IMG/VR virus record: IMGVR_UViG_3300006145_000007
Location: 40,400-104,399 of that record
Reading direction: 5' to 3' (one strand)
DNA: 64,000 nucleotides
DNA from: a virus
Taxonomy: Duplodnaviria; Heunggongvirae; Uroviricota; Caudoviricetes
Shown: positions 1 through 64,000 of the stretch, in pieces
Position numbering within the stretch: position 1 is the first letter of the stretch
How the letters are laid out: each line of letters starts with the position of its first letter
Made by a program: the position numbers and the translations under genes
Notes under the pieces: generated by a model
The model's input: the letters and a program-made list of their open reading frames with translations, nothing else
Told to the model about the DNA's origin: nothing
Database searches by the model: none

Positions 1-1
1 C

Positions 2-226
2 GCAGCGGGGTGGGTCAACAACCAGCAGGTCGTCAGCATCAGCGGTCTGACTGCGAACCAGAACGGTATCGCAGGTCTCTCCCAGGATATTTCCCAGGCT
101 GAGTTCGAGGCAGCAGCAAACGCGGAGATGCGTATCTGCGCTCAGGCCGATGGGTCATTCACGGTTGTGTATCACGGAGATAAGCCGGGGTGCGACATCC
201 CAATCACAATCATCATTCTGGACTAA
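2..226 (+). CDS. 3'-partial small protein whose C-terminus (..GDKPGCDIPITIIILD) is paralogous to the next ORF; tail-module accessory protein
   Basis: Open frame running into the window and ending at TAA 224-226; C-terminal ~60 aa align with the C-terminus of the 243-647 product. Confidence 0.4.
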   Translation, partial: AAGWVNNQQVVSISGLTANQNGIAGLSQDISQAEFEAAANAEMRICAQADGSFTVVYHGDKPGCDIPITIIILD

Positions 227-242
227 AAGGAGGCGATAGCGT

Positions 243-647
243 ATGAGCACAACACCGAACTATGGCCTCTATGTGACAGACGATGTGAAGGAGAAGGTCA
301 AGGAACTGCTGGAAAAGATGAGCAACACGACTGACTCCAACATGGTCAAGATCGATACGGCTCTCGGTGAGAAGGCCGACCACAGTTCTGACGTGACTCT
401 GACGCTGGTGTCTTCTGGTTGGTCAGGCGTGTCTGCTCCGTACACATATGAACTGAGTGTGGCTGGACTGAAAGCAAATCAAAACGGGCACATCGAGGTG
501 GCGCACAGCGCCACATTTGAACAGCGTCAGATGGCACGGGAAGCAATCCTATGCGTCACTGGACAGTCTGATGGCAAGATCATCATCTCTGCGGATGGTG
601 AGATGCCTGAACTGGACATCCCGGTCACCATCGTCATGCTGGACTAA
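243..647 (+). CDS. small hypothetical protein, tandem paralog of the upstream partial ORF (ends ..ELDIPVTIVMLD)
   Basis: 134-aa ORF with AGGAGG-like RBS at 229-235; paralogy to the preceding ORF; directly upstream of the tail fibre gene. Confidence 0.5.
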   Translation: MSTTPNYGLYVTDDVKEKVKELLEKMSNTTDSNMVKIDTALGEKADHSSDVTLTLVSSGWSGVSAPYTYELSVAGLKANQNGHIEVAHSATFEQRQMAREAILCVTGQSDGKIIISADGEMPELDIPVTIVMLD

Positions 648-670
648 TTTGAGATAAAGGAGATATCAAT

Positions 671-2935
671 ATGCCTATTCTTGGAAATTTCCCCGCTGGT
701 GGCGGTGGAGGCGGCACAGGCGGACTGGCATTGGCGGCGGTGACTAATATCGCCACCGTAACCGCGCACGAGAAAGTGTATGTCAGTTGGACTGACCCGA
801 ACGATCTGGTAGTGGCAGGCTCTACTCTGGCCGCGTGGGGAGGCACCCTGCTGGTGCGTAAGGCCGGCAGCGCTCCCGTGAGCCGCAGGGACGGCACGGT
901 TGTTCTTGACAGCAAGACACGCAACCAGTACAGCACTACCTACTTCTGTGATTCCGGTCTGACTGACGGCGTGACGTACTACTACAAGTTCTTCCCCTAC
1001 ACTACAAGCAGCACGTACACAGACAGCACGGACGATGAGTTCACCGCGACTCCTGCCGCTGTCGCCCCAGGTAATGTGTCCGGCATGAGCGCAGTCGCTG
1101 CCGGTAACGGGAAGATCACTGTGCAGTGGGGTGACCCAGCCGCCACTGTTGTGACGGACGGTATCACCGTGTCCACCTGGGCAAGCACGCAGGTCGTGTA
1201 TAAGGCCGGGAGCTATCCGACTGACCCGTCAGACGGCACACTGGCACTGAACAGCACCACACGCAACCAGTATGCCACCAACGGCTTTACCATTACCGGG
1301 CTTACGAACGGTACCACCTACTACATCGCCTTCTTCCCGACATCTACCGACGGCGCCGTGAACACCGATACAGCGAACCGCGTGGCCGGTGTTCCGAACC
1401 GGCTCGTCATCAACGATATCCCCGCGCAGAGCGGGGCTCTGACATACAATAAGTCTCCGCAGAACCCAGTGTGGGACAGCGCATATAACCCCGCCATCAT
1501 GACACTGGGCGGCGAGACTGTCGGAACCAACGCGAAGACATACGTGGCTACGTTCACCCCGGATGACGACCATGTATTCGCCGGCGAGACAGCACCGAAG
1601 GCCAAGAATGTATCGTGGGTAATCGGCAAAGCAACCGGTACACTGACGCTCACACCAGCTTCTCTGGTTCTGGACAAGACCACGACAAGCGCAACCTTCG
1701 CCATCTCCGGGGACTTCGATGGCAGCTACACTGTCACGTCGATGGATACCAGCATTGCAACCGTGGCTCTGGTGAGCGGTAAGACATACCGTGTCAGCAG
1801 TGTGAACAGCACGACCGGCACCGCTTCTATCAAGGTGAGCTGCTCGGGCGGCAGCAACTATACCGCCCCCGCCGACAAGTCTGTGAGTGTGACAGCGAAG
1901 TTCGTTACCATCTATGGCGTGAGCTGGGATGGTTCGAGTACCACGAAGTGGTCTCGTACAGATGCATCAGCCAGCTTCACAGATCCTGTGCCTGCTGTTA
2001 GCAATGGGAACGGCAGTTCCCCGTTCGACAGCCTGCAGCCATGGGCCGGAATGGTCAAGGATACTTCTGACAGCGCTGCCGGCGTTCTGGTGAAGATTCC
2101 GAAGTTCTGGTACAAATGGACAAAGAGCGGCAATACGTTGAAGCTCCAGATTGCAGACGGTCAGGTGGACGGGTTCAATGTTTCTCCCGCGCACGCCAAC
2201 AGGGGCGATGGCAAGGGTGAGCGCGACTTCGTTTACGTTGGGCGGTATCACTGCGCGAGTGGGTATAAGTCCACCACAGGCGCCGCACAGCAGGTAAATA
2301 TTACACGGTCAACAGCGCGTTCCAGTATTCACAATTTGGGTGCAACCATTTGGCAGTTCGACTACGCTATGCGCGTGACGATTCAGATGCTCTATCTGGT
2401 CGAGTTCGCCGATTGGAACTCTCAGGCAAAGATCGGCTACGGCTGCTCTGCCGGTGGCTCCAAGGAGAACAATGGCAAGACCGATGCTATGCAGTATCAC
2501 ACTGGTACTACTGCGGCAAACCGGACAACCTATGGCTACACGCAGTACCGCAACATCGAAGGTCTGTGGGACAACGTTTACGACTGGATGGATGGTTGTT
2601 ACTACAACGGTAACGGCATGAACATCATCATGAATCCCGCCAATTTCTCTGACTCTTCTGGCGGGACTTTGATCGGTAAGCCTTCCAGCGGTTGGCCTTC
2701 TGCTATTGCTGTGGCTACCGCAAGTGGTCTGGAGTGGGTGATCTACCCCACTGCGGCAAGCGGTTCCGAAAGCACATACGTCGCGGATGACTGGTACTAT
2801 AACGCTTCCTACCCGTGCCTGTTCTGTGGGGGTGACTACGGCCAGTACCAGAGCCACGGGTTGTTCTACGTGTACTACAACGGCGCCAGCAGCACGTACG
2901 CGTACATCGGCTGCCGCCTCCAAAAACTCCCCTAA
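671..2935 (+). CDS. tail fibre / receptor-binding protein, DGR target: Gly-rich N-terminus, two FN3-like repeats, Ig-like segment, FGE/DUF1566-like C-type-lectin fold C-terminus carrying the variable region
   Basis: RBS AAGGAG at 657-662; repeated motifs ..TRNQYSTTYFCDSGLTDGVTYYYKFFPYT.. and ..TRNQYATNGFTITGLTNGTTYYIAFFPTS.. (FN3-like); C-terminus ..DDWYYNASYPCLFCGGDYGQYQSHGLFYVYYNGASSTYAYIGCRL is matched by a downstream template repeat. Confidence 0.85.
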   Translation: MPILGNFPAGGGGGGTGGLALAAVTNIATVTAHEKVYVSWTDPNDLVVAGSTLAAWGGTLLVRKAGSAPVSRRDGTVVLDSKTRNQYSTTYFCDSGLTDGVTYYYKFFPYTTSSTYTDSTDDEFTATPAAVAPGNVSGMSAVAAGNGKITVQWGDPAATVVTDGITVSTWASTQVVYKAGSYPTDPSDGTLALNSTTRNQYATNGFTITGLTNGTTYYIAFFPTSTDGAVNTDTANRVAGVPNRLVINDIPAQSGALTYNKSPQNPVWDSAYNPAIMTLGGETVGTNAKTYVATFTPDDDHVFAGETAPKAKNVSWVIGKATGTLTLTPASLVLDKTTTSATFAISGDFDGSYTVTSMDTSIATVALVSGKTYRVSSVNSTTGTASIKVSCSGGSNYTAPADKSVSVTAKFVTIYGVSWDGSSTTKWSRTDASASFTDPVPAVSNGNGSSPFDSLQPWAGMVKDTSDSAAGVLVKIPKFWYKWTKSGNTLKLQIADGQVDGFNVSPAHANRGDGKGERDFVYVGRYHCASGYKSTTGAAQQVNITRSTARSSIHNLGATIWQFDYAMRVTIQMLYLVEFADWNSQAKIGYGCSAGGSKENNGKTDAMQYHTGTTAANRTTYGYTQYRNIEGLWDNVYDWMDGCYYNGNGMNIIMNPANFSDSSGGTLIGKPSSGWPSAIAVATASGLEWVIYPTAASGSESTYVADDWYYNASYPCLFCGGDYGQYQSHGLFYVYYNGASSTYAYIGCRLQKLP
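2779..2921 (+). repeat. DGR variable region (VR) at the 3' end of the tail fibre gene
   Basis: 143-bp near-identity to 3274-3416; 17 substitutions, 16 of them where the other copy has A; variable codons are AAC in the partner copy. Confidence 0.85.
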
Positions 2936-2946
2936 AGGAGGGGCGT

Positions 2947-2968
2947 GGGGAGGGTCGCAACCCTCCCC
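2947..2968 (+). promoter_or_regulatory. GC-rich hairpin (9-bp stem GGGGAGGGT/ACCCTCCCC, 4-nt loop CGCA) 26 nt downstream of VR; DGR homing hairpin/cruciform candidate
   Basis: Perfect inverted repeat read directly; position and size match hairpins reported 3' of VRs in DGRs. Confidence 0.55.
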
Positions 2969-3056
2969 ATCATGCAGCCTAACGAACAATTAAATGGCGG
3001 TAATCGCCATAAGCAACCATGACTTCCTATGTAGACGAAGACACCATATGCTCACA

Positions 3057-3083
3057 GGGGGGGGGGGGGGGGAAAGGGGGGGG
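3057..3083. repeat. homopolymer tract G16-AAA-G8 in the VR-TR spacer (with C9 at 3116-3124)
   Basis: Read directly from sequence; potential G-quadruplex or slipped-strand tract, or a sequencing/assembly artefact. Confidence 0.9.
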
Positions 3084-3273
3084 CACCAAATTGGCCCGTT
3101 CGGCGGGACACGCAACCCCCCCCCATGAGAGGCGGCGTCTTTGGACACGCTACACCCCTCCATGTGAGGCGGTGTCTTTTTGCATCTACACACAATTCAA
3201 TCGCATAAACGGCATGTTTTATACATGCCACGGGATTGCCTACGCAGCAGTCGCTGGTTCTTTTAATTGGTGC

Positions 3274-3416
3274 CGTCGCGGATAACTGGAACTATAACGC
3301 TTCCAACCCGTGCCTGCACTGTGGGGGTAACTACAACCAGAACCAGAACCACGGGTTGTTCTACGTGAACTACAACAACGCCAGCAACACGAACGCGAAC
3401 ATCGGCTGCCGCATCC
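3274..3416 (+). repeat. DGR template repeat (TR), adenine-rich (AAC codons) copy of VR
   Basis: Homologous to 2779-2921; carries A at nearly all positions that differ in VR; lies between target gene and RT as in canonical DGRs; the 69-aa ORF 3236-3445 is just the TR read in frame. Confidence 0.85.
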
Positions 3417-3655
3417 TTGTTTTCGCCAGACCTCACCAGAGGTAACGGGCGAGTGCTTGGTTAGCACAATTTCGGTAGAACGGGCTCCTCACCCTTTCTA
3501 TAAGGGCTGTCGTGCGTATATCGCACGGCACCCTTGGCGCGGGCAATCGCGTGCCCCTTGGCAAAGATTAACCGATAGGACATGGGTTAGTACCTCCTGT
3601 GAAAGCGGGACGTGGGAAAGCTCATGAGGTTACAAGGAGGATATTGTAACTCCTT
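3417..3655 (+). ncRNA. TR-RT spacer, probable structured 3' part of the DGR template RNA (priming region)
   Basis: Several local palindromes (CGTGCGTATATCGCACG, GGCGCGGGCAATCGCGTGCC); no ORF; position equivalent to the Sp region of the BPP-1 DGR RNA. Confidence 0.35.
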
Positions 3656-4771
3656 ATGAAACGTACAGCACATCTATACGAAGAACTCATTTCCCACGAC
3701 AACCTGATGCTCGCACTAATTGAGGTAAACGCGAGCCACAGGTGGCTCCCTAAGCACAGGCCAAACAAAATTGTTGCATGGGTCGAGCAGGATATGGAAG
3801 CCCGTGTGAATGAGTTGAGAAAGATCATCGAACAGATCGTATACCACAAGAGACAGCTATCCAAACCAAAGCAGAAGCAGCGTTACGATAAGAGCGCAGG
3901 CAAGTGGCGCATTATCAACGAGCCGAAGCTGTGGCCCGACCAGTATATCCATCACGCACTCGTGCAGGTGCTGCAGCCTACCATGATGCGTGGGATGGAC
4001 AGGCATTGCTGCGGAAGTATCAGATCGCGCGGTATCCACTACGGCAAGAAGAAAATCGAGAAGTGGATGGATACGGATGCGCGCGGAACGAAGTATTGCG
4101 AGGAACTCGACATACATCATTTCTACGACAGTATCGACCCGAAGTACATTATGGCTCGGCTCAGATGCCTTATCAAGGATTGGCGCGTGTTGAAAATCTG
4201 CGAGGAGATCCTGCGTTACGGCGTGCTGATTGGTCTTTACACATCCCAGTGGTTTGCGAATACACTCCTGCAGCCACTCGACCAACTCATTCGAGACAGC
4301 GGATTCTGTACTCACTATCTCAGATATATGGATAACTTTACCATATTCGGGAGCAACAAGAGGAAACTCCACAAGCTGAGAAAGCTAATTGAAGAATGGC
4401 TTGCAGAGGTCAATCTGTCGTTGAAGGAGAACTGGCAGGTGTTCCCGACTAAGAGCCGTATGCCATGCGCGCTTGGATACAGATTCGGTAGAGGCTATAC
4501 CTTACTTAAGAAAAGGAACCTGTTCCGGTTGAAGCGGAAGCTCAACGAGTATTACAGGCGCCGGCGGAAGCACAGGAAGATCTCTGCAAAAATGGCAACA
4601 GGTCTGATCTCAAGGCTTGGTCAACTCAAGCATTGCAGCAATAAGAATGTCTATGAAAAGATCTATCACGGCAAGGTTCAAAGAGAACTGAAGCAAGTGA
4701 TTCGAAATGATATGCGAAAGGAGCGATTAACGTGGAGTATGTATTTGGAACAAACAGCTATAGCGGCGTAG
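3656..4771 (+). CDS. DGR reverse transcriptase
   Basis: RBS AAGGAGG at 3636-3642; DGR-RT hallmark motif GLYTSQWFANTLLQPLD (cf. Brt SLTSQLFANVYGG); motif A ..IHHFYDSIDP..; motif C reads LRYMDNFTIFG (YMDN instead of YMDD). Confidence 0.9.
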   Translation: MKRTAHLYEELISHDNLMLALIEVNASHRWLPKHRPNKIVAWVEQDMEARVNELRKIIEQIVYHKRQLSKPKQKQRYDKSAGKWRIINEPKLWPDQYIHHALVQVLQPTMMRGMDRHCCGSIRSRGIHYGKKKIEKWMDTDARGTKYCEELDIHHFYDSIDPKYIMARLRCLIKDWRVLKICEEILRYGVLIGLYTSQWFANTLLQPLDQLIRDSGFCTHYLRYMDNFTIFGSNKRKLHKLRKLIEEWLAEVNLSLKENWQVFPTKSRMPCALGYRFGRGYTLLKKRNLFRLKRKLNEYYRRRRKHRKISAKMATGLISRLGQLKHCSNKNVYEKIYHGKVQRELKQVIRNDMRKERLTWSMYLEQTAIAA

Positions 4772-5016
4772 AGACTCTGCGTACAAAGGGGAGCGAGCAC
4801 ACAAATTTCGATGGGTTCGTTGAGACGGTGCAGGAGTTCGATGACAGCACCATCACAGATACCTTCCATGTTGTCAGCAAGACAAAGTCCGATGATGACG
4901 CAGAAGGTAACTGCTATGACTGGTACATCATTGACAAACACAACCGTGTCATCGACAAGACCAAGCGCCTGAAGGCGAACATCGACGTGCTTGCCGCGAC
5001 AATTCTGGAGGGGTAA
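4732..5016 (+). CDS. hypothetical acidic protein
   Basis: 94-aa ORF with GTG start overlapping the RT 3' end; no recognisable domain. Confidence 0.35.
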   Translation: MEYVFGTNSYSGVETLRTKGSEHTNFDGFVETVQEFDDSTITDTFHVVSKTKSDDDAEGNCYDWYIIDKHNRVIDKTKRLKANIDVLAATILEG

Positions 5017-5018
5017 CA

Positions 5019-5609
5019 ATGACAATGAAGATGGACAAGAATGATGTGGCGCGCCTGTATGAGAATCGTATGATCTCTGCCGTCGGCGTGCTGAACGCGA
5101 TCCGCAGCAAGTGGATCACCACCGAGGATGCGGTTGAAATCCTTGGGTCAGACAATGCACTCAGCGTCATCAGATCCGCGAAGCTCCAGGAAATCTCAGA
5201 GGCGTGCAACAATACAATCGTTGCCGGCATCGACGTGGTGATCGGCGACCGGACTGATCACTTCAACCTCGCTCTGGAGGATCAGAGCAACATCAATAAC
5301 TTGTTCCGCGTCGTGGAGCTGGGCGGTACTGAGTACCCATACCAGGCAGACGACGGGACATGTACCGTGTATAGCAAGCAGGAAATCGTTCAGATCTATA
5401 TCGCCGCCCAGACTCACATCACGGTCAACACCGCGTACCACAATGCGCTCAAGGCGTATCTGCTGTCTCTGGAGGACACCGATGTGATCGGCGCAATCGA
5501 GTATGGTATGGAGCTTCCTGCGCCATACGCCGAGGAGTTGGCTACCAAGCTGGGTGTCGCCGAGAATCAGATGCAGATGATCGTGGCGAAGCTGAGCGAG
5601 GTGGGATAA
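5019..5609 (+). CDS. hypothetical protein
   Basis: 196-aa ORF, coding-like composition, tight spacing with flanking ORFs. Confidence 0.5.
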   Translation: MTMKMDKNDVARLYENRMISAVGVLNAIRSKWITTEDAVEILGSDNALSVIRSAKLQEISEACNNTIVAGIDVVIGDRTDHFNLALEDQSNINNLFRVVELGGTEYPYQADDGTCTVYSKQEIVQIYIAAQTHITVNTAYHNALKAYLLSLEDTDVIGAIEYGMELPAPYAEELATKLGVAENQMQMIVAKLSEVG

Positions 5610-5759
5610 CTATGCACACCAAACTGGTGGAGATACTTTCGGATATCTGCATCAGGCAGGCGTCTGTCATCAAAGACCAAGCATTTGCTCTCGCTGCACT
5701 GGGAGCGGAAGTACGAGAGGACGAGGCGGCTGCTTTGCGCGACCTCCTCCGTTCTCTGA

Positions 5760-6230
5760 TTGGAGATTGGAGTGATGATGATGGAAAAGAGTAAGCTGAG
5801 CAAGTGGGTGCTTTCCGGGCTTCTGTGGGTGTTCGGCGGCACCCTCTACTTCTATATGGAGGTTATGTGGAAGACGCTGAACAGCAGACCAGAGTCAATC
5901 AGTTGGACGATGCTGACACTGGCGATGATCCTGTGCATCCCTCTTGAACGATTCGGGAGTGAACTGCCATGGAACTGCCCACTGCTTTTGCAGGCGTCCA
6001 TCTGTACTGTAGCAATCACAGCAACCGAGTTTATCGCCGGGTGCATCCTGAACCTCTGGCTCGGCCTGGGGATTTGGGACTACTCAAACGTCCCGTTCAA
6101 TATCCTTGGGCAAGTGTGCTTGGCGTTCTCCGGCGTATGGTTTGCGCTGTCGATCTTTGCAATCATTCTGTTTGACTGGATACGGTACATCGTGGAGGGC
6201 GGAGAGAAACCGCATTATCGCATTGTATGA
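5760..6230 (+). CDS. integral membrane protein (3-4 predicted TM helices)
   Basis: Hydrophobic segments LSGLLWVFGGTLYFYMEVMW, TMLTLAMILCIPL, VCLAFSGVWFALSIFAIILF. Confidence 0.5.
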   Translation: MEIGVMMMEKSKLSKWVLSGLLWVFGGTLYFYMEVMWKTLNSRPESISWTMLTLAMILCIPLERFGSELPWNCPLLLQASICTVAITATEFIAGCILNLWLGLGIWDYSNVPFNILGQVCLAFSGVWFALSIFAIILFDWIRYIVEGGEKPHYRIV

Positions 6231-6241
6231 AAGGGAAATAA

Positions 6242-6574
6242 ATGCCAAAATTCAACATCAATAAACTTCGGTCTGCTGGCCTGAGATACCTTGCCGCAGA
6301 CACAGACGGTCAGATGTGGGCGTATGAAGCAATGCCCGTACGAGAAGATGGGCATTGGAGGCTGTCAGACAAACATATGTGCCCATCTGATTACGGTGAA
6401 GCATACCTGGAACATTGGAGAAAGGTAATGCGATGGAGGTGGAAGGGCAGGGAGTTCTGTCTTCCAGTCTATGATACGCCCGTCAAGCTGACATCCGATG
6501 ACGACCCATATGACATTGTTCAACATGGGCTCGTGGATGGGAAAGACCTTAAGGCTTGGCCGGAGTTTATATAG
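6242..6574 (+). CDS. hypothetical protein
   Basis: 110-aa ORF preceded by GAAAGGGAAAT. Confidence 0.45.
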   Translation: MPKFNINKLRSAGLRYLAADTDGQMWAYEAMPVREDGHWRLSDKHMCPSDYGEAYLEHWRKVMRWRWKGREFCLPVYDTPVKLTSDDDPYDIVQHGLVDGKDLKAWPEFI

Positions 6575-6641
6575 AAGTCGTATTTTATTCAGCCTCGGCG
6601 GTGTGTCCTGCCGGGGCTGTTCTTGAAAGGAGGGGGACCTG

Positions 6642-7664
6642 ATGGGAAGAAAGACGACTCGGAGTATGGCTGCTACGCCTGAGAAGCTGGCAGAGGTTAA
6701 CCCAGAGAACATGCGGCTTAAGAAAGAATTTCTTGGCTACCTGAAATCTCTGAGCCGATCCAGCGAGACAATCAAGGTCTATGACTCCGACCTCAACATT
6801 TTCTTCTGCTGGGCGGTGGACAATGCCGCTAACAAGTTCTTCGTGGATGTGAGCAAGAGAGACATCGTGGCGTTCCAGAACTACATGCTGGAAGCCGGCT
6901 GCTCCGCTGCAAGGGTGCGGCACCTGAAAGCCGCGCTGTCATCTCTGTCCAACTATATCGAGAACATTCTCGATGACGAGTTCCCGAACTTCCGGCCCAT
7001 CATCCGTAAGATCGAGAACCCAGCCAATGAGGCGGTGCGTGAGAAAACCGTACTCACCAAAGAGCAGGTTCAGTCCTGCCTGGATCATCTGGTCGAGCAT
7101 AAAAAATTCAAACAGGCGTGCTTCTTTGCTTTGGCTGCCTACTCTGGCAGACGCAAGGCGGAGCTTGCACGCTTCAAGGTAACGTACTTCGACGACGCCA
7201 ATATTATTTGCGGGTCGCTCTATAAGACGCCTGAGAAAATCAGGACAAAGGGTCATGGGAGAAACGGCAAGATGCTGACCTGCTATACGCTGTCCAAGCC
7301 GTTCAAGCCCTATTTCGATCTGTGGATGGAGGAAAGGAAGCGCCTCGGTATCGAGAGCGAATGGCTGTTCCCAGATGTGCATGACACTACAAAGCCTATC
7401 GGGGTATCAACAATGAACAGCTACGCAAACAGCTTCTCCCGGATCATGGGCGTTCCATTCTACATGCACGCCCTCCGACACTTCATGACATCTGAACTGG
7501 CGAGAGCTAACCTGCCTGACTCCGCAATCCAGATGCTGATCGGATGGGATAGCGCAGATATGGTTGGCGTGTATAAGGACATTGACGCTGACGAGGAGTT
7601 CAGCAAGTATTTCAAAGACGGTGAGATCGTAGCGCAGAAGGCTACGAGTATTGAAGACCTATAG
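6642..7664 (+). CDS. tyrosine site-specific recombinase, XerC/XerD-like (second recombinase in window)
   Basis: N-terminal SAM-like core-binding segment (..LKKEFLGYLKSLSRSSETIKVYDSDLNIFFCW..), catalytic R (..YSGRRKAE..), HALRH box and C-terminal ..MVGVYKD.. tyrosine. Confidence 0.8.
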   Translation: MGRKTTRSMAATPEKLAEVNPENMRLKKEFLGYLKSLSRSSETIKVYDSDLNIFFCWAVDNAANKFFVDVSKRDIVAFQNYMLEAGCSAARVRHLKAALSSLSNYIENILDDEFPNFRPIIRKIENPANEAVREKTVLTKEQVQSCLDHLVEHKKFKQACFFALAAYSGRRKAELARFKVTYFDDANIICGSLYKTPEKIRTKGHGRNGKMLTCYTLSKPFKPYFDLWMEERKRLGIESEWLFPDVHDTTKPIGVSTMNSYANSFSRIMGVPFYMHALRHFMTSELARANLPDSAIQMLIGWDSADMVGVYKDIDADEEFSKYFKDGEIVAQKATSIEDL

Positions 7665-7676
7665 GGAGGTGGGTTC

Positions 7677-9110
7677 ATGGCTATGAGTTTTACACCGAGA
7701 CTGACCCGCCCAGAAGCGGGTAACAAATACTACATCACAAAGGCTGCCGGCGGATACTCGTCCGCTATCAAAGGTAGCCCAACCGACGCACACTGTGATG
7801 TCCTGTCGAACTGCGTAGGGTACGCATACGGCAGATTCAATGAAATCGCCGGAGAGGGTGCCTGTAAGTATCTGAGCCCAACCAATGCGGAGAACTTCAT
7901 CCAGTATGCGGGTGGGCTTGAAGTCGGTCAGACACCCAGGCTCGGCGCATGTATGGTCTGGCAGAAAGGCGCGACGCTGAAAGGATCTGACGGCGCAGGA
8001 CATGTCGCTATCGTGGAGCAGATCATCAGCCCCACTGAAATCATCACATCCGAGAGCGGATGGAAAGCCAAGAAACCATTCTGGACTCAGAACAGGAAGA
8101 AGGGCAACGGGAACTGGGGACAAGGCAGCGCTTACAAATTCCTTGGCTTCATCTACAACCCCGCTGTCAATGTTGTATCGACAGAGAAAGGAGATGGTGT
8201 GACGATGAAGTACACTTCTGCGAACCCACCCATGCAATGCTTCATGCGGCAGAGTACCTGGTATCGCGAAGCAGGCAAGACTACCATCAAGGGCGTACTG
8301 TGGCATTCAACAGGGGCCAACAACAAGACCGTGAAGCGCTACGTCCAGCCTGACGACAATGCTCCAGACCGGGAGAAGATACTTGAGATCATCGGTGTCA
8401 ACAAGAACGGCAATGATTGGAACCATCAGAAGCTGAAGAAGGGTGTCCACGCTTTCATCGGTACACTCGCTAATGGGGATGTGGCGGCTGTTCATGTCGG
8501 CCCGTGGGATAAGAAAGCATGGGGTTGTGGTTCAGGGAGCAAGGGTTCCTGCAATAACGGCTGGATTCAGTTTGAAATCTGTGAGGACAATCTGAATGAC
8601 CCTGTGTACTTCGAGAAAGTGTACCGTGAGGCGGTGGAGCTGACAGCTTATCTGTGCAAGCTCTACAATCTCAACCCACATGGGACTGTTACATATTGCG
8701 GTGTCAAGGTTCCTGTCATTCTGTGTCATCAGGACAGCTACCAGCTTGGGCTTGGTTCCCCCCACTCCGATGTGCTTCACTGGTTCCCGAAGTATGGGAA
8801 GAGTATGCAGACTGTTCGTGACGATGTTGCCGCATTGCTTGCGGGATCGAATGACAATACAGGGGAGGATGAAGATATGGATAATGCACGTTTCAAAGAA
8901 CTTTTCAATAATATGCGTTCTGAATGGCAGGACAATGACTGCGGGTCTTGGAGCCAGGAAGCCCGTGACTGGGCGACAAGCACCGGCCTGATTGCCGGTG
9001 GCGGGAAGATGCCGGATGGCACTCCCAACTATATGTGGGCTGACATGCTGACCCGTGAGCAGGCTGCTGCTCTGTTCTACCGGTTCGCTCAGATGATGGG
9101 TAAGGTGTAA
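7677..9110 (+). CDS. endolysin: N-terminal CHAP peptidase, central amidase_2/PGRP-like domain, C-terminal SLH-like cell-wall binding domain
   Basis: CHAP Cys/His context (..DAHCDVLSNCVGYAYGRF..GHVAIVEQI..); ..GVLWHSTGANNKTVKRYV.. and ..WIQFEICED.. amidase-like; C-terminal ..WSQEARDWATSTGLIAGGGKMPDGTPNYMWADMLTREQAAALFYRF.. SLH-like. Confidence 0.8.
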   Translation: MAMSFTPRLTRPEAGNKYYITKAAGGYSSAIKGSPTDAHCDVLSNCVGYAYGRFNEIAGEGACKYLSPTNAENFIQYAGGLEVGQTPRLGACMVWQKGATLKGSDGAGHVAIVEQIISPTEIITSESGWKAKKPFWTQNRKKGNGNWGQGSAYKFLGFIYNPAVNVVSTEKGDGVTMKYTSANPPMQCFMRQSTWYREAGKTTIKGVLWHSTGANNKTVKRYVQPDDNAPDREKILEIIGVNKNGNDWNHQKLKKGVHAFIGTLANGDVAAVHVGPWDKKAWGCGSGSKGSCNNGWIQFEICEDNLNDPVYFEKVYREAVELTAYLCKLYNLNPHGTVTYCGVKVPVILCHQDSYQLGLGSPHSDVLHWFPKYGKSMQTVRDDVAALLAGSNDNTGEDEDMDNARFKELFNNMRSEWQDNDCGSWSQEARDWATSTGLIAGGGKMPDGTPNYMWADMLTREQAAALFYRFAQMMGKV

Positions 9111-9114
9111 TACC

Positions 9115-9471
9115 ATGACCATCAAGATTGAGCGCGGGAGGAAGAAGCCCAGGCGGCGTAAGAAGAAGCGTCCAAGCATCGGGTTCACCAACCGGCTCGC
9201 TCTCTACCTCATGATGTTCCTGTTGGCGGGTCTTGTTGGTGGGTTCATCCTCGCTTGGAGGAGTATTGAGTTCCAGTATATGGGCGCTCTCGCGTGCTTC
9301 ACCGTGGTGTTTACCCCGGTGGGTACGGCAATCGGTATCGTGCTGAACAGCATCGTACATAAGAGCGACCATGAGAACACCGGCGCTGACGGTGAGGGAA
9401 TCAAGTTCGCCGCTGCAAAGGCGACAGGATTCGTACAGGATGATGTGGTAGAGGACAGCCCTGCAATATAA
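9115..9471 (+). CDS. membrane protein with basic N-terminus and two TM helices (lysis accessory / class II holin-like)
   Basis: MTIKIERGRKKPRRRKKKRP followed by LALYLMMFLLAGLVGGFILAW and ALACFTVVFTPVGTAIGIVL. Confidence 0.45.
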   Translation: MTIKIERGRKKPRRRKKKRPSIGFTNRLALYLMMFLLAGLVGGFILAWRSIEFQYMGALACFTVVFTPVGTAIGIVLNSIVHKSDHENTGADGEGIKFAAAKATGFVQDDVVEDSPAI

Positions 9472-9488
9472 CTTAGGAGGAAACGAAT

Positions 9489-9845
9489 ATGGAACACTAT
9501 ATGCAGCTTATTGTTTCTATCCTCGCAGGTCTGGCGACCGCTATTCCTCTGGCTATCAAGCTGGTGGAGTATGTCCGTAAGGCCGTGAAGGAAAAGAATT
9601 GGCCAGAGGTTGTAAGCCTTGTTATCGAACTGATGTCAGAGGTTGAGGGTAAGATGGAAGTCGGGGCGGATAAGAAAACGTACGTCCTGGCGGTGTTGAA
9701 AGCCTCTGCTGATACTATCGACTATGACCTGGATGAAAACGATTATAAGAAAATCGGGGATCTTATCGACAGTATGTGCGACATGAGTAAAGTTCTGAAT
9801 GCGAACAAGTCTGCTGCCGCTAACGGAAAGAAGGAGACAATGTAA
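9489..9845 (+). CDS. holin, LL-H / phi-LC3-like family
   Basis: RBS AGGAGG at 9474-9479; single N-terminal TM (LIVSILAGLATAIPLAI) then charged helical tail typical of LL-H holins; follows the endolysin. Confidence 0.6.
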   Translation: MEHYMQLIVSILAGLATAIPLAIKLVEYVRKAVKEKNWPEVVSLVIELMSEVEGKMEVGADKKTYVLAVLKASADTIDYDLDENDYKKIGDLIDSMCDMSKVLNANKSAAANGKKETM

Positions 9846-9864
9846 CTTTCAGGAGGTATGCAAC

Positions 9865-10317
9865 ATGAATCTCGGAGAAATCGCCGGGTGGAGTGGGGGT
9901 GCATTGCTCTTGCTCCTCACGTTTGTCCAGATTGCACCAATCAAGATTAACCCGTGGTCTGCTATCGTGCAGAGCATCGGGAAGGCACTCAATGGGGATG
10001 TGCTAAAGAAGCTGGATGTTCTTGAGGAAGGCCAGTTAGAAACCAGGAAGCGTTTGGATAAACATATCCGGATCGACGATGATCGCAATGCAGATACACA
10101 TCGTTCCCGGATCTTACATTTCAACACGGAACTGCTCCGTGGTAATAAGCACACGCGGGAAGACTTTATCGAAGCTCTTGCGGAGATTGACTTTTACGAA
10201 CGATACTGTCGGGAACATCCAGACTATGAGAACAACCGCGCAGTTCTCGCCATCGAGAACATAGAACGTGTGTATAAGAAACTTATGGAGAACGGCGGGT
10301 TCTTGCAAGAGACCTAA
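9865..10317 (+). CDS. membrane-anchored protein (N-terminal TM), putative lysis regulator
   Basis: RBS AGGAGG at 9851-9856 and ATG 9865; TM GGALLLLLTFVQIAPI; ORF-track start at 9799 is probably too early. Confidence 0.45.
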   Translation: MNLGEIAGWSGGALLLLLTFVQIAPIKINPWSAIVQSIGKALNGDVLKKLDVLEEGQLETRKRLDKHIRIDDDRNADTHRSRILHFNTELLRGNKHTREDFIEALAEIDFYERYCREHPDYENNRAVLAIENIERVYKKLMENGGFLQET

Positions 10318-10371
10318 AATTTGGGGGTCACCTTTTACGAGGTGGCTCCCATTTTTTTGCGAAAAAAAATA

Positions 10372-10400
10372 AGGCAGGACTGAATGACTCAGCCTGCCTT
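10372..10400. terminator. strong symmetric stem-loop (AAGGCAGG..CCTGCCTT) after the lysis genes, preceded by T7GCGA8 palindrome; bidirectional terminator candidate
   Basis: 8-bp GC-rich stem plus extended inner pairing read directly; lies between convergent lysis module (+) and int (-). Confidence 0.5.
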
Positions 10401-10545
10401 ACTCTGGTTGCCTACTTATAACAGCGCTCCATGCACTGGAACGATCTTATAAATGGGCACAACTATGTAATCACTCATGCCTCTGATGAGTGACCCAAAT
10501 CTGTGTTGGTGTTGTATGAGACTCTCCCCTCTGGACGACACAAAG

Positions 10546-10566
10546 TTGACACAGTTTTTGACACAG
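10546..10566 (+). promoter_or_regulatory. two direct TTGACACAG repeats (arm-type integrase binding site candidates, distal arm of attP)
   Basis: Exact 9-mers at 10546 and 10558 spaced 12 bp apart. Confidence 0.45.
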
Positions 10567-10761
10567 ATTTGCATGGAATTATGGGGAGCTTTGTGGATTT
10601 ACATATCTGAAATGTTTTGAAAAACGAGATATGTTGGGCTTTATTGAGCTATATGTGGGTATGAAAAGTTCGGAAGTCCCACGATGCCAAGTTTCATAGT
10701 TAACTTCAGCTCCTTCAAAAGTCCTGATTTTTCAAGGGGTTCGGGGTTCTGTCATTCGGTG

Positions 10762-10792
10762 TTGACACAGAATTGACACAGTTTTGACACAG
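10762..10792 (+). promoter_or_regulatory. three direct TTGACACAG repeats abutting the int stop codon (arm-type sites, proximal arm of attP)
   Basis: Exact 9-mers at 10762, 10773 and 10784, 11-bp phasing; same motif as the 10546-10566 cluster 215 bp away. Confidence 0.5.
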
Positions 10793-10794
10793 TT

Positions 10795-11985
10795 TCATAG
10801 TGAGACCGTCTGTCTGTGCTGCTCGAACTGCCTGACCCCGGCTGCCAAAGACTCGTCTGTGACATGGACGTATCTGTCCATGGTGGTCTTGATGCTGGCA
10901 TGTCCCAAAAGTTTTTGAAGGGTCTTGGGCTGCATACCAGACTCGATGCAGCGCGTGGCATAGGTGTGCCTGAGCGCGTGCATACAGAACCGTGCGATAC
11001 CGTTTTCATCACAGACTTTATAGATGTGCGTGTCGTAGCTGCTGTTCTTTGTCGGCATCCCTGTGCGGAAGTTCAAAAACACCAGCTCCGCCATAGCAAA
11101 CTCTCTCTCGTCGCCTGTGCGCCGGTCGATGTACGTCAGCCGTTCTGACAGGGACGGAGACTGCTTGCGAAATTCTTTTGTGGCTTGGACGGCTCTTAGG
11201 ATGTCATAGGCTCGATCTGTCATCGGAAGTGTGCGGTAGCTTGCTACGGTCTTGGGCGGCCCAGCTCTCCATTGCCCCTGCTTGTGACGGTACTCCAGCG
11301 TCTTGTTGACTGTGAGCGTGCGCTTCTCCCAGTCGATTGCGTCCCACGTCAGACCAATCATCTCACCGGTACGGAGTCCAGTCTCCAGAACGAGAGCATA
11401 CTGGAAGTAGTTGTGGGTACTCCTGCACGCCTCCAGGAACCTGTCCTGTTCTTCCACGGTCAGGAAGTGAATGTCGTCTACGGCGCGGACAGGCTTTGTA
11501 TAACGTACCCCGTCCATAGGATGCACGCTTATCATCCCATTCATCTTTGCCGCCTTGAACATAGACCCCATAGCGATGTACGTCTGACGGATAGTTGATC
11601 CTGCATAGTCGGCTTCCATCCGGTTGAGTATCATCTTGCAGTGCATGGGTTTGACATCTGACAGCTTCATTGCGCCGATGACTTCCTTGATGTTGTGACA
11701 GTACCGTTCCCTATAGTTCCGCTTCGTGTTTGGTGACAGACCGCCGAGGAGTTGGTCATGCCAAAACGAAAACCACTCGTCTACCGTCATGCTGCTTGAG
11801 ACAACGGGCGTCCCATGTTTCTCCTTATACTTAACTTCCTCTAACCAGTTGCGAGCGTCTGGGAGGGAGCGGAAGTATTTCTCAAACAGTCCACCCGTCT
11901 TGCTCTCGTACCTTACATAATAGCGCCCATCCTTTCTCTGACATATTCCTTTGCCACATTCTTTGCCTTTAAGGTTTTTGCCCAT
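10795..11985 (-). CDS. int: phage integrase, tyrosine recombinase (lambda/P4-like)
   Basis: N-terminal arm-binding-type domain; catalytic ..HALRHTYATRCIESGM.. box and ..LLGHASIKTTMDRYVHV.. tyrosine. Confidence 0.9.
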   Translation of the reverse strand: MGKNLKGKECGKGICQRKDGRYYVRYESKTGGLFEKYFRSLPDARNWLEEVKYKEKHGTPVVSSSMTVDEWFSFWHDQLLGGLSPNTKRNYRERYCHNIKEVIGAMKLSDVKPMHCKMILNRMEADYAGSTIRQTYIAMGSMFKAAKMNGMISVHPMDGVRYTKPVRAVDDIHFLTVEEQDRFLEACRSTHNYFQYALVLETGLRTGEMIGLTWDAIDWEKRTLTVNKTLEYRHKQGQWRAGPPKTVASYRTLPMTDRAYDILRAVQATKEFRKQSPSLSERLTYIDRRTGDEREFAMAELVFLNFRTGMPTKNSSYDTHIYKVCDENGIARFCMHALRHTYATRCIESGMQPKTLQKLLGHASIKTTMDRYVHVTDESLAAGVRQFEQHRQTVSL

Positions 11986-12069
11986 TTTAGAAACTCCTTC
12001 CCGGCGAACGAGGGAAGAGTCTCATACAACGAATTGTATTGTAGCATATCGGACATTTTTTCTCAAGAG

Positions 12070-12273
12070 TCAAATCATCAACTTATCACTGATGAATTGC
12101 TCAAACTCCCTCCTCTTCACCAGTTTTTTCGTGCCAACAAATAGGACGAACGGGCATTCAGGTTTCTTCAACATGCTGTCGATCTTGTTGATCCCTATGT
12201 TGCTGTACTCTGATGCTTCGCGGATCGTCAACGCTAACTTGAGATTGATTGGCACCTTCTCTTCATGATCCAT
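12070..12273 (-). CDS. xis: excisionase / MerR-like HTH DNA-binding protein
   Basis: 67 aa, ..LTIREASEYSNIGINKIDSML.. helix-turn-helix; immediately upstream of int on the same strand. Confidence 0.6.
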   Translation of the reverse strand: MDHEEKVPINLKLALTIREASEYSNIGINKIDSMLKKPECPFVLFVGTKKLVKRREFEQFISDKLMI

Positions 12274-12345
12274 TACCTTCCTCCTATGTAGCAGCAGAGC
12301 TGCCGTCGTCTAAGACAGCAGCCCTGCTTTTGCGATAGTGCTTCA

Positions 12346-12855
12346 TCAACGGCCCGTAGAGCCCATACCGCCGTCCCTGACGGCCTTTGCGTCGTCGTTG
12401 TATGTAATCCCATACGGGATAAAGATCGCCTGCATAAAGCCATCTCCGGCGTTTACACACAGGGTTTTGTTCTCCCGTGTGTCGTTGGTAATCTTGATGA
12501 AGATGTGACCCTCATTCGAGGAGCCGTAGTAATCTTCATCGATCACGCCCACCGTGTTGTCAAGTTGAATGCGGTACTTGAACCCCATGCCGCTGCGCGG
12601 GAGGGCGGCGAGCCACCACCCGGAATCGATCTTCACACGGATACCTGTCGGCACCTTGATCGTACAGCCCGGCGCCAAGTCAAACCTGATTGGTGACTTG
12701 AAGTCGTATCCAGCCGACCCTGACGTTGCCCTTGTCGGCAGCTCAATGCCGTCGTACAAATCACGGATAACACTGTCATCCATGCTGAAGCAGTCTTTGA
12801 TGGCGGTATAGAACTGCTCATAGCTTACCTTTTCAAACTTACCTACTCGCTCCAT
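12346..12855 (-). CDS. dut: dUTP diphosphatase
   Basis: Trimeric dUTPase motifs ..AGYDF.., ..RSGMGFK.., ..GVIDEDYYG.., C-terminal ..GGMGSTGR. Confidence 0.85.
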   Translation of the reverse strand: MERVGKFEKVSYEQFYTAIKDCFSMDDSVIRDLYDGIELPTRATSGSAGYDFKSPIRFDLAPGCTIKVPTGIRVKIDSGWWLAALPRSGMGFKYRIQLDNTVGVIDEDYYGSSNEGHIFIKITNDTRENKTLCVNAGDGFMQAIFIPYGITYNDDAKAVRDGGMGSTGR

Positions 12856-13213
12856 TGTCTTCCTCCATGTATTCTATGTGTGCCGTGCTAAGGCGAAACA
12901 CTGTATCGTGAGGGAGTTGCTTCACATACAGTATGCGATGGAACCTGTGCCCTCTGATATTGTTAATGGACGCGCTTATGAACTTGATATAGCTCCCATT
13001 ATTGAACGTGATGAACTGGTCATTCGACCTGTTGATATGCCCGTCAACAGCGGAGAGCATTTCGATATCTTCTTTGATCAGGTCGTATGCTTCTGCGCAG
13101 GCACACTTCGCGTCCGCGATAGTACGTGTGACTATACCAACATGGTATCCTGGTTTGTTCACACACGTCCTGATTGCCTTGAGCAAATCAAGGAAGCTGT
13201 ATTCCGCTATCAT
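12839..13213 (-). CDS. hypothetical protein
   Basis: 124-aa ORF overlapping neighbours by a few codons (operon-like packing). Confidence 0.4.
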   Translation of the reverse strand: MIAEYSFLDLLKAIRTCVNKPGYHVGIVTRTIADAKCACAEAYDLIKEDIEMLSAVDGHINRSNDQFITFNNGSYIKFISASINNIRGHRFHRILYVKQLPHDTVFRLSTAHIEYMEEDNGASR

Positions 13214-13515
13214 TTATCCATCATCTTCTTGATGACATGGTAGATGACATTGCCAAGGAGCGCGCCGGCTGTAGCAGTCAGGAGCGTTTCCAGCGGAGAC
13301 ACCACGATGACGCTATCCAGGTCAACACCATACTCCACACCGTCTTCACCCTCATTGTATACAGTAGTGGTACAGGGCGGCGTCGGGTCACTAAAGGAAG
13401 TGACAGAGTGGATCTTTGTCACCCTGCCGTTCTCGTTGTATTGGTACTCAGTATCCGTGGTAGTTGTCGGTTGTACGATACACATATCAGTTCTCCTTTT
13501 TTTACACAATCCCAT
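13210..13515 (-). CDS. hypothetical protein
   Basis: 101-aa ORF with ATGA-type overlap to the downstream gene. Confidence 0.35.
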   Translation of the reverse strand: MGLCKKRRTDMCIVQPTTTTDTEYQYNENGRVTKIHSVTSFSDPTPPCTTTVYNEGEDGVEYGVDLDSVIVVSPLETLLTATAGALLGNVIYHVIKKMMDK

Positions 13516-14101
13516 AGCTCCCGTATGGGCATTTTACTCTTCTCAGGATGTCGCTCGCGAGAGTGTCATAATCCTCTTTGCAGCCATCGTATTGCGCGCA
13601 AACAACACCATGGTCGTCCAGGAACGCGTGCATTACGTTGGACAGTTCGTCACTCTCGGCTTCAGTCTGGAACCGGCCAGACGGGTTGTAGGGCTTTACC
13701 CTATTGATGAAAACATTCATGGAGTCGTAGGAGTTGAACACCTTCATGATCAGCGCGTCGAACTCCTTGCCAAGAACTTCATCATTTGCGTAGAAACTTG
13801 ACAGCAGAATTGGAGAGTCGGTGATGACCACATCCACTTTACCTTGGACACGGCTGATGCGGAAATACTGCTTACCGAAGATATATGCTTGGTTTTGGAA
13901 TACGGCCTTACTTTCCTCCCACACTTTGTCCTTTACGAACTCAGTTACCAGTTCTGCATTGATGCCGGCCATTTTGAGCTTGGAGAATATGTAGGCCGCG
14001 CCGGTTGATTTGCCGGCGCCGGGAGCGCCAAAAAGATTTACAACAAGCATTTGTCTGCCCTCTTTCTTCATTTCGTTTTCACATACAGCCCACAGTGGCA
14101 T
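13502..14101 (-). CDS. P-loop NTPase, predicted nucleoside/nucleotide kinase
   Basis: Walker A ..LFGAPGAGKST.. and Walker B-like ..VVITDSP..; sits inside the nucleotide-metabolism block. Confidence 0.55.
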   Translation of the reverse strand: MPLWAVCENEMKKEGRQMLVVNLFGAPGAGKSTGAAYIFSKLKMAGINAELVTEFVKDKVWEESKAVFQNQAYIFGKQYFRISRVQGKVDVVITDSPILLSSFYANDEVLGKEFDALIMKVFNSYDSMNVFINRVKPYNPSGRFQTEAESDELSNVMHAFLDDHGVVCAQYDGCKEDYDTLASDILRRVKCPYGSYGIV

Positions 14102-14262
14102 GTGCCACTTTCCATCTCACGGAACTCTCTGCACATACACTTGGTGTCATCTGTTCTCACCAAAGAGCATGGGCAGTATCCTCCGTTTTCCTTGAGCTGT
14201 TTACGAATCTCCTCCACAAGTTTGCTGTCTGTGTTAACTCTGATACTCATGGCAATCCTCAC
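14068..14262 (-). CDS. small Cys-rich protein (ferredoxin-thioredoxin-reductase-like CPC..C.C..C.CG motif)
   Basis: 64 aa with ..YCPCSLV..CMCREF..CHCGLY..; adjacent to NrdG/NrdD. Confidence 0.35.
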   Translation of the reverse strand: MRIAMSIRVNTDSKLVEEIRKQLKENGGYCPCSLVRTDDTKCMCREFREMESGTCHCGLYVKTK

Positions 14263-14603
14263 TCTTTCCCGTAATTTTCTCCTTCAGCCGCAGCCTTCTC
14301 CATCTCGTTGCGAAGTTTGTCACGGTAATACTGATGGATGCCCATCTCTCCGTATCTCTCTGCTTCGATATCGACCCACGATTTTGCTGTCAGATGTATG
14401 ATTCCCTTTTTCTCCACGTTGTCCATATAGGAAGACGCGATGATATACGGGTAGTACGGTACGCAATCCGCACGGCAACGGAGCTCAAGCGGTTCGCGGC
14501 TGTCGCCTACATACACCTTGCTGTTTAAGATACAGTCAAGACCGAAGATATCAATCTCATCGAAGAAGTCACACTTACCTGAGAACCCGCTCATGATTTT
14601 CAC
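14259..14603 (-). CDS. hypothetical protein
   Basis: 114-aa ORF, overlaps the downstream gene by 4 nt. Confidence 0.4.
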   Translation of the reverse strand: MKIMSGFSGKCDFFDEIDIFGLDCILNSKVYVGDSREPLELRCRADCVPYYPYIIASSYMDNVEKKGIIHLTAKSWVDIEAERYGEMGIHQYYRDKLRNEMEKAAAEGENYGKE

Positions 14604-14615
14604 CCCTTATATTCG

Positions 14616-15101
14616 TTATGAAATTCGCTCTGCGTACTGGTTGTCACTGGCGAGAGTTACCCCCAGTATCTCGTCATATCTGCTTTGCCTGTTTGGGATG
14701 TAACGACCAAACTTGATGATGATATTATTGAACCCCTTGAGAACATCGAGCGCGTCTTTGATCTCGTCAGGGTAGTATCCGGTGTAAATCACCACGTCGT
14801 CGTCACACATAAACTCTGTGCGTAGCAGATATATGAAATGCTGAAGTTCCTCGAATTGCTCGAAAGGTTCCAACCCTCCAAATATGACTGCGTGTGTTAC
14901 CGGGTTATTGATGTACCGTTTGCACAGGTCACGATCGTCTAAAAAGACGGGGGCGCGTGAGCGCCACCCGTCATTTTGACATACCGACAGAGGGATACCG
15001 GCTTCGATACAGCACTTCCCTCCGCAGGAGATTGTGCCGATAAACATAGCCGGGGTGTGGTAATCATCAAACCTTTCGTCGATGACTGTCTTCATCCTCA
15101 T
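14616..15101 (-). CDS. nrdG: anaerobic ribonucleotide reductase activating protein (radical SAM, NrdG-like)
   Basis: ~160 aa, Cys cluster ..ISCGGKCCIEAG.., ..IFGGLEP.. glycine-rich SAM motif; directly downstream of nrdD with stop/start overlap. Confidence 0.6.
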   Translation of the reverse strand: MRMKTVIDERFDDYHTPAMFIGTISCGGKCCIEAGIPLSVCQNDGWRSRAPVFLDDRDLCKRYINNPVTHAVIFGGLEPFEQFEELQHFIYLLRTEFMCDDDVVIYTGYYPDEIKDALDVLKGFNNIIIKFGRYIPNRQSRYDEILGVTLASDNQYAERIS

Positions 15102-16948
15102 TAGAGCTGCACCCTATCTGAGAACTCAGCCTTCTTCCCGCGATTGAAGTTGTCCACATCGCGGAGATAGCCTGTGATACGCTGGTACTTTCTGAGCCGC
15201 TTCTTGCAGTACGGGCATTTGTCAACCCTCTCCGCAATATAGCCGTGGTCGTCGCAGTACCGTGAGATGGGGGACAGACTCATGTACGGAACCTTATAAT
15301 TCTCGCACATCGCCTTCACGATAGCCTTCGCCTGTTCACCGCTGATTGCACCGTTCTCCCAGATGTGGATGACAGTGCCGCCGGTGAACTGAGTCTGCAG
15401 TTCCTCCTGGTGCTTGAAGGTGCTATCGATACCCTCAATCAGTTTGACGGGGATGTGACAGCTATTGGTATAGTAGCAGTCGAGGCCGCTGCCCTGTGTG
15501 ATGATGTCCGGGTAGAGCTTACGGTCAGCCAACGCGAAGCGGTAGCAGGTGGACTCAGCCGGCGTTGCTTCATAGTTGTAGAGGTGACCGGTTTCCTCCT
15601 GGTAGGCCAGCAGGCGGTTGCGAATGTGGTCGCCCACCTCGACACAGAACTGCTTGGCGTCAGGATCGAGGATGTTCTTGCCCATGAAGTTCTCACACAT
15701 CTCGTTCATGCCACACACACCGATGGTGGAGAAGTGGTTATTGATGGTGCCAACATACTCCATGTACGCCGGGATCATATGCGTGTTGATGATCTCCGTC
15801 TGGAGCCACTGGCGCTTGATCTCAAGGCTGTCCCTTGCGATGTCAAGATACTTGTCCAGCTCCTTGAAGAACGACTCCTTGTTCCCCTTGTTCTCGTACC
15901 CGAGCCTTGGGAGATTCAGAGTCACGACGCCGATTGACCCAGTGGAGTCGCCGGCGCCAAACAGGCCACCGTTGCGGTGGCGCAGCTCAGACAGGTCAAG
16001 CCGCAGACGGCAGCACATAGAGCGCACGTCAGAGATATCCAGGTCGCTGTTGATGAAGTTCGTAAAGTACGGGGTGCCGTACTTGCCGGCCATCTCCCAC
16101 AGCATTTCGTTGTTCGGGTTCTCCCAGTCGAAGCGCTCGTGAATGTTGTATGTCGGGATGGGGTAGGCGAACAGCTTCCCATCCGCGTCACCGTTCAGCA
16201 TGATCTCGAAGAAGACACGGTTGAGCAGATCCATCTCCTGCTGACATGATCCATACGTGAAGCTCTGGAGCTTGCCGCCCACGATGACATACTCGTCAAG
16301 CATGTCCCTTGGCGGGGTCAGGTCAAAGGTGATATTAGAAAACGCCGGCTCTGCGCCGGCGCGGCTGTTGGAGTTGATACTGAAAATGAAGTTCTGCATG
16401 GACTGCTTCACTTCATCGTATCCGATCTTGTCCGCCTTGATAAACGGGGCGAGCAGAGTATCGAACCCGTTCAGTGCAACGGCGCCCATGATCTCGTTCT
16501 GGAAGATGGTCACCAGATTTGCAATCTGATTGAGTACGGAGTCGAAGTGCTTCGCCGGCGCTGAGGTCGGAACGCTCGGGATGTGCCGCACACCCTTGAG
16601 CAGGATATCCTTGAGGGAGTAACCCACACAATAGAGCGTCAGGCCGCCCAGGTCATGAATGTGGATATGCCCATCGACATATGCCTGCGCGATGTATTCG
16701 GGGTACACCTCACGAAGCCAGTAGTCCTTACTAACCTCTGAGCCGATGTACTTGTTCATCGCGCCGAAGCTGTATGGTGCGTTGGAGTTTTCCTTAACTC
16801 TCCAGTCCTTCTTCTCCAGATAGGACTCAACAATGTTCTTGCTACTTTTCATCTGATGCCTCCTTATATGTATTTGCCCAGTTGATTGCTGCGCCGCAAT
16901 CATAAAGCTGCCCATCCACAGACAGCACCGGGACTTTTGTAATTCCAA
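15101..16948 (-). CDS. nrdD: anaerobic ribonucleoside-triphosphate reductase (class III RNR)
   Basis: 615 aa; C-terminal glycyl-radical motif ..RITGYLR.. preceded by Zn ribbon ..CDDHGYIAERVDKCPYC.. Confidence 0.85.
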   Translation of the reverse strand: MELQKSRCCLWMGSFMIAAQQSTGQIHIRRHQMKSSKNIVESYLEKKDWRVKENSNAPYSFGAMNKYIGSEVSKDYWLREVYPEYIAQAYVDGHIHIHDLGGLTLYCVGYSLKDILLKGVRHIPSVPTSAPAKHFDSVLNQIANLVTIFQNEIMGAVALNGFDTLLAPFIKADKIGYDEVKQSMQNFIFSINSNSRAGAEPAFSNITFDLTPPRDMLDEYVIVGGKLQSFTYGSCQQEMDLLNRVFFEIMLNGDADGKLFAYPIPTYNIHERFDWENPNNEMLWEMAGKYGTPYFTNFINSDLDISDVRSMCCRLRLDLSELRHRNGGLFGAGDSTGSIGVVTLNLPRLGYENKGNKESFFKELDKYLDIARDSLEIKRQWLQTEIINTHMIPAYMEYVGTINNHFSTIGVCGMNEMCENFMGKNILDPDAKQFCVEVGDHIRNRLLAYQEETGHLYNYEATPAESTCYRFALADRKLYPDIITQGSGLDCYYTNSCHIPVKLIEGIDSTFKHQEELQTQFTGGTVIHIWENGAISGEQAKAIVKAMCENYKVPYMSLSPISRYCDDHGYIAERVDKCPYCKKRLRKYQRITGYLRDVDNFNRGKKAEFSDRVQL

Positions 16949-17060
16949 GAGAGAGCATCTTTTCGACGGAGGTTTCCTCCGTGTATTGGATCTTCTTCTC
17001 GTCCAGCAATGCTTTGAGCGCCCTACAGTTTGGACACCCAGTGGTATACATCGTGACCAC
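16842..17060 (-). CDS. nrdH: glutaredoxin-like protein NrdH
   Basis: 72 aa thioredoxin fold with CPNC active site (..MYTTGCPNCRALK..). Confidence 0.7.
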   Translation of the reverse strand: MVTMYTTGCPNCRALKALLDEKKIQYTEETSVEKMLSLGITKVPVLSVDGQLYDCGAAINWANTYKEASDEK

Positions 17061-17070
17061 CTTGTATCAC

Positions 17071-17631
17071 CTACCTCTCGTTCGCGATCTTGCAGACCTC
17101 GATATATGCTTCATCCCAGTTCATGACCCTGACAGAGCCAAGCACAGATGCGTCTATACCGCGATTGTGTATCGCGTCCATCAGGATCTTCCTGTATGAG
17201 CCGCCGTAATGGTTGTGAACGCCATCATCAATCAGCACATCGCCATTGATAAGCTGCTTACGACTGGTGACGATCACATCGTCCCACGTCAGGAAAGGGA
17301 AGTATTTGAACAATACCTTCTCCGCCTTTGCTCTGATGGTGACATAGGTAGAGGCGGTCACAATCAGAACATCGTGACCGTCCTCGATCATCTTCTGTAA
17401 AGCCTCCACTGCGCCGTCGATAGGCTTGACCCAATCCCAGAAGTCATCTTCGAGCAGAGGCGCGTAGACTTGCTCCCTGGTAAGCGTTGGGAATGCCTTG
17501 GACACATCCCACTGATTCACGGCTTCGTACGGTACGTTGGTCCCGTACTTCCACTTCAGGTACTGACACCATGCGAGGGACAGACCCTCTATCGTGTCGT
17601 CCATATCAACAAGCACAGTCAGCTTCCGCAT
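17071..17631 (-). CDS. 5'(3')-deoxyribonucleotidase, HAD superfamily
   Basis: HAD motif I ..VLVDMDDTI..; overall NT5C-like length and motifs. Confidence 0.7.
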   Translation of the reverse strand: MRKLTVLVDMDDTIEGLSLAWCQYLKWKYGTNVPYEAVNQWDVSKAFPTLTREQVYAPLLEDDFWDWVKPIDGAVEALQKMIEDGHDVLIVTASTYVTIRAKAEKVLFKYFPFLTWDDVIVTSRKQLINGDVLIDDGVHNHYGGSYRKILMDAIHNRGIDASVLGSVRVMNWDEAYIEVCKIANER

Positions 17632-17634
17632 AGC

Positions 17635-18090
17635 TTACACCCTGTTGCTCTCTTTATGAGCCGTCATATAGTCGTCAATCGTTATCTGATTCGGATCAAC
17701 ATACGGCTCGTCCTGTTCTTCCTGGTGTGATTTGCTGAGATAGTGCGGCATATCGTCAAACTGCGTCTGACCAAGTTCTTCGTGGTGGATGATCGCAAGG
17801 ATGTTCCATGCGGCGGCAGACAGGTGGTCTTCATCGTCCATGCCCATAATGAACTTGTCAATATGCCGCTTCGCGGAGTCTATGTATCGGGAGAACGGCA
17901 TACCCTTCTCCCAGTTGCGGTCAGCATACTTCCGGCTGCCGGCCTCATACCACATGGCAAGGCGCCTCATACCGAATGGCGTAATCAGATCATACCGACC
18001 TTTCTTGGTAGACGGTTCGCGAATCGCCATGCCTTCGCCGTATGTCATACGCTCTCCACCATCATTGATCTTCTCATCCGTATAGCTCAT
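17635..18090 (-). CDS. dATP/dGTP diphosphohydrolase-like (MazG-related) protein
   Basis: ..YDLITPFGMRRLAMWYEAGSRKYADRNWEKG.. resembles the N-terminal domain of phage dNTP pyrophosphohydrolases; assignment by memory of the family signature. Confidence 0.4.
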   Translation of the reverse strand: MSYTDEKINDGGERMTYGEGMAIREPSTKKGRYDLITPFGMRRLAMWYEAGSRKYADRNWEKGMPFSRYIDSAKRHIDKFIMGMDDEDHLSAAAWNILAIIHHEELGQTQFDDMPHYLSKSHQEEQDEPYVDPNQITIDDYMTAHKESNRV

Positions 18091-18770
18091 TTTGTTTCAC
18101 CCTTTCTCGGCATCAGGCCGCATGTCTTCCTCTCCTTGCAGAAGCCAACGTACTTACACTTCGGCATGAAGTAGTTGTCCACAACGTATGCCCACTCGGG
18201 CGAGTATGCGTGGAGTGCGTCACGCACATCACCAAAGAGTCCTCTGAACTCATGGTACGCCCGTGAACACAGCCTCTGGTGTGACATATCAATCAGATTG
18301 CGGAGGTTGTGCTTGCATACGATCTTCGTGGTCATACCAAGCGGGAGACCAAGAGCGGAGTCCTCACGGGGTACACCGGCCTCCTCCAGATCCTTCAGCC
18401 CATCTGCGATATCCGCCATGATACCCGCGTAGATATCGCTTGCCACAGGGTTCTTCTGGATACTCGGCGGTGTCACAAAATCGAACCCATGCTCATAGTC
18501 GATATAGCGTGTGCTTGCCTGCAGTCTGGTTGGAGCTCCGCCGACGTGCGTATACCACTCGCGGATGACCCTTGCGGAGTATCCGTCAAGGATCATATAC
18601 ACATCAGGGAACTCAAACGTTCTGCCATGCTCGCTTTCGAGGCAATCAAGGCCGCGCTTGTAGTTCTTCTCCTGGTTGGTGATGTCTGCACCCCAGCAGA
18701 CACCGGCTTCCTCACCAATCATTGAGATCGGAGAGTGATATGTAAATCGCTGAATTGTTACTGTTCCCAT
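18087..18770 (-). CDS. thyX: flavin-dependent thymidylate synthase
   Basis: ThyX signature ..REWYTHVGGAPTRLQASTRYIDY.. (RHR..S..S.RY pattern) and ..LRNLIDMSHQRLCSRAYHEFR.. Confidence 0.8.
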   Translation of the reverse strand: MGTVTIQRFTYHSPISMIGEEAGVCWGADITNQEKNYKRGLDCLESEHGRTFEFPDVYMILDGYSARVIREWYTHVGGAPTRLQASTRYIDYEHGFDFVTPPSIQKNPVASDIYAGIMADIADGLKDLEEAGVPREDSALGLPLGMTTKIVCKHNLRNLIDMSHQRLCSRAYHEFRGLFGDVRDALHAYSPEWAYVVDNYFMPKCKYVGFCKERKTCGLMPRKGETK

Positions 18771-18778
18771 TCAATTCC

Positions 18779-19417
18779 TCAACTTTCATATGGTGAGGGG
18801 AGACTATAATCCCATGTGGAGTAGTTCCCCTTGTAGGCATTACGGAAATGGTTGTGAGTACCATCTCCATGGAAATAGGTATAGTCTTTTGGCAGCACTC
18901 TGCCGACTGACACCTCTCCGTTTCTCTCTGCATTCCACCTTGAAAGTACATCCAGAGCGAGATCATATAGATCGTCTCTGACTGGGGTATCACTGACGTA
19001 CGCAAACTGGTTAGGGGCAGTCATGACATAGGTGATCGTGTCACCATCAAATTCATCACTGTCCACGCGATTGCAGACGCACCATGCAACACATGCTTTC
19101 TCTGTGTCGCTTGGAATACCGCCGCACTCGCGATACAGCAGCTTCGCCATCATGACGACTTCTTCCTCGGTGTAGTACATGATTTCCGTTTCTTCCTCGA
19201 TGCCAGCACTGGCTACATCGTTTTCTTTTATTTCATACGTTGGCCTTGCTTCTTCCACCGGACGTGCCGTATGCCTGAACATCGTTGGTGCTGCAGAGGT
19301 AGCCGGCACAGCATCTGCTGTACCGCGTACCATATTGCATCCAGCGCTGATCATAACGGACGCAGTCCATATAGCAGTGATCAATAGCAACGTAATAAAA
19401 ATCAAAGAGCGTTTCAT
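18779..19417 (-). CDS. secreted lipoprotein with SleB-like cell-wall hydrolase domain
   Basis: Signal peptide MKRSLIFITLLLITAIWTASVMISAGC (lipobox); hydrolase_2 motif ..MAKLLYRECGGIPSDTEKACVAWCVCNRV.. Confidence 0.7.
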   Translation of the reverse strand: MKRSLIFITLLLITAIWTASVMISAGCNMVRGTADAVPATSAAPTMFRHTARPVEEARPTYEIKENDVASAGIEEETEIMYYTEEEVVMMAKLLYRECGGIPSDTEKACVAWCVCNRVDSDEFDGDTITYVMTAPNQFAYVSDTPVRDDLYDLALDVLSRWNAERNGEVSVGRVLPKDYTYFHGDGTHNHFRNAYKGNYSTWDYSLPSPYES

Positions 19418-19509
19418 AGAGTACCTCCAATTACTACGGCAGCGAAAAAGACGACGCCGAAGCGCCGTCCATTCGCTGTATCGTAGCTTACTTGATGTTA
19501 TGAGCAGCT

Positions 19510-19959
19510 TTACTCCATAGCGTTCAGGATATCCATAAAGCTGCTCTCGTCGATCTCGTCCGGTTCCTCATCTGGTTTCTTTGCGTCATATGTATCAATC
19601 TTGAACGACACGCTGCTTGCTGATTGCCACTGTTGCGGTGTGTATCCTGCGGTGGTTGAGCTCATATATGGGCTCTGTACCCACCACGCATCGTAACCAG
19701 AATCGTATGTTCCATCGAACATCGGAGGACCTGGGACGAGGTAGAACTTGTCCTGCTCTACGCCTTCAGATAAGACGATTGGTATACCGTTGTATCGTGC
19801 GATAGACCCATCTCCGACCACGCCGCCTTCCGCGAGGTCGCTTGTGTTTGATACCATAGCCCGTGCTGTATCAGGGTGCATGACGATTCTATTCGGGATT
19901 CGACCTGATTGCGCGGTCATGATATCTACCATCCGGCTTAGTTCTTGCTCAAAGTCCAT
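19510..19959 (-). CDS. hypothetical acidic protein
   Basis: 149-aa ORF. Confidence 0.4.
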   Translation of the reverse strand: MDFEQELSRMVDIMTAQSGRIPNRIVMHPDTARAMVSNTSDLAEGGVVGDGSIARYNGIPIVLSEGVEQDKFYLVPGPPMFDGTYDSGYDAWWVQSPYMSSTTAGYTPQQWQSASSVSFKIDTYDAKKPDEEPDEIDESSFMDILNAME

Positions 19960-19964
19960 TCTTC

Positions 19965-20168
19965 CTAACCCTCTATTGGTGAGATCCGACAGCTTGGAAG
20001 GATGTGCTCTTTCATCAGCTTATCAAAGCATTCACAGCACAGGTCGAGGTTGATTACCTCGCCGTCGAACTCGCTTCCATATCCAACATGATGGTGAAAC
20101 CCAAATTTCTCTTGTGTATCCCACATGTCGAAATCCTTCCCGCACATATTACATACCAGCTTTGTCAT
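19965..20168 (-). CDS. small zinc-ribbon protein
   Basis: ..CNMCGK..CCECFDK.. paired Cys motifs. Confidence 0.4.
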   Translation of the reverse strand: MTKLVCNMCGKDFDMWDTQEKFGFHHHVGYGSEFDGEVINLDLCCECFDKLMKEHILPSCRISPIEG

Positions 20169-20199
20169 TCCATCTCATCCCTTTCTTCCATAGTGTTTC

Positions 20200-21855
20200 T
20201 TACGCAACTACCAACATACGCCACTCTTCCATACTGTGGCATATCTCTGGACGGGCGTACTCAGGCAGGTTGACTGCTGTGATCAGACCAGCAAGATCTG
20301 GGCATACTGCGTTCCCGCACTTCTCCATCTGCTCGGCGTTGGTCATCTTCCTGCCCTCGTAGTCTTCCGCGAACATGTAGTCAGGAGCGAAGCCCATAGC
20401 GCGGTACGCCTCTTTCGCCTTCAGCATCCGCAGGCCGATATCGGTCAGGAAGTACCAGTCCCCATCAATCATTCTCAGAAGGACTTCGTCATCCTTCAGA
20501 TCGTAACCAGCCCACTTATTCAGCATGGCCCGTATCTCAGGCCAACGTCCCATATTCACGCCGTCCCGATACTTTGCCACCATCGTATGTATCACAGCAA
20601 ACTCACCGGCGGATGCCGTCACAGTCTGCAAAGGCTGAGACAGGTGCTGCCCTATGTTGTCGCCCTTGAACTTACACACATGGGCGAGAACGAGACCTTC
20701 TCTATCCCGAGCCGTCACAGTATGAAGCGGCTCATGGATATCCTGTCCATGGTCGTCGTTCCCATAATACTTGGTCAGGATAGGAACCACGACGCCATAG
20801 CGATTAGATGCGTCCAGGGTCATGATAGGCTCATTGACACCCTGACCACGGACTTTCTCAGACTGCTCTGTATGATACTGAGCGAGGTATGGTGTCTTCA
20901 CTCCATCGGACGAACGCACGACATATATGTCGTTGGACTTCAGGATGAACTTGTCCAGTCCTCTGGTGATACGCCTCATGGTATTATCCTTGAGAGGACG
21001 TACGGCACGTATGGAATATCGCTCCATAATCTCCTGCTTCGTATCAAAGATACTTGGCGCCGGAATGTCGTAGTCAAGGATGTCGGCAACCTGACGCCAC
21101 GGCTCAAGCTCCCCGTGCAGGACGGCTTCACTGTCACGCTTCGCGTGTGTCTGCTTCGGCCAGACGATAGGTTTTCCATCACAGCGGAACACGCCGAAGA
21201 ATCTTGTGCGTGTGGTATACACACCGTAGTCTGCCGCGCATAGCTCACGCCACTCCATCTTGTACCCAAGACCATGAATCAGCTTCTGAGCTTCATCTCC
21301 CTTTGGGTCGATATGGAGAAACTCACAGCACTCATATAGCGCCGGATGGTCTGGCTCGATGCCGGTGGTCAGGATTTTCACAAACCCATCAAAGGTTTCT
21401 CCAGCTCTTGACTGGTCAGGGTACTGCTTGCCATCACGTTCAATGAGCGGTCCCCATGTCCTGATTTCCGGTACGTTCTCCATAGCCATGACCCTCGGCC
21501 TTACGCTGAGCGCCCACTTCACAAGCACCCATGACAGGCCACGGATCTCTTTCTTCACAGGGGTTCCGCCACGGGCACGGGAGAAGTGAGTACAGTCTGG
21601 TGAGAACCACGCGAACCCCATAGGGTAGCCGCCGCAGAACTCCTTCGGGTCAACGGCGAACACATCCTCTTTGTAGTGTTCCGTGAACGGGTGGTTGGTC
21701 TTGTGCATCCTGATGGCGGCGAGGTCGTGGTTGACCGCGCCTACCACAGGGATAGTCGTGTACCGGACGATGCCGTCCGTGCTTCCTCCGCCTCCGCAGA
21801 AAAACACGCCGGCTACCTCGTCCGTCTTAATCTTTGCTCCGTATATGGTTGCCAC
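20200..21855 (-). CDS. DNA (cytosine-5)-methyltransferase
   Basis: Motif I ..VFFCGGGGSTDG.., PC motif ..FSPDCTHFSRA.., ENV motif ..MENVPEI.. Confidence 0.8.
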   Translation of the reverse strand: MATIYGAKIKTDEVAGVFFCGGGGSTDGIVRYTTIPVVGAVNHDLAAIRMHKTNHPFTEHYKEDVFAVDPKEFCGGYPMGFAWFSPDCTHFSRARGGTPVKKEIRGLSWVLVKWALSVRPRVMAMENVPEIRTWGPLIERDGKQYPDQSRAGETFDGFVKILTTGIEPDHPALYECCEFLHIDPKGDEAQKLIHGLGYKMEWRELCAADYGVYTTRTRFFGVFRCDGKPIVWPKQTHAKRDSEAVLHGELEPWRQVADILDYDIPAPSIFDTKQEIMERYSIRAVRPLKDNTMRRITRGLDKFILKSNDIYVVRSSDGVKTPYLAQYHTEQSEKVRGQGVNEPIMTLDASNRYGVVVPILTKYYGNDDHGQDIHEPLHTVTARDREGLVLAHVCKFKGDNIGQHLSQPLQTVTASAGEFAVIHTMVAKYRDGVNMGRWPEIRAMLNKWAGYDLKDDEVLLRMIDGDWYFLTDIGLRMLKAKEAYRAMGFAPDYMFAEDYEGRKMTNAEQMEKCGNAVCPDLAGLITAVNLPEYARPEICHSMEEWRMLVVA

Positions 21856-21861
21856 CTCCGG

Positions 21862-22101
21862 TTATCTTATTGTGACACGCAGCTCTACTGCCCTGCCATC
21901 TTTCAGCGTCCACTCATACCCGCTTGACGTTGCCTTTGAACAACTGATCCCTCCGAGAAGTTCCTGCACCATGTAATCTCTCACAGCGCACAATGCTTCG
22001 TCGGTACACTCAGTCTTGTTCTGCCACAAACCCTTATTCTTGCTGTTCAGTGTTCCGGCATAGATGGCAAACGCCCCGCATCCGACATGATATTCTGCCA
22101 C
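21862..22101 (-). CDS. hypothetical protein
   Basis: 79-aa ORF. Confidence 0.35.
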   Translation of the reverse strand: MAEYHVGCGAFAIYAGTLNSKNKGLWQNKTECTDEALCAVRDYMVQELLGGISCSKATSSGYEWTLKDGRAVELRVTIR

Positions 22102-22129
22102 TTAAATCACCGATCCTTTTCGTGAGCCA

Positions 22130-22750
22130 TCACATGTTTTCGAGGCTTTCAATGAAGGCTTGCATAAATGAAGTCCTTTGCTTTGCGCGCTCCACTTCTG
22201 CCTCACATCTTTCTTTCGCGCGCTTAACATCATCTTCAGAAAGTTTTATCAGTTCATCCATATACTTTTGGATAGCCTCATCACTTTCATCCAGTTCGCT
22301 TGCGATATCATTACGGTATGTGTCAAACATCAATGGAGTATATACACACATATCTATTTGGCTCAGAGCGAACTCCTTGATCCCGTTATGTTCTTCGGAT
22401 GGAGGAACCCACGCCTCGACCTGGCGGCGTACATTCTCATATTTCTTGTTGATCTCTTCCATCATTTTGAGCTGCCGTTTTGCGCGCTCTACTCTGCTGG
22501 TATGTTCCGCCCGCATATGATCCCTTGCTTCTGTGAATGACATGTTCTTAACAACCTGAAGCTCTTTAACCGAGTCCTCATATCTTTTCTGGTAATAAGG
22601 GTCAGGTTCAAAATGAGTTGGCGTCGGAACAGACAGCGGTTCATCACGAACGTCGATTGCCACTCCAAACGCCCGTGAACAAAGCATTAGAAAATCTTTC
22701 CCGGTAGTGATATCTCCATCCTCGATATAAGCTGTGTATCCAGTTGGCAT
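22130..22750 (-). CDS. hypothetical coiled-coil protein
   Basis: 206-aa ORF rich in E/K/R heptads. Confidence 0.4.
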   Translation of the reverse strand: MPTGYTAYIEDGDITTGKDFLMLCSRAFGVAIDVRDEPLSVPTPTHFEPDPYYQKRYEDSVKELQVVKNMSFTEARDHMRAEHTSRVERAKRQLKMMEEINKKYENVRRQVEAWVPPSEEHNGIKEFALSQIDMCVYTPLMFDTYRNDIASELDESDEAIQKYMDELIKLSEDDVKRAKERCEAEVERAKQRTSFMQAFIESLENM

Positions 22751-22803
22751 ATTCTCACCTCACACTTCAAAAATAAAAGTAGAGTTTTATACACGCATTC
22801 AGG

Positions 22804-23232
22804 CTACACCTGCACGCTGGTTGCCATGCGGCCGTCTGTCACAAAGACCATAGTCATATGGTTTGCCTGTTCGCTTTCCTCGTACTCCGCATCGTCCATG
22901 ATGATGTCCTCACTGACAATGCTCTGCACGAGTTCCTTGATACTGCCGTGGAACTCATTCGCGAGGATCGTTGCGAACAGGTCTAACCGTTCATAGTCTG
23001 ATTTGCTCTCCAGCGTCATCAGGGCAGTCTCGCCTCGCTCGAAATCCCTGTAGTAGGTATTCTGAAAACGAAGGTACGTGTATAGATCGATCTCCGCTTT
23101 TCCGAGGTTCACCCATCTTCTTGTACCGCTCTCTCTGTAGCGAATTGTGAGTGTCGGAAACAGGTTGGACTTTGATGATATCCATCCGCCGTGCCGCACC
23201 GCCTTTACCTTATACTCAATTAAGTACCGCAC
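22804..23232 (-). CDS. hypothetical protein
   Basis: 142-aa ORF. Confidence 0.4.
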   Translation of the reverse strand: MRYLIEYKVKAVRHGGWISSKSNLFPTLTIRYRESGTRRWVNLGKAEIDLYTYLRFQNTYYRDFERGETALMTLESKSDYERLDLFATILANEFHGSIKELVQSIVSEDIIMDDAEYEESEQANHMTMVFVTDGRMATSVQV

Positions 23233-23505
23233 AGCTCACACCATCCCTAAATGCTTTCAGGCCGCTGATGGCCTTCTCCTGTTTCGCAATGCGGCTGTAT
23301 AGAGAGGCGATGGTACGCTCTACCTCCCGCCCATCCTCGGAGTAGTAGTACCCACGCCGGCACGAACAGATCGGCTCTCCCGCAGACCTTGTTACGTTAA
23401 TCATGGCGCGCACATCAATCCCGCTGACACACATATGGGATTGTGTGGCCCATTGCTATGGGCTTTTATGTATTCAGTGATAGGCTCCATACGGTTACCT
23501 CCAGG

Positions 23506-24459
23506 CTAAAATAAAAGATGCTCATAATCGAGCATCCTGAAGTAGATCTTGTCTCGTTCCCACCGCTTGCAGATGATGATGTCGCCCTCACGAATTGGGT
23601 CTTGGTCGAACCTCTTCTTGAACACTGTCATCCTGCTTTCCTTTCCGCCCCCTATGGACTGTGTCAGGACGCTGTATCCAAACACCTCGTTGTCCTTCTT
23701 GCGGCGGACAGGGTAGACATTGGTGATGAAGAGTTTGTTGCGGTCACATTCCTCACCAGACACATAGCCTGCGTATCCCATGATGTCCCGGAAGTTCTTG
23801 GCCTTCATGAACACGGACAGGTCGTTGACATGTGATCCCTTGATGAAGTGTTCAATGTCATGCAGAAGCTCGTCCATCTCTGTGATCGTGTAGCTCTTGG
23901 CATCTTCACCGCTTTTGGTCTTACCAGTTGCACACTTTTTGACGATGCGCTCCAGCCACGTCCCGTCAATGTTCTCCTTGCGAATCTTCTTCGCGTCACC
24001 CTTTTTGAAGAGTTCAAACATCTCAATAATCTTGAACAGCTCACGCTGGTTACCGAACATCGAGAAGTAGTCGATCTTAATCAGTATGTCGAGCTGTCTG
24101 GAATCAATGGACGTTTTGGTGTTGATGTCACGGAGCAGGTCAATGAAGTAGTCGTAGTGGTTGGACTTTGACAGCGCATACAGCTCGTCCGCCCCGGCCA
24201 TACTCATATACTTGACGCTGCTGACACCTTTTGCGATGACATTCTTTTCTTTGTCAAAGAAGTATTCTCCCTTTGACACACCGAACTTTGGCTGGATAAT
24301 CTTGATGCCGCGCTGACGAGCCAGCATTGTTCCGTTCTGGATATCATCTTCGTTGGCGGCGTTGTTCAGGAACGATGTGATAAATTCGATTGGGTTGTAG
24401 TACCGATAGTAGGCACACAGGTACCCAAGCAAGCAGTACGCAACCGAGTGGTTATCGCG
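23506..24459 (-). CDS. dnaE: DNA polymerase III alpha subunit, exon 2 (C-terminal fingers/OB region)
   Basis: Conserved ..NHSVAYCLLGYLCAYYRYYNPIEF.. (cf. E. coli ..[25 protein letters not shown]..) continues upstream of the annotated TTG start to 24459, implying splicing rather than an independent start. Confidence 0.7.
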   Translation of the reverse strand, partial: RDNHSVAYCLLGYLCAYYRYYNPIEFITSFLNNAANEDDIQNGTMLARQRGIKIIQPKFGVSKGEYFFDKEKNVIAKGVSSVKYMSMAGADELYALSKSNHYDYFIDLLRDINTKTSIDSRQLDILIKIDYFSMFGNQRELFKIIEMFELFKKGDAKKIRKENIDGTWLERIVKKCATGKTKSGEDAKSYTITEMDELLHDIEHFIKGSHVNDLSVFMKAKNFRDIMGYAGYVSGEECDRNKLFITNVYPVRRKKDNEVFGYSVLTQSIGGGKESRMTVFKKRFDQDPIREGDIIICKRWERDKIYFRMLDYEHLLF

Positions 24460-25326
24460 TTGACCCGCTGTTTCCAGCGGCGCAGACTATATCTTCGGCC
24501 TTAGCCGTCCTTGCACTTCCAGCGGAAACTCATCCTCCGCCGTACTCCCTCGCGGGATAGTCGTTACACCTTCCGATATGGCTCCCACGCAAAACCTCCA
24601 GCCGAGTATGCGCGCAGGCTGATACATTGCAGTATCGCTCTCGCGCTTATACCGGTCTCACGCTCCGCTTCTGTGGCGGAACTATATACCTCAATGATGT
24701 CGCCGTCCTCTGTCATCTGAATGACTGGCGTACCTTTTGGTTTGCGCAGGTTGTTATATAAAGCGTGCAGGTTATTGTAGCTGTATGTAGTCCATTCCAG
24801 ATTGCTGACATCGTTGTTTGTCTTATCCCCGTCAATATGATTGACCATCGGATACCCATATGGGTTTGGAATGAACGCGGTGGCGACCAGGATATGTACC
24901 AGTGCCACATTAGATGTTCCGTCCCGGCGAAGGTTGACGACCATATAGCCGTTACCATCCTTGCCCTTGGTACGGGTCAGCTTCATCTCTCGTCCACGTA
25001 GGCGCCTTGGGTTTCCTTTCCTATCTATAACCGTGCGGTCTACACTTCTGACGTGGCCTGAGTCGCTGACTTCATAATACCCTTCATAACCTTGTATCGC
25101 TTTCCAGAGCATAAACACACCTCTCTGATCGGCTTGGCACGGTATCGCCTGCTATCCGTTGCCGGACCGTAGGTTCTCTTAGTCAGATGCTTCGTCCTTG
25201 GTGATGGCGCATATCTCCCTGTAGGGCTTCATGCGCCGGTCTTATTCATCTGATACCGTTAGCACCGCTCTAAGCGGCACACCCCTGAGTCATAGGGTTC
25301 ACAAGAAATGAGCTAATCACTAACCC
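24460..25326 (-). mobile_element. intervening sequence (~867 nt) splitting dnaE, group-I-intron-like, carrying an HNH homing endonuclease ORF
   Basis: Exon 1 homology ends ..ASAYMF| (5' exon ends in U) and resumes |RDNHSVAY..; exon-1 frame reads through 18 codons into a stop; HEG ORF inside. Confidence 0.55.
24564..25118 (-). CDS. HNH homing endonuclease (NUMOD4 + HNH_3-like)
   Basis: ..GYEGYYEVSDSGHVRS.. NUMOD4-like N-terminus; ..HILVATAFIPNPYGYPMVNHIDGDKTNNDVSNLEW.. HNH core. Confidence 0.8.
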   Translation of the reverse strand: MFMLWKAIQGYEGYYEVSDSGHVRSVDRTVIDRKGNPRRLRGREMKLTRTKGKDGNGYMVVNLRRDGTSNVALVHILVATAFIPNPYGYPMVNHIDGDKTNNDVSNLEWTTYSYNNLHALYNNLRKPKGTPVIQMTEDGDIIEVYSSATEAERETGISARAILQCISLRAYSAGGFAWEPYRKV

Positions 25327-27564
25327 AAACATGTATGCGGATGCGTCCTCAATGATCTTGAGGAACTGCTTGGCCTCCTCCTCCGCAACCTCTCGCGGAT
25401 GTTCTGACTTATCGCAGTACCCGTTGAGGATGACTGGCATCCATTCATCGAGGAGTTCCATCTTCTTCTTTGCGATGCCGCGCCGAACAGAGTCCGCCTG
25501 GCTTCCATTCAGGCCGCAGATACGCTGCAGGAATTGAATGATATCCTCCTGATAGACAAGGTATCCGAGGTTATCCTTCAGAAGCTCGTCAATCAGTTCA
25601 GACGGATTGTGGTTCTGTACTCTGGCGAGGAGCTGCTCACGATAGGACGCTCCAGACGGTCTGATACAGGCTGTCACCAGAGACATGTCGAAGATACTGT
25701 GGGTCTTGAACTTCTTCAGACTGTCGAACGCGAAGTTACCCTCCATCTGGAAGATACCGACAGGGCTTTTCAGCATGTCCTCCCACACGGCATCGTCGTT
25801 CCAGTCAATCTCATGTGTCTTCGGATATGGCCTGTTAAAGTACGAACAGCAGTCGCGGATGACCTGGACGGTCTTGAGTACCAGGAAGTCATACTTGGCA
25901 AGCCCAGCCTCGTGTGCTTCGTCCATGTCCAGCATGAGGCAGTTCTCTCCGTCCTTCTCAAATATGCCATAGTTATCTACCAATGTAACAGGACTGATAA
26001 CCATGCCGGCAGGGTGGACGGACTGCGAAACTTTTACTCCGAACATCCCCTTGACGAACCGGAATAGCTCCGGGTACTTCTTGGTGGTCGGAACCTCACA
26101 CACCTCGTCGAGGTGTTTCTTGTAGAGCTCGTCCTCAATCACGTCGTATTTGTCCAGAAGAACCTGCACGTCTGCGGCGAACTCCTTCTTGATGTCGCTG
26201 ATGCGTTCCAAAGACCACGGGTTGTCCTTTGATTCACCGTGTTTCTTCACCCACTCAAACGACAGGTGACGCCCAACGTCATCTATGACGCCACGACCTT
26301 TGATTGTACCGTATGATGCGACACGAGCTGTCTTGTCCGCCCCAAACCTGTTCGTGATGTACTCGAAGATTGCAGGGCGGTCAGCCTTCACAACGTCGAT
26401 ATCGATGTCCCCGATCTCCACACGATCCTCGTTACAGAATCGAGAGAACACGGTATGCCATGTCTCGGGGTTGAGGTCGATGATGTCTGTCACATATGCG
26501 ACCCGTGAACCTCCGACAGAACCACGGGCTGTGCCTATGGCCATACCCTGTTCTTTGCACCAGCAAATGAGTTCTGACATGGAACCCATGAACCCCATCA
26601 TGCCGATCTTGTGGAAGACCGCCATCTCTTCGTCGATTGCGGTACGGAATGCTTCTACCTGCTCAGGCGGAATCACACCGCTGGCTACCTTCTCATTGAA
26701 CATCCTATCGACACGCTCAATGAACTTTTCCTCGTCAGCTTCCTTCGACCCATATAGGATAGGATACTTGATAGACGTATCCACCTCGAAGTTCTCAACC
26801 ATATCGTCCAGGAGGTTTGTGTTCGCGATTGCTTCCAGGTACACATCTTCATCCAATGCGCCCTGCTTGGCGAACATATCCACCAGTTCGTCGTAGGTCT
26901 TGAACGTGAGATCGAATGTGTCCTCGTCCCCGTAGGTCTTGCGCTTCGCGCCGAGAAGGATCTGCCGGCACTCAGCTTTATACGGAGATGAGCTGTGGGT
27001 GTCTGTGCCTGCAATCAGCGGTGTCCCGAGTTCCTTTGACAGGGCAAGCAGCCGCCGGTTGAACGCATACTGCTCTGGATGGTCATGTGCCTGAACCTCA
27101 AAGAAGGTGTACTTCTTCGCCAGCTCCATGTACCGTGGATGCGTCACAGGCAGCTTATTGAGCGGAGAGGCGAGACACGCACTGGTAGATATGATGTTGC
27201 CTGAGATACCGAGGAACTCGTCAAAGGTGATGCGGTTTGTGTAGTAGAAGTGAGCCTTGTCACAGGACTTCCGAATCAGAAGGTTCAGCTCACGGATACC
27301 ATCCATGTTTCTGGCGAGCAAAACTGTATGGTAGTTGTCACGAATGCGTTCATTGCCCTCTGTGAACAGGCGCTCTGTCAGGTAAACCTCAACACCATAG
27401 ATGAACTTAATGCCCATCTTGTCGCAGTAGAGCTTCTTTGAAAGCCAACCACGCGGCAGGCCATGCTCTGTTGACGCGATTGCCTTCTGACCATTCTGCA
27501 CCGCAAGATCTACATACTCGCTGAACTTTGTGCAACTGTCGAGCAAACTGTAGTCTGAGTGCAT
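25327..27564 (-). CDS. dnaE: DNA polymerase III alpha subunit, exon 1 (PHP and polymerase core)
   Basis: N-terminal PHP domain ..MHSDYSLLDSCTKFSEYVDLAVQNGQKAIASTEHG..; ..GYLVYQEDIIQFL.. and ..ASAYMF.. match DnaE fingers. Confidence 0.8.
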
Positions 27565-27584
27565 ATGGTACGGTATGTATGTGC

Positions 27585-28577
27585 CTATCGCAACCGCCTC
27601 CTTTCTTGGTAAAGCGTTTCGAAAACCTCCCGGCCTTTGTCGGTCGGGCTGTCCTTCGGCTCCAACATTTCATCTTTGTTGCGCACCCAGTACACGTTGG
27701 CATACTGCCTGAGCTTCATGATGTTCGCATCCTCACGTATGTTGATCTCGGCGTCCAATGCGAATGTTACCGCCACACCCAGTTTGATCAGGATCTTAAA
27801 CTGGTTGTCGTTCAGATGGCTTGTCAAAACCGCTCCGGTATTCTGGATACCCCAGCCGTCTGCCATCATCACGGACTTCGCGCCTTCAAACAGGATGATC
27901 TCACCCTTCGCACGAATCGGTGCGATGTTATCTGACAAACCGTAGATGGTATCCAGAGTACCAAGAGACTGAAAGTATGTGTACTTCCGAAGGTTCTTTT
28001 CCTTATAGTGTGGGTCGAGCGTTCTGCCGCATACGCTGATGATGTTGCCGCTGACATCACGGATTGGGTACACAAGGCGGTCGTAGAACGGATCATACCT
28101 GACCTGGAACTTTGCCATGGATTCCATACTGATACCTTCACGTTCCCACACAGCGAGCTTCTTTACATCCCACTCGTAGCGGTTCATGTAGTCGCTTTGC
28201 AGTACATAGGTTTTTGATTGTTTCTCCTTTTTATGCCTGACCTGAAACCTTTTCGCAACCGTTGTTGCAGCGAGCCGGCGCGGCGCGCTGGTCTGTTGTT
28301 CATCGTCTGTTATCCCGGCGTATCGTTTCAGGATATCGAGCCCCTTCAGGAACCCACAGTTGTGATATGCACATATGAAATCCAGAACATTCCCGCCCTT
28401 ACCGGACGAGAAGTCATAGAACTTCTGCATCTCTGTGTTAATGGAGAATGACGGTGTGCGTTCATCCTTGAGTGGACTGAGACACCAGTATTCGCCGTCC
28501 TCTTTTTCCACCGGATCGCAGAACTGAGATATGTATTCCAAGATATCAACACTCTCTACGATCTCGTAAACCTCCAC
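27585..28577 (-). CDS. dnaG: DNA primase (DnaG-like Zn-binding + TOPRIM)
   Basis: ..WCLSPLKDERTPSFSIN..FYDFSSGKGGNVLDFI.. matches the CHC2 zinc-finger region of primases. Confidence 0.65.
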   Translation of the reverse strand: MEVYEIVESVDILEYISQFCDPVEKEDGEYWCLSPLKDERTPSFSINTEMQKFYDFSSGKGGNVLDFICAYHNCGFLKGLDILKRYAGITDDEQQTSAPRRLAATTVAKRFQVRHKKEKQSKTYVLQSDYMNRYEWDVKKLAVWEREGISMESMAKFQVRYDPFYDRLVYPIRDVSGNIISVCGRTLDPHYKEKNLRKYTYFQSLGTLDTIYGLSDNIAPIRAKGEIILFEGAKSVMMADGWGIQNTGAVLTSHLNDNQFKILIKLGVAVTFALDAEINIREDANIMKLRQYANVYWVRNKDEMLEPKDSPTDKGREVFETLYQERRRLR

Positions 28578-28594
28578 ACCGTCACCCCCAAAAT

Positions 28595-29935
28595 TTAATA
28601 TGGTTCCTGCTGTACGTGCTGCTTTGCCTCTTCATACGAGATCAGGTTCCCGCAGAAGTTCATGTCTATGTATTCGTCTGGAGACATCTGCGGGCCGTTG
28701 CGGTTCAGCACGACACGAAGTTTCTTGTTGCCGCACTCAGGCCCGTCTGCCTCGATCTCTTCCGGCAGCTTGTCCTGGATGATTGCGATAGTCGAAGCAT
28801 TGCGCCCGATCTTTGCGCTGTCTGCGACTCTGCCTGTCGATGTGGCCTGCGCCGCTCCAATCCCGGCGATGTTCATATCACCACAGATCTGGTTCTTGAC
28901 CATATCGACAAACCTTCCGAGTTCCTGGTAGCTGTCGAAGGCGTCGCCCTCGCCCTTCCCCTTGAAGTAGTCCACAATCAGAACGTCAATACCCTGTGTG
29001 TGATTGACCTTCTTCACCGTCGTATAGATGCTTTGTGCGTCAAACATCGGCATATAGAGATGGGTGAAGCTCTTATTCTTCATCCACTTCCTGCACTCGT
29101 CAAGCCGCCTTGCTTCCTCTGGTGAGTAGTTTCCGCTGCGGACACGGTTAAACTCGATCTTCGCCAGATGTGCCATAAGCCTGCAGGTGAACAGGCGAGA
29201 GTTCAGCTCACTGTCTATATACATGACACGCTTACCTCTGCTCAGCAAATCAACAGCGCAGTTCAGGAGCATCATGCTCTTACCTTGCTTTGCCTCTGCT
29301 GCGAACACCACCAGCTCACCGGGTTCAATGGTCACATACTGATTGAGAGTCGGGAACTTGAAGGGGATACCGGATGTACCGTCCTTCTGCCTTTGACAGA
29401 TCTGATACCATAGGTCATCTACCACATCCTTATACTGAGGAACCTCTTTGTTTGTGGAGAACTGCATCATCACATCATCGAGGGTGGAGTAGATCTTTTG
29501 CTCGATTTCTTTTTCTGTCATACTTTGGCAGATATTCTGACACTCAGACAGCTTCTGGTAAGTAGCGCGGCGGAACGCCATATTGAGTACAGACTCTGCG
29601 GCGAGCCTGTAATCCTCCGGTGTGTTTCTGGCGATCGATGTCGCGGTATTGATGAACTCCTCAACATTCCTCTCGTTCAGGACACTGTCAACCTTCGCTC
29701 TCAGCTTTGGCTGCGACCTTAAGATATTCAGGATGTTGTATGCGTCAACCGTGTGGATGTTGTGCTCTTCGAGTTGCTTAAGTGCGTAGAAGAGCCAGGA
29801 GTTCGTTTGGTTTGTAAAATGCCTTGGGTTGAGCTGTTCCACCAAATACACGTAGTCCGGATGGAAGACCAGAGAGGCAACTACACCGGCCTCACTGTTC
29901 AAGTCGCAAATATCATTGACATCCAATGTAATCAC
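28595..29935 (-). CDS. dnaB: replicative DNA helicase (DnaB family)
   Basis: DnaB N-terminal domain, Walker A ..AAEAKQGKSMMLLN.., RecA-like core. Confidence 0.85.
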   Translation of the reverse strand: MITLDVNDICDLNSEAGVVASLVFHPDYVYLVEQLNPRHFTNQTNSWLFYALKQLEEHNIHTVDAYNILNILRSQPKLRAKVDSVLNERNVEEFINTATSIARNTPEDYRLAAESVLNMAFRRATYQKLSECQNICQSMTEKEIEQKIYSTLDDVMMQFSTNKEVPQYKDVVDDLWYQICQRQKDGTSGIPFKFPTLNQYVTIEPGELVVFAAEAKQGKSMMLLNCAVDLLSRGKRVMYIDSELNSRLFTCRLMAHLAKIEFNRVRSGNYSPEEARRLDECRKWMKNKSFTHLYMPMFDAQSIYTTVKKVNHTQGIDVLIVDYFKGKGEGDAFDSYQELGRFVDMVKNQICGDMNIAGIGAAQATSTGRVADSAKIGRNASTIAIIQDKLPEEIEADGPECGNKKLRVVLNRNGPQMSPDEYIDMNFCGNLISYEEAKQHVQQEPY

Positions 29936-30705
29936 CTTCCGTTCGTCTGGAAGAAGCAGCAGTCGCCGCTCTTATCACAGATATATCTGCACTTCCAGTA
30001 TTCTATCTTTGGAGACCAGTCTTCGTTCTCGGTGATTGTGTCAATGGTTTTGAGCGCCCATTCCTTTGTCTTTTCAAATTCTTCCTGACGGAAGGGCTCG
30101 GAGATCAACTGCCCCGTTCGGAAGCAGTTGAACTCCAGCCTGTCAGGGTATGTATGATAAAGCTGTTCCATCGGAACGCTATACAGGTAAAGCTGTCTCA
30201 GATATGAGTCCAGCTCGGCATCTGATACTGTTGGCTTCTTTCTCCCGGATCTTGGCTTCAGCGCCCTGGACTTGTTGTCAAGGATCACAAGTTTGCCGTC
30301 GTCCATCGCCACACAGTCGATGATACCTGTGAATGGTTTGTCACCAACGAGGAAGTCAACCTTCTGTTCCACCCCTACCGGCGACAAGTACGGGAAATCA
30401 ATCTCGCTTAGATAGTCGTAACCCTGATCAAAATAGCTTTTGAATATTCTGTTGCTCGGCGCCTTGCCCCTTACGTTCTTACGAAACCCGGACACATATG
30501 CGCCTGTCAGCTCTTCTTTCTCCAAAAAACCTCGCAGATACAGTTCAATCAGCTTGTGCATAAAGCTCCCGTAGTCCGAGAAGAACATGGGTTTCTTGTC
30601 CGCCTTCTTGATGTAAGAAAGCAAAAACCCATATGGGCACATCTCAAACTGACCGATCCGAGAATAAGACCATGTGAAATCCGAAATGATATTCGAGTAG
30701 TTCAC
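29932..30705 (-). CDS. PD-(D/E)XK nuclease, Cas4-like/RecB-family exonuclease with C-terminal Cys cluster
   Basis: ..IDCVAMDDGKLVILDNKS.. D..D/E.K motif; C-terminal ..CRYICDKSGDCCFFQ.. Fe-S-type cysteines. Confidence 0.6.
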   Translation of the reverse strand: MNYSNIISDFTWSYSRIGQFEMCPYGFLLSYIKKADKKPMFFSDYGSFMHKLIELYLRGFLEKEELTGAYVSGFRKNVRGKAPSNRIFKSYFDQGYDYLSEIDFPYLSPVGVEQKVDFLVGDKPFTGIIDCVAMDDGKLVILDNKSRALKPRSGRKKPTVSDAELDSYLRQLYLYSVPMEQLYHTYPDRLEFNCFRTGQLISEPFRQEEFEKTKEWALKTIDTITENEDWSPKIEYWKCRYICDKSGDCCFFQTNGR

Positions 30706-30723
30706 AAGTCTTCACCAGGTCTC

Positions 30724-31122
30724 TTAGAACGGCAGGCCGTCCTGATCGTCAACCTCACCGTCGTCCACGGAGAAAGCAGTCTTTTTCTTGCTGCCGCCAG
30801 ACTTCGCGGCGGTGTTCCCGGAAGTATTGCTGTCAGCCATCTCAAAGTCGAAGACCTTGTAGTTGACATACTCCTTCTGCTGCTCCTTGTTGTACGTGGT
30901 ACCCACGTCGCACTCCAGAATCCTGATCCGGTCTTTGGCCTTCAGGCTCTTGGCCGCCTCATGCGCCTTCCCGATGAAGGTGCAGAAGCCGGAGAAGTCC
31001 TGCTCATACTCACCGGTCATCTTGTTCTTGCGACTGGATGACAGGCGAACTCGTGTGGTGTTTCCGGACTTACTCGGCTCAGTTGACCACACAGACATGT
31101 AGTTCCCTACGCGAAATCCCAT
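30724..31122 (-). CDS. ssb: single-stranded DNA-binding protein
   Basis: OB-fold-sized protein with acidic C-terminal tail ..DDGEVDDQDGLPF (cf. SSB DDDIPF). Confidence 0.7.
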   Translation of the reverse strand: MGFRVGNYMSVWSTEPSKSGNTTRVRLSSSRKNKMTGEYEQDFSGFCTFIGKAHEAAKSLKAKDRIRILECDVGTTYNKEQQKEYVNYKVFDFEMADSNTSGNTAAKSGGSKKKTAFSVDDGEVDDQDGLPF

Positions 31123-31147
31123 AGTACCAACCTTCCTTATGTAATAC

Positions 31148-31861
31148 TTATTTCACGCCGAGTTCCTGCTTCAGCGCCTCGAACAGCTCGGACGCCTGAG
31201 CGGAAGTCTCTACGGCGTAGTAGTTCGCGCTCGGCTTGCCGTTCTCGCGAACATACTTCTTGGTCAACGTGATGACCTTCGGTTTGTCGTCAGGGTGCTG
31301 CGACAGATGGGCGGTCACCAGCCCATGGATCTGCTCCACGATCTTCCCGGCGATTGCGCGGTCTTCCTCGCCTTCAGCAAACCTCTGCTTGCTTCGCCAG
31401 TCGTCCGGGTCTTCGCCGTCCAGCGTTGCGATCTGGAAGAACTGCGTCAGGAACTGACGCAGGCCGTAGGTCAGACCGCTGCCGACTGCTTGTGCAGGAT
31501 CGGCTTGGCTCCCTGCGATGAACCATGGCACATCGATCCTCTCGGTCGGGTCATCATCATTCACCCAGGTGTAGACGATGCCGGCCTTCGCCGTGAACTC
31601 ATTGTTCTTCTCCTCGTACTGCTGGCCGTCTTTGGTGAACTTGGTCTTGCAGTATGTATACGGTTCGACGGACTCAGAGCCAGGAACGATGCTGGGGATC
31701 AGGGACACATTGTACTTGTTCATGCCGGCCGTGACCCTTGCCAGAATCTCGTCGATGGAGGTGTACTTGTAGTTGAACCCTTTCCGGTTCTTCTGGATCA
31801 CCTCTGTCATCTTGCGGATCTTGGACAGCTTCTGTTGGAGGTTCAAAACTTCTTCTGCCAT
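31148..31861 (-). CDS. ERF-family single-strand annealing recombinase
   Basis: N-terminal ..NLQQKLSKIRKMTEVIQKNRKGFNYKYTSIDEILARV.. matches the Erf superfamily pattern. Confidence 0.7.
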   Translation of the reverse strand: MAEEVLNLQQKLSKIRKMTEVIQKNRKGFNYKYTSIDEILARVTAGMNKYNVSLIPSIVPGSESVEPYTYCKTKFTKDGQQYEEKNNEFTAKAGIVYTWVNDDDPTERIDVPWFIAGSQADPAQAVGSGLTYGLRQFLTQFFQIATLDGEDPDDWRSKQRFAEGEEDRAIAGKIVEQIHGLVTAHLSQHPDDKPKVITLTKKYVRENGKPSANYYAVETSAQASELFEALKQELGVK

Positions 31862-31875
31862 ACTCGGTTCTCCTG

Positions 31876-32160
31876 TTACTCCACGGCGAGCAGCGACTTG
31901 AAGTTGGAGATCACCTTGTCGTTCTTGGCCTTTGCCTCGGCCAAGCCGCTCTTCGTAGCAGCAAGCTCCCTCTCATACTCGTCGATTTCGCCCATGGTCT
32001 CGCTGATGTTCTGGCTGATCTTCCCAAGCTCGTCAATCGTGTTGGTGACGAGAGACACCGCACGGTCAAACTGAGCATTGAACTGATTCAGCCGGTTCTT
32101 CTTCTGCGCCAAGATATCCATTGGCGCCTGCTGAGGTGTTGCCTGCTTCTTGAAAGCCAT
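31876..32160 (-). CDS. hypothetical coiled-coil protein
   Basis: 94-aa ORF. Confidence 0.4.
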   Translation of the reverse strand: MAFKKQATPQQAPMDILAQKKNRLNQFNAQFDRAVSLVTNTIDELGKISQNISETMGEIDEYERELAATKSGLAEAKAKNDKVISNFKSLLAVE

Positions 32161-32175
32161 GTTGTTTCCTCCTTT

Positions 32176-32787
32176 TTAATCTTGTTTTGCTTCTTGTATG
32201 TACGTAGCGGCCTCATCAGCCACATGAAGCAACCATGCCAGTGGGAACTGCTCATATGTCTGGCCGACATTCTCGTTATCGAATGCGCCCATATGGCAGT
32301 TGATCGCGGCGGCCTCCTCCGGTGTGAGCTTAATGAAATTCTGAACAATGAACACCGACTTACTGCCGTGACCGCCGAAGCAGAACTTTTCCTTGATGGC
32401 GTAGGAATCGTAGCTTTCCCACCTACCCTCGCTGTTCTTCCGATTCCGCTTCTCGGTCACATAGAAATTGACCTTACAGAGATCATGGAACAGCGCGATA
32501 ATCGCTGCCGTTTCCTCGGACGCCTGGATCTGTGGGTACGCTGCGAGCAAACGCTTCAGCTCGTCGTAGACGTTGAGTGAATGCTCCAGCAGACCACCCT
32601 GGTAACTGCCGTGGTATCTCCTGCTTGCCGGCGCTGTGTAGAAGTCACTGCTTTCCAGCCAGTCCATCAGACCATCTACGCCTTCTCTGTGGATCGCGCT
32701 GCACAGCGAGAGAAACCTTTCTTTCTCGTTCAATGGAACCACCCCTTTCATTCCGCGTACTCCCATGGATAGATAGGAATACTGCAT
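32176..32787 (-). CDS. HD-domain metal-dependent phosphohydrolase
   Basis: ..HSLNVYDELK.. and ..ALFHDLCK.. (H..HD..K signature). Confidence 0.65.
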   Translation of the reverse strand: MQYSYLSMGVRGMKGVVPLNEKERFLSLCSAIHREGVDGLMDWLESSDFYTAPASRRYHGSYQGGLLEHSLNVYDELKRLLAAYPQIQASEETAAIIALFHDLCKVNFYVTEKRNRKNSEGRWESYDSYAIKEKFCFGGHGSKSVFIVQNFIKLTPEEAAAINCHMGAFDNENVGQTYEQFPLAWLLHVADEAATYIQEAKQD

Positions 32788-33159
32788 TGATAGTTGATAG
32801 TGCCCATTTCAAGGCACTTATAGAGGGCGTCAGAATCAAACATTTTGAAAAATTTAACGCCCGGTCAACAGCTCTCGCTGGTGAACCCCTTATAGGTGGA
32901 TGTATTTATCTTCCAAAACTTTAGGGTTCCTGTCCCTCCCGAGCTTGACGAACTTGCCGTCTTTCAGCTCGTAGAGGAAGTAGTATTCCCTGGATGGCTT
33001 CGATGTTGTAATGTAGCGAAGGTTGCCGTCCTTGTCGTAGTGGCCGACCCATACAATCTCTCCCTTTGGATACGCATACTCCATACTCTCGCCTCAAATA
33101 ATAGTGTTGATAGAGCAAAAGAAAAGAGCCAGCCAGCACGGCTGTCTCTTTCCTGCCTG

Positions 33160-34089
33160 TTAGGTGAACACTGCTTTCCAGCAAGCGTAGTCATCAAACA
33201 GATCCCGCCTCAATATCCCTGCCACCTTGCTCCTTGTATAGTTCGTGTGGTAGGTGCTTCCCATCTTACTGATATGGTCAGCTATCAGTGTATCAAAGTT
33301 GACTGGGTCTCCCATACGTTCCGCCTCGTATACTCTGTAGAACACACCAGACAGGCGGAGCTTGCCGTATGTCAGCTCAACATCATGCGCCTTGAACGCC
33401 TTTTGGATGATACTTTTCACCGTGTTCAGCTTGACCTGTTCTGATCTGATACCACGCATCAGATACTCTCCGGCGCACCTGTTTCTGGTCTGCTTGTAAC
33501 GCGGGTGTTCATAGACGAACTCTGTCGCGTCACATGCCATGCGGAACGCTGGTATCGCTTCACGGTACAGCTCATAGGACTTGCCGCCATGCTCAATCAA
33601 CATAGAGGAGAAGTCCACTTCGCTGACCTTGATGTCAAGTGCGTCCTCTTCTGTGATGCCGGCGAACGCCATCCATAGGTAGCACCTGTAGATACAGTCA
33701 ACCGTGTTGCTCTCAACAGGCTGGAACACCTTGTCCAATGTCGCCTGGAGATGCCTCGGAGATGAAACCATACGGCGCCTTATCTTTTCGTCCATCTGAG
33801 ACTGCACATCGTAGATAGCGTCACATGTCTCATATCCGTTGTCCTTACACCACACGACGTATGAACGGAGGAAGGCGACATACGAATCCATAGACCTTGT
33901 TCTTGCACCGAAGTTCCCGTTTATAATCTCCTGCACAGTCTCCAGAGGAAGCTCGCAGAAGTCGGTGCCGGCTGCCTCCTCATACCTTCCTGTTGTCCGG
34001 AACACAGAACGTCCGAAGTCTGACGAACTCCGCGTGCTTTCGATGAACTGTACCTTGCGCTCTTCGTTATACATACCCGTCCTCCTCAT
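33160..34089 (-). CDS. hypothetical protein, translationally coupled to the upstream MazF-like gene
   Basis: 309-aa ORF whose ATG overlaps the MazF-like stop (ATGA at 34086-34089). Confidence 0.5.
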   Translation of the reverse strand: MRRTGMYNEERKVQFIESTRSSSDFGRSVFRTTGRYEEAAGTDFCELPLETVQEIINGNFGARTRSMDSYVAFLRSYVVWCKDNGYETCDAIYDVQSQMDEKIRRRMVSSPRHLQATLDKVFQPVESNTVDCIYRCYLWMAFAGITEEDALDIKVSEVDFSSMLIEHGGKSYELYREAIPAFRMACDATEFVYEHPRYKQTRNRCAGEYLMRGIRSEQVKLNTVKSIIQKAFKAHDVELTYGKLRLSGVFYRVYEAERMGDPVNFDTLIADHISKMGSTYHTNYTRSKVAGILRRDLFDDYACWKAVFT

Positions 34090-34517
34090 GCCACACTGTT
34101 CAGTCTGACAGACTTGCGCCAGACATCAATCAGCTCGGCTTCGTCCAGGAAGGAGATCGCTGCCGTGGCGATCAGACTTGCTATGGCGATCTGCTTCATG
34201 TACTTGTCGGACAGTTTAGTGATGAAGCTGCCGATACGTGTCTTGGACATCTTCTCTGGATTCTCGCATAGCACCATGCTGTCTTTTGGAAGCCCAGACT
34301 CTGATGATGCAACCAGGACATGGGTAGGTTGGCCTGTCTTCTTCATGACCTTAGTCATAGGGAGCGCAATCACATTAGGGCTGTGTGCGTTGCCAACATT
34401 GTTCTGGAAGACCACACCAGGTCTCCACCCGCTCTGCTCGTTCCCGACCCCTTCAAATTTCATGTAGTATACTTCCCCGATCAGTGGGGACACACATGCT
34501 TGACGAGTCTCGCTCAT
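34086..34517 (-). CDS. MazF/PemK-family endoribonuclease-like protein with ~50-aa C-terminal extension
   Basis: ..GEVYYMKFEGVGNEQSGWRPGVVFQNNVGNAHSPNVIALPMTKV.. matches MazF/Kid core (G.RP.VV...N); no MazE-like ORF upstream. Confidence 0.6.
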   Translation of the reverse strand: MSETRQACVSPLIGEVYYMKFEGVGNEQSGWRPGVVFQNNVGNAHSPNVIALPMTKVMKKTGQPTHVLVASSESGLPKDSMVLCENPEKMSKTRIGSFITKLSDKYMKQIAIASLIATAAISFLDEAELIDVWRKSVRLNSVA

Positions 34518-34554
34518 AACTCAGTACCTCGCTATAGTTTTTTAGGTTGGCCTG

Positions 34555-34583
34555 ATTATATCATATGGGCGCAGTTTTGTCAA
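34555..34583 (-). promoter_or_regulatory. consensus sigma-70-type promoter (TTGACA-17-TATAAT) driving the MazF-like operon
   Basis: On - strand: TTGACA (34583-34578), 17-nt spacer, TATAAT (34560-34555); GAGGT RBS before ATG 34517; near-perfect palindrome GAATTTTCGAGAAAATTTTC at 34598-34617 just upstream. Confidence 0.6.
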
Positions 34584-34615
34584 CACTTTTTTTTGAAGAA
34601 TTTTCGAGAAAATTT

Positions 34616-34924
34616 TCAAGCACATTTTAGGGTGAATCTTACCGGTATAGGCTCCCCATCCATAGAATAATCACCACATACGAAGATATAAACCTGGTAA
34701 CCATCCATTTTCCCTTTCTTCTTGATAGCCTGAATGTGGGTAAGACACAGGAAGTCAACACCATTTTTCAGAGCGATATAGGGGGACGCCGACAGGATCA
34801 CGGACGCATGGCTGAACTGGGTAGAGAAGGCGAGTGGGGTAAGCGGGTCGTCGTATTCCAGCATGAACCGGCTATACGTACCGATTTCATTGCGGAACTT
34901 CCCGAGAGACAGGTTTGATTTCAT
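34616..34924 (-). CDS. hypothetical protein, first gene of the leftward early operon divergent from cI
   Basis: 102-aa ORF. Confidence 0.4.
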   Translation of the reverse strand: MKSNLSLGKFRNEIGTYSRFMLEYDDPLTPLAFSTQFSHASVILSASPYIALKNGVDFLCLTHIQAIKKKGKMDGYQVYIFVCGDYSMDGEPIPVRFTLKCA

Positions 34925-35054
34925 TGTTTACCTCCAAAAAGGAACTTGACATACATGGTGTTTTGTGCTACTCTGTGAATGTAACATTCTGTTGATGTAA
35001 CAAACAATAACACAAACACTCTGTTATGTCAAGGCAAATTTTTCGGAGGTAGCT
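34925..35054. promoter_or_regulatory. divergent promoter/operator region between the leftward early operon and cI
   Basis: TTGACA..TACTCT promoter-like elements; repeated TGTAACA and CTCTGT(T/G) motifs (GAATGTAACATTC near-palindrome). Confidence 0.5.
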
Positions 35055-35825
35055 ATGGACTTCAAAGAAAACCTGAAAGCCATCAGGATGGATAGAGGCA
35101 TGACGCAAAGGTCTCTGGGTGTAAGCCTTGGCGTGACTCCAGTTACGATTGGCAACTGGGAGAGAGGAACAAGACAGCCATCCTTTGACCTGCTTGTCCG
35201 CCTTGCAGAAACTCTTAAAACGAGTACCGACGAACTGCTTGGCAGGTACTCCGGCAAGATACTGAGTCTTGAGGCAGAAGCTATAGCGCGCAAGTATGCA
35301 TCGCTTGACACACACGGCCGCAGCTTAGTCGATACTGTATGCACAATGGAGTATGAGCGAGTACAACATAGTGCGAAAGTTATCAGACTGCCGTCCCGTG
35401 ATGAATCTCAGCATGTGTCGCGGCACAGGTTCCTTCCCAAATACTTGTCCCCTCCGGCGGCAGGCTTTGGTGTACCGCTCGAAGGGGATGACTTTGAGAT
35501 GATTCTTGTAGATGACAACACACCAGATGATGCCGATTACGCGGTCTGCATCTCTGGTGACAGCATGGAGCCGTATATCTCAGATGGCGATATGGTGTTT
35601 GTGATGGAGACCAACGAGCTGGATGATGGAGATGTCGGCATCTTCTGTGTGAACGGAGAGATGTACTGCAAGCAGTATCATGTCGATGACAACGGAACCC
35701 TGCACCTCCTGTCTGCAAATCCGGACAGAGAGCGTGCAAGTTTCCATATCTCACCAGACAGCGGGTACAGTGTGCGGTGCTGCGGGAAAGTCCTTCTGGA
35801 CTTCTGTGTCCCTCTTCCTGACTAA
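35055..35825 (+). CDS. cI: CI-like phage repressor (XRE HTH + S24 LexA-type peptidase domain)
   Basis: HTH ..MTQRSLGVSLGVTPVTIGNWERG..; S24 motif ..AVCISGDSMEP.. and Lys in ..YCKQY..; only + strand gene within the leftward block. Confidence 0.85.
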   Translation: MDFKENLKAIRMDRGMTQRSLGVSLGVTPVTIGNWERGTRQPSFDLLVRLAETLKTSTDELLGRYSGKILSLEAEAIARKYASLDTHGRSLVDTVCTMEYERVQHSAKVIRLPSRDESQHVSRHRFLPKYLSPPAAGFGVPLEGDDFEMILVDDNTPDDADYAVCISGDSMEPYISDGDMVFVMETNELDDGDVGIFCVNGEMYCKQYHVDDNGTLHLLSANPDRERASFHISPDSGYSVRCCGKVLLDFCVPLPD

Positions 35826-36358
35826 CGCCTGTTCAAATAGGCGTGAGCAACCGCCGCACGGTACAGAGCTTCCGTTTCAAAGTTCATCGGGAAAACATGA
35901 ACCTCGTCGCCGTGTTCGCACCGTTCAATCCACGCTTTACGTCGTTCAATTTCAGCGATTCGTTCTTTCGCCTTATCTTCGACGGCCTTCCATTTCCTTT
36001 CCATTTCCTTCGGGTCAACCCACTCTGGGCATTTACCACCTATGAGTTTGAGGTATGACGGGTTGTTGAACAGTTCAGTGGCGTCATAATACTTCCAACC
36101 TTCTCGGATGGATATCTCACGAACAGCCATCTTTCTTTCATGTTCCCCGTGCGGGATGTACCCGCACATACGCTCAAACTCCATACGCTCCGCGCGGTCG
36201 GCACTTGTAGCCATACGTTCCAGCATACGCTGCCTCTCTCTATTGAAGCCGCAAGATGCTATATACTTCTGCTCTGCAGCAAGACCTACTGTCTCTTTCG
36301 CAGCTCTCCCGGCTATATACCCACCGCCTGCAAGCATCCACAAAAATTCAGATAGCAC
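35822..36358 (-). CDS. hypothetical protein
   Basis: 178-aa ORF convergent with cI. Confidence 0.45.
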   Translation of the reverse strand: MLSEFLWMLAGGGYIAGRAAKETVGLAAEQKYIASCGFNRERQRMLERMATSADRAERMEFERMCGYIPHGEHERKMAVREISIREGWKYYDATELFNNPSYLKLIGGKCPEWVDPKEMERKWKAVEDKAKERIAEIERRKAWIERCEHGDEVHVFPMNFETEALYRAAVAHAYLNRR

Positions 36359-36384
36359 GAACCTTCACCTCGGGTTACCTTTCG

Positions 36385-36615
36385 TTACGCAACAGCTTCG
36401 CTGATACTTTCCTTCGCCTCGTCAATCTTATCCAGGGCATCCTCCAGATTGTCGATCGCATTTTCCATACTCTCATACCGTTCACTATTCTGGAGATTCT
36501 CTGGGAGATTGTCGAGGCAATCCTGTTCCTCATCACGCGCATCAGATATCAGGCTGATGGCGCGGTCAAGGAGACTTGTCGCTTCTTTGAGCGAAGACCG
36601 TCTTCCCTTATTCAT
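36385..36615 (-). CDS. small highly acidic helical protein (DNA-mimic-like composition)
   Basis: Likely start at ATG 36615 (MNKGRRSSLKEATSLL..); ..DARDEEQDCLDNLPENLQNSERYESMENAIDNLEDALDKIDEAKE.. Confidence 0.4.
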   Translation of the reverse strand: MNKGRRSSLKEATSLLDRAISLISDARDEEQDCLDNLPENLQNSERYESMENAIDNLEDALDKIDEAKESISEAVA

Positions 36616-36616
36616 C

Positions 36617-36979
36617 TTAGTCCTCCCAAACATGCTTGACGCAGACATAGATCGCGACCTCACCGGACTTGGTCTGGCCCACAGAGAACACATCCACATA
36701 TTGCAGGATGTCTACGAACCTGACCATATCATCGCCATGCAGGTCTACACTCGGGACCTCTACAGAAAAGCTCGCATGGACAGACTCCGGGCGCACATCG
36801 AGGTTCTTTACCTCCACGTCGTTATCGTCTGCGAGCCAGCAGAAGAAGTCATACACCTTGTTGAACTTCTCCATGTTCGTCTGGTTCACGACGCCACGGC
36901 CGCCGGCCACGGCTTCGTTCACACGTTCTGAGAGATCCCTGACGTACTCACGCGGCGCGTTCCCATACACATCTGACAT
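36617..36979 (-). CDS. hypothetical protein
   Basis: 120-aa ORF. Confidence 0.45.
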   Translation of the reverse strand: MSDVYGNAPREYVRDLSERVNEAVAGGRGVVNQTNMEKFNKVYDFFCWLADDNDVEVKNLDVRPESVHASFSVEVPSVDLHGDDMVRFVDILQYVDVFSVGQTKSGEVAIYVCVKHVWED

Positions 36980-37045
36980 TACATTTACCTCCGTAGTTGT
37001 TCTTAAGATATTATACTTGATATGTAAAAATTTTTCAACCTTATA

Positions 37046-37696
37046 TCAGGCAATCACAGAACATCTGACATCAAGCCTGACCTTCGCTCCAGGAACCAGC
37101 ATCGCCACGATGGAATTTACTACCGCTTCCGCATTGATGGCACCCTGGAAGCTCATGCTGAAGTCCGTCATCTCCATACCGGAAGATGACGGCTTCGCTT
37201 TACTCATATCAAGCTGACAGATAAGCGGAGCCTGAACAACATCCTGTGGTTCTTCAGCGGCAGGCGGAGGAGGCGCCTCAACCTCTGCCTCGACTTCATT
37301 AAGGAACAGACGTTCAAACTCCTCGCGCCGATCCTTCGGCATCTTCTTCCCTGGGGAGAACTTGATCCCGATCTCCTCTGAGCTGCAATGCTTCGTCACG
37401 GTAGGAGCGCCGATTCCAAACAGCCTTGCGAGATCGGATGCGGTCGTTGAGTATTTCCGAATCATATCCAGCAGGTACTCCTTTTGGATCTGAACCGGCA
37501 TCTTCTTGAACTCCTCCCATGGCATAGGCTTCCCAAGCTGATATGTCACAGATTCACCACACCTTTCTAACCATTGTTTCCGTGTCATATGGTCTGTTGA
37601 CATAGGACACTTCTTACTTTTACTACCGGACTTCCTATGGAAAGCCTGTCGTGCAAGGCGCTTGCGCTGCATGACTTCGTAGTCAAAGTCATTCAT
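37046..37696 (-). CDS. HTH-containing protein with proline-rich linker (putative transcriptional regulator)
   Basis: Probable start ATG 37696 (MNDFDYEV..); ..TTASDLARLFGIGAPTVTKH.. HTH; ORF-track N-terminal extension to 37933 overlaps a better gene. Confidence 0.5.
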   Translation of the reverse strand: MNDFDYEVMQRKRLARQAFHRKSGSKSKKCPMSTDHMTRKQWLERCGESVTYQLGKPMPWEEFKKMPVQIQKEYLLDMIRKYSTTASDLARLFGIGAPTVTKHCSSEEIGIKFSPGKKMPKDRREEFERLFLNEVEAEVEAPPPPAAEEPQDVVQAPLICQLDMSKAKPSSSGMEMTDFSMSFQGAINAEAVVNSIVAMLVPGAKVRLDVRCSVIA

Positions 37697-37706
37697 ACCG
37701 CACCTC

Positions 37707-38117
37707 CTATAACTCGTAGCTGTAAGTATGATTCCCCAGATTGTCGGGAGGCGCGCCTTCGAGTTTCTTCGGATCGAAGTCGTCGTAGACGATACGTGCG
37801 TAGCACGCCTGCATCTTGCCGGCCATGAAGAACTTCTGCCACAGGTCTTCGTCGCTTTCACCGTGGCCGCTGAGCCAAAAGATCTGGTCAGGATACTTTG
37901 CGGACAGGATACGCATGTCCTCTTCGTGGTCATACCACTTACAGTTGGCGTAGTACGAGTCGGTCATATCCCCGTCCGTGAACACGTTCATCTTGTCAAT
38001 CTCCAACGCGATCTGCTCCTCAAGGATTGGGGAGATCTTGTCGGTCATCTTGACTGACCCATCCTCCTGGGTCTCCGTCCCATATACGCTGAGTGTGTAG
38101 TCGGTGTAGTATCCCAT
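37707..38117 (-). CDS. hypothetical protein
   Basis: 136-aa ORF. Confidence 0.45.
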   Translation of the reverse strand: MGYYTDYTLSVYGTETQEDGSVKMTDKISPILEEQIALEIDKMNVFTDGDMTDSYYANCKWYDHEEDMRILSAKYPDQIFWLSGHGESDEDLWQKFFMAGKMQACYARIVYDDFDPKKLEGAPPDNLGNHTYSYEL

Positions 38118-38119
38118 AA

Positions 38120-39265
38120 TTATCCTCCTCGTAGCTGATTTACTGAATCGATGATAAGCCGAATGGCCTCCTCGATCTCCTCGCCTGTAGTGTACTGTGA
38201 CACAGAAACCCGGATGGAGCTTCGGGCCTCATCTTCTGTCAGACCGATGGCAGACAGAACATGGCTTGGAACTGCATAGTGCGCCGAACAGGCAGACCCA
38301 GCAGATACCTCAACGCCTTGACTGTCCAGAAGCATAAGCAGCGTTTCTCCGTCCACATCATCAAAGCGCAGGTTCAATGTCTTCGAGTTATAGTGCGGCG
38401 TCCCGTTGACATAGACCCCAGACAACTGTGACAGAACGCCGTTCCTGATCGCCCCAACCTTTTTGCCGTACGCATAGGTATCATGGAGCCACTCTGCATG
38501 AGAAAGCTCTGCAGCCTTCCCGAGGCCGACGATGTATGGCACGTTGTGTGTGCCTCCCCGCAGCTCGTACTCCTGACTGCCGCCGTGAATCACAGGGCGA
38601 AGGAACTCCTTGTGTCTGGCGTACAAAAAACCGACCCCTTTCGGCGCGTGGACTTTGTGCCCAGATGCCGACAGGAAGTCGATACACGACAGGTCTACAT
38701 CAATGTTTGTACCGCAGTATGCCTGAACGCAATCCGTATGGAATAGAGCGCCGGCGCTCCTGCAAATTTCTCCGATACGTTCGATGGGGTATCGGTTCCC
38801 GATCTCATTGTTGACCGCCATGATTGACACGAGGCCAGTGTTCTCACGCATAGCTTCTGCCACACGCTCTGGTGGGATGTCACCGTCGCGGTCAACGTCC
38901 AGCCAAGTCACCTCGAATCCTGAATCAAACAGGGATTTTATTGCATTCAGAACGGAGTGATGTTCGACTTTCGTGGTGATGATGTGTGTGCGGCCCACAG
39001 ACTTCAGATAGTCTGCCAAGCCAACAATCGCCAAGGTGTTTGCCTCCGAGCCGCCAGACGTGAAGATGATGTTGCTCGGGTCGGCGCCGATGGGAACCGC
39101 GACCTGCTCCCGTGCTTTCTCTATTGCCTTCGCCGCTTTTCTCCCAGCGGAGTGGATGCTCTCCGGGTTCCCGTACACATCGGAGAAGTACGGTGTCATA
39201 GCCTCCAGAACCTCTGGGGATACCTTTGTGGTCGCCGCGTTGTCAAGATAAATCATTGGAATCAC
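38120..39265 (-). CDS. cysteine desulfurase (NifS/IscS-like class V aminotransferase)
   Basis: ..IYLDNAATTKVSPEVLEAM..; ..FTSGGSEANTLAI..; ..SASGHKVHAPKGVGFLY.. PLP-lysine region; ..SAGSACSA.. active-site Cys loop. Confidence 0.8.
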   Translation of the reverse strand: MIPMIYLDNAATTKVSPEVLEAMTPYFSDVYGNPESIHSAGRKAAKAIEKAREQVAVPIGADPSNIIFTSGGSEANTLAIVGLADYLKSVGRTHIITTKVEHHSVLNAIKSLFDSGFEVTWLDVDRDGDIPPERVAEAMRENTGLVSIMAVNNEIGNRYPIERIGEICRSAGALFHTDCVQAYCGTNIDVDLSCIDFLSASGHKVHAPKGVGFLYARHKEFLRPVIHGGSQEYELRGGTHNVPYIVGLGKAAELSHAEWLHDTYAYGKKVGAIRNGVLSQLSGVYVNGTPHYNSKTLNLRFDDVDGETLLMLLDSQGVEVSAGSACSAHYAVPSHVLSAIGLTEDEARSSIRVSVSQYTTGEEIEEAIRLIIDSVNQLRGG

Positions 39266-39271
39266 CTACTT

Positions 39272-40171
39272 TCACTTGCCGCTTTGTTTCATTTCTTCCC
39301 GGAACCTTAGATATGCTCTGGTGTACTCGTAGCTATCCTTGAAGATTGCGTTCGCAGCTTTCAATAGCTTAGGCTCATACTGCTCGATAGACGCCAGTTC
39401 CTCTTCAAACCGTTTGCCAAACGGACACCCAAAACATCCTGTGCGCACAAGGCCATATTCTGTGTAGCAACGGCTATGTGTTACATCGTAATGCCTGCAA
39501 TACTCTTCCTTGTCCGTATCTCGCAACCAGAAGATTGGGCGGAAGTAATCCATGCCGCCGGCTCCATCCGAGAAACAGCTATGTAATGCCGCAGACCTGA
39601 CGCCTCCTTCTGATTGGCGTATGCCGATACACGACAGGTCATATCCTTTTCCTTTTGCAAATTGTGCCGCAACATTTTTCTTTGCATAGGTGCAGCACTT
39701 GCTTGATATTTTGAATGTGGGAGGGTTCTGTACCATGAACTCCTTAAGATATGGGTTCCGCTTGATGGCGTATTGCGTTGTATTTCCGTAGGTAACATCA
39801 CACCACCATTCCAAAGCTGTTTTGCACTTTGGGTACTTGGCATACAGCTCGTCAAATGGTTTGTCTTCCCACTGGAAGTTGTGTCGCTGAAGGCGATAAA
39901 TCATCTCAGCGGCAAACTTTGACATAAATGGAACACCGTACTCCCGGTTTGATACTGGAATCGGTTTGACGGGATGCGCCTTCACAATTTTGATGCCATA
40001 CTTATCTTCGAGGTAACCAAGGTGTTCCAGTGTCGCTTGATATTCCAGACCCGTATTGAAAAACACAAAGTCTGTCTTGTTCTTGGCGCCACAGCGCACA
40101 AGCATATCAAGCATCACATCACTGTCGCCCCCCCCCGCTGATGGAGCACATAATCTTCTTATGCTCTTCAA
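39272..40171 (-). CDS. PP-loop ATP pyrophosphatase, PAPS-reductase/TtcA-like, with Fe-S type Cys pairs
   Basis: PP-loop ..PSAGGGDSDVML.. (SGGxDS); ..FFNTGLEYQATLEH.. (PAPS_reduct DTG..ET); Cys pairs ..SSKCCTY.. and ..GCFGCPFG..; in-frame G9 tract encodes the GGG of the P-loop. Confidence 0.7.
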   Translation of the reverse strand: MKSIRRLCAPSAGGGDSDVMLDMLVRCGAKNKTDFVFFNTGLEYQATLEHLGYLEDKYGIKIVKAHPVKPIPVSNREYGVPFMSKFAAEMIYRLQRHNFQWEDKPFDELYAKYPKCKTALEWWCDVTYGNTTQYAIKRNPYLKEFMVQNPPTFKISSKCCTYAKKNVAAQFAKGKGYDLSCIGIRQSEGGVRSAALHSCFSDGAGGMDYFRPIFWLRDTDKEEYCRHYDVTHSRCYTEYGLVRTGCFGCPFGKRFEEELASIEQYEPKLLKAANAIFKDSYEYTRAYLRFREEMKQSGK

Positions 40172-40279
40172 CGACTTCGACGCATTTTGCCAATGCGTCT
40201 ACAATAACAAAGTTGTTTGGCGCACCGGCGAGTAGTTTGTCAACGTCAACTATAACTCTCACCTCTATTTTCGTTAACG

Positions 40280-40567
40280 CTAATCTTTTGTATAAATCCC
40301 GCCAGCAATATCAAGGTCGCCAACCGCCCGTATACCGAAAAGCCTAATAAATTTTTCGCCCTCCCACCAGTCATACAGAAACTCGATGTCGTCAAAATTT
40401 ATAGGGCTTGCAATCTCCTTATGCAAGTCAAATGTATTGCCGTCATATGAAGTTCCTATCGAAACAATAACCGTATCTGTGATATCATTGCGCTTCCAGT
40501 ATCTTTGAATGTACTCTCCTATTGCGTCATAACCAGATTGACCTTCTTTTAGTTTAATCTCAATCAT
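40280..40567 (-). CDS. hypothetical protein
   Basis: 95-aa ORF. Confidence 0.4.
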   Translation of the reverse strand: MIEIKLKEGQSGYDAIGEYIQRYWKRNDITDTVIVSIGTSYDGNTFDLHKEIASPINFDDIEFLYDWWEGEKFIRLFGIRAVGDLDIAGGIYTKD

Positions 40568-40588
40568 TTGCTACCACTCCTTATAAAA

Positions 40589-40807
40589 TTAACCTTTCGT
40601 GCAGATGTAAACGCTGTGGATGTCTTGCTCTTCTTTGCTAATATTCAATAGAACTTGCTCTCTCCCTACGAATTTATCCCACAGCCTACATACCACTCTG
40701 TCTGGATATACATCCTGGACGAAGCCAATCGGTTTTTCGTCTGCAACGACTGGGATACCCACAGCAGACTTTCCGTATGATCCGTCGTTTTTGAAGTAAA
40801 TTTCCAT
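40589..40807 (-). CDS. hypothetical protein
   Basis: 72-aa ORF. Confidence 0.35.
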   Translation of the reverse strand: MEIYFKNDGSYGKSAVGIPVVADEKPIGFVQDVYPDRVVCRLWDKFVGREQVLLNISKEEQDIHSVYICTKG

Positions 40808-40810
40808 TAT

Positions 40811-40996
40811 CTAATTAACTCCTATATGTTCTTTCATATGTGAACAAGCCCCGTTTTCAATTTGACATTTCCCACCAAAAGAACACTCGTAGTACCCAGG
40901 TAACTGGACAACCGGAGGATATGGATACCATGTTGAAAACGGGCAGTCTCGCGGATCTCGCGGGACTTTTTCTACAATAAACACGATGTTGCTCAT
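40811..40996 (-). CDS. small Cys-rich protein
   Basis: 61 aa with ..CPFSTWYPYPPVVQLPGYYECSFGGKCQIENGACSH.. Confidence 0.35.
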   Translation of the reverse strand: MSNIVFIVEKVPRDPRDCPFSTWYPYPPVVQLPGYYECSFGGKCQIENGACSHMKEHIGVN

Positions 40997-41000
40997 AAAA

Positions 41001-41354
41001 TCAGCCCTTTACATTGTCCTCCGTGACCTTTGTAAGATCACCGATCCAAAACAGCCACTTCGGTTTTGTCTGATCCTCTTTCAGGCACACGACGCTGTTC
41101 CGCATGTTCGGGTCAATGCAGACCGTGAACACGCGGCCCGCGTTCATTTCACAGAACCGCCGATATGCCGGCAGCTTTCTCTCATACCCAGGGTGTTTCC
41201 TGATTTCCTCCAGATTGAGAGTGACCTTGTCACCGTCATGAATCGGCCAGTCCCCTTCGATGATGCCCTTGAACTTGTTCGCCATACTCAAATCGTCCAG
41301 GAATTGCTTGATAAGGCCGCTCTTTGACTGCTTGCGTCTTTGTTCACGATTCAT
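41001..41354 (-). CDS. hypothetical protein
   Basis: 117-aa ORF. Confidence 0.4.
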   Translation of the reverse strand: MNREQRRKQSKSGLIKQFLDDLSMANKFKGIIEGDWPIHDGDKVTLNLEEIRKHPGYERKLPAYRRFCEMNAGRVFTVCIDPNMRNSVVCLKEDQTKPKWLFWIGDLTKVTEDNVKG

Positions 41355-41363
41355 ACCAACACC

Positions 41364-41858
41364 TCAGTGGTTGTCGTTGTCTGTATGTACGACGTTCCCG
41401 CGCCCAAACACGAATTCAACGACGTTCGTATTGTAGTAATCCAGGAAATCCTGGAAGTCACGGAAGTCCTCGTGGCTCTGGTGATCGATAAACCCGCCGC
41501 TTGGGTCGATGATCACACCCCTGCACCGGGCATGGCGCCCGATCTCGTCGCTGAGTTTCTCAAACTCACGCGTCTTCATGAGATCCTCTACGATATCCTT
41601 GTCAGTTCTGTTTTCATCCTCTTCATAGAGCCAGAGTGTGACATCACTTTTTACCGCAAGCATTGTCACCAGATAGGAGAGTCTTTCTGCCTGACCTCTA
41701 TAGTCACAGACCTCCCACCCAAAATCGCCGAGTTCCGTGTGGATGTACCCATCACGATCCACATGGATATCATTGTTTGAAATCTTCCCATGCGTGATGG
41801 TGATTGAATGGGTACTGCTGCTGTTTGTCTCGAAAACGCTACGCCTGACCTGTTTCAT
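41364..41858 (-). CDS. hypothetical protein
   Basis: 164-aa ORF overlapping the upstream gene start. Confidence 0.4.
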   Translation of the reverse strand: MKQVRRSVFETNSSSTHSITITHGKISNNDIHVDRDGYIHTELGDFGWEVCDYRGQAERLSYLVTMLAVKSDVTLWLYEEDENRTDKDIVEDLMKTREFEKLSDEIGRHARCRGVIIDPSGGFIDHQSHEDFRDFQDFLDYYNTNVVEFVFGRGNVVHTDNDNH

Positions 41859-42423
41859 CCATTCTTACCTCCTTTACCGAAGCAATGATTTCGTCCAATG
41901 TACGCGGCGTGTAATCCATCCAGGGCATCATGGCGCCTACATTGAACATCTGACACTTACGGTCATATAGCTGTTCCATCAGGAACTTATCGTACTCCAT
42001 CATATGGGACTCAAAGGAGTTGTGGACATGACCGTACAGGTGATACCACCCATAGAAGTGGTTCTTGAAGCACGGGATCGGATAGTGGCACAGCACTACG
42101 TCGCGGTCTCTGTCTTTGATCTCCATGTACTCCGATACCTTCACGAACTGTTTAATGAACTTCCCATCGTTGCACCTGTCATGATTACCGCGCACCAGGA
42201 ATTTCTGTCCATTGAGGTGTTCGAGAACCTGCATGGCCGGCTCCGTCTTGCACCAGAACATATCGCCGAGCACATACACGATATCTCCTTGCTTGACTAC
42301 ACTGTTCCACCTATCCACCAAAGCCGCGTTCATCTCTTCAACGGTGACGAACGGGCGGTTATCGAATGCGATACAGTTCTTGTGGCCATAGTGCCAGTCA
42401 GCAATGTAAAATTTATCCTGCAC
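41839..42423 (-). CDS. calcineurin-like metallophosphoesterase
   Basis: ..YIADWHYGH.., ..VYVLGDMF.., ..LVRGNHD.. metallophosphatase motifs. Confidence 0.7.
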   Translation of the reverse strand: MQDKFYIADWHYGHKNCIAFDNRPFVTVEEMNAALVDRWNSVVKQGDIVYVLGDMFWCKTEPAMQVLEHLNGQKFLVRGNHDRCNDGKFIKQFVKVSEYMEIKDRDRDVVLCHYPIPCFKNHFYGWYHLYGHVHNSFESHMMEYDKFLMEQLYDRKCQMFNVGAMMPWMDYTPRTLDEIIASVKEVRMDETGQA

Positions 42424-42435
42424 TTAATCACCTCC

Positions 42436-42984
42436 TTACCACATCTCCCACATGACGCTGAAGACTTTCTTGTTATAAGACTGGGCTCTGCCGATGAAGT
42501 CAGTCCTGCGGAACAATTTGTTTGCGTACCGCTTGAGAAACTTCTTACGGTTGGATTCATGGGGCTTTTTGATGTAGGTATACTTGACATCATCGTCGTC
42601 GATACCAAACAGCCAGAGCTGGTATGGCCGGGCCGCCGGCATACTTTTCCTATCCATACCAATAGACATCGCGCCGTTCTGATTGAGCGCGATATCTTTT
42701 TGGCGGTTGAACTTCTGGACACGCATTGCACGGCGGTAAGCGCGCCCAGTCTTGCGCTTACCTTTGTGCGCCCGCTCTCTGGGCTCTCCCCAGGCATCCT
42801 CGCACCCGTTCCACATCCACAGCTCGCCGTCGATCTTGTCACATCCACAGTGGTCAAACATGCCGAAGTATTCAAAGCTGCCGTCTTCCTGAGCGTACTG
42901 AAGCCTGCGCTCCAAGTCACATACGATAGGGCATTCGTCACACGTCCATACCCTTGAGAGCCCAAAATCCATCATGTTGACCAC
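42436..42984 (-). CDS. hypothetical Cys-rich basic protein
   Basis: 182-aa ORF; ..WTCDECPIVCD..HCGCDK.. Confidence 0.4.
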   Translation of the reverse strand: MVNMMDFGLSRVWTCDECPIVCDLERRLQYAQEDGSFEYFGMFDHCGCDKIDGELWMWNGCEDAWGEPRERAHKGKRKTGRAYRRAMRVQKFNRQKDIALNQNGAMSIGMDRKSMPAARPYQLWLFGIDDDDVKYTYIKKPHESNRKKFLKRYANKLFRRTDFIGRAQSYNKKVFSVMWEMW

Positions 42985-43008
42985 ACCTTTCTTATTCAGT
43001 TGATTGGA

Positions 43009-43638
43009 TTAGTGTTCGTTGAACACAACCTGTTCCCCACACTGGAGAGTCCAGCATCCATCATCCGTGCAGGCACACTCGGAACAGTTCCCGCCGCACA
43101 GTTTCGCATCGTCACGGGCGGTGGTCGTCCTGTCCGTGTAACGCACATGAGCCTCCGGCAGGCAAAACGGGTTCTGCATTTCGAGACCAACCCATGCGCT
43201 CAGGATAATATGTAAATTCTTTGGGAAAGACCCGCCAGAACTGAGGTAGTCGTTTACGATCTCATACTTTTTGGTAAAGCAGAGGATCTGACAGTGCTGG
43301 TTCCGGCGAGCCACGTTGACCATACGCACCAGATAGGTGCTGTCAGGGATGTCGCCGGAGACATGGAATCTAAAAAATCGAGACAGCATAACCGCTGCCT
43401 CGACCTCTCTCCAATATGTATCTGGATCATTCCGAAGAATGTCCAGATTGCGCCGGTATGCTGCGGCAACACTTGGTCGCAGCCGTTCCAGCTTTCGTGC
43501 GTAACACTTCTTATGACAATCGCACTCTCGGCATGTCACGACAGACGGCAGAGAGACGCTTGCGATGTTACCCATCTTCTTGTTTGACTGACTGATGCTG
43601 AGTTCGCCCATCAATATACACCTCCAACAAAACGCCAC
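43009..43638 (-). CDS. hypothetical Cys-cluster protein
   Basis: 209 aa; N-terminal ..CRECDCHKKC.. and C-terminal ..CGGNCSECACTDDGCWTLQC.. clusters. Confidence 0.4.
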   Translation of the reverse strand: MAFCWRCILMGELSISQSNKKMGNIASVSLPSVVTCRECDCHKKCYARKLERLRPSVAAAYRRNLDILRNDPDTYWREVEAAVMLSRFFRFHVSGDIPDSTYLVRMVNVARRNQHCQILCFTKKYEIVNDYLSSGGSFPKNLHIILSAWVGLEMQNPFCLPEAHVRYTDRTTTARDDAKLCGGNCSECACTDDGCWTLQCGEQVVFNEH

Positions 43639-43661
43639 ATATGGGCGGCGCTAAACTCGCT

Positions 43662-44348
43662 TTAGAACTTCAACTTGATATGGTGTACTTTCTTCATGTA
43701 CGCAGCGATGAACTGTTTGCTTTGCTCAACCTGTGACTCATATGGCAGCTCTGTGTCATAGCCGACATACATAGCAAGGATCATAGCGTTGATCATGTCC
43801 TGTGTGATCTTCGCTCTGTCCATATTGGCCATCACCGAAGAAACGCCAACCATAAGGGAAATCCATGCCCTTGCCATGGTTTCGGTTTCCTCAATCCTGA
43901 ACGCACTGAGCCAATCCTTCAATGTGATTTCATTGCCTCTCTTGACACCTGGGCAGGATACATTCTGCGTGAAGTAGCTTGCCTCCATCGTGTCTGCGTC
44001 CGTGAATCTGCCGAGAGGGAAGATTGCACAGACGACCGGCTTGTCGTCCTGAACCATACACTTACCATTTCGCAGCAGGCTGCAACTCCCGTCCATACGT
44101 TCTCTCAGGACAAACACAGGAGTATTTGATGTTGATCCGAGATACCCGGTCAGATATTTGCTGACTACCTCTCCAGGTCTGATGCCAAGAGACTTCGCGA
44201 TCCTGAAGATATCTGGCCCGGTGAGCAGAATTGGTTCTGCTCTGTTGCGACAACAATTCCCGCACATCTGGCAGGTAAATGTGAATGTGTCGTCAGGCTT
44301 CAGGACATTCGCCTTCATTCTTTCTACGTCTTCTGCTGTGTACGCCAT
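43662..44348 (-). CDS. YkgJ-family putative Fe-S/zinc-binding protein (CxxCxxCC)
   Basis: ..FTCQMCGNCCRN.. signature. Confidence 0.5.
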   Translation of the reverse strand: MAYTAEDVERMKANVLKPDDTFTFTCQMCGNCCRNRAEPILLTGPDIFRIAKSLGIRPGEVVSKYLTGYLGSTSNTPVFVLRERMDGSCSLLRNGKCMVQDDKPVVCAIFPLGRFTDADTMEASYFTQNVSCPGVKRGNEITLKDWLSAFRIEETETMARAWISLMVGVSSVMANMDRAKITQDMINAMILAMYVGYDTELPYESQVEQSKQFIAAYMKKVHHIKLKF

Positions 44349-44423
44349 TGTGATACTCCTCCTTTTTATTCACCACGAGCGCAGCCCGTGGTATGTATCA
44401 CATCCACACCTGTCTGCAATGTG

Positions 44424-44888
44424 TTATCGTGCAAGAACAGCGACCGGGAGCATCTTCATCCCTTTGTTCTTGCACACAAGAAACGCCGTGTACCCATCCT
44501 TCAGGATGCCATCCTCGATGCAAACATTGGTATGGAAGCACCCAAACTCCTGCAGCTCACGCTTACGCCTATCGAGCTTGCTCTTGTGCGGAGTGGACAT
44601 CTCCATCCAGATCGGAACACGGACATCTGAGATGTCGATGGTCTCAACGACCGCAGAAATGTACTTCAGCGGCATCCGGGCGCCGCACTCCATAAGCATC
44701 CGCTCGATTTCCTGGTCAGCTTCATTGCCGCTCATGACATCCGACACGACGACTCCGGGCATATTACCGCGACGTGTGTCGCAGATCACATTGACGCCCA
44801 TCTTGACGTACGGAAGAAGATGATCCGGGACAGCGAAGCAATACTTTTTGCTCTGCTCGGTATTGTGTTTGACGAGGGCAACATTCAT
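44424..44888 (-). CDS. hypothetical protein
   Basis: 154-aa ORF. Confidence 0.4.
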   Translation of the reverse strand: MNVALVKHNTEQSKKYCFAVPDHLLPYVKMGVNVICDTRRGNMPGVVVSDVMSGNEADQEIERMLMECGARMPLKYISAVVETIDISDVRVPIWMEMSTPHKSKLDRRKRELQEFGCFHTNVCIEDGILKDGYTAFLVCKNKGMKMLPVAVLAR

Positions 44889-44927
44889 CTTGATCTCTCC
44901 TTTACATATTTTTGTCGTGGATGTAGG

Positions 44928-45449
44928 CTACTTAGCCAGTCTTCCTGTTGCTTTCAGATAGTCTTCACGGAGGATCTCATAGGACTTGTCGTTCAGCGGG
45001 TTGCCGGCAAGATCCCTGGAACGATTATGACGGATACCGATAATATGACCGCCAAGTTTCTCACACATACGGTCGTAGCTCGGCTCGATCGGGTTCCCGC
45101 AAATGACATTCCACTCAATCACGTTCATTCCGAACTTGATGAAGCAATCGTCGATAACCTGTCGGAGAGCGTAGCCGAATGTGATTTTGTCATCGGAGAA
45201 ATTGATCGCCCCAAACCACTGTGCAATCCTCAAGTCTGGGTCCATGGAGTATGAGATACATCCGATCAATTCATCCGAGTTGTTCAGAACCGCAAAGGCG
45301 CGGCGCGGCCACTCGTTGTTCCTGTCATCGAGCGAGAAGTCATTCCGCCATGACCCGCCCCAGAAATACTGGTACTTCTCGTCGTACCAGACTTCCCAAA
45401 ACTTGCGCTTGATCTGTTCCTCGTACAGTTTCGCATTGACGATTTTCAC
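44928..45449 (-). CDS. hypothetical protein, possibly GNAT-like acetyltransferase
   Basis: 173-aa ORF, weak resemblance only. Confidence 0.3.
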   Translation of the reverse strand: MKIVNAKLYEEQIKRKFWEVWYDEKYQYFWGGSWRNDFSLDDRNNEWPRRAFAVLNNSDELIGCISYSMDPDLRIAQWFGAINFSDDKITFGYALRQVIDDCFIKFGMNVIEWNVICGNPIEPSYDRMCEKLGGHIIGIRHNRSRDLAGNPLNDKSYEILREDYLKATGRLAK

Positions 45450-45781
45450 TTAGCCGCCTCCTTCGAACGTGCCTGAAGTTTGTCTGCGAGCTTCCACAAA
45501 TTCCTGGGGAGAGGAAGTACGGTGATGAGTTTCGTATCCCGAAACAGGTAAGTGGAATGATTGTATACCCGCATATTGGTTGGCCTGTAGTTGCGCAAGA
45601 AAATGCTGTCCAGATATTTACATAGCTGCCCAGTCGCTTCCGCGTGAGTGACACCACACTGCAGCGCCTTCTCAGCATTTCTTTCCGTTGCCTTCTTGTT
45701 GATGCCAAGACGCTGACGGATACGCTTCTCGGCATGTCGTGTCACATCAACAGTCTTGTCTTCCACAGTTAACACCTTCAA
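45446..45781 (-). CDS. DUF4258-like (RelE/ParE-fold) small protein
   Basis: ..VTRHAEKRIRQRLGINKKATERNAEKAL.. resembles the HAxxRMxERGI signature of DUF4258. Confidence 0.35.
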   Translation of the reverse strand: MKVLTVEDKTVDVTRHAEKRIRQRLGINKKATERNAEKALQCGVTHAEATGQLCKYLDSIFLRNYRPTNMRVYNHSTYLFRDTKLITVLPLPRNLWKLADKLQARSKEAAK

Positions 45782-46337
45782 TCACATCCGACACGTATTT
45801 CATTGTGAAGTCATCAATACGACGCTGCCACTCTTTGATGAACTCAGCCAAATCGATCTCCGCAACCTGTGTGTGGAAGAACTTGTCATATCCACCGCAC
45901 CATGCGGACGAATGGAGATGACCATAGTGGAACGGGAACGGATTCTTAAAGCGCGTGAAATCCGGATTGGAACCAAGGCGCAAAGCCGGATACTGATATT
46001 GGTTGTAAATGATATCTGTCTTTGTCAGCTCCACTTCTGGGATACCAATGATCTTCACGTAGTCAGTTCCAATTTTGAAGCAGCGTCCAATGTTCTTTAT
46101 AGCTTCTTCTTGCATAGAGGAAATATTTTCCCGCTTAAGCTCTGCTTGTCTGGCGCGGCATTTCTCCATCAGCTCGTTCAGTTCTTCAGCGCCCAGCTTA
46201 GATACATCAACCATATCTCTACACCCCCAAATATGGGTTAAAGCGCCGGTCGCGGAAGATGTTGAGTGGCTTCCCGTCCTCGTAGAACTCGAACTGCACC
46301 GAGTTAAATGCGCCTTGGAAATTCTCCAGATAGACAC
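45747..46337 (-). CDS. hypothetical protein
   Basis: 196-aa ORF. Confidence 0.4.
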   Translation of the reverse strand: MSIWRISKAHLTRCSSSSTRTGSHSTSSATGALTHIWGCRDMVDVSKLGAEELNELMEKCRARQAELKRENISSMQEEAIKNIGRCFKIGTDYVKIIGIPEVELTKTDIIYNQYQYPALRLGSNPDFTRFKNPFPFHYGHLHSSAWCGGYDKFFHTQVAEIDLAEFIKEWQRRIDDFTMKYVSDVIEGVNCGRQDC

Positions 46338-46464
46338 TGGTATATGACTGCCCGATAGAGATGTCGCTTACCGGATACTCATTCCCGGCTATGAGGCCAG
46401 CCTTCTTGGCCTTCTCTTCATCATGAGGGAATCCGTTCTCTGGATTAGTAAATTTAGCAGTTAC
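46219..46464 (-). CDS. hypothetical small protein (likely start MVTAKF.. at 46464)
   Basis: Longer ORF-track version overlaps the SPFH gene; internal ATG after the intergenic hairpin is more plausible. Confidence 0.35.
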   Translation of the reverse strand, partial: VTAKFTNPENGFPHDEEKAKKAGLIAGNEYPVSDISIGQSYTSVYLENFQGAFNSVQFEFYEDGKPLNIFRDRRFNPYLGV

Positions 46465-46508
46465 CATATTGACCTCCTCTCTTGCGCGCAATGCGCACGA
46501 AATGCAGG

Positions 46509-46536
46509 CAGGGGGTGAGCCAACGCCCACCCCCTG
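46509..46536. promoter_or_regulatory. GC-rich stem-loop (CAGGGGGTG..CACCCCCTG, 9-bp stem) between the SPFH gene and the next gene
   Basis: Inverted repeat read directly. Confidence 0.45.
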
Positions 46537-46550
46537 CGTATGTATCATAT

Positions 46551-47510
46551 TCAGTCCGTCAGCAGTTGCGGCTGATTCGGGTTGACGATCACAGAGGATG
46601 ACTCGCCGGCCTGCACAGTCGGCAGCTTCCCATCCCACTTGTCGATCCAAAGCTGCTGGATGTACGCCTCCGGCATATCAATCAGCGCCTCACGAACGAT
46701 ACGGATCGCTTCCGCCTCACCTTGTGCCTGCGCAATCGCGGCCTGCGCCTGGATCTCCGCAACCTCCTTGTCCTGCTGAGCCCGGACAACGGCAGTCCGC
46801 TTTTCCTGTTCCGCTTTCAGAGCGTCCTGCTCCGCCTTCATCTTCGCCTCAACCGAAGCCTCGAACGCATCGGAAAAGTCGATGTTGTTTACCACGGCGG
46901 AAGTGAACGTAACATGGTACAGATCCTCCAGATCCTTCAGGCGATCAAACACTCGCGCTGAGAGGGAAGACCGGTTCTCCAGAAGCGGCATCGCGCTGTA
47001 CTCGGCGAACACGACCTTGACCTTTTCCTCAACCACGCTGGACAGCTTGGTCTCCAGGATCTCATAGGAGCCATACTCTTTGGCCACTTCGAGAACCTCG
47101 CCAGGACGCAGCTTGTACTGGTACTCAACGCCGGCGTCCAAAGCCTGGGCGTCCTTTGTATAGGACGAAAAGGTTGCCTCCCGTACATGGACGCGCAGGT
47201 CATAGTTTTCAACGCTCTCTGAGATCGGATTGACGATATTAAAACCTGCCCCGATCTCACGATTGATCTGACCCCATGTCCTCACCACACCAATCTCTGT
47301 GCTGTCGATGATGCGGATGCCGGAGATCAGCATGATGAGAGCCAACACGGCGAGGATTGCGCCGCTGACGACCCAGCGCAGATTCTTCAGCTTCCTCCCA
47401 GTCTTATGGTCTCCGCTGTACTCGGACTTTGCGTACGAGTTGCTGATGCCGGTCATCACAGCAAAGCTGCAAACTGCCAGCACCAGCATGATGATAAGTA
47501 ATACGATCAT
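46551..47510 (-). CDS. SPFH/band-7 (prohibitin/HflK-like) membrane protein
   Basis: N-terminal TMs then ..IDSTEIGVVRTWGQINREIGAGFNIVNPISESVENYDLRV.. PHB domain and Ala/Gln-rich coiled coil. Confidence 0.8.
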   Translation of the reverse strand: MIVLLIIMLVLAVCSFAVMTGISNSYAKSEYSGDHKTGRKLKNLRWVVSGAILAVLALIMLISGIRIIDSTEIGVVRTWGQINREIGAGFNIVNPISESVENYDLRVHVREATFSSYTKDAQALDAGVEYQYKLRPGEVLEVAKEYGSYEILETKLSSVVEEKVKVVFAEYSAMPLLENRSSLSARVFDRLKDLEDLYHVTFTSAVVNNIDFSDAFEASVEAKMKAEQDALKAEQEKRTAVVRAQQDKEVAEIQAQAAIAQAQGEAEAIRIVREALIDMPEAYIQQLWIDKWDGKLPTVQAGESSSVIVNPNQPQLLTD

Positions 47511-47533
47511 GTCTTTCTGCTCCTTTAATTCAT

Positions 47534-48178
47534 TTATTCAATCCAGCAGAGTACGGTATCATCGTCCATCCGTACTCCGACAGGGTTGTCCACAATAGCT
47601 TTTCGGAACTTCTCAAAGTCCGAAAATTTACACGACTCTGTAAGGTCGATTTGCGTATCCGGAAGTTGGCTTGCATCGCTTTCCCAACAGTCCTCAAAGT
47701 CAGCGTTGTCCATGATGTTCATCACATCAAAGGTGAACTCCTCGGTACCGATGTCAACTGTGACACGGCCTTCCTCCCACTTCCTCGTTTCCTCCATACC
47801 CTGTTCCGTAACAGAAAGGAGGCCGGTGTTTCTGCTTTCACATTCTTGGAATGAGATATTATTGAACCGCCCTGTCTTATCTTTGGCGATATTCTGTCTC
47901 TCCTCTTCATTAATACCGGCTCCGGTTGCCTGCAGGATCTCTACAGCTACCTTCAGTTTATTGATTTCTGTACGGCTCCGATACGCCTCGATAACCTTAC
48001 CAAGCAGATTGAGCGAGCTTGATGTATACGCTGACCAGTGGTAGTATGCGTTGGCGATCAACTCACCATCGTAATGTACCTCTATGTTCAATCTCTGCCC
48101 CATGTCCGCGCCTCCTTTCTTCCAGTCGCATACCTCACATATAGAGGTGATACTTCTTGCTGATGGACTTCGACACAT
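47534..48178 (-). CDS. hypothetical protein
   Basis: ORF with probable internal start (MGQRLNIEV..). Confidence 0.4.
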   Translation of the reverse strand: MCRSPSARSITSICEVCDWKKGGADMGQRLNIEVHYDGELIANAYYHWSAYTSSSLNLLGKVIEAYRSRTEINKLKVAVEILQATGAGINEEERQNIAKDKTGRFNNISFQECESRNTGLLSVTEQGMEETRKWEEGRVTVDIGTEEFTFDVMNIMDNADFEDCWESDASQLPDTQIDLTESCKFSDFEKFRKAIVDNPVGVRMDDDTVLCWIE

Positions 48179-48569
48179 CGTCCGGCAAAGGGCAGAACCA
48201 AATCCCGGTCAATGTCGTGCCGTCAGCTTCCTCCGGCTGCAGTTCAGTGTAACAGTTGTCGTAGATAAGGCCGAAATGCTCACCTTCAATCAGACCCGTT
48301 GCCTCAGCAGCTTCCTTCGCTTTCATCAGGTGATTCTTATTCCGAGCCTCGCAGATGGTTTTGACAAACGCACCACATACATACCCATCATAGAGTTCCT
48401 TATCGAAGGACAGATGCTCTATCTCGTAGTGCGTGTCATCGCGCAAGACCTCCTTGCCACGGAGCTGACGTGTCCAGTACGCTTCGGCGCAATGGCCGAC
48501 CTGCGCAGCAAGTTTACCTGCGGACATGTTGAGGTCTTTACGCATAATGAATAGACGACGATATCCCAT
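48135..48569 (-). CDS. pth2: peptidyl-tRNA hydrolase, PTH2 family
   Basis: ..MRKDLNMSAGKLAAQVGHCAEAY.. matches the Pth2 N-terminal signature (GK.AAQ..HA). Confidence 0.65.
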   Translation of the reverse strand: MGYRRLFIMRKDLNMSAGKLAAQVGHCAEAYWTRQLRGKEVLRDDTHYEIEHLSFDKELYDGYVCGAFVKTICEARNKNHLMKAKEAAEATGLIEGEHFGLIYDNCYTELQPEEADGTTLTGIWFCPLPDDVSKSISKKYHLYM

Positions 48570-48594
48570 TGCCTACATAACCTCCTGTGTGAAC

Positions 48595-49281
48595 TTAAAG
48601 GAATAGGATAACGACGGCGTTGACCTCTCCGTCTTCGGAACAATGGTAGAACGAAACATACGAACCATCGCCATAGCCGGAGTTTGACACTACACCGTTC
48701 GGAATGACACCGCCACACGCATCGGAAAGCGTGAGGTCACAGCAGTGGTTATAGAACAGGCTGCCGAAGTCTACGCTCGGCGGCTCGCACCCTGCGAACT
48801 GCTCGTCCTTATCGTACATCAGGTCATCGAACAGGCCGGCCTGGCCGCTGTCCACGCCCACAGTAAAGCCGCCCTCTTTCCAGTCTTTCGGGAAGGCGAC
48901 CTGCCAGTCACCGGTATCTTCATCCACGCTTTCAGTCCTGATCTTGTCGAGGGTGGTCTTATTGACCCTTGAGCTTTGATGGATCGCAGCGACCATAGAG
49001 ACACGGACTCCCCAGGAGCCCTCGTCCTGTTTGGCGATGATACCGTTCCACTTGCCGGTTTTGCAGTTCTTGATAGTCCCACAACACCACGTATCATCGT
49101 CGTAACACGGGTCGCTCACACGCATGACATCACCAGTCATGGTGAACGAGCCGAGATCGACATACTCTCTGACAGGTTTCATAGTTCCTCCTTTATCTCC
49201 GCCGTTAGTCGTACCAGCAGTACATACCTTCTTTGTCCACGTTGAACTCGTCTGCTCCACGGAACATATTCGTGAAGTCAA
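48595..49281 (-). CDS. hypothetical protein
   Basis: ORF with probable start MKPVREYV.. Confidence 0.4.
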   Translation of the reverse strand: MTSRICSVEQTSSTWTKKVCTAGTTNGGDKGGTMKPVREYVDLGSFTMTGDVMRVSDPCYDDDTWCCGTIKNCKTGKWNGIIAKQDEGSWGVRVSMVAAIHQSSRVNKTTLDKIRTESVDEDTGDWQVAFPKDWKEGGFTVGVDSGQAGLFDDLMYDKDEQFAGCEPPSVDFGSLFYNHCCDLTLSDACGGVIPNGVVSNSGYGDGSYVSFYHCSEDGEVNAVVILFL

Positions 49282-49612
49282 TCAGCTCGTCCTTCGATGG
49301 CGGTGTCTTTTTCCCAACACCCTCGAATGTAATACGGAAATCATGGCGCTCCGGGCTGATACAGTACCCGTGGGCATACCAGCCATCGGTCTTATGTTCG
49401 CGCAGGAAGTCGATGATCTCGCCAGTGGTCGGGCTGTAGTTCTGTGCCTCTTCCATATCCAGAACGCCGAGCTCCTCCAGCTTGTCGATCTGCTCAAGAG
49501 TAAGCTCGTCGAACCGGCGGAGCCCTCCGCCATACTTCTTCCGGTTGAAAAACTCACCAAATATGATCTCATCGCGCTGGTCGGCAACGCTTAAACGCAT
49601 GATGTCTACCAT
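49205..49612 (-). CDS. hypothetical protein
   Basis: 135-aa ORF. Confidence 0.4.
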   Translation of the reverse strand: MVDIMRLSVADQRDEIIFGEFFNRKKYGGGLRRFDELTLEQIDKLEELGVLDMEEAQNYSPTTGEIIDFLREHKTDGWYAHGYCISPERHDFRITFEGVGKKTPPSKDELIDFTNMFRGADEFNVDKEGMYCWYD

Positions 49613-49629
49613 GTTTGGAACCTCCTTCT

Positions 49630-50493
49630 CTATGCCTTCGGATGTAGCTTAAGAATCTCGCTGTAAGCGGTATCATCGCTCAGCATTGTTGCGATAAACG
49701 TGTTGATACCATAGGATTTACACATTTCGTATATCGTTCTGTGATACCCACCTTCAGTGAACGACCTTTGGATATCCGGGGTATAGACAGTCGTTGACTT
49801 GAACCACCTGTCACGCTCTGCGTCAAATCTCAGGTATTCAAACTTGATAGCCTTGAAGACGTTAGAGTTCTTTGACTTCTCCATAGTTACATCAACAGGG
49901 ACTATTATTTCGCTGAGCCCTTCAAACTGTGACGCGACCTTCCTGCATGGGATAAAACATACATTCATGCAGGCACGCCTGAGCTTTATCAAGAGCGGGT
50001 GCTTCTGATCGAACACACTGCTCATCAGATACTGAAGCTCAGCGATATCAGTGGAACACATACGTATCATACAAGAAGACGGGTGCGAGGCATTGAACTC
50101 CTCAAAGTCTCTGTTCCTATCTGCATCTTGTACGATTTTGTCAACCTTTGCTCCAATAGCCTCCTTGACCTTTGCGTCAATGTTTTGCTGGAATACGCTC
50201 GCGACTTGCTCGTTGATTTCTTCAGTCATAGCGTCATTGATTGTGCCTTGCATGAGCTCGTCCAGCTTATTGTCTGCGAACTTATCTGCCATCTTTTTCA
50301 GGTACTCCTCAGACGCCCGAAGCTCCTCCTCGACTTGCTCACCGCTTAGTTTCGCCTTGTGGGTATAGGAATCCAGGTCGTCATACAGACTTTGAAGTTC
50401 AGTGACACGTTTGCTCAGGATCTTCTTGGCGATCAAGATCACAATGATGGTCATGACAACCTGGAAGACTATGTATGCAATCAGCAATTTCAT
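49630..50493 (-). CDS. membrane-anchored coiled-coil protein
   Basis: N-terminal TM LIAYIVFQVVMTIIVILIA then long charged helices. Confidence 0.45.
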   Translation of the reverse strand: MKLLIAYIVFQVVMTIIVILIAKKILSKRVTELQSLYDDLDSYTHKAKLSGEQVEEELRASEEYLKKMADKFADNKLDELMQGTINDAMTEEINEQVASVFQQNIDAKVKEAIGAKVDKIVQDADRNRDFEEFNASHPSSCMIRMCSTDIAELQYLMSSVFDQKHPLLIKLRRACMNVCFIPCRKVASQFEGLSEIIVPVDVTMEKSKNSNVFKAIKFEYLRFDAERDRWFKSTTVYTPDIQRSFTEGGYHRTIYEMCKSYGINTFIATMLSDDTAYSEILKLHPKA

Positions 50494-50505
50494 GTCACGT
50501 CCTCC

Positions 50506-51063
50506 TTAATACCACTCCCAGTAGCAGTACGCGTACTCTTCGTTTGGCGCCTCCACAGGAAGCTCCTCATCCTCGAACCTCATGTTGAAAGCCTGCAGAA
50601 GTTCTTTGCTCAGGATGTAGTAGCCTGTGTTCTCCACATGGCCGATGTGGTCATAGAACCACTCCTGTATGTCATACGCTTTGCGCCAGTAGCGAACCTC
50701 GGTATAGGAACACACATAGCATGTTTCCTCGCGATCCACCGTGTAGCTCTCGTCGATTTCTGCGTCGGACTTCGAGATTGTGACGCTCTGACCATTCGGC
50801 TTTGTGCCGGTAAAGGAAAGCACACCGCCGATGATGCTGCTCAGGTGTAGGCTCTTGGCTCCGCTTTCTGCCTTCAGCTTCTCGATGTCGTAGTAGTGCC
50901 GGATGGCCTGCACTTTATCGCAGTACGGCAGGAGCTCACGATACATCGCATCTTTGATGTCCTCCTCGCTAAGGATGATATCGTGTATCTCATCCGCGTC
51001 AAATACCTTCGACGTGTCGAGCCCGGGTTTCTTTACTCGGTACACATACATGTCCAGTCCCAT
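50506..51063 (-). CDS. hypothetical protein
   Basis: 185-aa ORF. Confidence 0.4.
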   Translation of the reverse strand: MGLDMYVYRVKKPGLDTSKVFDADEIHDIILSEEDIKDAMYRELLPYCDKVQAIRHYYDIEKLKAESGAKSLHLSSIIGGVLSFTGTKPNGQSVTISKSDAEIDESYTVDREETCYVCSYTEVRYWRKAYDIQEWFYDHIGHVENTGYYILSKELLQAFNMRFEDEELPVEAPNEEYAYCYWEWY

Positions 51064-51087
51064 ATCTTATTTCTCCTTTCCGTCTTT

Positions 51088-51122
51088 GAAAAAATATCCG
51101 GATGCCCATGGCGGACATCCGG
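51088..51122 (-). terminator. hairpin (CCGGATG..CATCCGG) followed by T-run on the - strand; putative intrinsic terminator/attenuator in a 0.5-kb intergenic region
   Basis: 7-bp stem with 12-nt loop and T6 tail on the - strand, read directly. Confidence 0.35.
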
Positions 51123-51599
51123 GTGCTGTTTATGTATCCATTCGGCTGCTTCGTTCAGATCCAGTGCTTCGTAATCGACAAAACCAATTTTGTTTGCTGA
51201 GTCAAATTGAAGTGAAAGCAGATGCTTTCAATATAGTAAAATCGTTTTCAAGACGATTATTAAAGAACGGCGTATAGCGAAACGTGTATCGTGTTCTGCG
51301 TTTGGCGAGGCCGGCATCACCCGGCCCGTGTCGAGTTGGTGAGCTTTGCAGAGAACGCCGTAACGGTTAGCGTCAAAAATGACGATGAGCAAATCTTGAT
51401 CTTCATTTGTTATAGAATCAAGTCTATATTCTTTTCCAGAAATCATGACCTAATCATGTTTTGGATGGATTACTTGCTCATTCAAGTATTGTGGTGTACT
51501 TGAATCACCCCGCAGCACTACACTTCGTCTGCGGCTGAAGCGGTTTTGTTATCATAGCCCACAATGGATCTGAACGAGGCAGCCGAAGCTGCCGCGTTC

Positions 51600-52238
51600 T
51601 CAGGAATGCTCTTCCAGCTTTTCGACGAATGCCGCAACGACATCCTCAAAGGCATCGTTGACGCTGTACTCGGGCTCGTACACAACCTCAAGCTCCACCA
51701 TGACCTTGTCGATGCTGGTTGAGATACTGTCTGACGCACTCACCAGGGAACGGGAGATTTCCCGTGCCTTGTTGCGGTCGAAGTCGATGGTCGTGACCTG
51801 CTTCACGTCGTAATTGTACGTGACCTGGTTCCCTTCGCCATTGAACTTGTAGGCGCTGCCGCGAATGATGTTCTCGCTCGGCCGGATCTTGGCCATGTCA
51901 CCCAGGACACGGGCAACCCTCTGACGGACGCGGTTGTTGGCCAGCTCTCCGTCGATGTCGATATCGCAGCTACGCTTTGCCGCGCTGATGGCGGCGGTCA
52001 GCTTCTCCTTTTCCGCCATGATGTGGCTCAGGAACTGGATGAGCTGGTTGTTACTGCATTCATAGGGGCATTCGATCTTGACCTCGATGGTCTCATCCTC
52101 CGCATCAGGATTGACCTTCTTGCGGAGATGCTCCTGCGTGGTCTTGGTGATGTAGTTCCGGTTTGACAGGAGCATGGTCGTCCTGTCAATCAGGGCGCCC
52201 AGGAAATTCTGATACCGGAATGCTTCTTTCAGATACAT
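51600..52238 (-). CDS. hypothetical protein
   Basis: 212-aa ORF. Confidence 0.4.
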   Translation of the reverse strand: MYLKEAFRYQNFLGALIDRTTMLLSNRNYITKTTQEHLRKKVNPDAEDETIEVKIECPYECSNNQLIQFLSHIMAEKEKLTAAISAAKRSCDIDIDGELANNRVRQRVARVLGDMAKIRPSENIIRGSAYKFNGEGNQVTYNYDVKQVTTIDFDRNKAREISRSLVSASDSISTSIDKVMVELEVVYEPEYSVNDAFEDVVAAFVEKLEEHS

Positions 52239-52241
52239 TTA

Positions 52242-52622
52242 CTATTCCTCCTCTTTTCTCCACAGCTTCAGCCTGATTTCGCTCAGGCTGTAGTATTCGA
52301 TACATTGGTCAAAGCACAGCTCGTCCGCCTCCTCGTCGATGCAGACCTGCACTCCGATCATGTAGTTACCTTCGCTGACCGCGATGCATTCGACCACACG
52401 GCACACAGTACCATGCGTATCCTCGAACTGGCTCTCATCCATGAAAGCCTTCTCCTGTTCATACGGCGTATACCCCCTGCGGTACACCCAGAAGCAGAAC
52501 AGGTCATCGCTGTGGGTCTCCAGAAAGTCAGGGAAGGTGGTGAACTCAAGCACCATTAGTACCCCTCCAATCCTTGTATAGGTGCATACCGCGATGCGTT
52601 TCCTCCGCACGTACAGCTTCAT
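52242..52622 (-). CDS. hypothetical protein
   Basis: 126-aa ORF. Confidence 0.4.
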   Translation of the reverse strand: MKLYVRRKRIAVCTYTRIGGVLMVLEFTTFPDFLETHSDDLFCFWVYRRGYTPYEQEKAFMDESQFEDTHGTVCRVVECIAVSEGNYMIGVQVCIDEEADELCFDQCIEYYSLSEIRLKLWRKEEE

Positions 52623-52863
52623 GGAACCGCATCCACACAGGCTCGTCGATGTCTGGATCTCCGTATCCTCCGCAATACTTCTGGTCTGTTATGTCCTGGT
52701 CGAAGACATAGAGCGCATGATTTGAGACATGCGGCAGCAGGGGAGTGATGAAGTCCACGACGAGGCCAGGCATATAGCTTCGCCTGCCAAGAGCGTAACG
52801 AACGGCACAGTTCAAGATGATCCCGAACCCCTCGTTCTGGACAGATATCTTCATGCCGGGCAT
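52546..52863 (-). CDS. hypothetical protein
   Basis: 105-aa ORF. Confidence 0.35.
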   Translation of the reverse strand: MPGMKISVQNEGFGIILNCAVRYALGRRSYMPGLVVDFITPLLPHVSNHALYVFDQDITDQKYCGGYGDPDIDEPVWMRFHEAVRAEETHRGMHLYKDWRGTNGA

Positions 52864-53010
52864 ATCTTCAACCCCTGTTCCTTCGGCCTCGGTGCGTTAC
52901 GCAGTTCCAGGCGCCGCTGCTGAACCTCCGGGTTCCACCCACACTTATTGCAGGGGCGGACAGGGCCAGAGCATTCGACCATCGAGTTGAACTTACAGCT
53001 ACGTACAGGT

Positions 53011-53412
53011 TCAGACATCGTCATCTTCCTCCTTAAATAAAATACAGTCCCGTACCACACGGCGCTCCCAGCGTATGTCCTCGAACGTAGGCCATCTGCT
53101 CCAGTTATACTTCTCAGTGCAGTCTCCCGTAATGTCATACACACGGTCGTGTATCCTGCACACGAAGTGGTTGATGACTGAGTCGTACACAATGACGACG
53201 TCTGGATCTCCTACGCACGTACTGAAACGCTCATGCAATATCTTCGCAAACCAGTAGCACGCACCGGATGTAAAGACCTGGATTACATCTCTGAACTTCC
53301 CGCCTCCGGTAAAGCGGGAAATGAACGACATGATTTCGTGATCCATCAGAAGTGATAGTCCACGATTCCGCCGAGGTAGTACACACCTGACGGTTTGACT
53401 TGCCGCATCCAC
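53011..53412 (-). CDS. hypothetical protein
   Basis: 133-aa ORF. Confidence 0.35.
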   Translation of the reverse strand: MDAASQTVRCVLPRRNRGLSLLMDHEIMSFISRFTGGGKFRDVIQVFTSGACYWFAKILHERFSTCVGDPDVVIVYDSVINHFVCRIHDRVYDITGDCTEKYNWSRWPTFEDIRWERRVVRDCILFKEEDDDV

Positions 53413-53837
53413 TCCTGCATGGTATACAGTTCGTCACAGTACCACACATAGAACCCGCGCTTGTCGTTATACGACTTTTCCAGTTGGAACATCAGGCTGT
53501 CTACGCTTTCTGAGCCATGCTTAAAGGCGTCGATGAACTGGTCGATGCTGATATCAGACAGCCTCTTAACCGCGTCCATGAAGCGGGTGAAGTAACTTTC
53601 AAAGAAGTCGATGACATCGACCTTGAAAGTGATCTTATCGCCGTCCAGCTTACATACCTCTCCGAAGTTTGTTCCCATCAGCCACTCGATGTCGTCATCG
53701 CGATACTGCTCGTTGATGTCGTCCACATAGTCTGCGATAGACGATGTGAACCAATCAGGAATCGTCTCGCTGCAGATACGGTCTTCCTTGCTGACCGGTT
53801 TATCTTCGATCTGAAAAATCCTACTATGCATACTCAC
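53346..53837 (-). CDS. hypothetical protein
   Basis: 163-aa ORF. Confidence 0.4.
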   Translation of the reverse strand: MSMHSRIFQIEDKPVSKEDRICSETIPDWFTSSIADYVDDINEQYRDDDIEWLMGTNFGEVCKLDGDKITFKVDVIDFFESYFTRFMDAVKRLSDISIDQFIDAFKHGSESVDSLMFQLEKSYNDKRGFYVWYCDELYTMQEWMRQVKPSGVYYLGGIVDYHF

Positions 53838-54757
53838 CGGTACTCCCTTCTTAAAAATTGGAACATCTCGGCGATATCACCTGTGATGTCATACCTTATG
53901 GGGCAGCATGAGTTGTATGCAAACTTCCCGTCAACCGCATCAATATACATGGATGCGGAATCGAACGAGCCGTTTCTTCCATCATCTCCCATGTAGAACT
54001 CGTCCCACTCTTCCTTTGTCATGAAGCGTCCTGGGGAGAGCTGACCAAGCCCGATGTTATCAAAGCTGATCGCTTTGAACTCACCGTTCTTGATGGCATC
54101 TCCCAGCCGGTCGTGGAGCCAGATCTTTTTATCCTCGACCTCTCGCCAGTGGGCGTTGTGGTTGTACGCGCCACGGCGGAAATCCTTGTACCCAAGGATC
54201 AGGATTTTCAGTCCGTGGTTTGCCAGGGCATTGAACCCGTTCTCCGAGATAATTCCGTTGATGATGTGGATGACAGCGTTGGGAAACTTACTGACCTCTC
54301 TGATAAAGTCAGGCGTGTCGTCCTCCAGCCCGAGGAAAGAGACGCCAAGGCCATAAATTAACCCCTGCTCCGTCAGATCGTGGAGCAGGGGAATGGCCTT
54401 CATGAAGTGAACCTTGTTCACCGTGATGTTTGGAATCAGGTCGTGGTCTTTACAGAGCCGGAGAAACGGAACCAAGTCCGGGTGAACCAGCGGATTTCCT
54501 CCGCCGATAGCCAGCTCTGTGTATGGGTGTATGGAATCCAGGAATGGAAGATGGAGGATGTCCCCGTGTTTGCCGTCCGGTTTGGAATCCTCGTGGCACA
54601 TCGGGCAACCCATGTCACACTGGTTCGTTATCTTGATGTCGAATGATTCCGGGAATGCCGGCTCAAAGAAATTCAGGTCGTTCTCACGGATCTTCGTGCC
54701 GTCACTATAAATCCGCACATAATAATTCCCGTTGACATAATCGCCTAAGATGCTCAC
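53834..54757 (-). CDS. radical SAM enzyme (unassigned subfamily)
   Basis: Cx3Cx2C motif ..ITNQCDMGCPMCHE.. and Gly-rich ..LAIGGGNPLVH.. Confidence 0.6.
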   Translation of the reverse strand: MSILGDYVNGNYYVRIYSDGTKIRENDLNFFEPAFPESFDIKITNQCDMGCPMCHEDSKPDGKHGDILHLPFLDSIHPYTELAIGGGNPLVHPDLVPFLRLCKDHDLIPNITVNKVHFMKAIPLLHDLTEQGLIYGLGVSFLGLEDDTPDFIREVSKFPNAVIHIINGIISENGFNALANHGLKILILGYKDFRRGAYNHNAHWREVEDKKIWLHDRLGDAIKNGEFKAISFDNIGLGQLSPGRFMTKEEWDEFYMGDDGRNGSFDSASMYIDAVDGKFAYNSCCPIRYDITGDIAEMFQFLRREYR

Positions 54758-54769
54758 GAAGACACCTCC

Positions 54770-55072
54770 TTAGTTATCCTCACTCTGGAGACCTTTCCAC
54801 TCCCAGTTATCAGAACACTGATCCTTCGGAAGTAACGCTCCTGCAGTTTCATGCGTGCAGTACGTACACTTTCCCACATTGTGCCACCCGGTATTATGCT
54901 TACAGGCGTGGCACTCGCCTCTCAGCATTTCGATTGCTGCTCCCAGCTCCATCAGTAATGTCTCTATCGCAACAGACATTTCAGCGATGATGTTGCGCGG
55001 CTCATTCGTTTCCTGTCGGAAGTTGTTCCCTCTCCAGCTATGTCCACGCCTGAGCAGTTCTTTGTAATCCAT
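54770..55072 (-). CDS. small Cys/His-rich protein
   Basis: ..CHACKHNTGWHNVGKCTYCTHE.. Confidence 0.35.
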   Translation of the reverse strand: MDYKELLRRGHSWRGNNFRQETNEPRNIIAEMSVAIETLLMELGAAIEMLRGECHACKHNTGWHNVGKCTYCTHETAGALLPKDQCSDNWEWKGLQSEDN

Positions 55073-55081
55073 TATGTATCC

Positions 55082-55648
55082 TCACGTTCCTTTGAACACC
55101 ACAATCATACTGGGGAATGGTGCCTTTGTAGCGACCCCTGACCTGTCAAGGATCGGCTGGCCATCTACTTCAAAGGCGAGCCTGCCGCGCAGGAACTGAA
55201 TCGTGACGCCGGGTTTGTTGTAGATGTAGTCATGAAATGAGGCCCGGTCAGTTCTCGCCGGGATCAACAACACAACGGTTGTGCCTGGCTTCTTTGCCTC
55301 CTCAAAACATTTCTTTGTCCAGATCCCGGTCTCCTTGTTCCCATACGGCGGATTACAGAAGACCGTCTCCCCCCCCCAGTCTTGAGCGAGACCGTCATCA
55401 TCCGCCGTAAAGTACCTGTCCACCTTGTGGTTGGTGTGAGATGCTGCGGCATCCAAGGTGAAATGATAATGACGATCTAATTCATCGAACAGACGCTGCG
55501 GGGTTTCCCAGTCGTTTTTGTCGCTGCTGAACATTACAGCCTGTGTTGCCCTGTCTATGTGAATCACCTCATTTTGAAAACTTTTATCCGTAATATGCGG
55601 GCAGGGATTTGCACCCTGCATAGAGCCGATTATTGCCTGCACGAGCAT
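55082..55648 (-). CDS. dam: phage DNA N6-adenine methyltransferase (Dam-like)
   Basis: ..WETPQRLFDELDRHYHFTLDAAAS.. and ..FCNPPYG.. (motif IV); in-frame G9 tract encodes WGGE. Confidence 0.8.
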   Translation of the reverse strand: MLVQAIIGSMQGANPCPHITDKSFQNEVIHIDRATQAVMFSSDKNDWETPQRLFDELDRHYHFTLDAAASHTNHKVDRYFTADDDGLAQDWGGETVFCNPPYGNKETGIWTKKCFEEAKKPGTTVVLLIPARTDRASFHDYIYNKPGVTIQFLRGRLAFEVDGQPILDRSGVATKAPFPSMIVVFKGT

Positions 55649-55687
55649 CTCGGCGCGGGGCTACTTCACCTTTGCCGTCAAAGCGGT

Positions 55688-55763
55688 ATCACACCAATGG
55701 GAGAATCGAACTCCTGTCTGCTCCTACCTCTCGTTATAGCGTCTACCTATTCCGCCACCGCAT
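55688..55763 (-). pseudogene. tRNA-like element (Leu-type D-arm TGGCGGAATAGGTAGACGC and T-arm GGAGTTCGATTCTCC) that does not fold into a complete cloverleaf; tRNA remnant
   Basis: D-arm and T-arm consensus segments at the right spacing (~74 nt) but acceptor and anticodon stems do not pair by eye. Confidence 0.3.
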
Positions 55764-55769
55764 GAAGGT

Positions 55770-56060
55770 TCACGAATCCCTGTCGATTTCGACAAGCTCC
55801 TGGTTGAATGGGTCATAGAGATACGGCAGTCCATTTGGTGCATAGTAGGCAGACATATACCCATATCCGCTATACCCCATACTTTCATTGAATACGAAGT
55901 ACACGATCTTGGTTTGGCTGTCATAGTACAGATCGCTGAACCCCTGGACAGGAACCAGACCAGTGTTCGACTCGTAGTTCTTCGATCCCTTGGTTGCACA
56001 GGCCGTCAACCCAAGGAGAAGCACAACAAGCAGTGCTATGGAAAGACATTTCTTTTTCAT
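55770..56060 (-). CDS. small secreted lipoprotein
   Basis: Signal peptide MKKKCLSIALLVVLLLGLTAC with lipobox; Tyr/Gly-rich mature part. Confidence 0.6.
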   Translation of the reverse strand: MKKKCLSIALLVVLLLGLTACATKGSKNYESNTGLVPVQGFSDLYYDSQTKIVYFVFNESMGYSGYGYMSAYYAPNGLPYLYDPFNQELVEIDRDS

Positions 56061-56097
56061 AGATACCTCACATAAAAACTAAGTTTTATCCATTGAT

Positions 56098-57042
56098 TTA
56101 GAATGGCAAGTCGTATTCCACGTTGTTTCCTGCGTTACTTAAGACCTTACTTGCACCATCGCAAATCTTTGAGAACCCGGCGATAGTTGTGATAGCAGCT
56201 CGCTCGAACTGTTTGTTGATGAGCTTCTCATACTCAACCGTAACGCTACCCACATGAATCATTTCCAGAGCAAAGCGTTTGTCCAGCCCGATCACAGTTT
56301 GCTCTGGTGCTGCGCTGGTTCGGATCAATGTCGCACCAAAAGGTGTAGTCATTGCGTTCGGGTGTTGAATATTGAACCCAAGAATCTGCGGTTGGAACTC
56401 CTGAGTTCTTAACAATTCAAGCACTACATCATTCGATGCAAGCACTACATTCATCTCATACGGGTCAAACCTCATCCAGAAGTTTAGCATTGCGTCATAG
56501 TTGAATAGAGCCCCGTTCATAGGAACAACTTCTGCTGGGTTGCTATCGTTCCCATCAATAAGTACACCGATGGCATCTTGCAAGCGAGACCGAGCAATAT
56601 ATGCGCCAATCTGTCGGAGTGTAACAGAAAACAAATCCAACTTTTGTGCGCGGATTGCATCGTAACTCGATACCATCATCCTACCCCGCTTGGATATTTT
56701 CACATGGTTGGTGTTCGCCTGTTCTACTGTGCTGACTATTGTTGTAGAGGCCGTAATCATTGGGAGGATGCCAGACTCCTCTATGCCATGACGTACTGCT
56801 CTTGCAACATATTCCGGGAACAACACTGCAGAGTCTGTTGTCGCAAAGAACTTTTCAACGGGGTCTGAGCCGGCCCCGCGTACTTTAATATCGAAGCGTT
56901 TGAGCTGACGCTGAAAGGCGTCAAGACCTTCTAACGGTGTACCAATATATTTGTCGCTTGGGTCTATACTCTCTAACACCTGACTGAAAGAGCGCCCATG
57001 CTCTTGGTACATGCCCTTTTCCAGTTTGAAGTTATTGTTCAT
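56098..57042 (-). CDS. hypothetical 314-aa protein (possibly HK97-fold/encapsulin-like; unconfirmed)
   Basis: Well-formed ORF; no motif identified with certainty. Confidence 0.35.
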   Translation of the reverse strand: MNNNFKLEKGMYQEHGRSFSQVLESIDPSDKYIGTPLEGLDAFQRQLKRFDIKVRGAGSDPVEKFFATTDSAVLFPEYVARAVRHGIEESGILPMITASTTIVSTVEQANTNHVKISKRGRMMVSSYDAIRAQKLDLFSVTLRQIGAYIARSRLQDAIGVLIDGNDSNPAEVVPMNGALFNYDAMLNFWMRFDPYEMNVVLASNDVVLELLRTQEFQPQILGFNIQHPNAMTTPFGATLIRTSAAPEQTVIGLDKRFALEMIHVGSVTVEYEKLINKQFERAAITTIAGFSKICDGASKVLSNAGNNVEYDLPF

Positions 57043-57427
57043 TTTCCCTCCGCTTCTCTATCCACTTTTCATGCTCCGCATACAGGTCAATCTTGGCCCA
57101 CTTGAGAGCGTTGGAGAATGAGTTGGCGAGTCCCTTGTTGTCGTGGCAAGCCCAGCGAAATGCCATAAGCATCAGCGTAATACTATGCTCATTTGGCTCT
57201 TTGATGTACCTGCCAAGGTGAACCCAGAACAGCTCGGACATATCGTCATGTCCCCAGCAGGAGAAATTAGAAGCCTTGTGAACCTCGGCGCTTTTCTCTT
57301 CCAGCTCTGCATGGCGCCTCTTACTCACGCACTCATCACAGAGTGCGACATTCCCGTATTTACTGTGGATGGTATAGGTGTACTTGCCGCAATCGGCACA
57401 CTCCATTTCTCTCACCTCGCTCGTCAT
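57032..57427 (-). CDS. hypothetical protein with N-terminal Zn ribbon
   Basis: ..CADCGKYTYTIHSKYGNVALCDEC.. Confidence 0.4.
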   Translation of the reverse strand: MTSEVREMECADCGKYTYTIHSKYGNVALCDECVSKRRHAELEEKSAEVHKASNFSCWGHDDMSELFWVHLGRYIKEPNEHSITLMLMAFRWACHDNKGLANSFSNALKWAKIDLYAEHEKWIEKRRENEQ

Positions 57428-57460
57428 TCCTTTGTAATCGCACGCTGTCTGTTGATATAT

Positions 57461-57778
57461 TCAGGCATCAGCATCACCTTCAGTTTCTTTCTCTGCAATA
57501 GCTGCAAGACATCTCTGTTCCGCAAAAGCATTCTTATACCAGTCTCGCTCGGCGGTTAAAATTCGGACGTTACTTTCCGCAGTTGCGAGCCGGTTAAAGA
57601 TCTCGTCGTACACATCTTTCAAAACCAGATAGCACCCGTCTGCAACTAAAATTCCTGTATCGCCCTTAAGTGCCATGAACCGTGCCCTGGCAAGCAAATC
57701 GTCCAGACCATGTGCCTCTCTACGAAGCCGTCCATTTTCATTTTGGAGATCTTCATATACAGCCTTGCTAACCCACAT
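57461..57778 (-). CDS. hypothetical coiled-coil protein
   Basis: 105-aa ORF. Confidence 0.35.
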   Translation of the reverse strand: MWVSKAVYEDLQNENGRLRREAHGLDDLLARARFMALKGDTGILVADGCYLVLKDVYDEIFNRLATAESNVRILTAERDWYKNAFAEQRCLAAIAEKETEGDADA

Positions 57779-58004
57779 TCATTTCACCACCAAATCCCGG
57801 CTTATTCGTCTTCGTCAAGGTCATCTTCAGTACCTGCGAACCGGTCAAAAATTTCCTCATAAGCGTTATTGACGGGGCAAATATCACACGAATCTGCTTC
57901 GCAATGACCTTTGTTGATCTCTTGCCGACAATACTTACTGAAAAGCTCTTTGAACGTTTGCATCTCTTTCTCAGTCATGCTACACCCCTTTACAAAATGC
58001 TATC

Positions 58005-58247
58005 TTATATCGCTCCGAAATGCTGCCCGTTCCAGATCGGGACGCAAACATCATCCTTCTCACACATCGTGTTCTGACAAAGGCAGCAGATATTATACGC
58101 TTTAATTATGGAGTTGATGGTGCCTTCCATTTTGACGTGGTTACATCTGCTGTACTCGGATTCGTTCACACAGTTCCCGTCTGCTTGAAACCTGCAGTTC
58201 TTGAACCCACATCGCGGGAGATCAATTCTCAAGTCTTTCACCACCAA
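58005..58247 (-). CDS. small Cys-rich protein
   Basis: 80 aa with ten Cys. Confidence 0.35.
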   Translation of the reverse strand: MVVKDLRIDLPRCGFKNCRFQADGNCVNESEYSRCNHVKMEGTINSIIKAYNICCLCQNTMCEKDDVCVPIWNGQHFGAI

Positions 58248-58250
58248 ACT

Positions 58251-58481
58251 CTATCTGATTGTGCAGCTCACATCATCATTCGACTTTTCAATGGAGTCAT
58301 ACCCGATAATGATTTCTGCGTCATCATCCTCCGAGTATGCGGACTTTGAGATGGAGCATATTCCACACGCACACCAGTGAGGTTTTATCCTGTCACATTG
58401 CTTAAGCAGTTGCTCAAGCGTGATATCAGCGGGTGCCTCCGCAACAAATGAGATGTCGCACCCGTTCAGTACAAACTTCAT
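58251..58481 (-). CDS. hypothetical protein
   Basis: 76-aa ORF. Confidence 0.3.
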   Translation of the reverse strand: MKFVLNGCDISFVAEAPADITLEQLLKQCDRIKPHWCACGICSISKSAYSEDDDAEIIIGYDSIEKSNDDVSCTIR

Positions 58482-58771
58482 TCTTCCTCCTCATATAAGC
58501 CGATCGTGAAGGCGTCCGTAAAATCCTCGTTGCCTTTATCACCATACACAAGGACTTCAAACTTTTTATCATCCCACACAATCTTGCCGTCGTCTATACT
58601 GTAGTCGCTACGAACGACAGCGAGATCTTGATGCCACACGCCGTCCGGGTCAACGATCCCGATGAACATCTCCCGGTCATATTGCGGGTCTGTGTTTCGC
58701 TCTGCCACCAGCTTATAGCCGTTTGGAAGGTCAATCTCAATACGGGTTGCCTTTTCCTTGTGCATCATCAA
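58478..58771 (-). CDS. hypothetical protein
   Basis: 97-aa ORF. Confidence 0.35.
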   Translation of the reverse strand: MMMHKEKATRIEIDLPNGYKLVAERNTDPQYDREMFIGIVDPDGVWHQDLAVVRSDYSIDDGKIVWDDKKFEVLVYGDKGNEDFTDAFTIGLYEEEE

Positions 58772-59026
58772 TACCTCCTGTCTGTAACATAGGTTTTAGA
58801 AACAGTGATCCCGAGTATCTTATACCTGATGTAGCAGCTATCCACCTGAACGCTGGTCAGGTTCTGCAACCATACCCAGTTCGATATGATCAGTTTTCTA
58901 TATAGCCACATATCACTCTTCCTCATCATCTTCGATTTGGGAGTCATCAACTAACTGCTCGTCCCAGTTAACCTCGATGTCAGATATGACGGCGTCGATC
59001 TTCTTGAAACCATATCTTTCACAAAA

Positions 59027-59251
59027 TTAACTTTTTATAAACTGTTTTCCACACAGAGGACAATGATGTGTTTCTACAATATCTTGAGTTGTAAAACTAC
59101 CATCATTGGCAAGCACTCTTACCCTTAACATCCCCTGCCTGTTTATAGAAATTTCAATCCCGCTGTATTCAACAGTCTGGTTCATTACCACAAAGTCATT
59201 TGTCTCTTGCTCACAATATGGACACTTCATAAAATCAGTCTCCCGTTGCAA
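59027..59251 (-). CDS. zinc-ribbon protein
   Basis: ..CPYCEQ..HHCPLCGK.. Confidence 0.4.
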   Translation of the reverse strand: MQRETDFMKCPYCEQETNDFVVMNQTVEYSGIEISINRQGMLRVRVLANDGSFTTQDIVETHHCPLCGKQFIKS

Positions 59252-60206
59252 TCAAGGCGTTCCCACAGGTGATGCGGTCACTATCCTCTTCCTCACTTGG
59301 GACAAACACGATGACATCCCACCCGGCTGCAACAAGCGGAGCCTCGAACTTACGATAAACATCGTAGTCAGTGTACTCGGTCGTCACATTGAAACCGTTC
59401 TTAACGGCGGACGCCGTCTTGTGGACGGGTGTGATCTTCACCATGAAGGTGTCCTTTTCGAACAGCTCGGACAGCCGGCCGGCGTCCAGGATGGTTTCTT
59501 CTGTGACAGCGAAGTTCAGTGTGTACTTCCGGCCCACGGGGCGGGGGAGGCGACGAGCCAGGACGGAGATTTCCTCCAGACTTAGGCTCATGTTATTGAA
59601 CTGCGCATCACGCTGTTCGTCATTGGTGGAGTTGATACTGAACTGAAGCCCAGCTTCTCCGCCGTATACCTTGTTCTTAATGCGGCACCATTCCAGAATG
59701 AACCCCTCAAGTACCTTGTTATATTTGGGAAGCATGGTGGAAACCACAGGGTGAACGGTATCCGCAGCGATGTACTTGGCGACCAGTTCCCGCAGGTCAT
59801 GTTCGGTGAAAGCGAGAACTTCGCCGTTCCAGGTTGGCTCTCCCATACGGGCGAAGTGGACATTGAACCGGCTGGTTGAGCGCACGTCCTCATTCTTGAG
59901 AATCGTTTCGACCTCATAGGCCAGCTCATCGCGGGAAATATTTCCATAGAAACCAAACTTGGGACAGTCGCAGAACTGACAGTGCATCGGGCAACCCTTC
60001 TGCGTGCTGATGGTGGCGACCCACTTCTGGGTCAGGTCAACGTCATGGTGCTGCACACCATGAATCTCTTTATGGAGGCCGAGGAAGTCAGCCTTGATGT
60101 TGTTCTCCTTCCCATAATCTCCCACGGTCAGAAACTCCAGCTTGCGTTCCCGGTCAACATAGATCTTTCCGGTATGTGTTTTGATAATTTCCATTTCTAT
60201 CACCAA
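59235..60206 (-). CDS. radical SAM methyltransferase-like enzyme of the RlmN/Cfr family
   Basis: ..KGCPMHCQFCD.. Cx3Cx2C; ..FARMGEPTWN.. (cf. RlmN MGMGEPL); C-terminal ..DSDRITCGNALIA.. resembles the RlmN C-terminal catalytic Cys region. Confidence 0.55.
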   Translation of the reverse strand: MVIEMEIIKTHTGKIYVDRERKLEFLTVGDYGKENNIKADFLGLHKEIHGVQHHDVDLTQKWVATISTQKGCPMHCQFCDCPKFGFYGNISRDELAYEVETILKNEDVRSTSRFNVHFARMGEPTWNGEVLAFTEHDLRELVAKYIAADTVHPVVSTMLPKYNKVLEGFILEWCRIKNKVYGGEAGLQFSINSTNDEQRDAQFNNMSLSLEEISVLARRLPRPVGRKYTLNFAVTEETILDAGRLSELFEKDTFMVKITPVHKTASAVKNGFNVTTEYTDYDVYRKFEAPLVAAGWDVIVFVPSEEEDSDRITCGNALIATGD

Positions 60207-60218
60207 ACTATCCTTTCT

Positions 60219-60440
60219 TCAGTAGCGATATATGGTTGACCACTCCACGTTTCTCCAGTCCATTTTCTGGCCGCACTCTCTACAGAACTTATCCTGGTAT
60301 GTACTCCAGTCATCGTCCCCAGTCCCAGTGATGATAAAGCCGCCGACCTCAGACCCACACACCGGACACCCGAAATAGTGATGGTGGACTGCGTGGCTGC
60401 CGGCGTTGCACAAAACAGGAGTTCTCCCTTCGTTCTCCAT
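60219..60440 (-). CDS. small zinc-finger protein
   Basis: ..HHHYFGCPVCGS.. and ..CRECGQ.. Confidence 0.35.
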   Translation of the reverse strand: MENEGRTPVLCNAGSHAVHHHYFGCPVCGSEVGGFIITGTGDDDWSTYQDKFCRECGQKMDWRNVEWSTIYRY

Positions 60441-60574
60441 GAATCAACCCTCCATAACATATTGGCACGGACGGTAAGGAATCGAACCCACCACAAGCGG
60501 TTTTGGAGACCGCCTCGCTACCTTGGAACATGCGCCCGTATATATGGCACTATCGCAGTTCCCGCGTTATTTGC

Positions 60575-61702
60575 TTACCACCACATGGCCGGGAAAACAA
60601 TGGACCAAATTTTCTCAATCTCAGAGACATAGTCGTACTGCTTTTCATCATGGTCATTATACTCAGGCTTGAACGAAAACTCTAATCGCTCGATCATCAT
60701 GTCGATCATTTGTCTCTGTGTGTATTCTTTCCCGTTGTATTCAAATTTGTGGTAGTCCAAATTGACACAACACACATCAACAAATTTCTTCAGCCGTTCA
60801 TAGAGCCACAGGTGGAAAGTGAAGTCCAGATTCCAGGTTTCTCTTTCATCAAAACCGTACTTTGCTCGTTCCAAAGCCCAGGCTCCTTGCCGTTTATCGT
60901 CCATGTTCCAGGTGTCCGGCCGCTGTGTAACGCCGATATCATCCAGATACTTTCTCATAACAGGTTCTCTACGGGAAAATGACGGCATAGGCAAAAGTTT
61001 GTGGAGATTGTGGTCATGCATCTTGGTGATCTTATCGTCCAGTTCCTTATCTCCGGTCGTTCCGATCAGGATAAACTGATCGAGCTGAGCATATGTGAAA
61101 CCGAGATTGTCCTCGTCCGACTTGCCACACAGGCCATCGGATGGCGTTTTATCAATCAGGTCTTTTGGAATAGGAAGCTCATGCCCAATCTGGATGACCT
61201 CGCTCACCAGTAGGTTGGCGAGCGGGCTGAAGTCTCCGGCACTATCCCCAAATTTGGTGGAATACCCGACGAAGTCTTCAGACCTGTTGCAGGTGTTTGC
61301 CACACGCCCGCCGTTCGGGAGAGACTGAGCAACAGCGTAAAGCGTTGTCATACGGATACGGGCGGGGAGGTTCACCTTTGTCTGCTCACTAACCTCCATC
61401 TTGATACGGACTCTGAACAGGATAGAGTCAACAGGACTCTGAATGTTTACCATGTATGAGCGGATGCCAAGAGTCTCCACGATACGTTTGCTGTCATCAA
61501 TGTCGATCTGCTCACCACACGGCATCAAAACACCTACGACTCGTTCCTTCCCAAGAGCCTCGACGCAAAGAGCGGCAACAACACTCGAATCCTTTCCGCC
61601 TGAGATCCCGACCACGGCGTCACAGTGAGGTCCATTCGCATCAAAGTAGTCACGAATCCACTGGACAATAGCGTCTTTTGTTTGCTTTGGATTCTCCAAC
61701 AT
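60575..61702 (-). CDS. nadE: NAD synthetase-like PP-loop amidotransferase (NadE family) with C-terminal extension
   Basis: ..AVVGISGGKDSSVVAALC.. PP-loop at the NadE position; ~100-aa extra C-terminal region. Confidence 0.65.
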   Translation of the reverse strand: MLENPKQTKDAIVQWIRDYFDANGPHCDAVVGISGGKDSSVVAALCVEALGKERVVGVLMPCGEQIDIDDSKRIVETLGIRSYMVNIQSPVDSILFRVRIKMEVSEQTKVNLPARIRMTTLYAVAQSLPNGGRVANTCNRSEDFVGYSTKFGDSAGDFSPLANLLVSEVIQIGHELPIPKDLIDKTPSDGLCGKSDEDNLGFTYAQLDQFILIGTTGDKELDDKITKMHDHNLHKLLPMPSFSRREPVMRKYLDDIGVTQRPDTWNMDDKRQGAWALERAKYGFDERETWNLDFTFHLWLYERLKKFVDVCCVNLDYHKFEYNGKEYTQRQMIDMMIERLEFSFKPEYNDHDEKQYDYVSEIEKIWSIVFPAMWW

Positions 61703-63207
61703 CAGAATCCACCTCCATGAAGATTGTGGCGAACATCCGTCAGAGTATACTGGCGGACGAAGCTACCATCTTTGAAGACAGTCTGGAGCTCATTGTTTTC
61801 CCGAGCCTCTGCCCAGGTTAGCCCGTCTTCATAGGTGTAGTTATCGCCGTCCTTGACCACCCGGCAGCAACCCCGCTGGGACTTCTTGAAGTGACCGGTG
61901 TCAGTCTTGGGGTTCTTGAAAATCATGATAGGTTTGCCGTCGGCATCCTCGGCGTAGGTCGCCTTGACAGCGATGCCGAAAGTGTCGCGGGTGTAGGGTA
62001 CATAATACTTTGTACCCTTATACACCTCTCCATCGTGGATAGTCTCCAGACACTGCATCGAGAAAGAACCGACGCCCAGCGCCACGTTGTTGATGGCGAA
62101 CCCGGCACGTTCCAGGATTTCATAAATCTGCTGGCAGCGCTGGGGCGTGATGCTGTCGCCGTACAGTGCCTTGACATGAGGATTCAGAACCTTGAATCCC
62201 TTACTGTTGACCGTGCCGCCGAAGATATTCCACAGGCGGAACACAGTCTTGGTAACAACCTCAACAGGATCGCCGCTGTCGCCACGAACAGACAGGCAAC
62301 CATCGTGCGTCAGAATCTCATCTTTGAGTTGAGGCAGGATATTGTCTACCAGATTCCAGTAATCGTAGCTGTCGCTGACCATGGAGAAGCTCTGATGAGG
62401 ATAGACCTCGTTCAGCAAGCGCCGGATATGCGTAACTTCATCGCCGTCCATGGCAAAGTTGGAGCACATCACGCTGTGCTCGGTGGACAGGGCGCCATAG
62501 GCGACAGGCTCCTGGGTGCAGTCGCAGTTGTAGTTGTTCTCCAACCAGAGGATGGCGGGGACAGTAGCGGTGTTCAGGAAGCTGAGGCAGAACGCCGCAG
62601 AACTCTTGGTGGCACTCTCAACGCTCTCCTGGCCACGCATGGAGAAATCGCCCAGAAGCCGGGCCCGAACCACGTTGTCATCGCAGGTGCGCTTGGCGAA
62701 CTCGTTGACAATCTGGCGATAGCGGTAGCCGACCTCGGCGGACACCTGAGTGTGCCACATGGTGCAGGACAGCATGGTTTCGATGGAGTTCACCAGCCAG
62801 ACGAAAGCGGGGTGCGTGTTGGAAATCTCAATCTGCGGCACCTTGATGTCGGTGCGCGTCCCCTCTGGCACAGCCCGAATCTCCAAGGGCAAATAGCCCA
62901 GGTCATGGAGGGCTTTCAGTCGCTGTTCTCCGACGCCATCGGTGTTGATGGTGGCATTGAGAACCCGCTTGTACTCGTCCAGCACATCCTCCCAATCTTC
63001 CCAGAAGAAAAAGAGGTTGAAGGCATCGACAAGGTACTCCTTGATGAACGCCTGGAGGCCAAACATCGTGACCTTATCGGTGTCTCCCAGCCGGGCCATG
63101 CGAGGAGTATAGTAGGAGACCATTTTGGTTAGGGTCTGCGGATACTGCTCTGCATGGGCGGTCTTGTAAAAGTCCAAGCAGAGCAGGGGATTATAGGTTG
63201 TTCTCAT
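61702..63207 (-). CDS. nadV: nicotinamide phosphoribosyltransferase (NAMPT/NadV)
   Basis: N-terminal ..LCLDFYKTAHAEQYP.. (NAMPT DSYK..H..QYP signature), ~500 aa. Confidence 0.8.
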   Translation of the reverse strand: MRTTYNPLLCLDFYKTAHAEQYPQTLTKMVSYYTPRMARLGDTDKVTMFGLQAFIKEYLVDAFNLFFFWEDWEDVLDEYKRVLNATINTDGVGEQRLKALHDLGYLPLEIRAVPEGTRTDIKVPQIEISNTHPAFVWLVNSIETMLSCTMWHTQVSAEVGYRYRQIVNEFAKRTCDDNVVRARLLGDFSMRGQESVESATKSSAAFCLSFLNTATVPAILWLENNYNCDCTQEPVAYGALSTEHSVMCSNFAMDGDEVTHIRRLLNEVYPHQSFSMVSDSYDYWNLVDNILPQLKDEILTHDGCLSVRGDSGDPVEVVTKTVFRLWNIFGGTVNSKGFKVLNPHVKALYGDSITPQRCQQIYEILERAGFAINNVALGVGSFSMQCLETIHDGEVYKGTKYYVPYTRDTFGIAVKATYAEDADGKPIMIFKNPKTDTGHFKKSQRGCCRVVKDGDNYTYEDGLTWAEARENNELQTVFKDGSFVRQYTLTDVRHNLHGGGF

Positions 63208-63428
63208 TTCTCATCATCCTCACTTTCAGCTTTCTTTTTCGCATAGTAGATTGCAAATGCAAGAGGAGCTACAATGAACCATAGAGCCGTAATCCATATG
63301 GGCAGATAGCACATATCTTCCAGGTCTGTGTAGCTGTCCTCTTTATACATCAGATAGTAGTAGAAACCACCAAGCGAGGAACCTATGAGAATGTAGATGG
63401 TGAGAAGCAAAATGATTAGAAACGCCAT
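63204..63428 (-). CDS. small membrane protein
   Basis: Two hydrophobic helices (LIILLLTIYILIGSSLGGFYYYL; ALWFIVAPLAFAIYYA). Confidence 0.4.
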   Translation of the reverse strand: MAFLIILLLTIYILIGSSLGGFYYYLMYKEDSYTDLEDMCYLPIWITALWFIVAPLAFAIYYAKKKAESEDDEK

Positions 63429-63604
63429 ATTGTCACCTCAATAGTGAATTTTTTGAACATATCCGCATTTTTTGCAGCGGTATATTTCCGTGTACCCCAT
63501 GGGCATATTTTGTGGAGTGTCCAGTCAGAATAATTGGTGACCCTTGTAATATGCTCCCATTCATGTTTGCAAAAAAAGTGAGCGGATATAGTTGATGAGC
63601 CACC

Positions 63605-64000
63605 TCATTCACCGTCACCAGCCTTAAAGTTGTAGATAGGTTTGATTACCACATCCACATTTACCGTAGGCTCGATATTCCCCACGATATCCTCCATGCC
63701 CTTATAGGCCATAGGGCACTCATCCAGAGTGCTGCGGCCAACGGATGTCGTGTAGATTCCCTCCATCTCCTTCTTGAACTCGGAGACAGTGAAAGTTTCT
63801 TTGGCGGCGCTGCGGCTCATCAGACGGCCAGCGCCGTGTGGCGCTGAGAAGTTCCAGTCCTCATTGCCCTTGCCGGTACAGAGTAAACTGCCGTCCCGCA
63901 TATTGATGGGGATGAGCAGCCGTTCTCCGGCCTGAGCGGAGACAGAGCCCTTCCGAAGAATCATGTTGTCGATGTCAATGTAGTTATGGATGGTGGTGAA
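63605..64000 (-). CDS. rtcB: RtcB-family RNA ligase, C-terminal part (gene continues beyond the window)
   Basis: ..NFSAPHGAGRLMSRSAAKETFT.. (RtcB HGAGR motif); open frame continues upstream past position 64000. Confidence 0.55.
   Translation of the reverse strand, partial: FTTIHNYIDIDNMILRKGSVSAQAGERLLIPINMRDGSLLCTGKGNEDWNFSAPHGAGRLMSRSAAKETFTVSEFKKEMEGIYTTSVGRSTLDECPMAYKGMEDIVGNIEPTVNVDVVIKPIYNFKAGDGE

Follow-up and report, generated by a model that had tools for sequence, protein, structure and literature searches.

Evidence for an accessory-gene-free diversity-generating retroelement with a YMDN reverse transcriptase in the tail-fibre module of a gut phage

Introduction

The diversity-generating retroelement (DGR) of phage BPP-1, organized as mtd-avd-TR-brt, is the prototype of these elements. 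In BPP-1 the Sp RNA provides the cis-priming site, and the IMH and IMH* elements are presented in the introduction of Wu et al. 2018 (PMC5758913). The hairpin criteria of Guo 2011 are: (i) a GC stem of 7-10 bp; (ii) a 4-nt GRNA loop, which is sequence-critical in BPP-1; (iii) a location 4-34 bp from the variable repeat (VR). According to Wu et al. 2018, 29% of DGRs have no accessory genes and one lineage has no avd, and Avd-independent homing had already been inferred there. Their "Architecture A" consists of the target, then the template repeat (TR), then the reverse transcriptase (RT), and carries neither avd nor HRDC nor any further accessory gene; "Architecture B" is the Avd-dependent BPP-1 type (PMC5758913). 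Neither a YxDN catalytic variant nor RT-18 RNA is mentioned in the text of that paper. Concerning the RNA motifs, Weinberg et al. 2017 tied RT-10 to the TR-RT spacer of BPP-1 and speculated that other RT motifs have a role in DGRs, RT-18 and RT-17 being given no DGR assignment (PMC5737381).

The window, i.e., the whole 64-kb stretch of phage DNA analysed here, very probably contains a complete DGR without avd or any other accessory gene, located in the tail-fibre/lysis module of a gut phage that is temperate and of Clostridia type. Within a known system this tail-fibre DGR is nothing out of the ordinary, and adds one well-documented example to it. The nearest isolated phages, i.e., Butyrivibrio phages Arawn and Idris and Lactobacillus phage LBR48, share with it a compact target-TR-RT arrangement without avd. 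The DGR of Arawn has 111-nt repeats with 9/9 mismatches at A, and its RT contains SQWFAN. The RTs of these three phages are only 34-35% identical to that of the window, have the canonical YMDD and show no RT-18 match.

Results and Discussion

Table 1. Features of the DGR locus, with positions in the window.
Feature	Position	Strand	Basis and remarks
Target gene, 754-aa tail-fibre protein, VR at C-terminus	671..2935	+	ORF; PHROG and BFVD matches
C-terminal 324-aa receptor-binding region, FGE-type C-type-lectin fold	1961..2932	+	Predicted fold
VR	2779..2921	+	Repeat search and mismatch tabulation; allele-variable positions span 2789-2906
IMH-like GC-rich invariant VR 3' end (ATCGGCTGCCGCCTC)	2907..2921	+	Constant in all VR alleles; fixed TR/VR difference at 2918
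Hairpin 1 (CCCCT-AAAGG-AGGGG), across stop codon	2929..2943	+	DNA fold
Hairpin 2, 10-bp GC-rich stem, 4-nt loop CGCA	2946..2969	+	DNA fold; starts 24 nt past VR end
G-tract (G16), G/C-rich substitutions, extra 37-nt tandem copy with C9 run	3056..3141	.	Locus comparison
TR	3274..3416	+	41 adenines, 14 in-frame AAC codons; 100% identical in L003, L004, L058 and L059
TR-RT spacer, non-coding	3417..3655	+	Identical in L003, L004 and L059
RT-18 RNA motif (Rfam RF03021), ends in RT Shine-Dalgarno AAGGAG	3552..3639	+	Covariance-model match
DGR reverse transcriptase, 371 aa	3656..4771	+	Pfam RVT_1, PHROG 1423 and bRT 8ub7 matches
94-aa acidic ORF (pI 4.6), 40-nt overlap with RT 3' end	4732..5016	+	Conserved at RT 3' end in most clade loci

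Repeat pair and adenine bias

An earlier note, made from the sequence alone, had described the recurrence of VR as TR with 17 substitutions, 16 of them at a TR adenine. The repeat search gives the same pair (143 nt, 88% identity, start-to-start spacing of 495), with homology ending abruptly at both borders, and no additional VR-like copy is present on either strand of the 64 kb. Realignment returns the same tally: the TR base is A in 16 mismatches (A>G 8, A>T 7, A>C 1) and C in one. In view of the A content of TR (Table 1), the hypergeometric P for 16/17 at A is 2.3e-9. The sole non-A change, at TR C3317 (C>T in VR), is not explained by simple adenine mutagenesis. The 3'-most mismatch is 2918 C in VR vs. 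3413 A in TR. Across loci the column equivalent to 2918 is A, T or G in TR and C in VR (T at the adjacent column in four loci), and the VR codon is Leu CTC in the loci where it was read. Judged from this comparison, the 2918/3413 mismatch is a fixed TR/VR difference of which mutagenesis is not the cause; 15 adenine changes are thus attributable to mutagenesis.

Twelve of the 14 AAC codons of TR are altered in VR (Asp twice, Tyr six times, Gly twice, Ser twice). The AAC pattern pointed out in the earlier note is therefore real, but not its figure of 13 codons changed to D/Y/F/G/S: the Phe codon goes back to CAC>TTC, one base of which is the lone non-A change. Likewise, VR is indeed located at the 3' end of the fibre gene, but is not literally its last 143 bp, since it stops 14 nt earlier (stop codon 2933-2935).

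The bias is not particular to this copy. In 18 loci tabulated across the clade of relatives, 263 of the 277 mismatches between TR and VR fall on TR-A; the order VR, TR, RT is found in every relative with sufficient flank, and the same architecture in about 50 independent loci.

Target gene

The identification of the VR-bearing gene as a tail fibre holds: (i) PHROG 5302 "tail protein" matches aa 467-752 (E 5e-37); (ii) the best matches in BFVD are gut-phage proteins named "Tail collar fiber protein" (TM 0.98); (iii) PF12571 Phage_tail_fib at the N-terminus, or else collagen repeats, is found in distant homologues. In L003, a near-identical phage, a tape-measure-sized gene is located upstream of the tail-fibre gene. 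It may be added that the neighbours of the RT cassette are tail and lysis genes, unlike the effector context of retrons and DRTs.

The CLec/FGE fold expected for the fibre C-terminus appears in the predicted structure. According to this model, VR is carried at the 3' end of the target by a variation-tolerant C-type-lectin scaffold. The fold is nearer to that of Thermus aquaticus TaqVP (PDB 5vf4) than to that of BPP-1 Mtd, with a sequence identity to TaqVP of 14-19%; TaqVP is a cellular protein whereas the window target is a phage tail fibre. Each of the 14 AAC codons can give any of 15 amino acids without creation of a stop. The ligand-binding face of the FGE-type C-type-lectin domain could thus take at least 15^14 forms (about 3e16), and receptor specificity would presumably vary with it. 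From the tail-fibre location and the fold, and by analogy with BPP-1, the element may thus diversify, and switch, the host range of the phage.

Reverse transcriptase

The gene starting 239 nt after the end of TR matches Pfam RVT_1 (1e-13) and PHROG 1423 (7e-69). The DGR-RT hallmark SQWFAN is found as announced, at residues 197-202 (nt 4244-4261), and the motif-4 hallmark [I/L/V]GxxxSQ is present as LIGLYTSQWFAN. The top solved-structure match is Bordetella phage bRT (8ub7, E 6e-17); group II (5e-9) and retron-type (1e-7) structures match more weakly. The tblastn matches are phages known to carry DGRs. Three other identities were rejected: (i) group II intron RT/maturase (NCBIfam TIGR04416, 65.6 bits vs. 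a cut-off of 300); (ii) retron RT (retron St85 model, 38.6 vs. 235); (iii) defence-associated RT (Drt3a, 36.9 vs. 200, the PADLOC matches being weak and generic). No group II intron or retron RNA is detected by Rfam in 2500-5200. These comparisons support an RT of DGR type, as the earlier note had proposed against a group II intron or retron origin.

The sub-threshold matches to generic group II, retron and DRT profiles, weak as they are, would suit a locus without any DGR, i.e., a chance or recombinational duplication of the gene 3' end beside an unrelated RT of group II intron or retron type. The adenine bias, the recurrence of the architecture, the Rfam result (RT-18 and neither of the intron or retron RNAs), the profile scores and the bRT match refute such a duplication, whose probability is negligible.

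VR alleles and recent activity

Near-identical phages from different samples carry three VR alleles and one identical TR. One allele is common to the window and L059, another to L003 and L004, and the third is that of L058; the RT genes of these phages are 0-2.5% apart. Between the window and L003, VR shows 26 differences, of which 25 are at TR-A positions. In the flanking coding sequence of target and RT (about 3.2 kb), by comparison, the two are 4 SNPs apart, and TR, the spacer and the upstream 670 nt contain no SNP. For the two other alleles, the mismatches to TR are at TR-A in 22/23 and, for L058, 22/22 cases. At the level of sequence comparison, this between-sample variation of VR with an invariant TR shows that the DGR was recently active.

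The YMDN motif

The catalytic motif of the RT is Y-M-D-N (nt 4325-4336), vs. YMDD in BPP-1, the identity between the two RTs being low. Asn227 (codon AAC, 4334-4336) is aligned to the catalytic D216 of bRT, while the counterparts of D138 and D215 are retained; of the canonical catalytic triad, the second Asp of YxDD is thus Asn. YxDN is present in 120/120 closest RT homologues and in 37/138 scorable RT cluster representatives, so that YMDN is not a lesion of this copy. No mention of a YxDN variant in DGR RTs was found in the searchable literature. In retroviral RTs, mutating any catalytic aspartate inactivates the enzyme, but Ty1 RT D211N (second Asp of YXDD changed to Asn) retains polymerase activity in vitro, with a catalysis about 200-fold slower and a preference for Mn2+ (PMC2148107). 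The substitution and the catalytic position are those of N227. Ty1 D211N is, however, an engineered mutant in which transposition is abolished (PMC2148107), whereas Asn is the natural, conserved and evidently functional state in the clade of the window RT.

N227 at the place of a catalytic aspartate could also point to a fossil DGR, i.e., an intact sequence whose copy is inactive through YMDN or another RT lesion, the VR/TR differences being historical. The sharing of one VR allele by the window and L059 and of another by L003 and L004 would agree with this, as would the Q198K change in the SQ motif of L003 and L004. Nevertheless, YxDN is constant among the closest homologues; an adenine-biased VR/TR pair accompanies it in every clade locus with enough flank; purifying selection clearly keeps the RT ORF across 47-100% identity; three VR alleles coexist with an identical TR and hardly divergent RT genes; and Ty1 RT with the same change still polymerises. 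A fossil is thus very improbable, and the turnover of VR implies that the RT of a recently active DGR functions with YMDN.

Absence of avd and neighbouring ORFs

Avd is a basic four-helix-bundle protein of about 128 aa. No match to the Avd/four-helix-bundle family was obtained with Pfam, NCBIfam or PHROG in 61 ORFs (both strands, 1-12.1 kb), and no avd-like ORF is located between VR and TR. This gap, which is 91-407 nt long in relatives, contains in the window an 88-aa ORF without family match, broken by an indel in L003 and L004. The absence of avd reported in the earlier note is thus established for this region, but it can hardly be called unusual: the architecture is documented (Wu et al. 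2018) and avd is absent in all examined relatives of this element. With no avd found in 1-12.1 kb, the window resembles Architecture A and not Architecture B.

The 94-aa ORF has no Pfam or PHROG match. It is kept at the RT 3' end, where it overlaps the RT stop, in a majority of clade loci, the other neighbours being variable; used as bait, it has a YMDN RT directly upstream in 78/80 viral contigs; and among deposited phages it is only found in the one record that also carries the RT. It might thus be a dedicated substitute for Avd in the clade, in which case the element would not be truly accessory-free. However, L076 and L081 have it intact, directly after the tail-fibre gene, without the TR-RT cassette; it is acidic whereas Avd is basic and binds nucleic acids; several loci have it as the N-terminus of a longer ORF; it is missing from more distant avd-less relatives; and a DUF4376 tail-fibre-family protein comes after it in the window. 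A role as Avd substitute is therefore unlikely. On sequence grounds, the ORF is probably a conserved neighbour, i.e., a tail-module gene rather than a DGR accessory.

Non-coding elements and possible mechanism

The TR-RT spacer is presumed, by analogy, to be the functional equivalent of BPP-1 Sp, with RT-18 in the window vs. RT-10 in BPP-1. The RT-18 match covers model positions 1-84 of 84, scores 77.4 bits (E 2e-13; gathering score 41.3) and ends 16 nt before the RT ATG. RT-18 is found at the same position in 16/16 YxDN-clade loci scanned, and also in L023 and L024. A search upstream of TR gave no sigma-70-like promoter. Beyond what Weinberg et al. 2017 could assign, in all examined loci RT-18 and RT-17 are located between an adenine-biased TR and the RT that goes with it; an annotation as RNAs of the DGR TR-RT spacer can now be given to both orphan Rfam motifs.

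The GC-rich 3' end of VR is called IMH-like by analogy with IMH/IMH* of BPP-1. Downstream of it, counterparts of hairpin 1 (CTCCCC..GGGGAG) are present in other loci. The 71-nt segment folds as DNA with an MFE of -18.3 kcal/mol (z -3.8; 0/200 shuffles as good). A perfect hairpin, GC-rich and 6 bp or longer (median 8 bp), occurs after VR in 14/17 loci and after TR in 0/17; the stems covary between loci, and a T-run is absent after the hairpin in most of them. Hairpin 2 fits the criteria of Guo 2011 save the loop consensus (CGCA in the window vs. GRNA in BPP-1), and is a candidate target-recognition hairpin or cruciform.

On the BPP-1 model, the element may work as follows: (i) a transcript spanning TR and the structured spacer with RT-18 would be bound by the RT, the spacer RNA possibly priming in cis; (ii) the RT, with Asn at the second catalytic aspartate and without Avd, would copy TR into cDNA, misincorporating opposite template adenines; (iii) the cDNA would replace VR at the 3' end of the tail-fibre gene, the IMH-like end and the VR-specific hairpin 2 directing the transfer to VR.

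A large and evidently functional clade of DGR RTs in which YxDN replaces the near-universal YxDD is relevant to the question of what part of the two-metal active site is indispensable to a natural RT, and perhaps also to adenine misincorporation. Consisting of two parts, RT and RNA (about 1.4 kb), and gained or lost as a discrete unit, the system of this clade is compact and could simplify engineered DGR mutagenesis, which now relies on bRT-Avd. We tentatively consider, at somewhat less than even chances, that the YxDN/RT-18 clade is a mechanistically distinct minimal DGR, in which one protein, the RT with its natural Asn, and RT-18 as dedicated spacer RNA would achieve cis-primed, adenine-mutagenic reverse transcription as well as homing without Avd or another accessory protein, the Asp-to-Asn change altering metal-ion use, speed or fidelity with consequences for the mechanism. 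If this is true, no natural DGR machinery would be smaller than this one, which would also be a useful chassis for engineering targeted hypermutation.

Minor observations

Over 2601-4771, L059 matches the window exactly apart from the VR-TR gap, where it has neither the G/C-rich substitutions nor the 37-nt copy of the window. The G-tract is G16 in the window, G13 in L059, G8 in L003 and L004, and G9 in L058. From these comparisons, the peculiarities of 3056-3141 probably arose as an artefact of assembly or sequencing, around a homopolymer that varies. Lastly, gut metagenomes contain more than 1,000 close homologues of the RT, some clusters having thousands of members.

Main features of the element

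The element is a genuine and complete DGR that has been active recently, in agreement with the overall interpretation of the earlier note. An accessory-free architecture on a CLec tail fibre is of an already known kind. The added interest comes from: (i) a conserved YxDN active site; (ii) the assignment of the Rfam RNA motifs RT-18 (RF03021) and RT-17 to DGRs; (iii) a compact cassette.

Coordinates of the DGR components and of neighbouring features in the window.
Feature	Coordinates	Position	Remarks
Target tail-fibre gene	671-2935		
VR (variable repeat)	2779-2921		
Hairpin 1	2929-2943	downstream of VR, across stop codon	
Hairpin 2	2946-2969	downstream of VR	10-bp stem, CGCA loop; DNA fold z -3.8
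TR (template repeat)	3274-3416		
RT-18 RNA	3552-3639		full-length Rfam match, 77.4 bits vs. gathering score 41.3
RT gene	3656-4771	plus strand	
94-aa acidic ORF	4732-5016	overlaps RT stop by 40 nt	no family match
Tyrosine recombinase 1	6642-7664	between DGR and lysin, tail/lysis module	60% conserved in related loci L005/L006
Tyrosine recombinase/integrase 2 and Tn916-type excisionase	10755-11985 (~10.7-12 kb)	recombinase on minus strand	excisionase Pfam E 2e-30

Repeat pair and adenine bias

VR and TR were recovered by a repeat search as direct repeats of 143 nt with 88% identity and a start-to-start distance of 495 nt, i.e., where the earlier note had placed them. Similarity ends abruptly beyond both repeat edges. 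Compared column by column, they show 17 mismatches, 16 at a TR adenine and one at a TR cytosine (3317), as previously counted. TR contains 41 adenines in 143 nt and the hypergeometric P of this bias is 2.3e-9. VR had been described as the last 143 bp of the fibre gene; its 3' edge is in fact 14 nt short of the gene end. AAC codons of TR are altered in VR as claimed, to the extent of 12 (among 14 in frame) and not 13, and the Phe codon of VR comes from a TR CAC (CAC>TTC). A scan tolerating changes at adenines found no second VR on either strand of the whole window.

The sole non-adenine mismatch, TR C3317 (codon CAC; VR 2822), was followed in related loci (L-numbers). This column is changed in VR of the window, L007, L009, L013 and L060 (T) and of L003/L004 (A), and is unchanged in L006, L010, L012 and L058. 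The change to T or A is independent in five of the eight genome/ENA loci having CAC in TR, plus L060. The residues at the changed column are Phe, Ile, Cys or Tyr, while adenine mutagenesis alone would lead to His, Arg, Leu or Pro. It is possible that selection acts on rare non-adenine errors or that the error is context-specific; it may also be that an ancestral TAC codon, together with partial homing, has left this trace.

Recent activity

The same phage is present in contigs from other samples: L003 (ENA), L004 (Logan), L058 and L059 (IMG/VR). In gapped alignment TR is 100% identical in the window and these four contigs, whereas VR has three alleles (window = L059; L003 = L004; L058). Of the 143 VR positions, 26 differ between the window and L003, and at 25 of these the template base in TR is an adenine. 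The same two sequences show no difference in the upstream 670 nt, in TR or in the 239-nt spacer, and just 4 SNPs in the other target and RT coding sequence (~3.2 kb). VR of L058 has 22 differences from TR, all at adenines. This distribution has the signature of repeated mutagenic homing since the divergence of these phages. The adenine-specific mutagenic homing proposed in the earlier note is supported.

In L004, identical to L003 for VR, TR and RT, the middle of the tail-fibre gene (L004:1-800 vs. window 1603-2383) strongly diverges from both L003 and the window, as if mosaic recombination had taken place within this gene, 5' of the part for the CLec domain.

Reverse transcriptase

The 371-aa product of the RT gene matches Pfam RVT_1 and PHROG 1423 (E 7e-69). 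Its best match among solved structures is 8ub7_A (328-aa chain, E 6e-17), with a group II intron RT at 5e-9 and retron-type RTs at 1e-7 ranking lower. Residues I181, Q187, D215 and D216 of 8ub7 are numbered as in the published description of bRT, the RT of the prototype DGR of Bordetella phage BPP-1, and 8ub7 is thus identified as bRT by its numbering. The NCBIfam models for group II intron RT (66 vs. cut-off 300) and retron RT (39 vs. cut-off 235) are far from reached, as are those of the Drt families, and PADLOC gave generic matches only. The hallmark LIGLYTSQWFAN is found in RT; the DGR-RT motif SQWFAN announced from the sequence is indeed present, and bRT as top structure together with the NCBIfam scores marks it as a DGR-type RT rather than a group II or retron one. 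Among deposited phages, tblastn retrieved the RTs of Butyrivibrio phages, Lactobacillus phage LBR48, crAss-like, Bacteroides hankyphage-type and Bordetella phages, all known DGR carriers.

The RT of L003/L004 (= P0001, a cluster of 77 sequences) differs from that of the window by Q198K only, within SQWFAN (L003:10001-11116, L004:2053-3168; equivalent to window nt 4247). The equivalent residue of bRT, Q187, touches the incoming dNTP. As both contigs, from different samples, have one VR allele, DGR activity could be lowered in this lineage.

Conserved YxDN active site

RT reads R-Y-M-D-N (nt 4325-4336, residues 224-227) vs. R-Y-M-D215-D216 in bRT, Asn227 being aligned with the catalytic D216. 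YMDN is not a defect of the window copy: Y[MVI]DN is found in all 120 best homologues (55-100% identity; best 120 of 1,055 with E below 1e-10). Among the 150 best 50%-identity cluster representatives, 37 of the 138 scorable have xxDN, which is almost universal at 44% identity or above and sporadic beyond. The motif-A aspartate and the first motif-C aspartate are kept. Relatives from isolated phages, e.g., Arawn, have YMDD. No mention of YMDN or YxDN in any RT was found in the searchable literature. The same change in Ty1 RT (D211N) gives an enzyme that still polymerises in vitro, at a much lower rate and preferring Mn2+ (PMC2148107), a precedent for polymerase activity with the Asp-to-Asn change of the window RT. 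In the 18 tabulated loci taken together, TR adenines account for 263 of 277 mismatches. Because a catalytically dead clade could not yield such a bias, the YxDN RTs, as judged from these mismatches, do function.

In six representative RT homologues (P0347, P0357, P0359, P0403, P0406 and P0411) motif C reads Q-M-D-N and SQWFAN is replaced by SAWFLH. Having lost both Tyr and the SQ..AN hallmark, this sub-lineage may be degenerate or repurposed.

Architecture in relatives

A scan of species-representative genomes gave 53 loci, mainly from Clostridia and Oscillospiraceae MAGs of animal and human guts. By scripted self-comparison, the order VR, TR, RT and adenine-biased mismatches were found in essentially all loci with sufficient upstream sequence. 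Loci of the YxDN clade (RTs with Asn at the second catalytic Asp) share this layout, with RT identities of 47-100%, repeats 138-146 nt long (155 nt in L027, which is truncated) and 5-23 VR/TR mismatches per locus, 79-100% of them at A.

L081 exactly lacks the 1,432-nt TR-spacer-RT segment present in its sisters L077 and L082 (L081:3900-4001 vs. L077:2555-3986). The cassette-less L076 and L081 keep the CLec tail-fibre gene, whose VR is thereby orphaned, and the 94-aa ORF comes immediately after it. Since sister phages differ by its exact presence or absence, the TR-RT unit is read as a discrete cassette subject to gain and loss.

Cis elements

The 3' end of VR (2907-2921) is invariant and GC-rich. 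At the last mismatch (VR 2918, TR 3413) TR has A, T or G according to the locus and VR has C or T, so this column is a fixed difference of IMH/IMH* type and not a product of mutagenesis. In 14 of 17 loci VR is followed by a GC-rich hairpin with perfect pairing over at least 6 bp (median 8 bp), while TR is followed by one in none of the 17. The stems vary in sequence between loci with pairing maintained, and a T-run after the hairpin is absent in most loci. Hairpin 2 is a candidate target-recognition element: it agrees with the hairpin/cruciform described by Guo et al. 2011 (GC stem of 7-10 bp, 4-nt loop, 4-34 bp from VR) except for its loop, CGCA vs. the consensus GRNA.

The 3' end of the RT-18 RNA is the Shine-Dalgarno sequence of the RT gene. 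RT-18 is at the equivalent position in 16 of 16 scanned YxDN-clade loci and in two N-M-D-D relatives (L023/L024); a one-to-one pairing of RT-18 with YxDN is thus rejected. Five YxDD relatives that have no avd, the accessory gene of BPP-1-type DGRs, carry RT-17 between TR and the RT gene (L026, L029, L031, L033 and L041, ~5700-6000 in each), and neither motif is found in the TR-RT spacer of Arawn. Weinberg et al. (PMC5737381) tied solely RT-10 to a DGR (BPP-1 spacer) and speculated on the other motifs. From their location, in the case of RT-17 between TR and RT in these five relatives, RT-18 and RT-17 are assigned here as DGR spacer RNAs, an assignment absent from Weinberg et al.

The BPP-1 spacer RNA supplies the cis-priming adenosine and wraps RT; by analogy, the spacer RNA of the window would have an equivalent role. 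When RNA pairing of the spacer with the 3' end of TR was predicted, the duplexes were long, interrupted by many loops and inconsistent in position, i.e., no conserved BPP-1-like template:primer duplex. Between 2850 and 3750 the promoter scan gave no sigma-70 site, and the terminator-like sites are a weak one on the plus strand (3234-3252) and others on the minus strand.

It must be added that the Shine-Dalgarno AAGGAG (3634-3639), with which RT-18 ends, and CTCCTT (3650-3655), directly 5' of the RT ATG, are exact reverse complements. A 6-bp hairpin affecting RT translation is possible.

Target tail fibre

Sequence searches of Pfam, NCBIfam and PDB with the 754-aa target gave no match. Its fold was not recognized by Pfam on the protein, on 63 homologues or on distant homologues, nor by phmmer and profile searches of PDB. 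It matches PHROG 5302 («tail protein») over aa 467-752, which upholds its designation as a fibre gene. Its homologues form a continuum reaching proteins with PF12571 (phage tail-collar-fibre) or collagen N-termini. A model of the C-terminus from a 63-sequence MSA (64-79% identity) was discarded (pLDDT 42.5), and the structure was predicted instead from a diversity-filtered 106-sequence MSA.

In the N-terminal region, 828-923 and 1170-1265 form a direct repeat (342-nt spacing, 71-78% identity), which suggests two tandem homologous domains in this part of the fibre.

Accessory genes

No member of the Avd/four-helix-bundle family was detected among 61 ORFs on both strands of the first 12 kb, and NCBIfam and PHROGs gave nothing on local small ORFs. 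In clade relatives the VR-TR gap is just 91-407 nt. The lack of avd pointed out in the earlier note is thus confirmed; its unusual character is not, avd-less DGRs being already known. According to Wu et al. 2018 (PMC5758913), avd is missing in 26% of DGRs, «Architecture A» (29%) has no accessory gene, one lineage is entirely without avd, and Avd-independent homing was deduced from such DGRs.

Two ORFs were considered. The 88-aa ORF 3019-3285, located in the VR-TR gap (the usual place of avd), is rejected as a gene because it has no family match, spans a G-tract and is broken by an indel in L003/L004. The 94-aa ORF keeps its position at the RT stop across the clade and, used as bait, has a YMDN RT immediately upstream in 78 of the 80 viral contigs retrieved. 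In several loci it corresponds to the N-terminus of a longer protein (214-277 aa). Its role as Avd substitute is largely rejected since it is intact in L076 and L081, devoid of TR and RT; it is probably a gene of the tail module and not a DGR accessory.

In the region 3056-3141 a run of 16 G (G16) is accompanied by clustered T>G/C substitutions and by an additional tandem copy of 37 nt with a C9 run. The G-tract is G8, G9, G13 or G16 according to the assembly. As L059, otherwise identical to the window over 2601-4771, is free of these features, they are probably an artefact around a variable G-tract, or else a hypervariable homopolymer.

Genomic context

Downstream of the DGR are found a DUF4376 tail-fibre-family protein, a small membrane protein, tyrosine recombinase 1 and a CHAP/amidase lysin. 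In L003, a tape-measure-sized gene and further structural genes are located upstream. Because of these flanking tail, lysin, integrase and structural genes, the DGR is assigned, on gene content, to the tail-fibre/lysis module of a phage that is temperate or present as a prophage. The second recombinase probably marks the prophage end, or the start of a second element with NrdD, Pol III alpha, DnaB and a capsid gene.

Follow-up and report, generated by a model that had tools for sequence, protein, structure and literature searches.

The window analyzed here, the whole 64 kb stretch of DNA, encodes a DGR reverse transcriptase (RT) that carries asparagine (Asn227) in place of the second aspartate of the catalytic YxDD box. 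Comparison with related loci indicates, with a probability of roughly 0.85, that the element is a working DGR devoid of Avd in which the asparagine is old, maintained by selection and functional, catalysis probably depending on Asp152 and Asp226 within a remodelled second shell. In reverse transcriptases, both aspartates of the YxDD box are regarded as essential and as never varying. A survey of 155 DGR RTs reported 100% conservation of the two (Schillinger et al., PMC3521204), and the catalytic box is not discussed by Wu et al. (2018; PMC5758913). In the open-access literature neither a mention of YMDN or YxDN in the context of RTs nor a biochemical or in vivo assay of a YxDN RT was found. 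The coupling of Asn227 with a lysine-to-glutamate substitution two residues before the motif A aspartate is new here.

Anatomy of the cassette

The cassette lies in the tail-fibre module of a (pro)phage and comprises, in this order, the target gene with its variable repeat (VR), a hairpin, the template repeat (TR), an RT-18 RNA and the RT gene. These elements and the relevant motifs of the RT are the following:

671-2935, plus strand: DGR target gene, encoding a 754-aa phage tail protein with the VR at its C-terminus (open reading frame; PHROG phrog_5302 "tail protein", E = 5e-37)
2779-2921, plus strand: VR, 143 nt, 88% identical to the TR
2946-2969, plus strand: GC-rich hairpin with a 10-bp stem and a 4-nt loop (inverted repeat I5, 100% complementary)
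3274-3416, plus strand: TR, 143 nt with 41 adenines (repeat comparison with the VR)
3552-3639, plus strand: structured RT-18 RNA motif (Rfam RF03021) located between the TR and the start of the RT gene (full-length match, E = 6e-13, score 77.4 bits, gathering threshold 41.3)
3656-4771, plus strand: DGR reverse transcriptase, 371 aa (Pfam RVT_1, E = 1e-13; PHROG reverse transcriptase, E = 7e-69)
4103-4111, plus strand: motif A core Glu150-Leu151-Asp152, with Asp152 as the catalytic residue (covariation; invariance of Asp152)
4229-4249, plus strand: IGLYTSQ, the DGR-specific [LIV]GxxxSQ motif, aa 192-198 (translation of the open reading frame, RT comparison)
4325-4342, plus strand: motif C core Tyr224-Met225-Asp226-Asn227-Phe228-Thr229 (sequence; covariation)
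4469-4471, plus strand: Ala272 of the xLGY "primer-grip" motif (Phe in DD-type DGR RTs; covaries with Asn227)

The target protein, which had no match in Pfam or NCBIfam that would point to the C-type lectin or Ig fold expected of a DGR variable domain, is encoded by a gene in which the VR ends 14 nt before the stop codon. The hairpin lies 11 nt past this stop codon, at the position of the target-recognition hairpin or cruciform of the BPP-1 DGR (PMC3240598), and by analogy may have the same function. As the earlier note on this DNA had recognized, the VR and TR differ in the manner expected of a DGR, with 16 of 17 mismatches located at TR adenines. The region from 3400 to 3660 is strongly structured (folding z = -3.9) and includes the RT-18 element, which ends 16 nt before the RT start codon and presumably belongs to the DGR RNA on which reverse transcription or its priming takes place. 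This RNA was found in 12 of 12 YxDN loci sampled and also in relatives that have both aspartates (LBR48 and the uncultured L076, L081, and L107). Since RT-18 is common to the YxDN loci (DN) and their nearest relatives of the DD type, the DN clade can be regarded as nested in a wider RT-18, Avd-less lineage from which it is distinct mainly at the active site. Genome matches place the relatives of the window RT within this clade in gut assemblies of Clostridia/Oscillospiraceae, among them that of the cultured isolate Bacterium D16-76.

The RT at 3656-4771 is the sole RT in the 64 kb window, in which there is also only one VR. No match to the Avd, HRDC or MSL families was obtained with Pfam and PHROGs for the nine or ten plus-strand open reading frames of at least 60 aa between 243 and 10317. 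Avd occurs in about 74% of DGRs and is absent in Architecture A, which represents 29% of them (Wu et al., 2018, PMC5758913), and a window without Avd is consistent with this architecture. Among the features by which DGRs are defined, the window has an SQ-motif RT, an adenine-biased TR/VR pair and a VR at the 3' end of its gene followed by a GC-rich hairpin, whereas the YxDD box is replaced by YMDN; because these other features are present, the element is classed here as a DGR whose motif C is a variant.

Motif C of the window RT reads LRYMDNFTIFG (4319-4351), with Asp226 encoded by gat (4331-4333) and Asn227 by aac (4334-4336). The earlier note had read the motif correctly, and the replacement of YMDD by YMDN that it reported is real, although its coordinates for the motif and for the codon (4321-4353 and 4336-4338) are 2 nt off. 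It had also pointed out, rightly, that one A-to-G transition would revert the asparagine (at 4334, giving GAC for Asp) and that Brt, the RT of BPP-1, has YMDD; the reference DGR RTs compared all have both aspartates, the other four being those of Hankyphage (YCDD), Arawn (YMDD), FP_Epona (YMDD), and LBR48 (NIDD).

An error of sequencing or assembly at codon 227, one of the explanations proposed at that time, is refuted. A low-quality-looking stretch does occur 1.2 kb upstream, where a poly-G run in the spacer between the hairpin and the TR and a degenerate 37-nt duplication are absent from near-identical loci; however, the RT gene of locus L007 is identical to that of the window, codon 227 specifies asparagine in 91 independently assembled loci, and the residue occurs in more than 200 distinct RT sequences from independent assemblies (213 in the set compared below), encoded by both AAC and AAT (49 and 30 of the unique DN RT genes, respectively).

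Age, probable recurrence and covariation of the asparagine

When close homologs were compared, as the earlier note had recommended, the best 120 of 1055 matches (100-55% identity; word-indexed protein search, E <= 1e-10) all had Y[MIV]DN; homologous DGR RTs that are active, as far as their sequences indicate, do share YMDN. In an HMMER search run exhaustively on cluster representatives (50% identity), which is free of retrieval bias, 22 DN and 1 DD sequences had 45% identity or more, 4 DN and 4 DD fell between 40 and 45%, and 10 DN and 94 DD were below 40%. Among the loci from IMG/VR and GTDB, RTs with at least 45% identity were all DN and those with 37% or less were all DD, a set that is enriched for DN and unusable for prevalence because the loci were fetched by peptide patterns including YMDNFTIF. 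The YxDN clade, whose members all lack the second aspartate, comprises hundreds of distinct sequences and has thousands of entries in databases. The dN/dS of the RT ranged from 0.03 to 0.12 in eight RT pairs, a level of strong purifying selection, and, considering this value together with the conservation among homologs and the use of two asparagine codons, the asparagine is old and has been kept by selection in an intact gene.

These observations bear on the reading favored in the earlier note, by which a recent D-to-N point mutation inactivated the RT and left a frozen, domesticated DGR whose VR/TR pattern reflects past activity only. AAC and GAC are indeed one transition apart, the DD pair is treated as essential in other RTs and the standard dead control for bRT (the BPP-1 enzyme) carries YMDD changed to SMAA (PMC12875486; the 2026 reconstitution paper, in which this double mutant is the only one and there is no single D216N). 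Yet the asparagine is ancestral to a clade that has diverged to about 45% identity and is retained throughout it, the dN/dS is low, and VRs have turned over between genomes with 99.9% identical flanks and identical TRs (see the next section), so that recent inactivation is refuted. The note's remaining suggestion, a tolerated variant, is supported, activity being judged from sequence, and its interpretation as a whole is partly supported. The clade-wide spread of the asparagine and its coupling to other active-site substitutions had been missed.

The number of times that the D-to-N change arose was judged from a neighbor-joining tree, which is a rough guide, and from identities to nearest neighbors. 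Most DN sequences form one clade, the sister of which (P0126) has YMDD and, at position 150, tyrosine. A second DN group (P0143, P0198, P0227, P0234, P0237, and P0245) and four singletons are placed elsewhere in the tree; P0189 and P0204 have 41% identity to DD sequences against 35–36% to any DN sequence. Position 150 of the DN sequences scattered outside the main clade is occupied by Glu, Gln or Ser and in none of them by Lys. Since these sequences sit outside the main clade, YxDN probably originated more than once, each time without lysine at position 150. P0143, P0227, and P0237 have adenine-biased TR/VR pairs; in the three scattered lineages with such pairs, adenines account for 13 of 14, 8 of 9, and 21 of 22 of the mismatches. 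The contigs of P0189 and P0204 are too short upstream for their VRs to be judged. A scan of viral contigs with P0143 recovered only relatives of 37% identity or less, and the new loci with a readable motif C were all DD.

Covariation was examined in 376 distinct RTs (213 DN and 163 DD), with counts that ignore phylogeny. Column by column, a few positions are near-fixed in one state in the main DN clade, a state that is almost absent from DD enzymes, and three of these positions are at or near the active site (positions 150, 229, and 272). At position 150, which corresponds to Lys136 of bRT and is located two residues before the motif A aspartate, DN enzymes have Glu in 169 cases, Gln in 28, Cys in 7, Ser in 4, Thr in 4, Ala in 1 and Lys in none, whereas 146 of the 163 DD enzymes have Lys, 11 have Gln and none has Glu. 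Position 229 (Val218 in bRT), two residues after Asn227, is Thr in 204 of 213 DN sequences and Val (123) or Ile (17) in DD sequences. Position 272, in the xLGY primer grip (Phe260 in bRT), is Ala in 205 of 213 DN enzymes and Phe (124) or Tyr (13) in the 163 DD enzymes. All 376 RTs have Asp152 and Asp226, and the glutamine of the SQ signature is nearly as constant (205 of 213 DN RTs).

It might be argued that the second aspartate is dispensable in DGR RTs and the asparagine neutral, the changes Lys to Glu, Val to Thr and Phe to Ala being clade markers that hitch-hiked with it. As most DN sequences belong to one clade, much of the correlation can be put down to common descent, and the Mg2+ observed in bRT is bound by D138 and D215 and not by D216. 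Against this, Lys is found in 0 of 213 DN sequences, even in the scattered lineages placed among DD relatives bearing Lys or Gln, Glu is found in 0 of 163 DD sequences, and the DD sister P0126 also lacks Lys, suggesting an ordered path; moreover, neutrality would predict D/N polymorphism inside clades, and none was seen. Neutrality is thus an unlikely account.

Turnover of the variable repeats

Of the 65 DN loci whose sequence extends 1.5 kb or more upstream of the RT, 59 contain a TR/VR pair; the 67 DN loci that have one show 1079 mismatches altogether, of which 1029 fall at TR adenines. Where near-identical phages share the same TR, they differ by 15–26 bases in their VRs, about 95% of them at TR adenines (331 of 350 VR differences in 17 pairs). 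The TR of the window is 100% identical to those of L007, L008, L087, and L088, and the VRs of the window, L008 and L087 differ pairwise at 20–26 of 143 positions, 19–25 of which are TR adenines; the differences between the VR of the window and those of L008 and L087 number 23–26. The window and L087 differ by 2 of 3060 bases from just upstream of the TR through the RT gene and beyond, and by 44 bases in the preceding 3.1 kb, 26 of which are within the 143 nt of the VR. Likewise, L046 and L047 have RT genes that are 99.9% identical and are 100% identical in the 600 nt upstream of the VR; their VRs show 21 differences, all at TR adenines. The pairs L037/L041, L069/L104, L071/L073, and L043/L044 present VR turnover of the same kind. 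The TR of L011 has 7 non-adenine differences from that of the window and the VR of L011 carries these same variants of its own; therefore, homing was still going on once the TRs of the clade had become different, by which time the D-to-N change was long past.

On this comparative evidence the YxDN enzymes appear to be active, the TR RNA being copied to cDNA with adenine-specific errors and the cDNA replacing the VR. Some of the differences between the VRs of near-identical genomes could stem from recombination among alleles that already existed; such alleles would themselves need adenine mutagenesis from this TR.

A further explanation is that the YxDN protein is catalytically dead and kept for RNA binding or targeting, with a DD-type RT making the cDNA in trans. 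The window represents only the right-hand end of the prophage, which leaves some room for a second enzyme; however, it contains a single RT along its 64 kb, and in 59 of 65 loci the YxDN RT is immediately 3' of the TR and the RT-18 RNA, as in DD relatives. The invariance of Asp152 and Asp226 and the retention of the SQ glutamine (205 of 213) are unexpected in a dead polymerase, and the compensatory-looking changes cluster at the active site. A dead protein served in trans is accordingly improbable, and a working RT remains the preferred reading.

TR adenines are substituted less frequently in DN than in DD loci (43% and 61%, respectively; Mann-Whitney p = 1e-9) and A-to-C changes are fewer in DN loci. 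An effect of the asparagine was considered as the cause of the lower substitution and rejected; the difference is put down to lineage or target type because the DD relatives that are nearest and have similar TRs (L079, L081, L107, and Arawn) have 0.38–0.46 of their TR adenines substituted, within the DN range.

Proposed active site and relation to known systems

The best PDB sequence match of the window RT is bRT (8ub7, E = 6e-17). In the cryo-EM structure of that enzyme, D138 of motif A and D215, the first aspartate of motif C, are at 2.2 and 2.3 A from a Mg2+ ion, and D216 is listed as catalytic without being named as a ligand of that ion (10.1101/2023.10.23.563531). An AF2 model of the window RT, built with 66 clade members in the alignment (mean pLDDT 85), superimposes on bRT with TM values of 0.67–0.76; it places Glu150 and Asp152 on strand 147–153 and motif C in a beta hairpin (220–224 / 227–232) with Asn227 and Thr229 on its second strand. 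In the palm of RTs the motif A strand pairs with the second strand of the motif C hairpin. By motif alignment, we take Glu150, Thr229, and Ala272 to be the equivalents of Val108, Tyr188, and Trp229 of HIV-1 RT. Those residues of the NNRTI pocket pack together directly beneath Asp185 and Asp186, an analogy that suggests that the covarying DGR positions 150, 229, and 272 form one cluster.

In the mechanism that we propose, catalysis would rest on the invariant Asp152 and Asp226, equivalents of the Mg2+ ligands of bRT, and the D-to-N change would be paired with second-shell remodelling beneath the catalytic hairpin (Lys to Glu, Val to Thr, and Phe to Ala). The Lys/Asp pair of DD-type enzymes may have been exchanged for a Glu/Asn pair in DN-type enzymes, where Thr and a smaller residue in the primer grip would support it. 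Such a Glu/Asn pair would keep a carboxylate near metal A, the chemistry being carried out by Asp152 and Asp226.

A stronger and much more tentative proposal, which we consider rather doubtful, is that YxDN together with Glu, Thr, and Ala constitutes an alternative RT active site that evolved repeatedly, in which the third carboxylate moved from motif C to motif A and catalytic behavior changed. The property altered might be metal preference, rate, or the frequency or manner in which adenines are misread. The different proportions of substituted TR adenines (43% against 61%) and the fewer A-to-C changes are a possible hint of changed behavior, confounded by lineage.

The comparative evidence that a clade without the second aspartate still performs adenine mutagenesis contradicts a textbook-level assumption. 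The coupled Lys-to-Glu change near the motif A aspartate represents a natural experiment on the role of the second aspartate and its replacement. In addition, many gut-phage DGRs would be misclassified by pipelines that require YxDD or score DN enzymes as inactive, and the variants described here are suggested as candidates for DGR-based mutagenesis tools.

The reference system is the DGR of BPP-1 (Brt/bRT, Avd, TR, and the VR of mtd). Shared features include an SQ-motif DGR RT (27% identity to that of the window), a phage tail protein with a C-terminal VR, TR/VR mismatches at adenines only, a GC hairpin past the VR and structured RNA between the TR and the RT. The two differ at the active site, where Brt has YMDD (D215, D216), Lys136, Val218, and Phe260 and the window RT has YMDN, Glu150, Thr229, and Ala272; in Avd, which BPP-1 has and was not found in the window; and in the RNA element, RT-18 (RF03021) in the window and Phage_DGR (RF03022) in BPP-1. 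The Architecture A DGRs of Bacillota phages (Lactobacillus phage LBR48, Butyrivibrio phage Arawn) share with the window the order target, TR, RT and the lack of an accessory gene. They include the nearest non-DN RTs (33–37% identity) and, unlike the window RT, keep both aspartates (YMDD, NIDD, NMDD) as well as the Lys that precedes the aspartate of motif A by two residues. HIV-1 RT also differs from the window RT in keeping both aspartates.

A natural and active precedent for asparagine at this site is provided by the L polymerases of Mononegavirales, which have GDN in motif C with the Asn aligned with the second Asp (motif alignments of Poch et al.). In contrast to the window RT, these enzymes are RNA-dependent RNA polymerases, and they have no detectable sequence relationship to it. 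To our knowledge, no coupled change in motif A is known for them. Taken as a whole, the sequence comparisons argue that the YxDN RT is a functional active-site variant of the known DGR system rather than part of a new kind of element.

Adenine substitution and variants of the RT

Across loci L001-L141, the mean fraction of TR adenines substituted is 0.43 in YxDN loci (whose RTs carry Asn for the second Asp of motif C) versus 0.61 in DD loci (YxDD RTs), and A-to-C changes account for 4% and 12%, respectively. Lineage or target type probably accounts for this difference, since the range of the YxDN loci also takes in values from those DD loci that are most closely related and have similar TRs. 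Variation also occurs at TR position 44 (window 3317; VR 2822), a C located immediately 5' of an A, where VRs derived from the same TR carry different bases: the window and L011 have T, L087 has A and L008 retains C. Such variation may represent recurrent non-adenine mutagenesis beside an adenine.

Several RT variants occur among the relatives of the window RT, one of which is encoded in two loci:

L087 5001-6116 and L088 2053-3168: RT protein P0001, 99.7% identical to the window RT

This protein has Lys at the signature Gln198 (IGLYTSK versus IGLYTSQ in the window), and the VR paired with it is strongly diversified despite this replacement, with 22 adenine mismatches. P0126 (loci L196 and L197) represents the lineage that is sister to the main YxDN clade and shows motif C as YMDDMN and Tyr, not Lys, before the motif A Asp; its TR/VR pair is adenine-biased (22/24 mismatches at adenines), and this lineage may be an evolutionary intermediate. 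The annotation of two YMDN homologs, P0103 and P0113 (569 aa), adds a PF02839 carbohydrate-binding domain, and these proteins may be either fusions or read-through gene calls.

The target gene and the VR-TR spacer

L087 and L088 are identical in RT, TR, and VR, whereas the body of the target gene just upstream is only 84% identical (600 nt upstream of the VR), which suggests mosaic recombination within the tail-protein gene.

The spacer between VR and TR includes an unusual segment:

3056-3179: poly-G run, diverged tract and tandem duplication

The G homopolymer comprises 16–17 residues in the window, 14 in L007, 9 in L008, and 8 in L087, and in the ~50 nt located 3' of the window run the mismatches to near-identical loci are chiefly A/T-to-G/C. 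A degenerate 37-nt tandem duplication (copies 3106-3142 and 3143-3179, 86% identical) is absent from the near-identical loci compared (L007, L008, and L087). The segment 3056-3179 looks either hypervariable or like an artefact of sequencing or assembly.

Genes and RNA flanking the RT

Three genes occur downstream of the DGR (window 5760-9110):

5760-6230: membrane protein
6642-7664: tyrosine recombinase (Phage_integrase, E=2e-14)
7677-9110: endolysin with CHAP and Amidase_2 domains

The recombinase gene is flanked by those of the membrane protein and the endolysin, and so sits within an apparent lysis module, directly after the DGR.

An RNA element lies directly upstream of the RT start:

3552-3639, + strand: Rfam RT-18 RNA (RF03021)

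RT-18 is common to every YxDN locus sampled and to the most closely related DD loci, among them that of Lactobacillus phage LBR48, whereas the RNAs associated with Brt, Hankyphage, and FP_Epona belong to different families (Phage_DGR, RT-3, and RT-4).

Follow-up and report, generated by a model that had tools for sequence, protein, structure and literature searches.

A probable IA2-type group I intron with an HNH endonuclease gene in the dnaE gene of a Caudoviricetes phage

Group I introns in phage polymerase genes

IA2 group I introns encoding nicking HNH enzymes reside within DNA polymerase genes in several phages, including SPO1 and SP82 (I-HmuI and I-HmuII), Bastille (I-BasI), PhiI and W31 (I-TslI) and Pf-WMP3 (I-PfoP3I), and the IA2 criterion for such introns is the presence of P7.1 and P7.2 between P7 and P3', joined by G-U-A (PMC3428280). 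Interruption of dnaE by homologous introns is also known from sequenced phages (EF1, phage G, SPbeta-like phages, CB473P3), so the kind of element described below is already familiar, and our literature search found no dedicated paper on phage dnaE group I introns.

Here, we describe an 867-nt insertion at 25322..24456 on the minus strand of a 64,000-nt stretch of IMG/VR record IMGVR_UViG_3300006145_000007 (positions 40,400 to 104,399; hereafter the window), which we take, with a probability of about 0.9, to be a mobile phage IA2-type group I intron in the ..FG-Y-NHS.AY.. motif of dnaE. It resembles the IA2 polymerase introns (PMC3428280) in its P1-P9 core with P7.1-GUA-P7.2, in an HNH ORF that begins in the P6 region and extends into core sequence, and in its insertion in a highly conserved motif of a replicative polymerase gene; P2 is absent, as in PhiI, W31 and Pf-WMP3. 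Unlike those introns, whose hosts are family A genes, it interrupts the family C polymerase DnaE, has a large P5 domain and bears two extra hairpins in the stretch from P3 to P4, and its splicing and nicking are predicted.

The same intron family is found in dnaE of Enterococcus phages EF1 and EF5, Bacillus phage G, Staphylococcus SPbeta-like phages, Mammaliicoccus phi116 and Clostridium CS266P1-4. These introns split a DnaE-type polymerase, usually encode an HNH protein within the P6 loop (for the EF1 ORF, the annotation reads 'HNH homing endonuclease # Phage intron') and share helices and covariation with the window copy, with a 5' core (~135 nt) 70-79% identical to it; the ~79% matches fall in unannotated gaps of split dnaE genes. 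They occupy another site, before the catalytic ..LP/DIDIDF.. motif (the slash marks the junction), where guide GGGN pairs with exon NCCU. Enterocloster phage CB473P3 and its relatives (OP172753-57), annotated solely as hypothetical proteins, have the family at the same site and phase as the window (..FG T/AT..HS.AY), with guide GGUC matching exon GGCU; they differ in a short P6 loop, a large insert in P8, a much more distant DnaE and an apparent second interruption upstream. The intron of Geobacillus virus E3 is an ORF-less member (77-83% identity in two blocks) that differs in lying between the tape-measure ORFs gp42 and gp43, in having a P2 hairpin and in lacking the extended P5 domain. In Yersinia T7-like phages, whose DNA polymerase CDS is annotated as joined, the intron region is ~72% identical to the 3' core of the window copy.

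Empty site, predicted splice junction and reading frame of dnaE

The exon-1 ORF (764 aa, 27564..25270, minus strand) contains PHP, DNA_pol3_alpha and finger domains and the downstream minus-strand frame (24462..23506) an HHH_6 domain (Pfam); once the pieces are joined, PHP, polymerase core, finger and HhH form one colinear DnaE protein. Exon 1 ends in ..TAC ATG TTT GGG T and exon 2 begins with AT AAC CAC TCG.., which gives a split Tyr codon (T/AT), and exon 2 spans NHSVAYCLLGYL.. together with the HhH and C-terminal domains. The joined frame of 1063 aa has its sole stop at the end, covers 100% of uninterrupted homologs (1039-1071 aa) and is colinear with Taq DnaE across the junction (FANYGFNKSHAAAYSLL). 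With the gene as query, megablast returned zero matches in the phage collection.

Table 1. Features of the interrupted dnaE locus; intron nucleotide n corresponds to window position 25323-n
Feature	Window position	Strand	Intron nt	Evidence
dnaE exon 1	25323..27564	-		Pfam; junction of uninterrupted homologs; blastn vs empty allele L001
dnaE exon 2	23506..24455	-		Pfam; homolog junction; blastn vs L001; colinearity with Taq DnaE
Probable group I (IA2-type) intron, 867 nt	24456..25322	-		Exact insertion vs L001; structure and covariation
Putative internal guide sequence GCUCA	25309..25313	-	10-14	Covariation with exon at 26 same-site loci
5' half of core	25128..25307	-		Per-helix pairing counts; MFE fold; phage-gap identity
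P3 5' strand			16-23
Two hairpins between P3 and P4			26-40 and 43-61
P4			65-70/178-183
P5, with extended P5 domain			71-76/134-139
P6 5' strand			191-195
Putative homing endonuclease gene (NUMOD4 + HNH_3, 182 aa) in P6 loop	24564..25112	-		Pfam; I-HmuI similarity; sister contigs
3' half of core	24456..24577	-		RF00028 match; covariation; identity to Yersinia phage intron
P6 3' strand, then J6/7 AAGGUGU			746-750
P7 5' strand GACUA			761-765
P7.1 with GCGA loop, then GUA (778-780)			766-777
P7.2			781-803
P3 3' strand			808-815
P8			816-827
J8/7 and P7 3' strand GAAGAUAUAGUC			827-838
P9 with GAAA loop			843-858
Terminal G			867

The boundaries of the insertion are fixed by two comparisons. 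Uninterrupted homologs (94%, 83% and ~70% identity) read ..ASAYMFGYNHSVAYCLL.. across the site, and the intron-less contig L001, 86% identical in blastn, is continuous at 5224->5225, where the window is longer by exactly 867 bases; the L001 site is identical to the joined exons of the window, GGGT/ATAACC (..YMFG-Y-NHSVAY..). When all U..G splice pairs were compared, only 25323/24456 reproduced the homolog sequence, and G 24456 is the sole last intron base that agrees with both the homologs and the empty site; a terminal G is also present in all same-site relatives shown. The pairs 25328/24458 (MFDNHS) and 25322/24458 (MFGFDNHS), both at first preferred by eye, were ruled out by the homologs.

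The first-pass annotation had described dnaE as interrupted by a ~0.87-kb HNH-bearing element with an upstream exon ending in U, and both statements were borne out, the length by the empty allele and the U, at 25323, by the uninterrupted homologs. Its limits of 25327 and 24459 gave the right length but were displaced by 4 nt, the 'RD' read there being intron sequence, and the alignment with intron-less homologs that it had called for is continuous across the site and equal to the joined exons. It had also correctly placed the resumption of homology upstream of any start codon of the downstream piece.

The interrupted arrangement recurs on four independent contigs (~98% identity) and on IMG/VR contigs, which excludes an assembly artefact. 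Its distribution is patchy, as close relatives (P0001-P0004) lack the intron and others have it with or without the ORF. One way to read the locus is that a free-standing HNH gene inserted into dnaE and divided it, and that the two polypeptides are translated separately and reassemble, with no RNA splicing; gene calls and the GenBank annotation of related phages do list the pieces as separate proteins. The earliest ATG, GTG or TTG of the downstream frame is, however, TTG 24432, 8 codons into exon 2 and past YNHSVAYC, so a downstream piece translated alone would lose this conserved motif, and the insertion of such a free-standing gene fails to account for the ORF-less copies at the same site.

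Inteins and group II introns are known in replication genes, and inteins occur in dnaE. The exon-1 frame is nevertheless ended by an in-frame UAG 17 codons into the insert, which leaves no continuous precursor protein for an intein; Pfam detects NUMOD4 and HNH only, with neither Hint nor reverse transcriptase; Rfam gives no group II match for the window; and 867 nt is too short for an ORF-bearing group II intron. As judged from sequence, either element can be regarded as already excluded, with a negligible probability.

For the annotation, the two dnaE 'genes' and their gap are better recorded as a single joined CDS with an endonuclease encoded in the intron. This also holds for several phages in GenBank (the CB473P3 group, Clostridium CS266P1-4, phage G and SPbeta-like phages) and for many metagenomic contigs, in which the split polymerases raise gene counts and fragment protein clusters.

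Core fold, covariation and guide sequence

The non-coding parts of the insertion fold as a group I core with P1, P3-P9, a P3/P7 pseudoknot and P7.1-GUA-P7.2, the two P3-P4 hairpins falling outside the textbook core. Over 20 relatives and 84 pairs, 89.7% of the cells are paired, compared with 68.2% in shuffled controls (0/500 reached the observed value) and 33-44% in slid controls on the same relatives, a control somewhat biased in favour of the structure because the latter was derived from the window sequence; the alignment with the misplaced E3 5' half was left out of pair counting. Compensating changes on both sides are seen at 59/84 pairs, and this covariation implies selection on the fold. 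Pairing reaches 100% in P3, 97.5% in P4, 94% in P5, 98% in P6 and 99% in P8, with P3 and P6 pairing across the endonuclease ORF, and P7 is invariant. In the IA2-type segment, P7.1 is 100% paired with 4/4 pairs covarying, P7.2 is 91% paired with 7/7 covarying, and the GUA linker is invariant in the 20 sequences. When the ORF is trimmed from the intron, every nested helix is present in the MFE fold (z=-3.08).

Three structural candidates were discarded. A hand model that had the P7 5' strand at CUGACUA (nt ~137-143) and assigned the ORF to P8 was dropped, as the relatives put this strand at GACUA, after the ORF, and the ORF in P6; a P5a helix (GACC/GGUC) would cross P5 and overlap with P5d, and two relatives (L037 and L068) have it broken; and an S-element-like match at 61419 (+) shows no further core features.

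P1 consists of exon UGGGU and guide GCUCA, and the exon U at -1 makes the U.G wobble of the splice site. Exon GGNU is complementary to the guide GN'YC at 26/26 same-site loci, in the variants GGGU:GCUC (16), GGCU:GGUC (8) and GGAU:GUCC (2), and in all three the guide base is Watson-Crick to the third base of the Gly codon (exon position -2). The locus thereby offers a clean natural case in which guide and synonymous codon position co-vary. For P10, a search by hand gave a weak or ambiguous helix of 3-4 bp at best.

Covariance-model searches gave a weaker signal. At the Rfam gathering threshold, which is 50 bits for RF00028, the whole window had no group I match and only RT-18 elsewhere. With permissive E-values, RF00028 matched the window copy in the 3' core only (16.6 bits, E=0.2), its positions 220-251 falling on 24496..24466 (J8/7-P7-P9) with GAAGAUAUAGUC at model positions 220-231, and the 5' half drew only chance-level SAM and CRISPR-DR matches; the Rfam check proposed in the first-pass annotation hence yielded part of a group I core but not a full core at threshold. 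An ORF-less same-site relative (L073) gave nothing in Rfam at E<=1, and four related loci were empty at gathering, including the Yersinia phage intron with its CDS annotated as joined. Phage introns with an endonuclease typically yield such split or partial hits, and RF00028 is incomplete (PMC11878797). We attribute the low score of the window copy to the ORF and the extra helices, which break the model. The ORF-less E3 intron matches RF00028 positions 1-253 with 48.7 bits (E=1.7e-11), just under gathering, and this homology together with the covariation fills the gap left by the weak score.

These results bear on the two readings in which the element does not splice. Separate translation of two DnaE pieces would be in line with the lack of an Rfam group I call at threshold, but it is very unlikely, as the 312 non-coding nt show conservation and structure far above spacers, helices whose strands flank the ORF have compensating changes, and the guide sequence tracks the exon. 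The other reading is a decayed intron that no longer splices, with dnaE a pseudogene or the phage dependent on the host polymerase; endonuclease decay in some relatives (L068, L041) would fit it. We consider this very unlikely, given that the window copy retains every core helix intact, the open exons encode a protein 94% identical to an uninterrupted homolog, the joined frame meets its only stop at the end, the exon-1 protein cluster comprises 55 sequences and is read on four contigs from four samples, and the covariation implies selection on the fold. A group I intron with a homing endonuclease, which the first-pass annotation had also favoured over two DnaE fragments, appears well supported by the empty site, P1 with its exon-tracking guide, the terminal G, the core covariation and J8/7-P7 consensus, the IA2 helices, the ORF and the missing start codon of the downstream piece.

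Proposed splicing and homing, and the endonuclease gene

We infer catalysis, homing activity and the cleavage site from the comparisons above. In the transcript, P1 would arise from base pairing of guide GCUCA with UGGGU at the exon end, its U.G wobble lying at the splice site, and the P3-P9 core with its pseudoknot would bind free guanosine for attack after U25323. The freed exon end would then attack after the terminal G24456, joining GGGU to AUAACC and restoring the 1063-aa frame, and the ligated RNA would read ..ACAUGUUUGGGU followed directly by AUAACCACUCGG.. at the junction. Unspliced RNA would yield only the truncated protein of 764 aa because of the in-frame UAG.

The site in the FG/YNHS motif is a second well-documented family C polymerase insertion site for a widespread intron lineage, and the finding leaves knowledge of how group I introns or homing work unchanged. 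It is possible, though on balance doubtful, that these introns form a distinct and largely unannotated phage group I lineage spread by guide retargeting. Such a lineage may be marked jointly by the absence of P2, the two P3-P4 hairpins, the large P5 domain, the IA2-type P7.1-GUA-P7.2 and the failure of Rfam to call it at threshold, and its known targets would be two different catalytic motifs of dnaE, P/DIDID and FG/YNHS, as well as unrelated genes such as a tape-measure gene, its hosts, where sequenced, being mostly Firmicutes phages. In addition to selfish homing, its endonuclease might have a role in competition between co-infecting phages.

The endonuclease ORF has NUMOD4 (3.8e-14) and HNH_3 (4.9e-8) domains in Pfam and resembles I-HmuI (PDB 1U3E, E=4.4e-10, residues 1-142). 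The first-pass annotation had named these domains correctly and placed the ORF at 24564-25118; the ORF listing starts it at GTG 25118. The likely start is instead ATG 25112, which gives 182 aa, agrees with the gene calls on sister contigs, where the ORF is of identical length, and has GAGAGG just upstream. The ORF shares its final codons with the P6 3' strand and with J6/7, and its stop UAA abuts P7. By analogy with I-HmuI, this P6-loop gene, presumably translated from its own ribosome-binding site, would produce an enzyme that nicks the intron-less dnaE of co-infecting relatives near the insertion site, and the ensuing repair would copy the intron in; the predicted nicking target on the intron-less L001 is ..ACATGTTTGGGTATAACCACTCGG.. 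Decayed endonuclease genes are found among the relatives, one with an open frame of only 18 aa in a 580-nt loop (L068) and one with a truncated start (L041).

Predicted intron boundaries and the empty dnaE site

A homolog search with the provisional joined DnaE protein returned thousands of DnaE homologs. Among the 120 listed, 118 are uninterrupted proteins of ~1,040-1,080 aa, the closest of the listed matches sharing 94%, 83% and 82% identity. The junction was parsed in 117 of the 120, and reads ..(Y)(M/Q)FGYNHS(V/I)AY.. in 113 and FGFNHS, FNYSHS or LNYSHS in the other four. All splice pairs after a U, ending in G and keeping the frame open were enumerated, and ..ASAYMFGYNHSVAYCLL.. was regenerated by 25323/24456 only; the intron is therefore placed at 25322..24456 (867 nt), with T|AT (Tyr) as the codon at the predicted junction. 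With blastn, the gene matches the intron-less contig L001, source of the 94% homolog, in two blocks of ~86% nucleotide identity that are contiguous there (5224->5225) and separated by 867 nt in the window, and the site in L001, ..ACATGTTTGGGTATAACCACTCGG.., is identical to the joined exons. Taq DnaE, ..FANYGFNKSHAAAYSLL.., aligns colinearly with the joined junction, and the insertion site thus falls in a motif that ranks among the most conserved in DnaE. The first-pass annotation had correctly given the insert length, the U ending exon 1 and the conserved motif, while its boundaries (25327/24459) were 4 nt off compared with those from the homologs and L001, and the 'RD' it had read as DnaE homology is intron sequence.

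A ~98%-identical arrangement is found on four independent contigs (L002-L005), and the arrangement also occurs on the IMG/VR contigs L021, L037, L041, L042, L065 and L068; given this recurrence, the split dnaE is no artefact. On the sister contigs dnaE is surrounded by ERF, PD-(D/E)XK, DnaB, DnaG and DNA methylase genes, i.e. a phage replication module.

The exon-1 frame runs only 17 codons into the insert before a UAG (window 25270-25272, intron nt 51-53) closes it, which excludes an intein. Of the two hairpins between P3 and P4, the second bears this UAG in its loop. A stop (TAG, TAA or TGA) occupies the equivalent position in 4 of 6 window-clade relatives examined; in the remaining two, read-through ends right at the junction or 20 codons into the insert. 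Such recurrence suggests selection to halt ribosomes ahead of the core.

Predicted ribozyme core and splice-site pairing

At the gathering threshold, Rfam gave no match at the intron. The sole match at a permissive threshold pairs RF00028 positions 220-251 with 24496..24466 (16.6 bits, E=0.2), spanning GAAGAUAUAGUCU and the GAAA-capped P9 hairpin, and nothing was found in the 5' half, so that Rfam recovered only the 3' part of the group I core proposed at first pass. In phage introns, for which the RF00028 model is incomplete, partial matches on either side of the endonuclease loop are reported to be the norm (PMC11878797). More informative was blastn against sequenced phages, in which intron nt 58-195 showed 70-79% identity to unannotated gaps splitting the DnaE genes of Bacillus phage G, Enterococcus EF1/EF5, Staphylococcus SPbeta-like and Mammaliicoccus phages. 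Gaps in Clostridium CS266P1-4 and Enterocloster phages match this stretch as well. Yersinia T7-like phages have a joined DNA polymerase CDS, and its intron region shares ~72% identity with the 3' part of the window intron. In Geobacillus virus E3, a 304-nt ORF-less element between two tape-measure ORFs matches both intron halves and itself aligns end to end with RF00028 (positions 1-253; 48.7 bits, E=1.7e-11; gathering score 50). A group II intron is excluded by the insert's size, the lack of a reverse transcriptase domain and the Rfam results.

Features of the split dnaE and predicted intron structure (intron nt n = window position 25323-n)
Feature	Position	Strand	Numbering	Remarks
dnaE upstream piece	27564..25270	minus	window	764-aa ORF; PHP, DNA_pol3_alpha and finger domains of DNA polymerase III alpha
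dnaE downstream frame	24462..23506	minus	window	HhH domain
Endonuclease ORF	between both dnaE pieces	minus		NUMOD4 and HNH_3 motifs
P1	exon UGGGU + 1-3 / 7-14		intron	
P3	16-23 / 808-815		intron	
Two hairpins between P3 and P4	26-40 and 43-61		intron	
P4	65-70 / 178-183		intron	
P5	71-76 / 134-139		intron	extended domain
P6	191-195 / 746-750		intron	encloses ORF
J6/7				AAGGUGU
P7	761-765 / 834-838		intron	
P7.1	766-777		intron	GCGA loop
Linker P7.1 to P7.2				GUA
P7.2	781-803		intron	
P8	816-827		intron	
J8/7	after P8			
P9	843-858		intron	
Terminal G	867		intron	

Helices were placed with the blastn relatives as a guide. The MFE fold of the ORF-trimmed intron independently recovered all nested helices (z=-3.08), P7 being absent because it makes the usual pseudoknot with P3. 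Across the 84 pairs of the predicted structure in a 20-sequence alignment (A2), 89.7% of cells are paired, compared with 68.2% in shuffles (0/500 as high) and 33-44% after shifting the partners by 1-3 columns. Both sides change in 59 of the 84 pairs, and the covariation score is 0.563 (0.173 in shuffles), with lower values in P1, P5b and P9, where variable lengths make the alignment imprecise. A P4-P5 motif scan of IMG/VR yielded 79 further loci, and anchored extraction found P3 and P6, which pair across the ORF, fully complementary in nearly all complete loci despite diverse sequences. In L037 and L042, the extended P5 domain holds a 34-nt insertion missing from the window intron (A2 columns 151-184).

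In all 26 same-site dnaE loci the last four exon bases are complementary to the guide sequence, with a terminal U.G: GGGU:GCUC (16 loci), GGCU:GGUC (8) and GGAU:GUCC (2), the varying exon base being the synonymous third position of a Gly codon. At the other dnaE site (34 loci) the pairing is NCCU:GGGN' in three variants. The matched changes in exon and guide support P1 directly, by comparison across loci, at the predicted splice site; for P10, the pairing placed by hand is weak (3-4 bp). P2 is absent, and P7.1 and P7.2 are linked by an invariant GUA. By the P7.1-GUA-P7.2 criteria described for the IA2 introns of the PhiI, W31 and Pf-WMP3 DNA polymerase genes, which likewise lack P2 (PMC3428280), the intron would fit IA2, the same kind as the classical HNH-bearing introns of phage DNA polymerase genes. 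Compared with a textbook group I intron, it adds the two P3-P4 hairpins and a large P5 domain.

Endonuclease ORF and its distribution

The NUMOD4/HNH ORF claimed at first pass is present, with 182 aa from the ATG at 25112, GAGAGG a few bases upstream, and resemblance to I-HmuI (1U3E, E=4.4e-10), the nicking endonuclease encoded by the intron in the SPO1 DNA polymerase gene (PMC3428280). Its final codons run into the P6 3' strand and J6/7, with the UAA directly next to P7. Since GUGUAACGACUA at the ORF end is also kept in those displayed relatives that have no ORF (E3, L033, L073), the stop codon borrows pre-existing core sequence.

ORF-less copies with a P6 loop of 10-43 nt occupy the same dnaE site in L033, L045, L046, L049 and L073. 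The copy in L073 (~5400-5760) has no Rfam match even at E<=1, and this lineage is therefore effectively invisible to RF00028. On L068 the P6 loop measures 580 nt, but reading back from the usual stop the frame stays open over just 18 aa, pointing to a decayed ORF. L041 resembles the other copies in having 195 open codons ahead of the stop, yet counted from its first Met the product has only 140 aa; the usual ATG appears to have been lost, and the start may be truncated. Close DnaE relatives have no intron at all. As judged from these sequences, the patchy distribution of intron and ORF is the pattern expected for a homing element.

Two separately translated DnaE pieces are unlikely, as the insert occurs without an ORF at the identical site, the ORF is flanked by covarying RNA, and the earliest start codon of the downstream frame, a TTG, lies 8 codons inside exon 2, in line with the earlier claim that homology begins upstream of any start. 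Together with the P1 pairing, these observations favour the group I intron over two polypeptides. That core and exons are both intact, and that the arrangement recurs, speaks against a non-splicing relic.

Related introns and a further RNA in the window

Other members of this intron family already occur in dnaE of deposited phage genomes, one of them with an annotation as a phage intron. Specific to the window intron is its insertion site FG|YNHS, which it has in common with the Enterocloster CB473P3 group, whose intron there carries no annotation. In CB473P3 (OP172757.1, locus 1-4569), the annotation divides the DnaE-like gene among three hypothetical proteins and an 'I-HmuI' endonuclease, and the family intron lies at the FG|Y site (~2532-3123), with its large insert in P8, whereas that of the window intron is in P6. 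Upstream, the AACGACTA core motif at ~1222 follows an endonuclease gene (842-1216), which is probably surrounded by a second intron.

Phage G, CS266P1/P3, EF1, SPbeta-like and phi116 loci (L007, L008, L011-L014) carry the same family at another dnaE site, immediately ahead of the catalytic DIDIDF motif (exon ..CCT|, exon 2 GATAT.GAT..), and most of these records list the exons as separate or hypothetical proteins. The E3 element (L006 1446-1749; KP144388.1 ~33493-33796) appears to interrupt a tape-measure gene whose two parts are annotated as the proteins gp42 ('N-terminal') and gp43 ('C-terminal'). The main value of the window intron lies in correct annotation, and its family is also a tidy case of guide-sequence/exon covariation.

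Elsewhere in the window, Rfam detects an RT-18 RNA (RF03021) at 3552-3639 (+) with 77.4 bits, well over the gathering score. RT-18 takes its name from the reverse transcriptase genes with which this structured RNA is associated, and because of this association the phage may carry an RT-based element, e.g. a diversity-generating retroelement.
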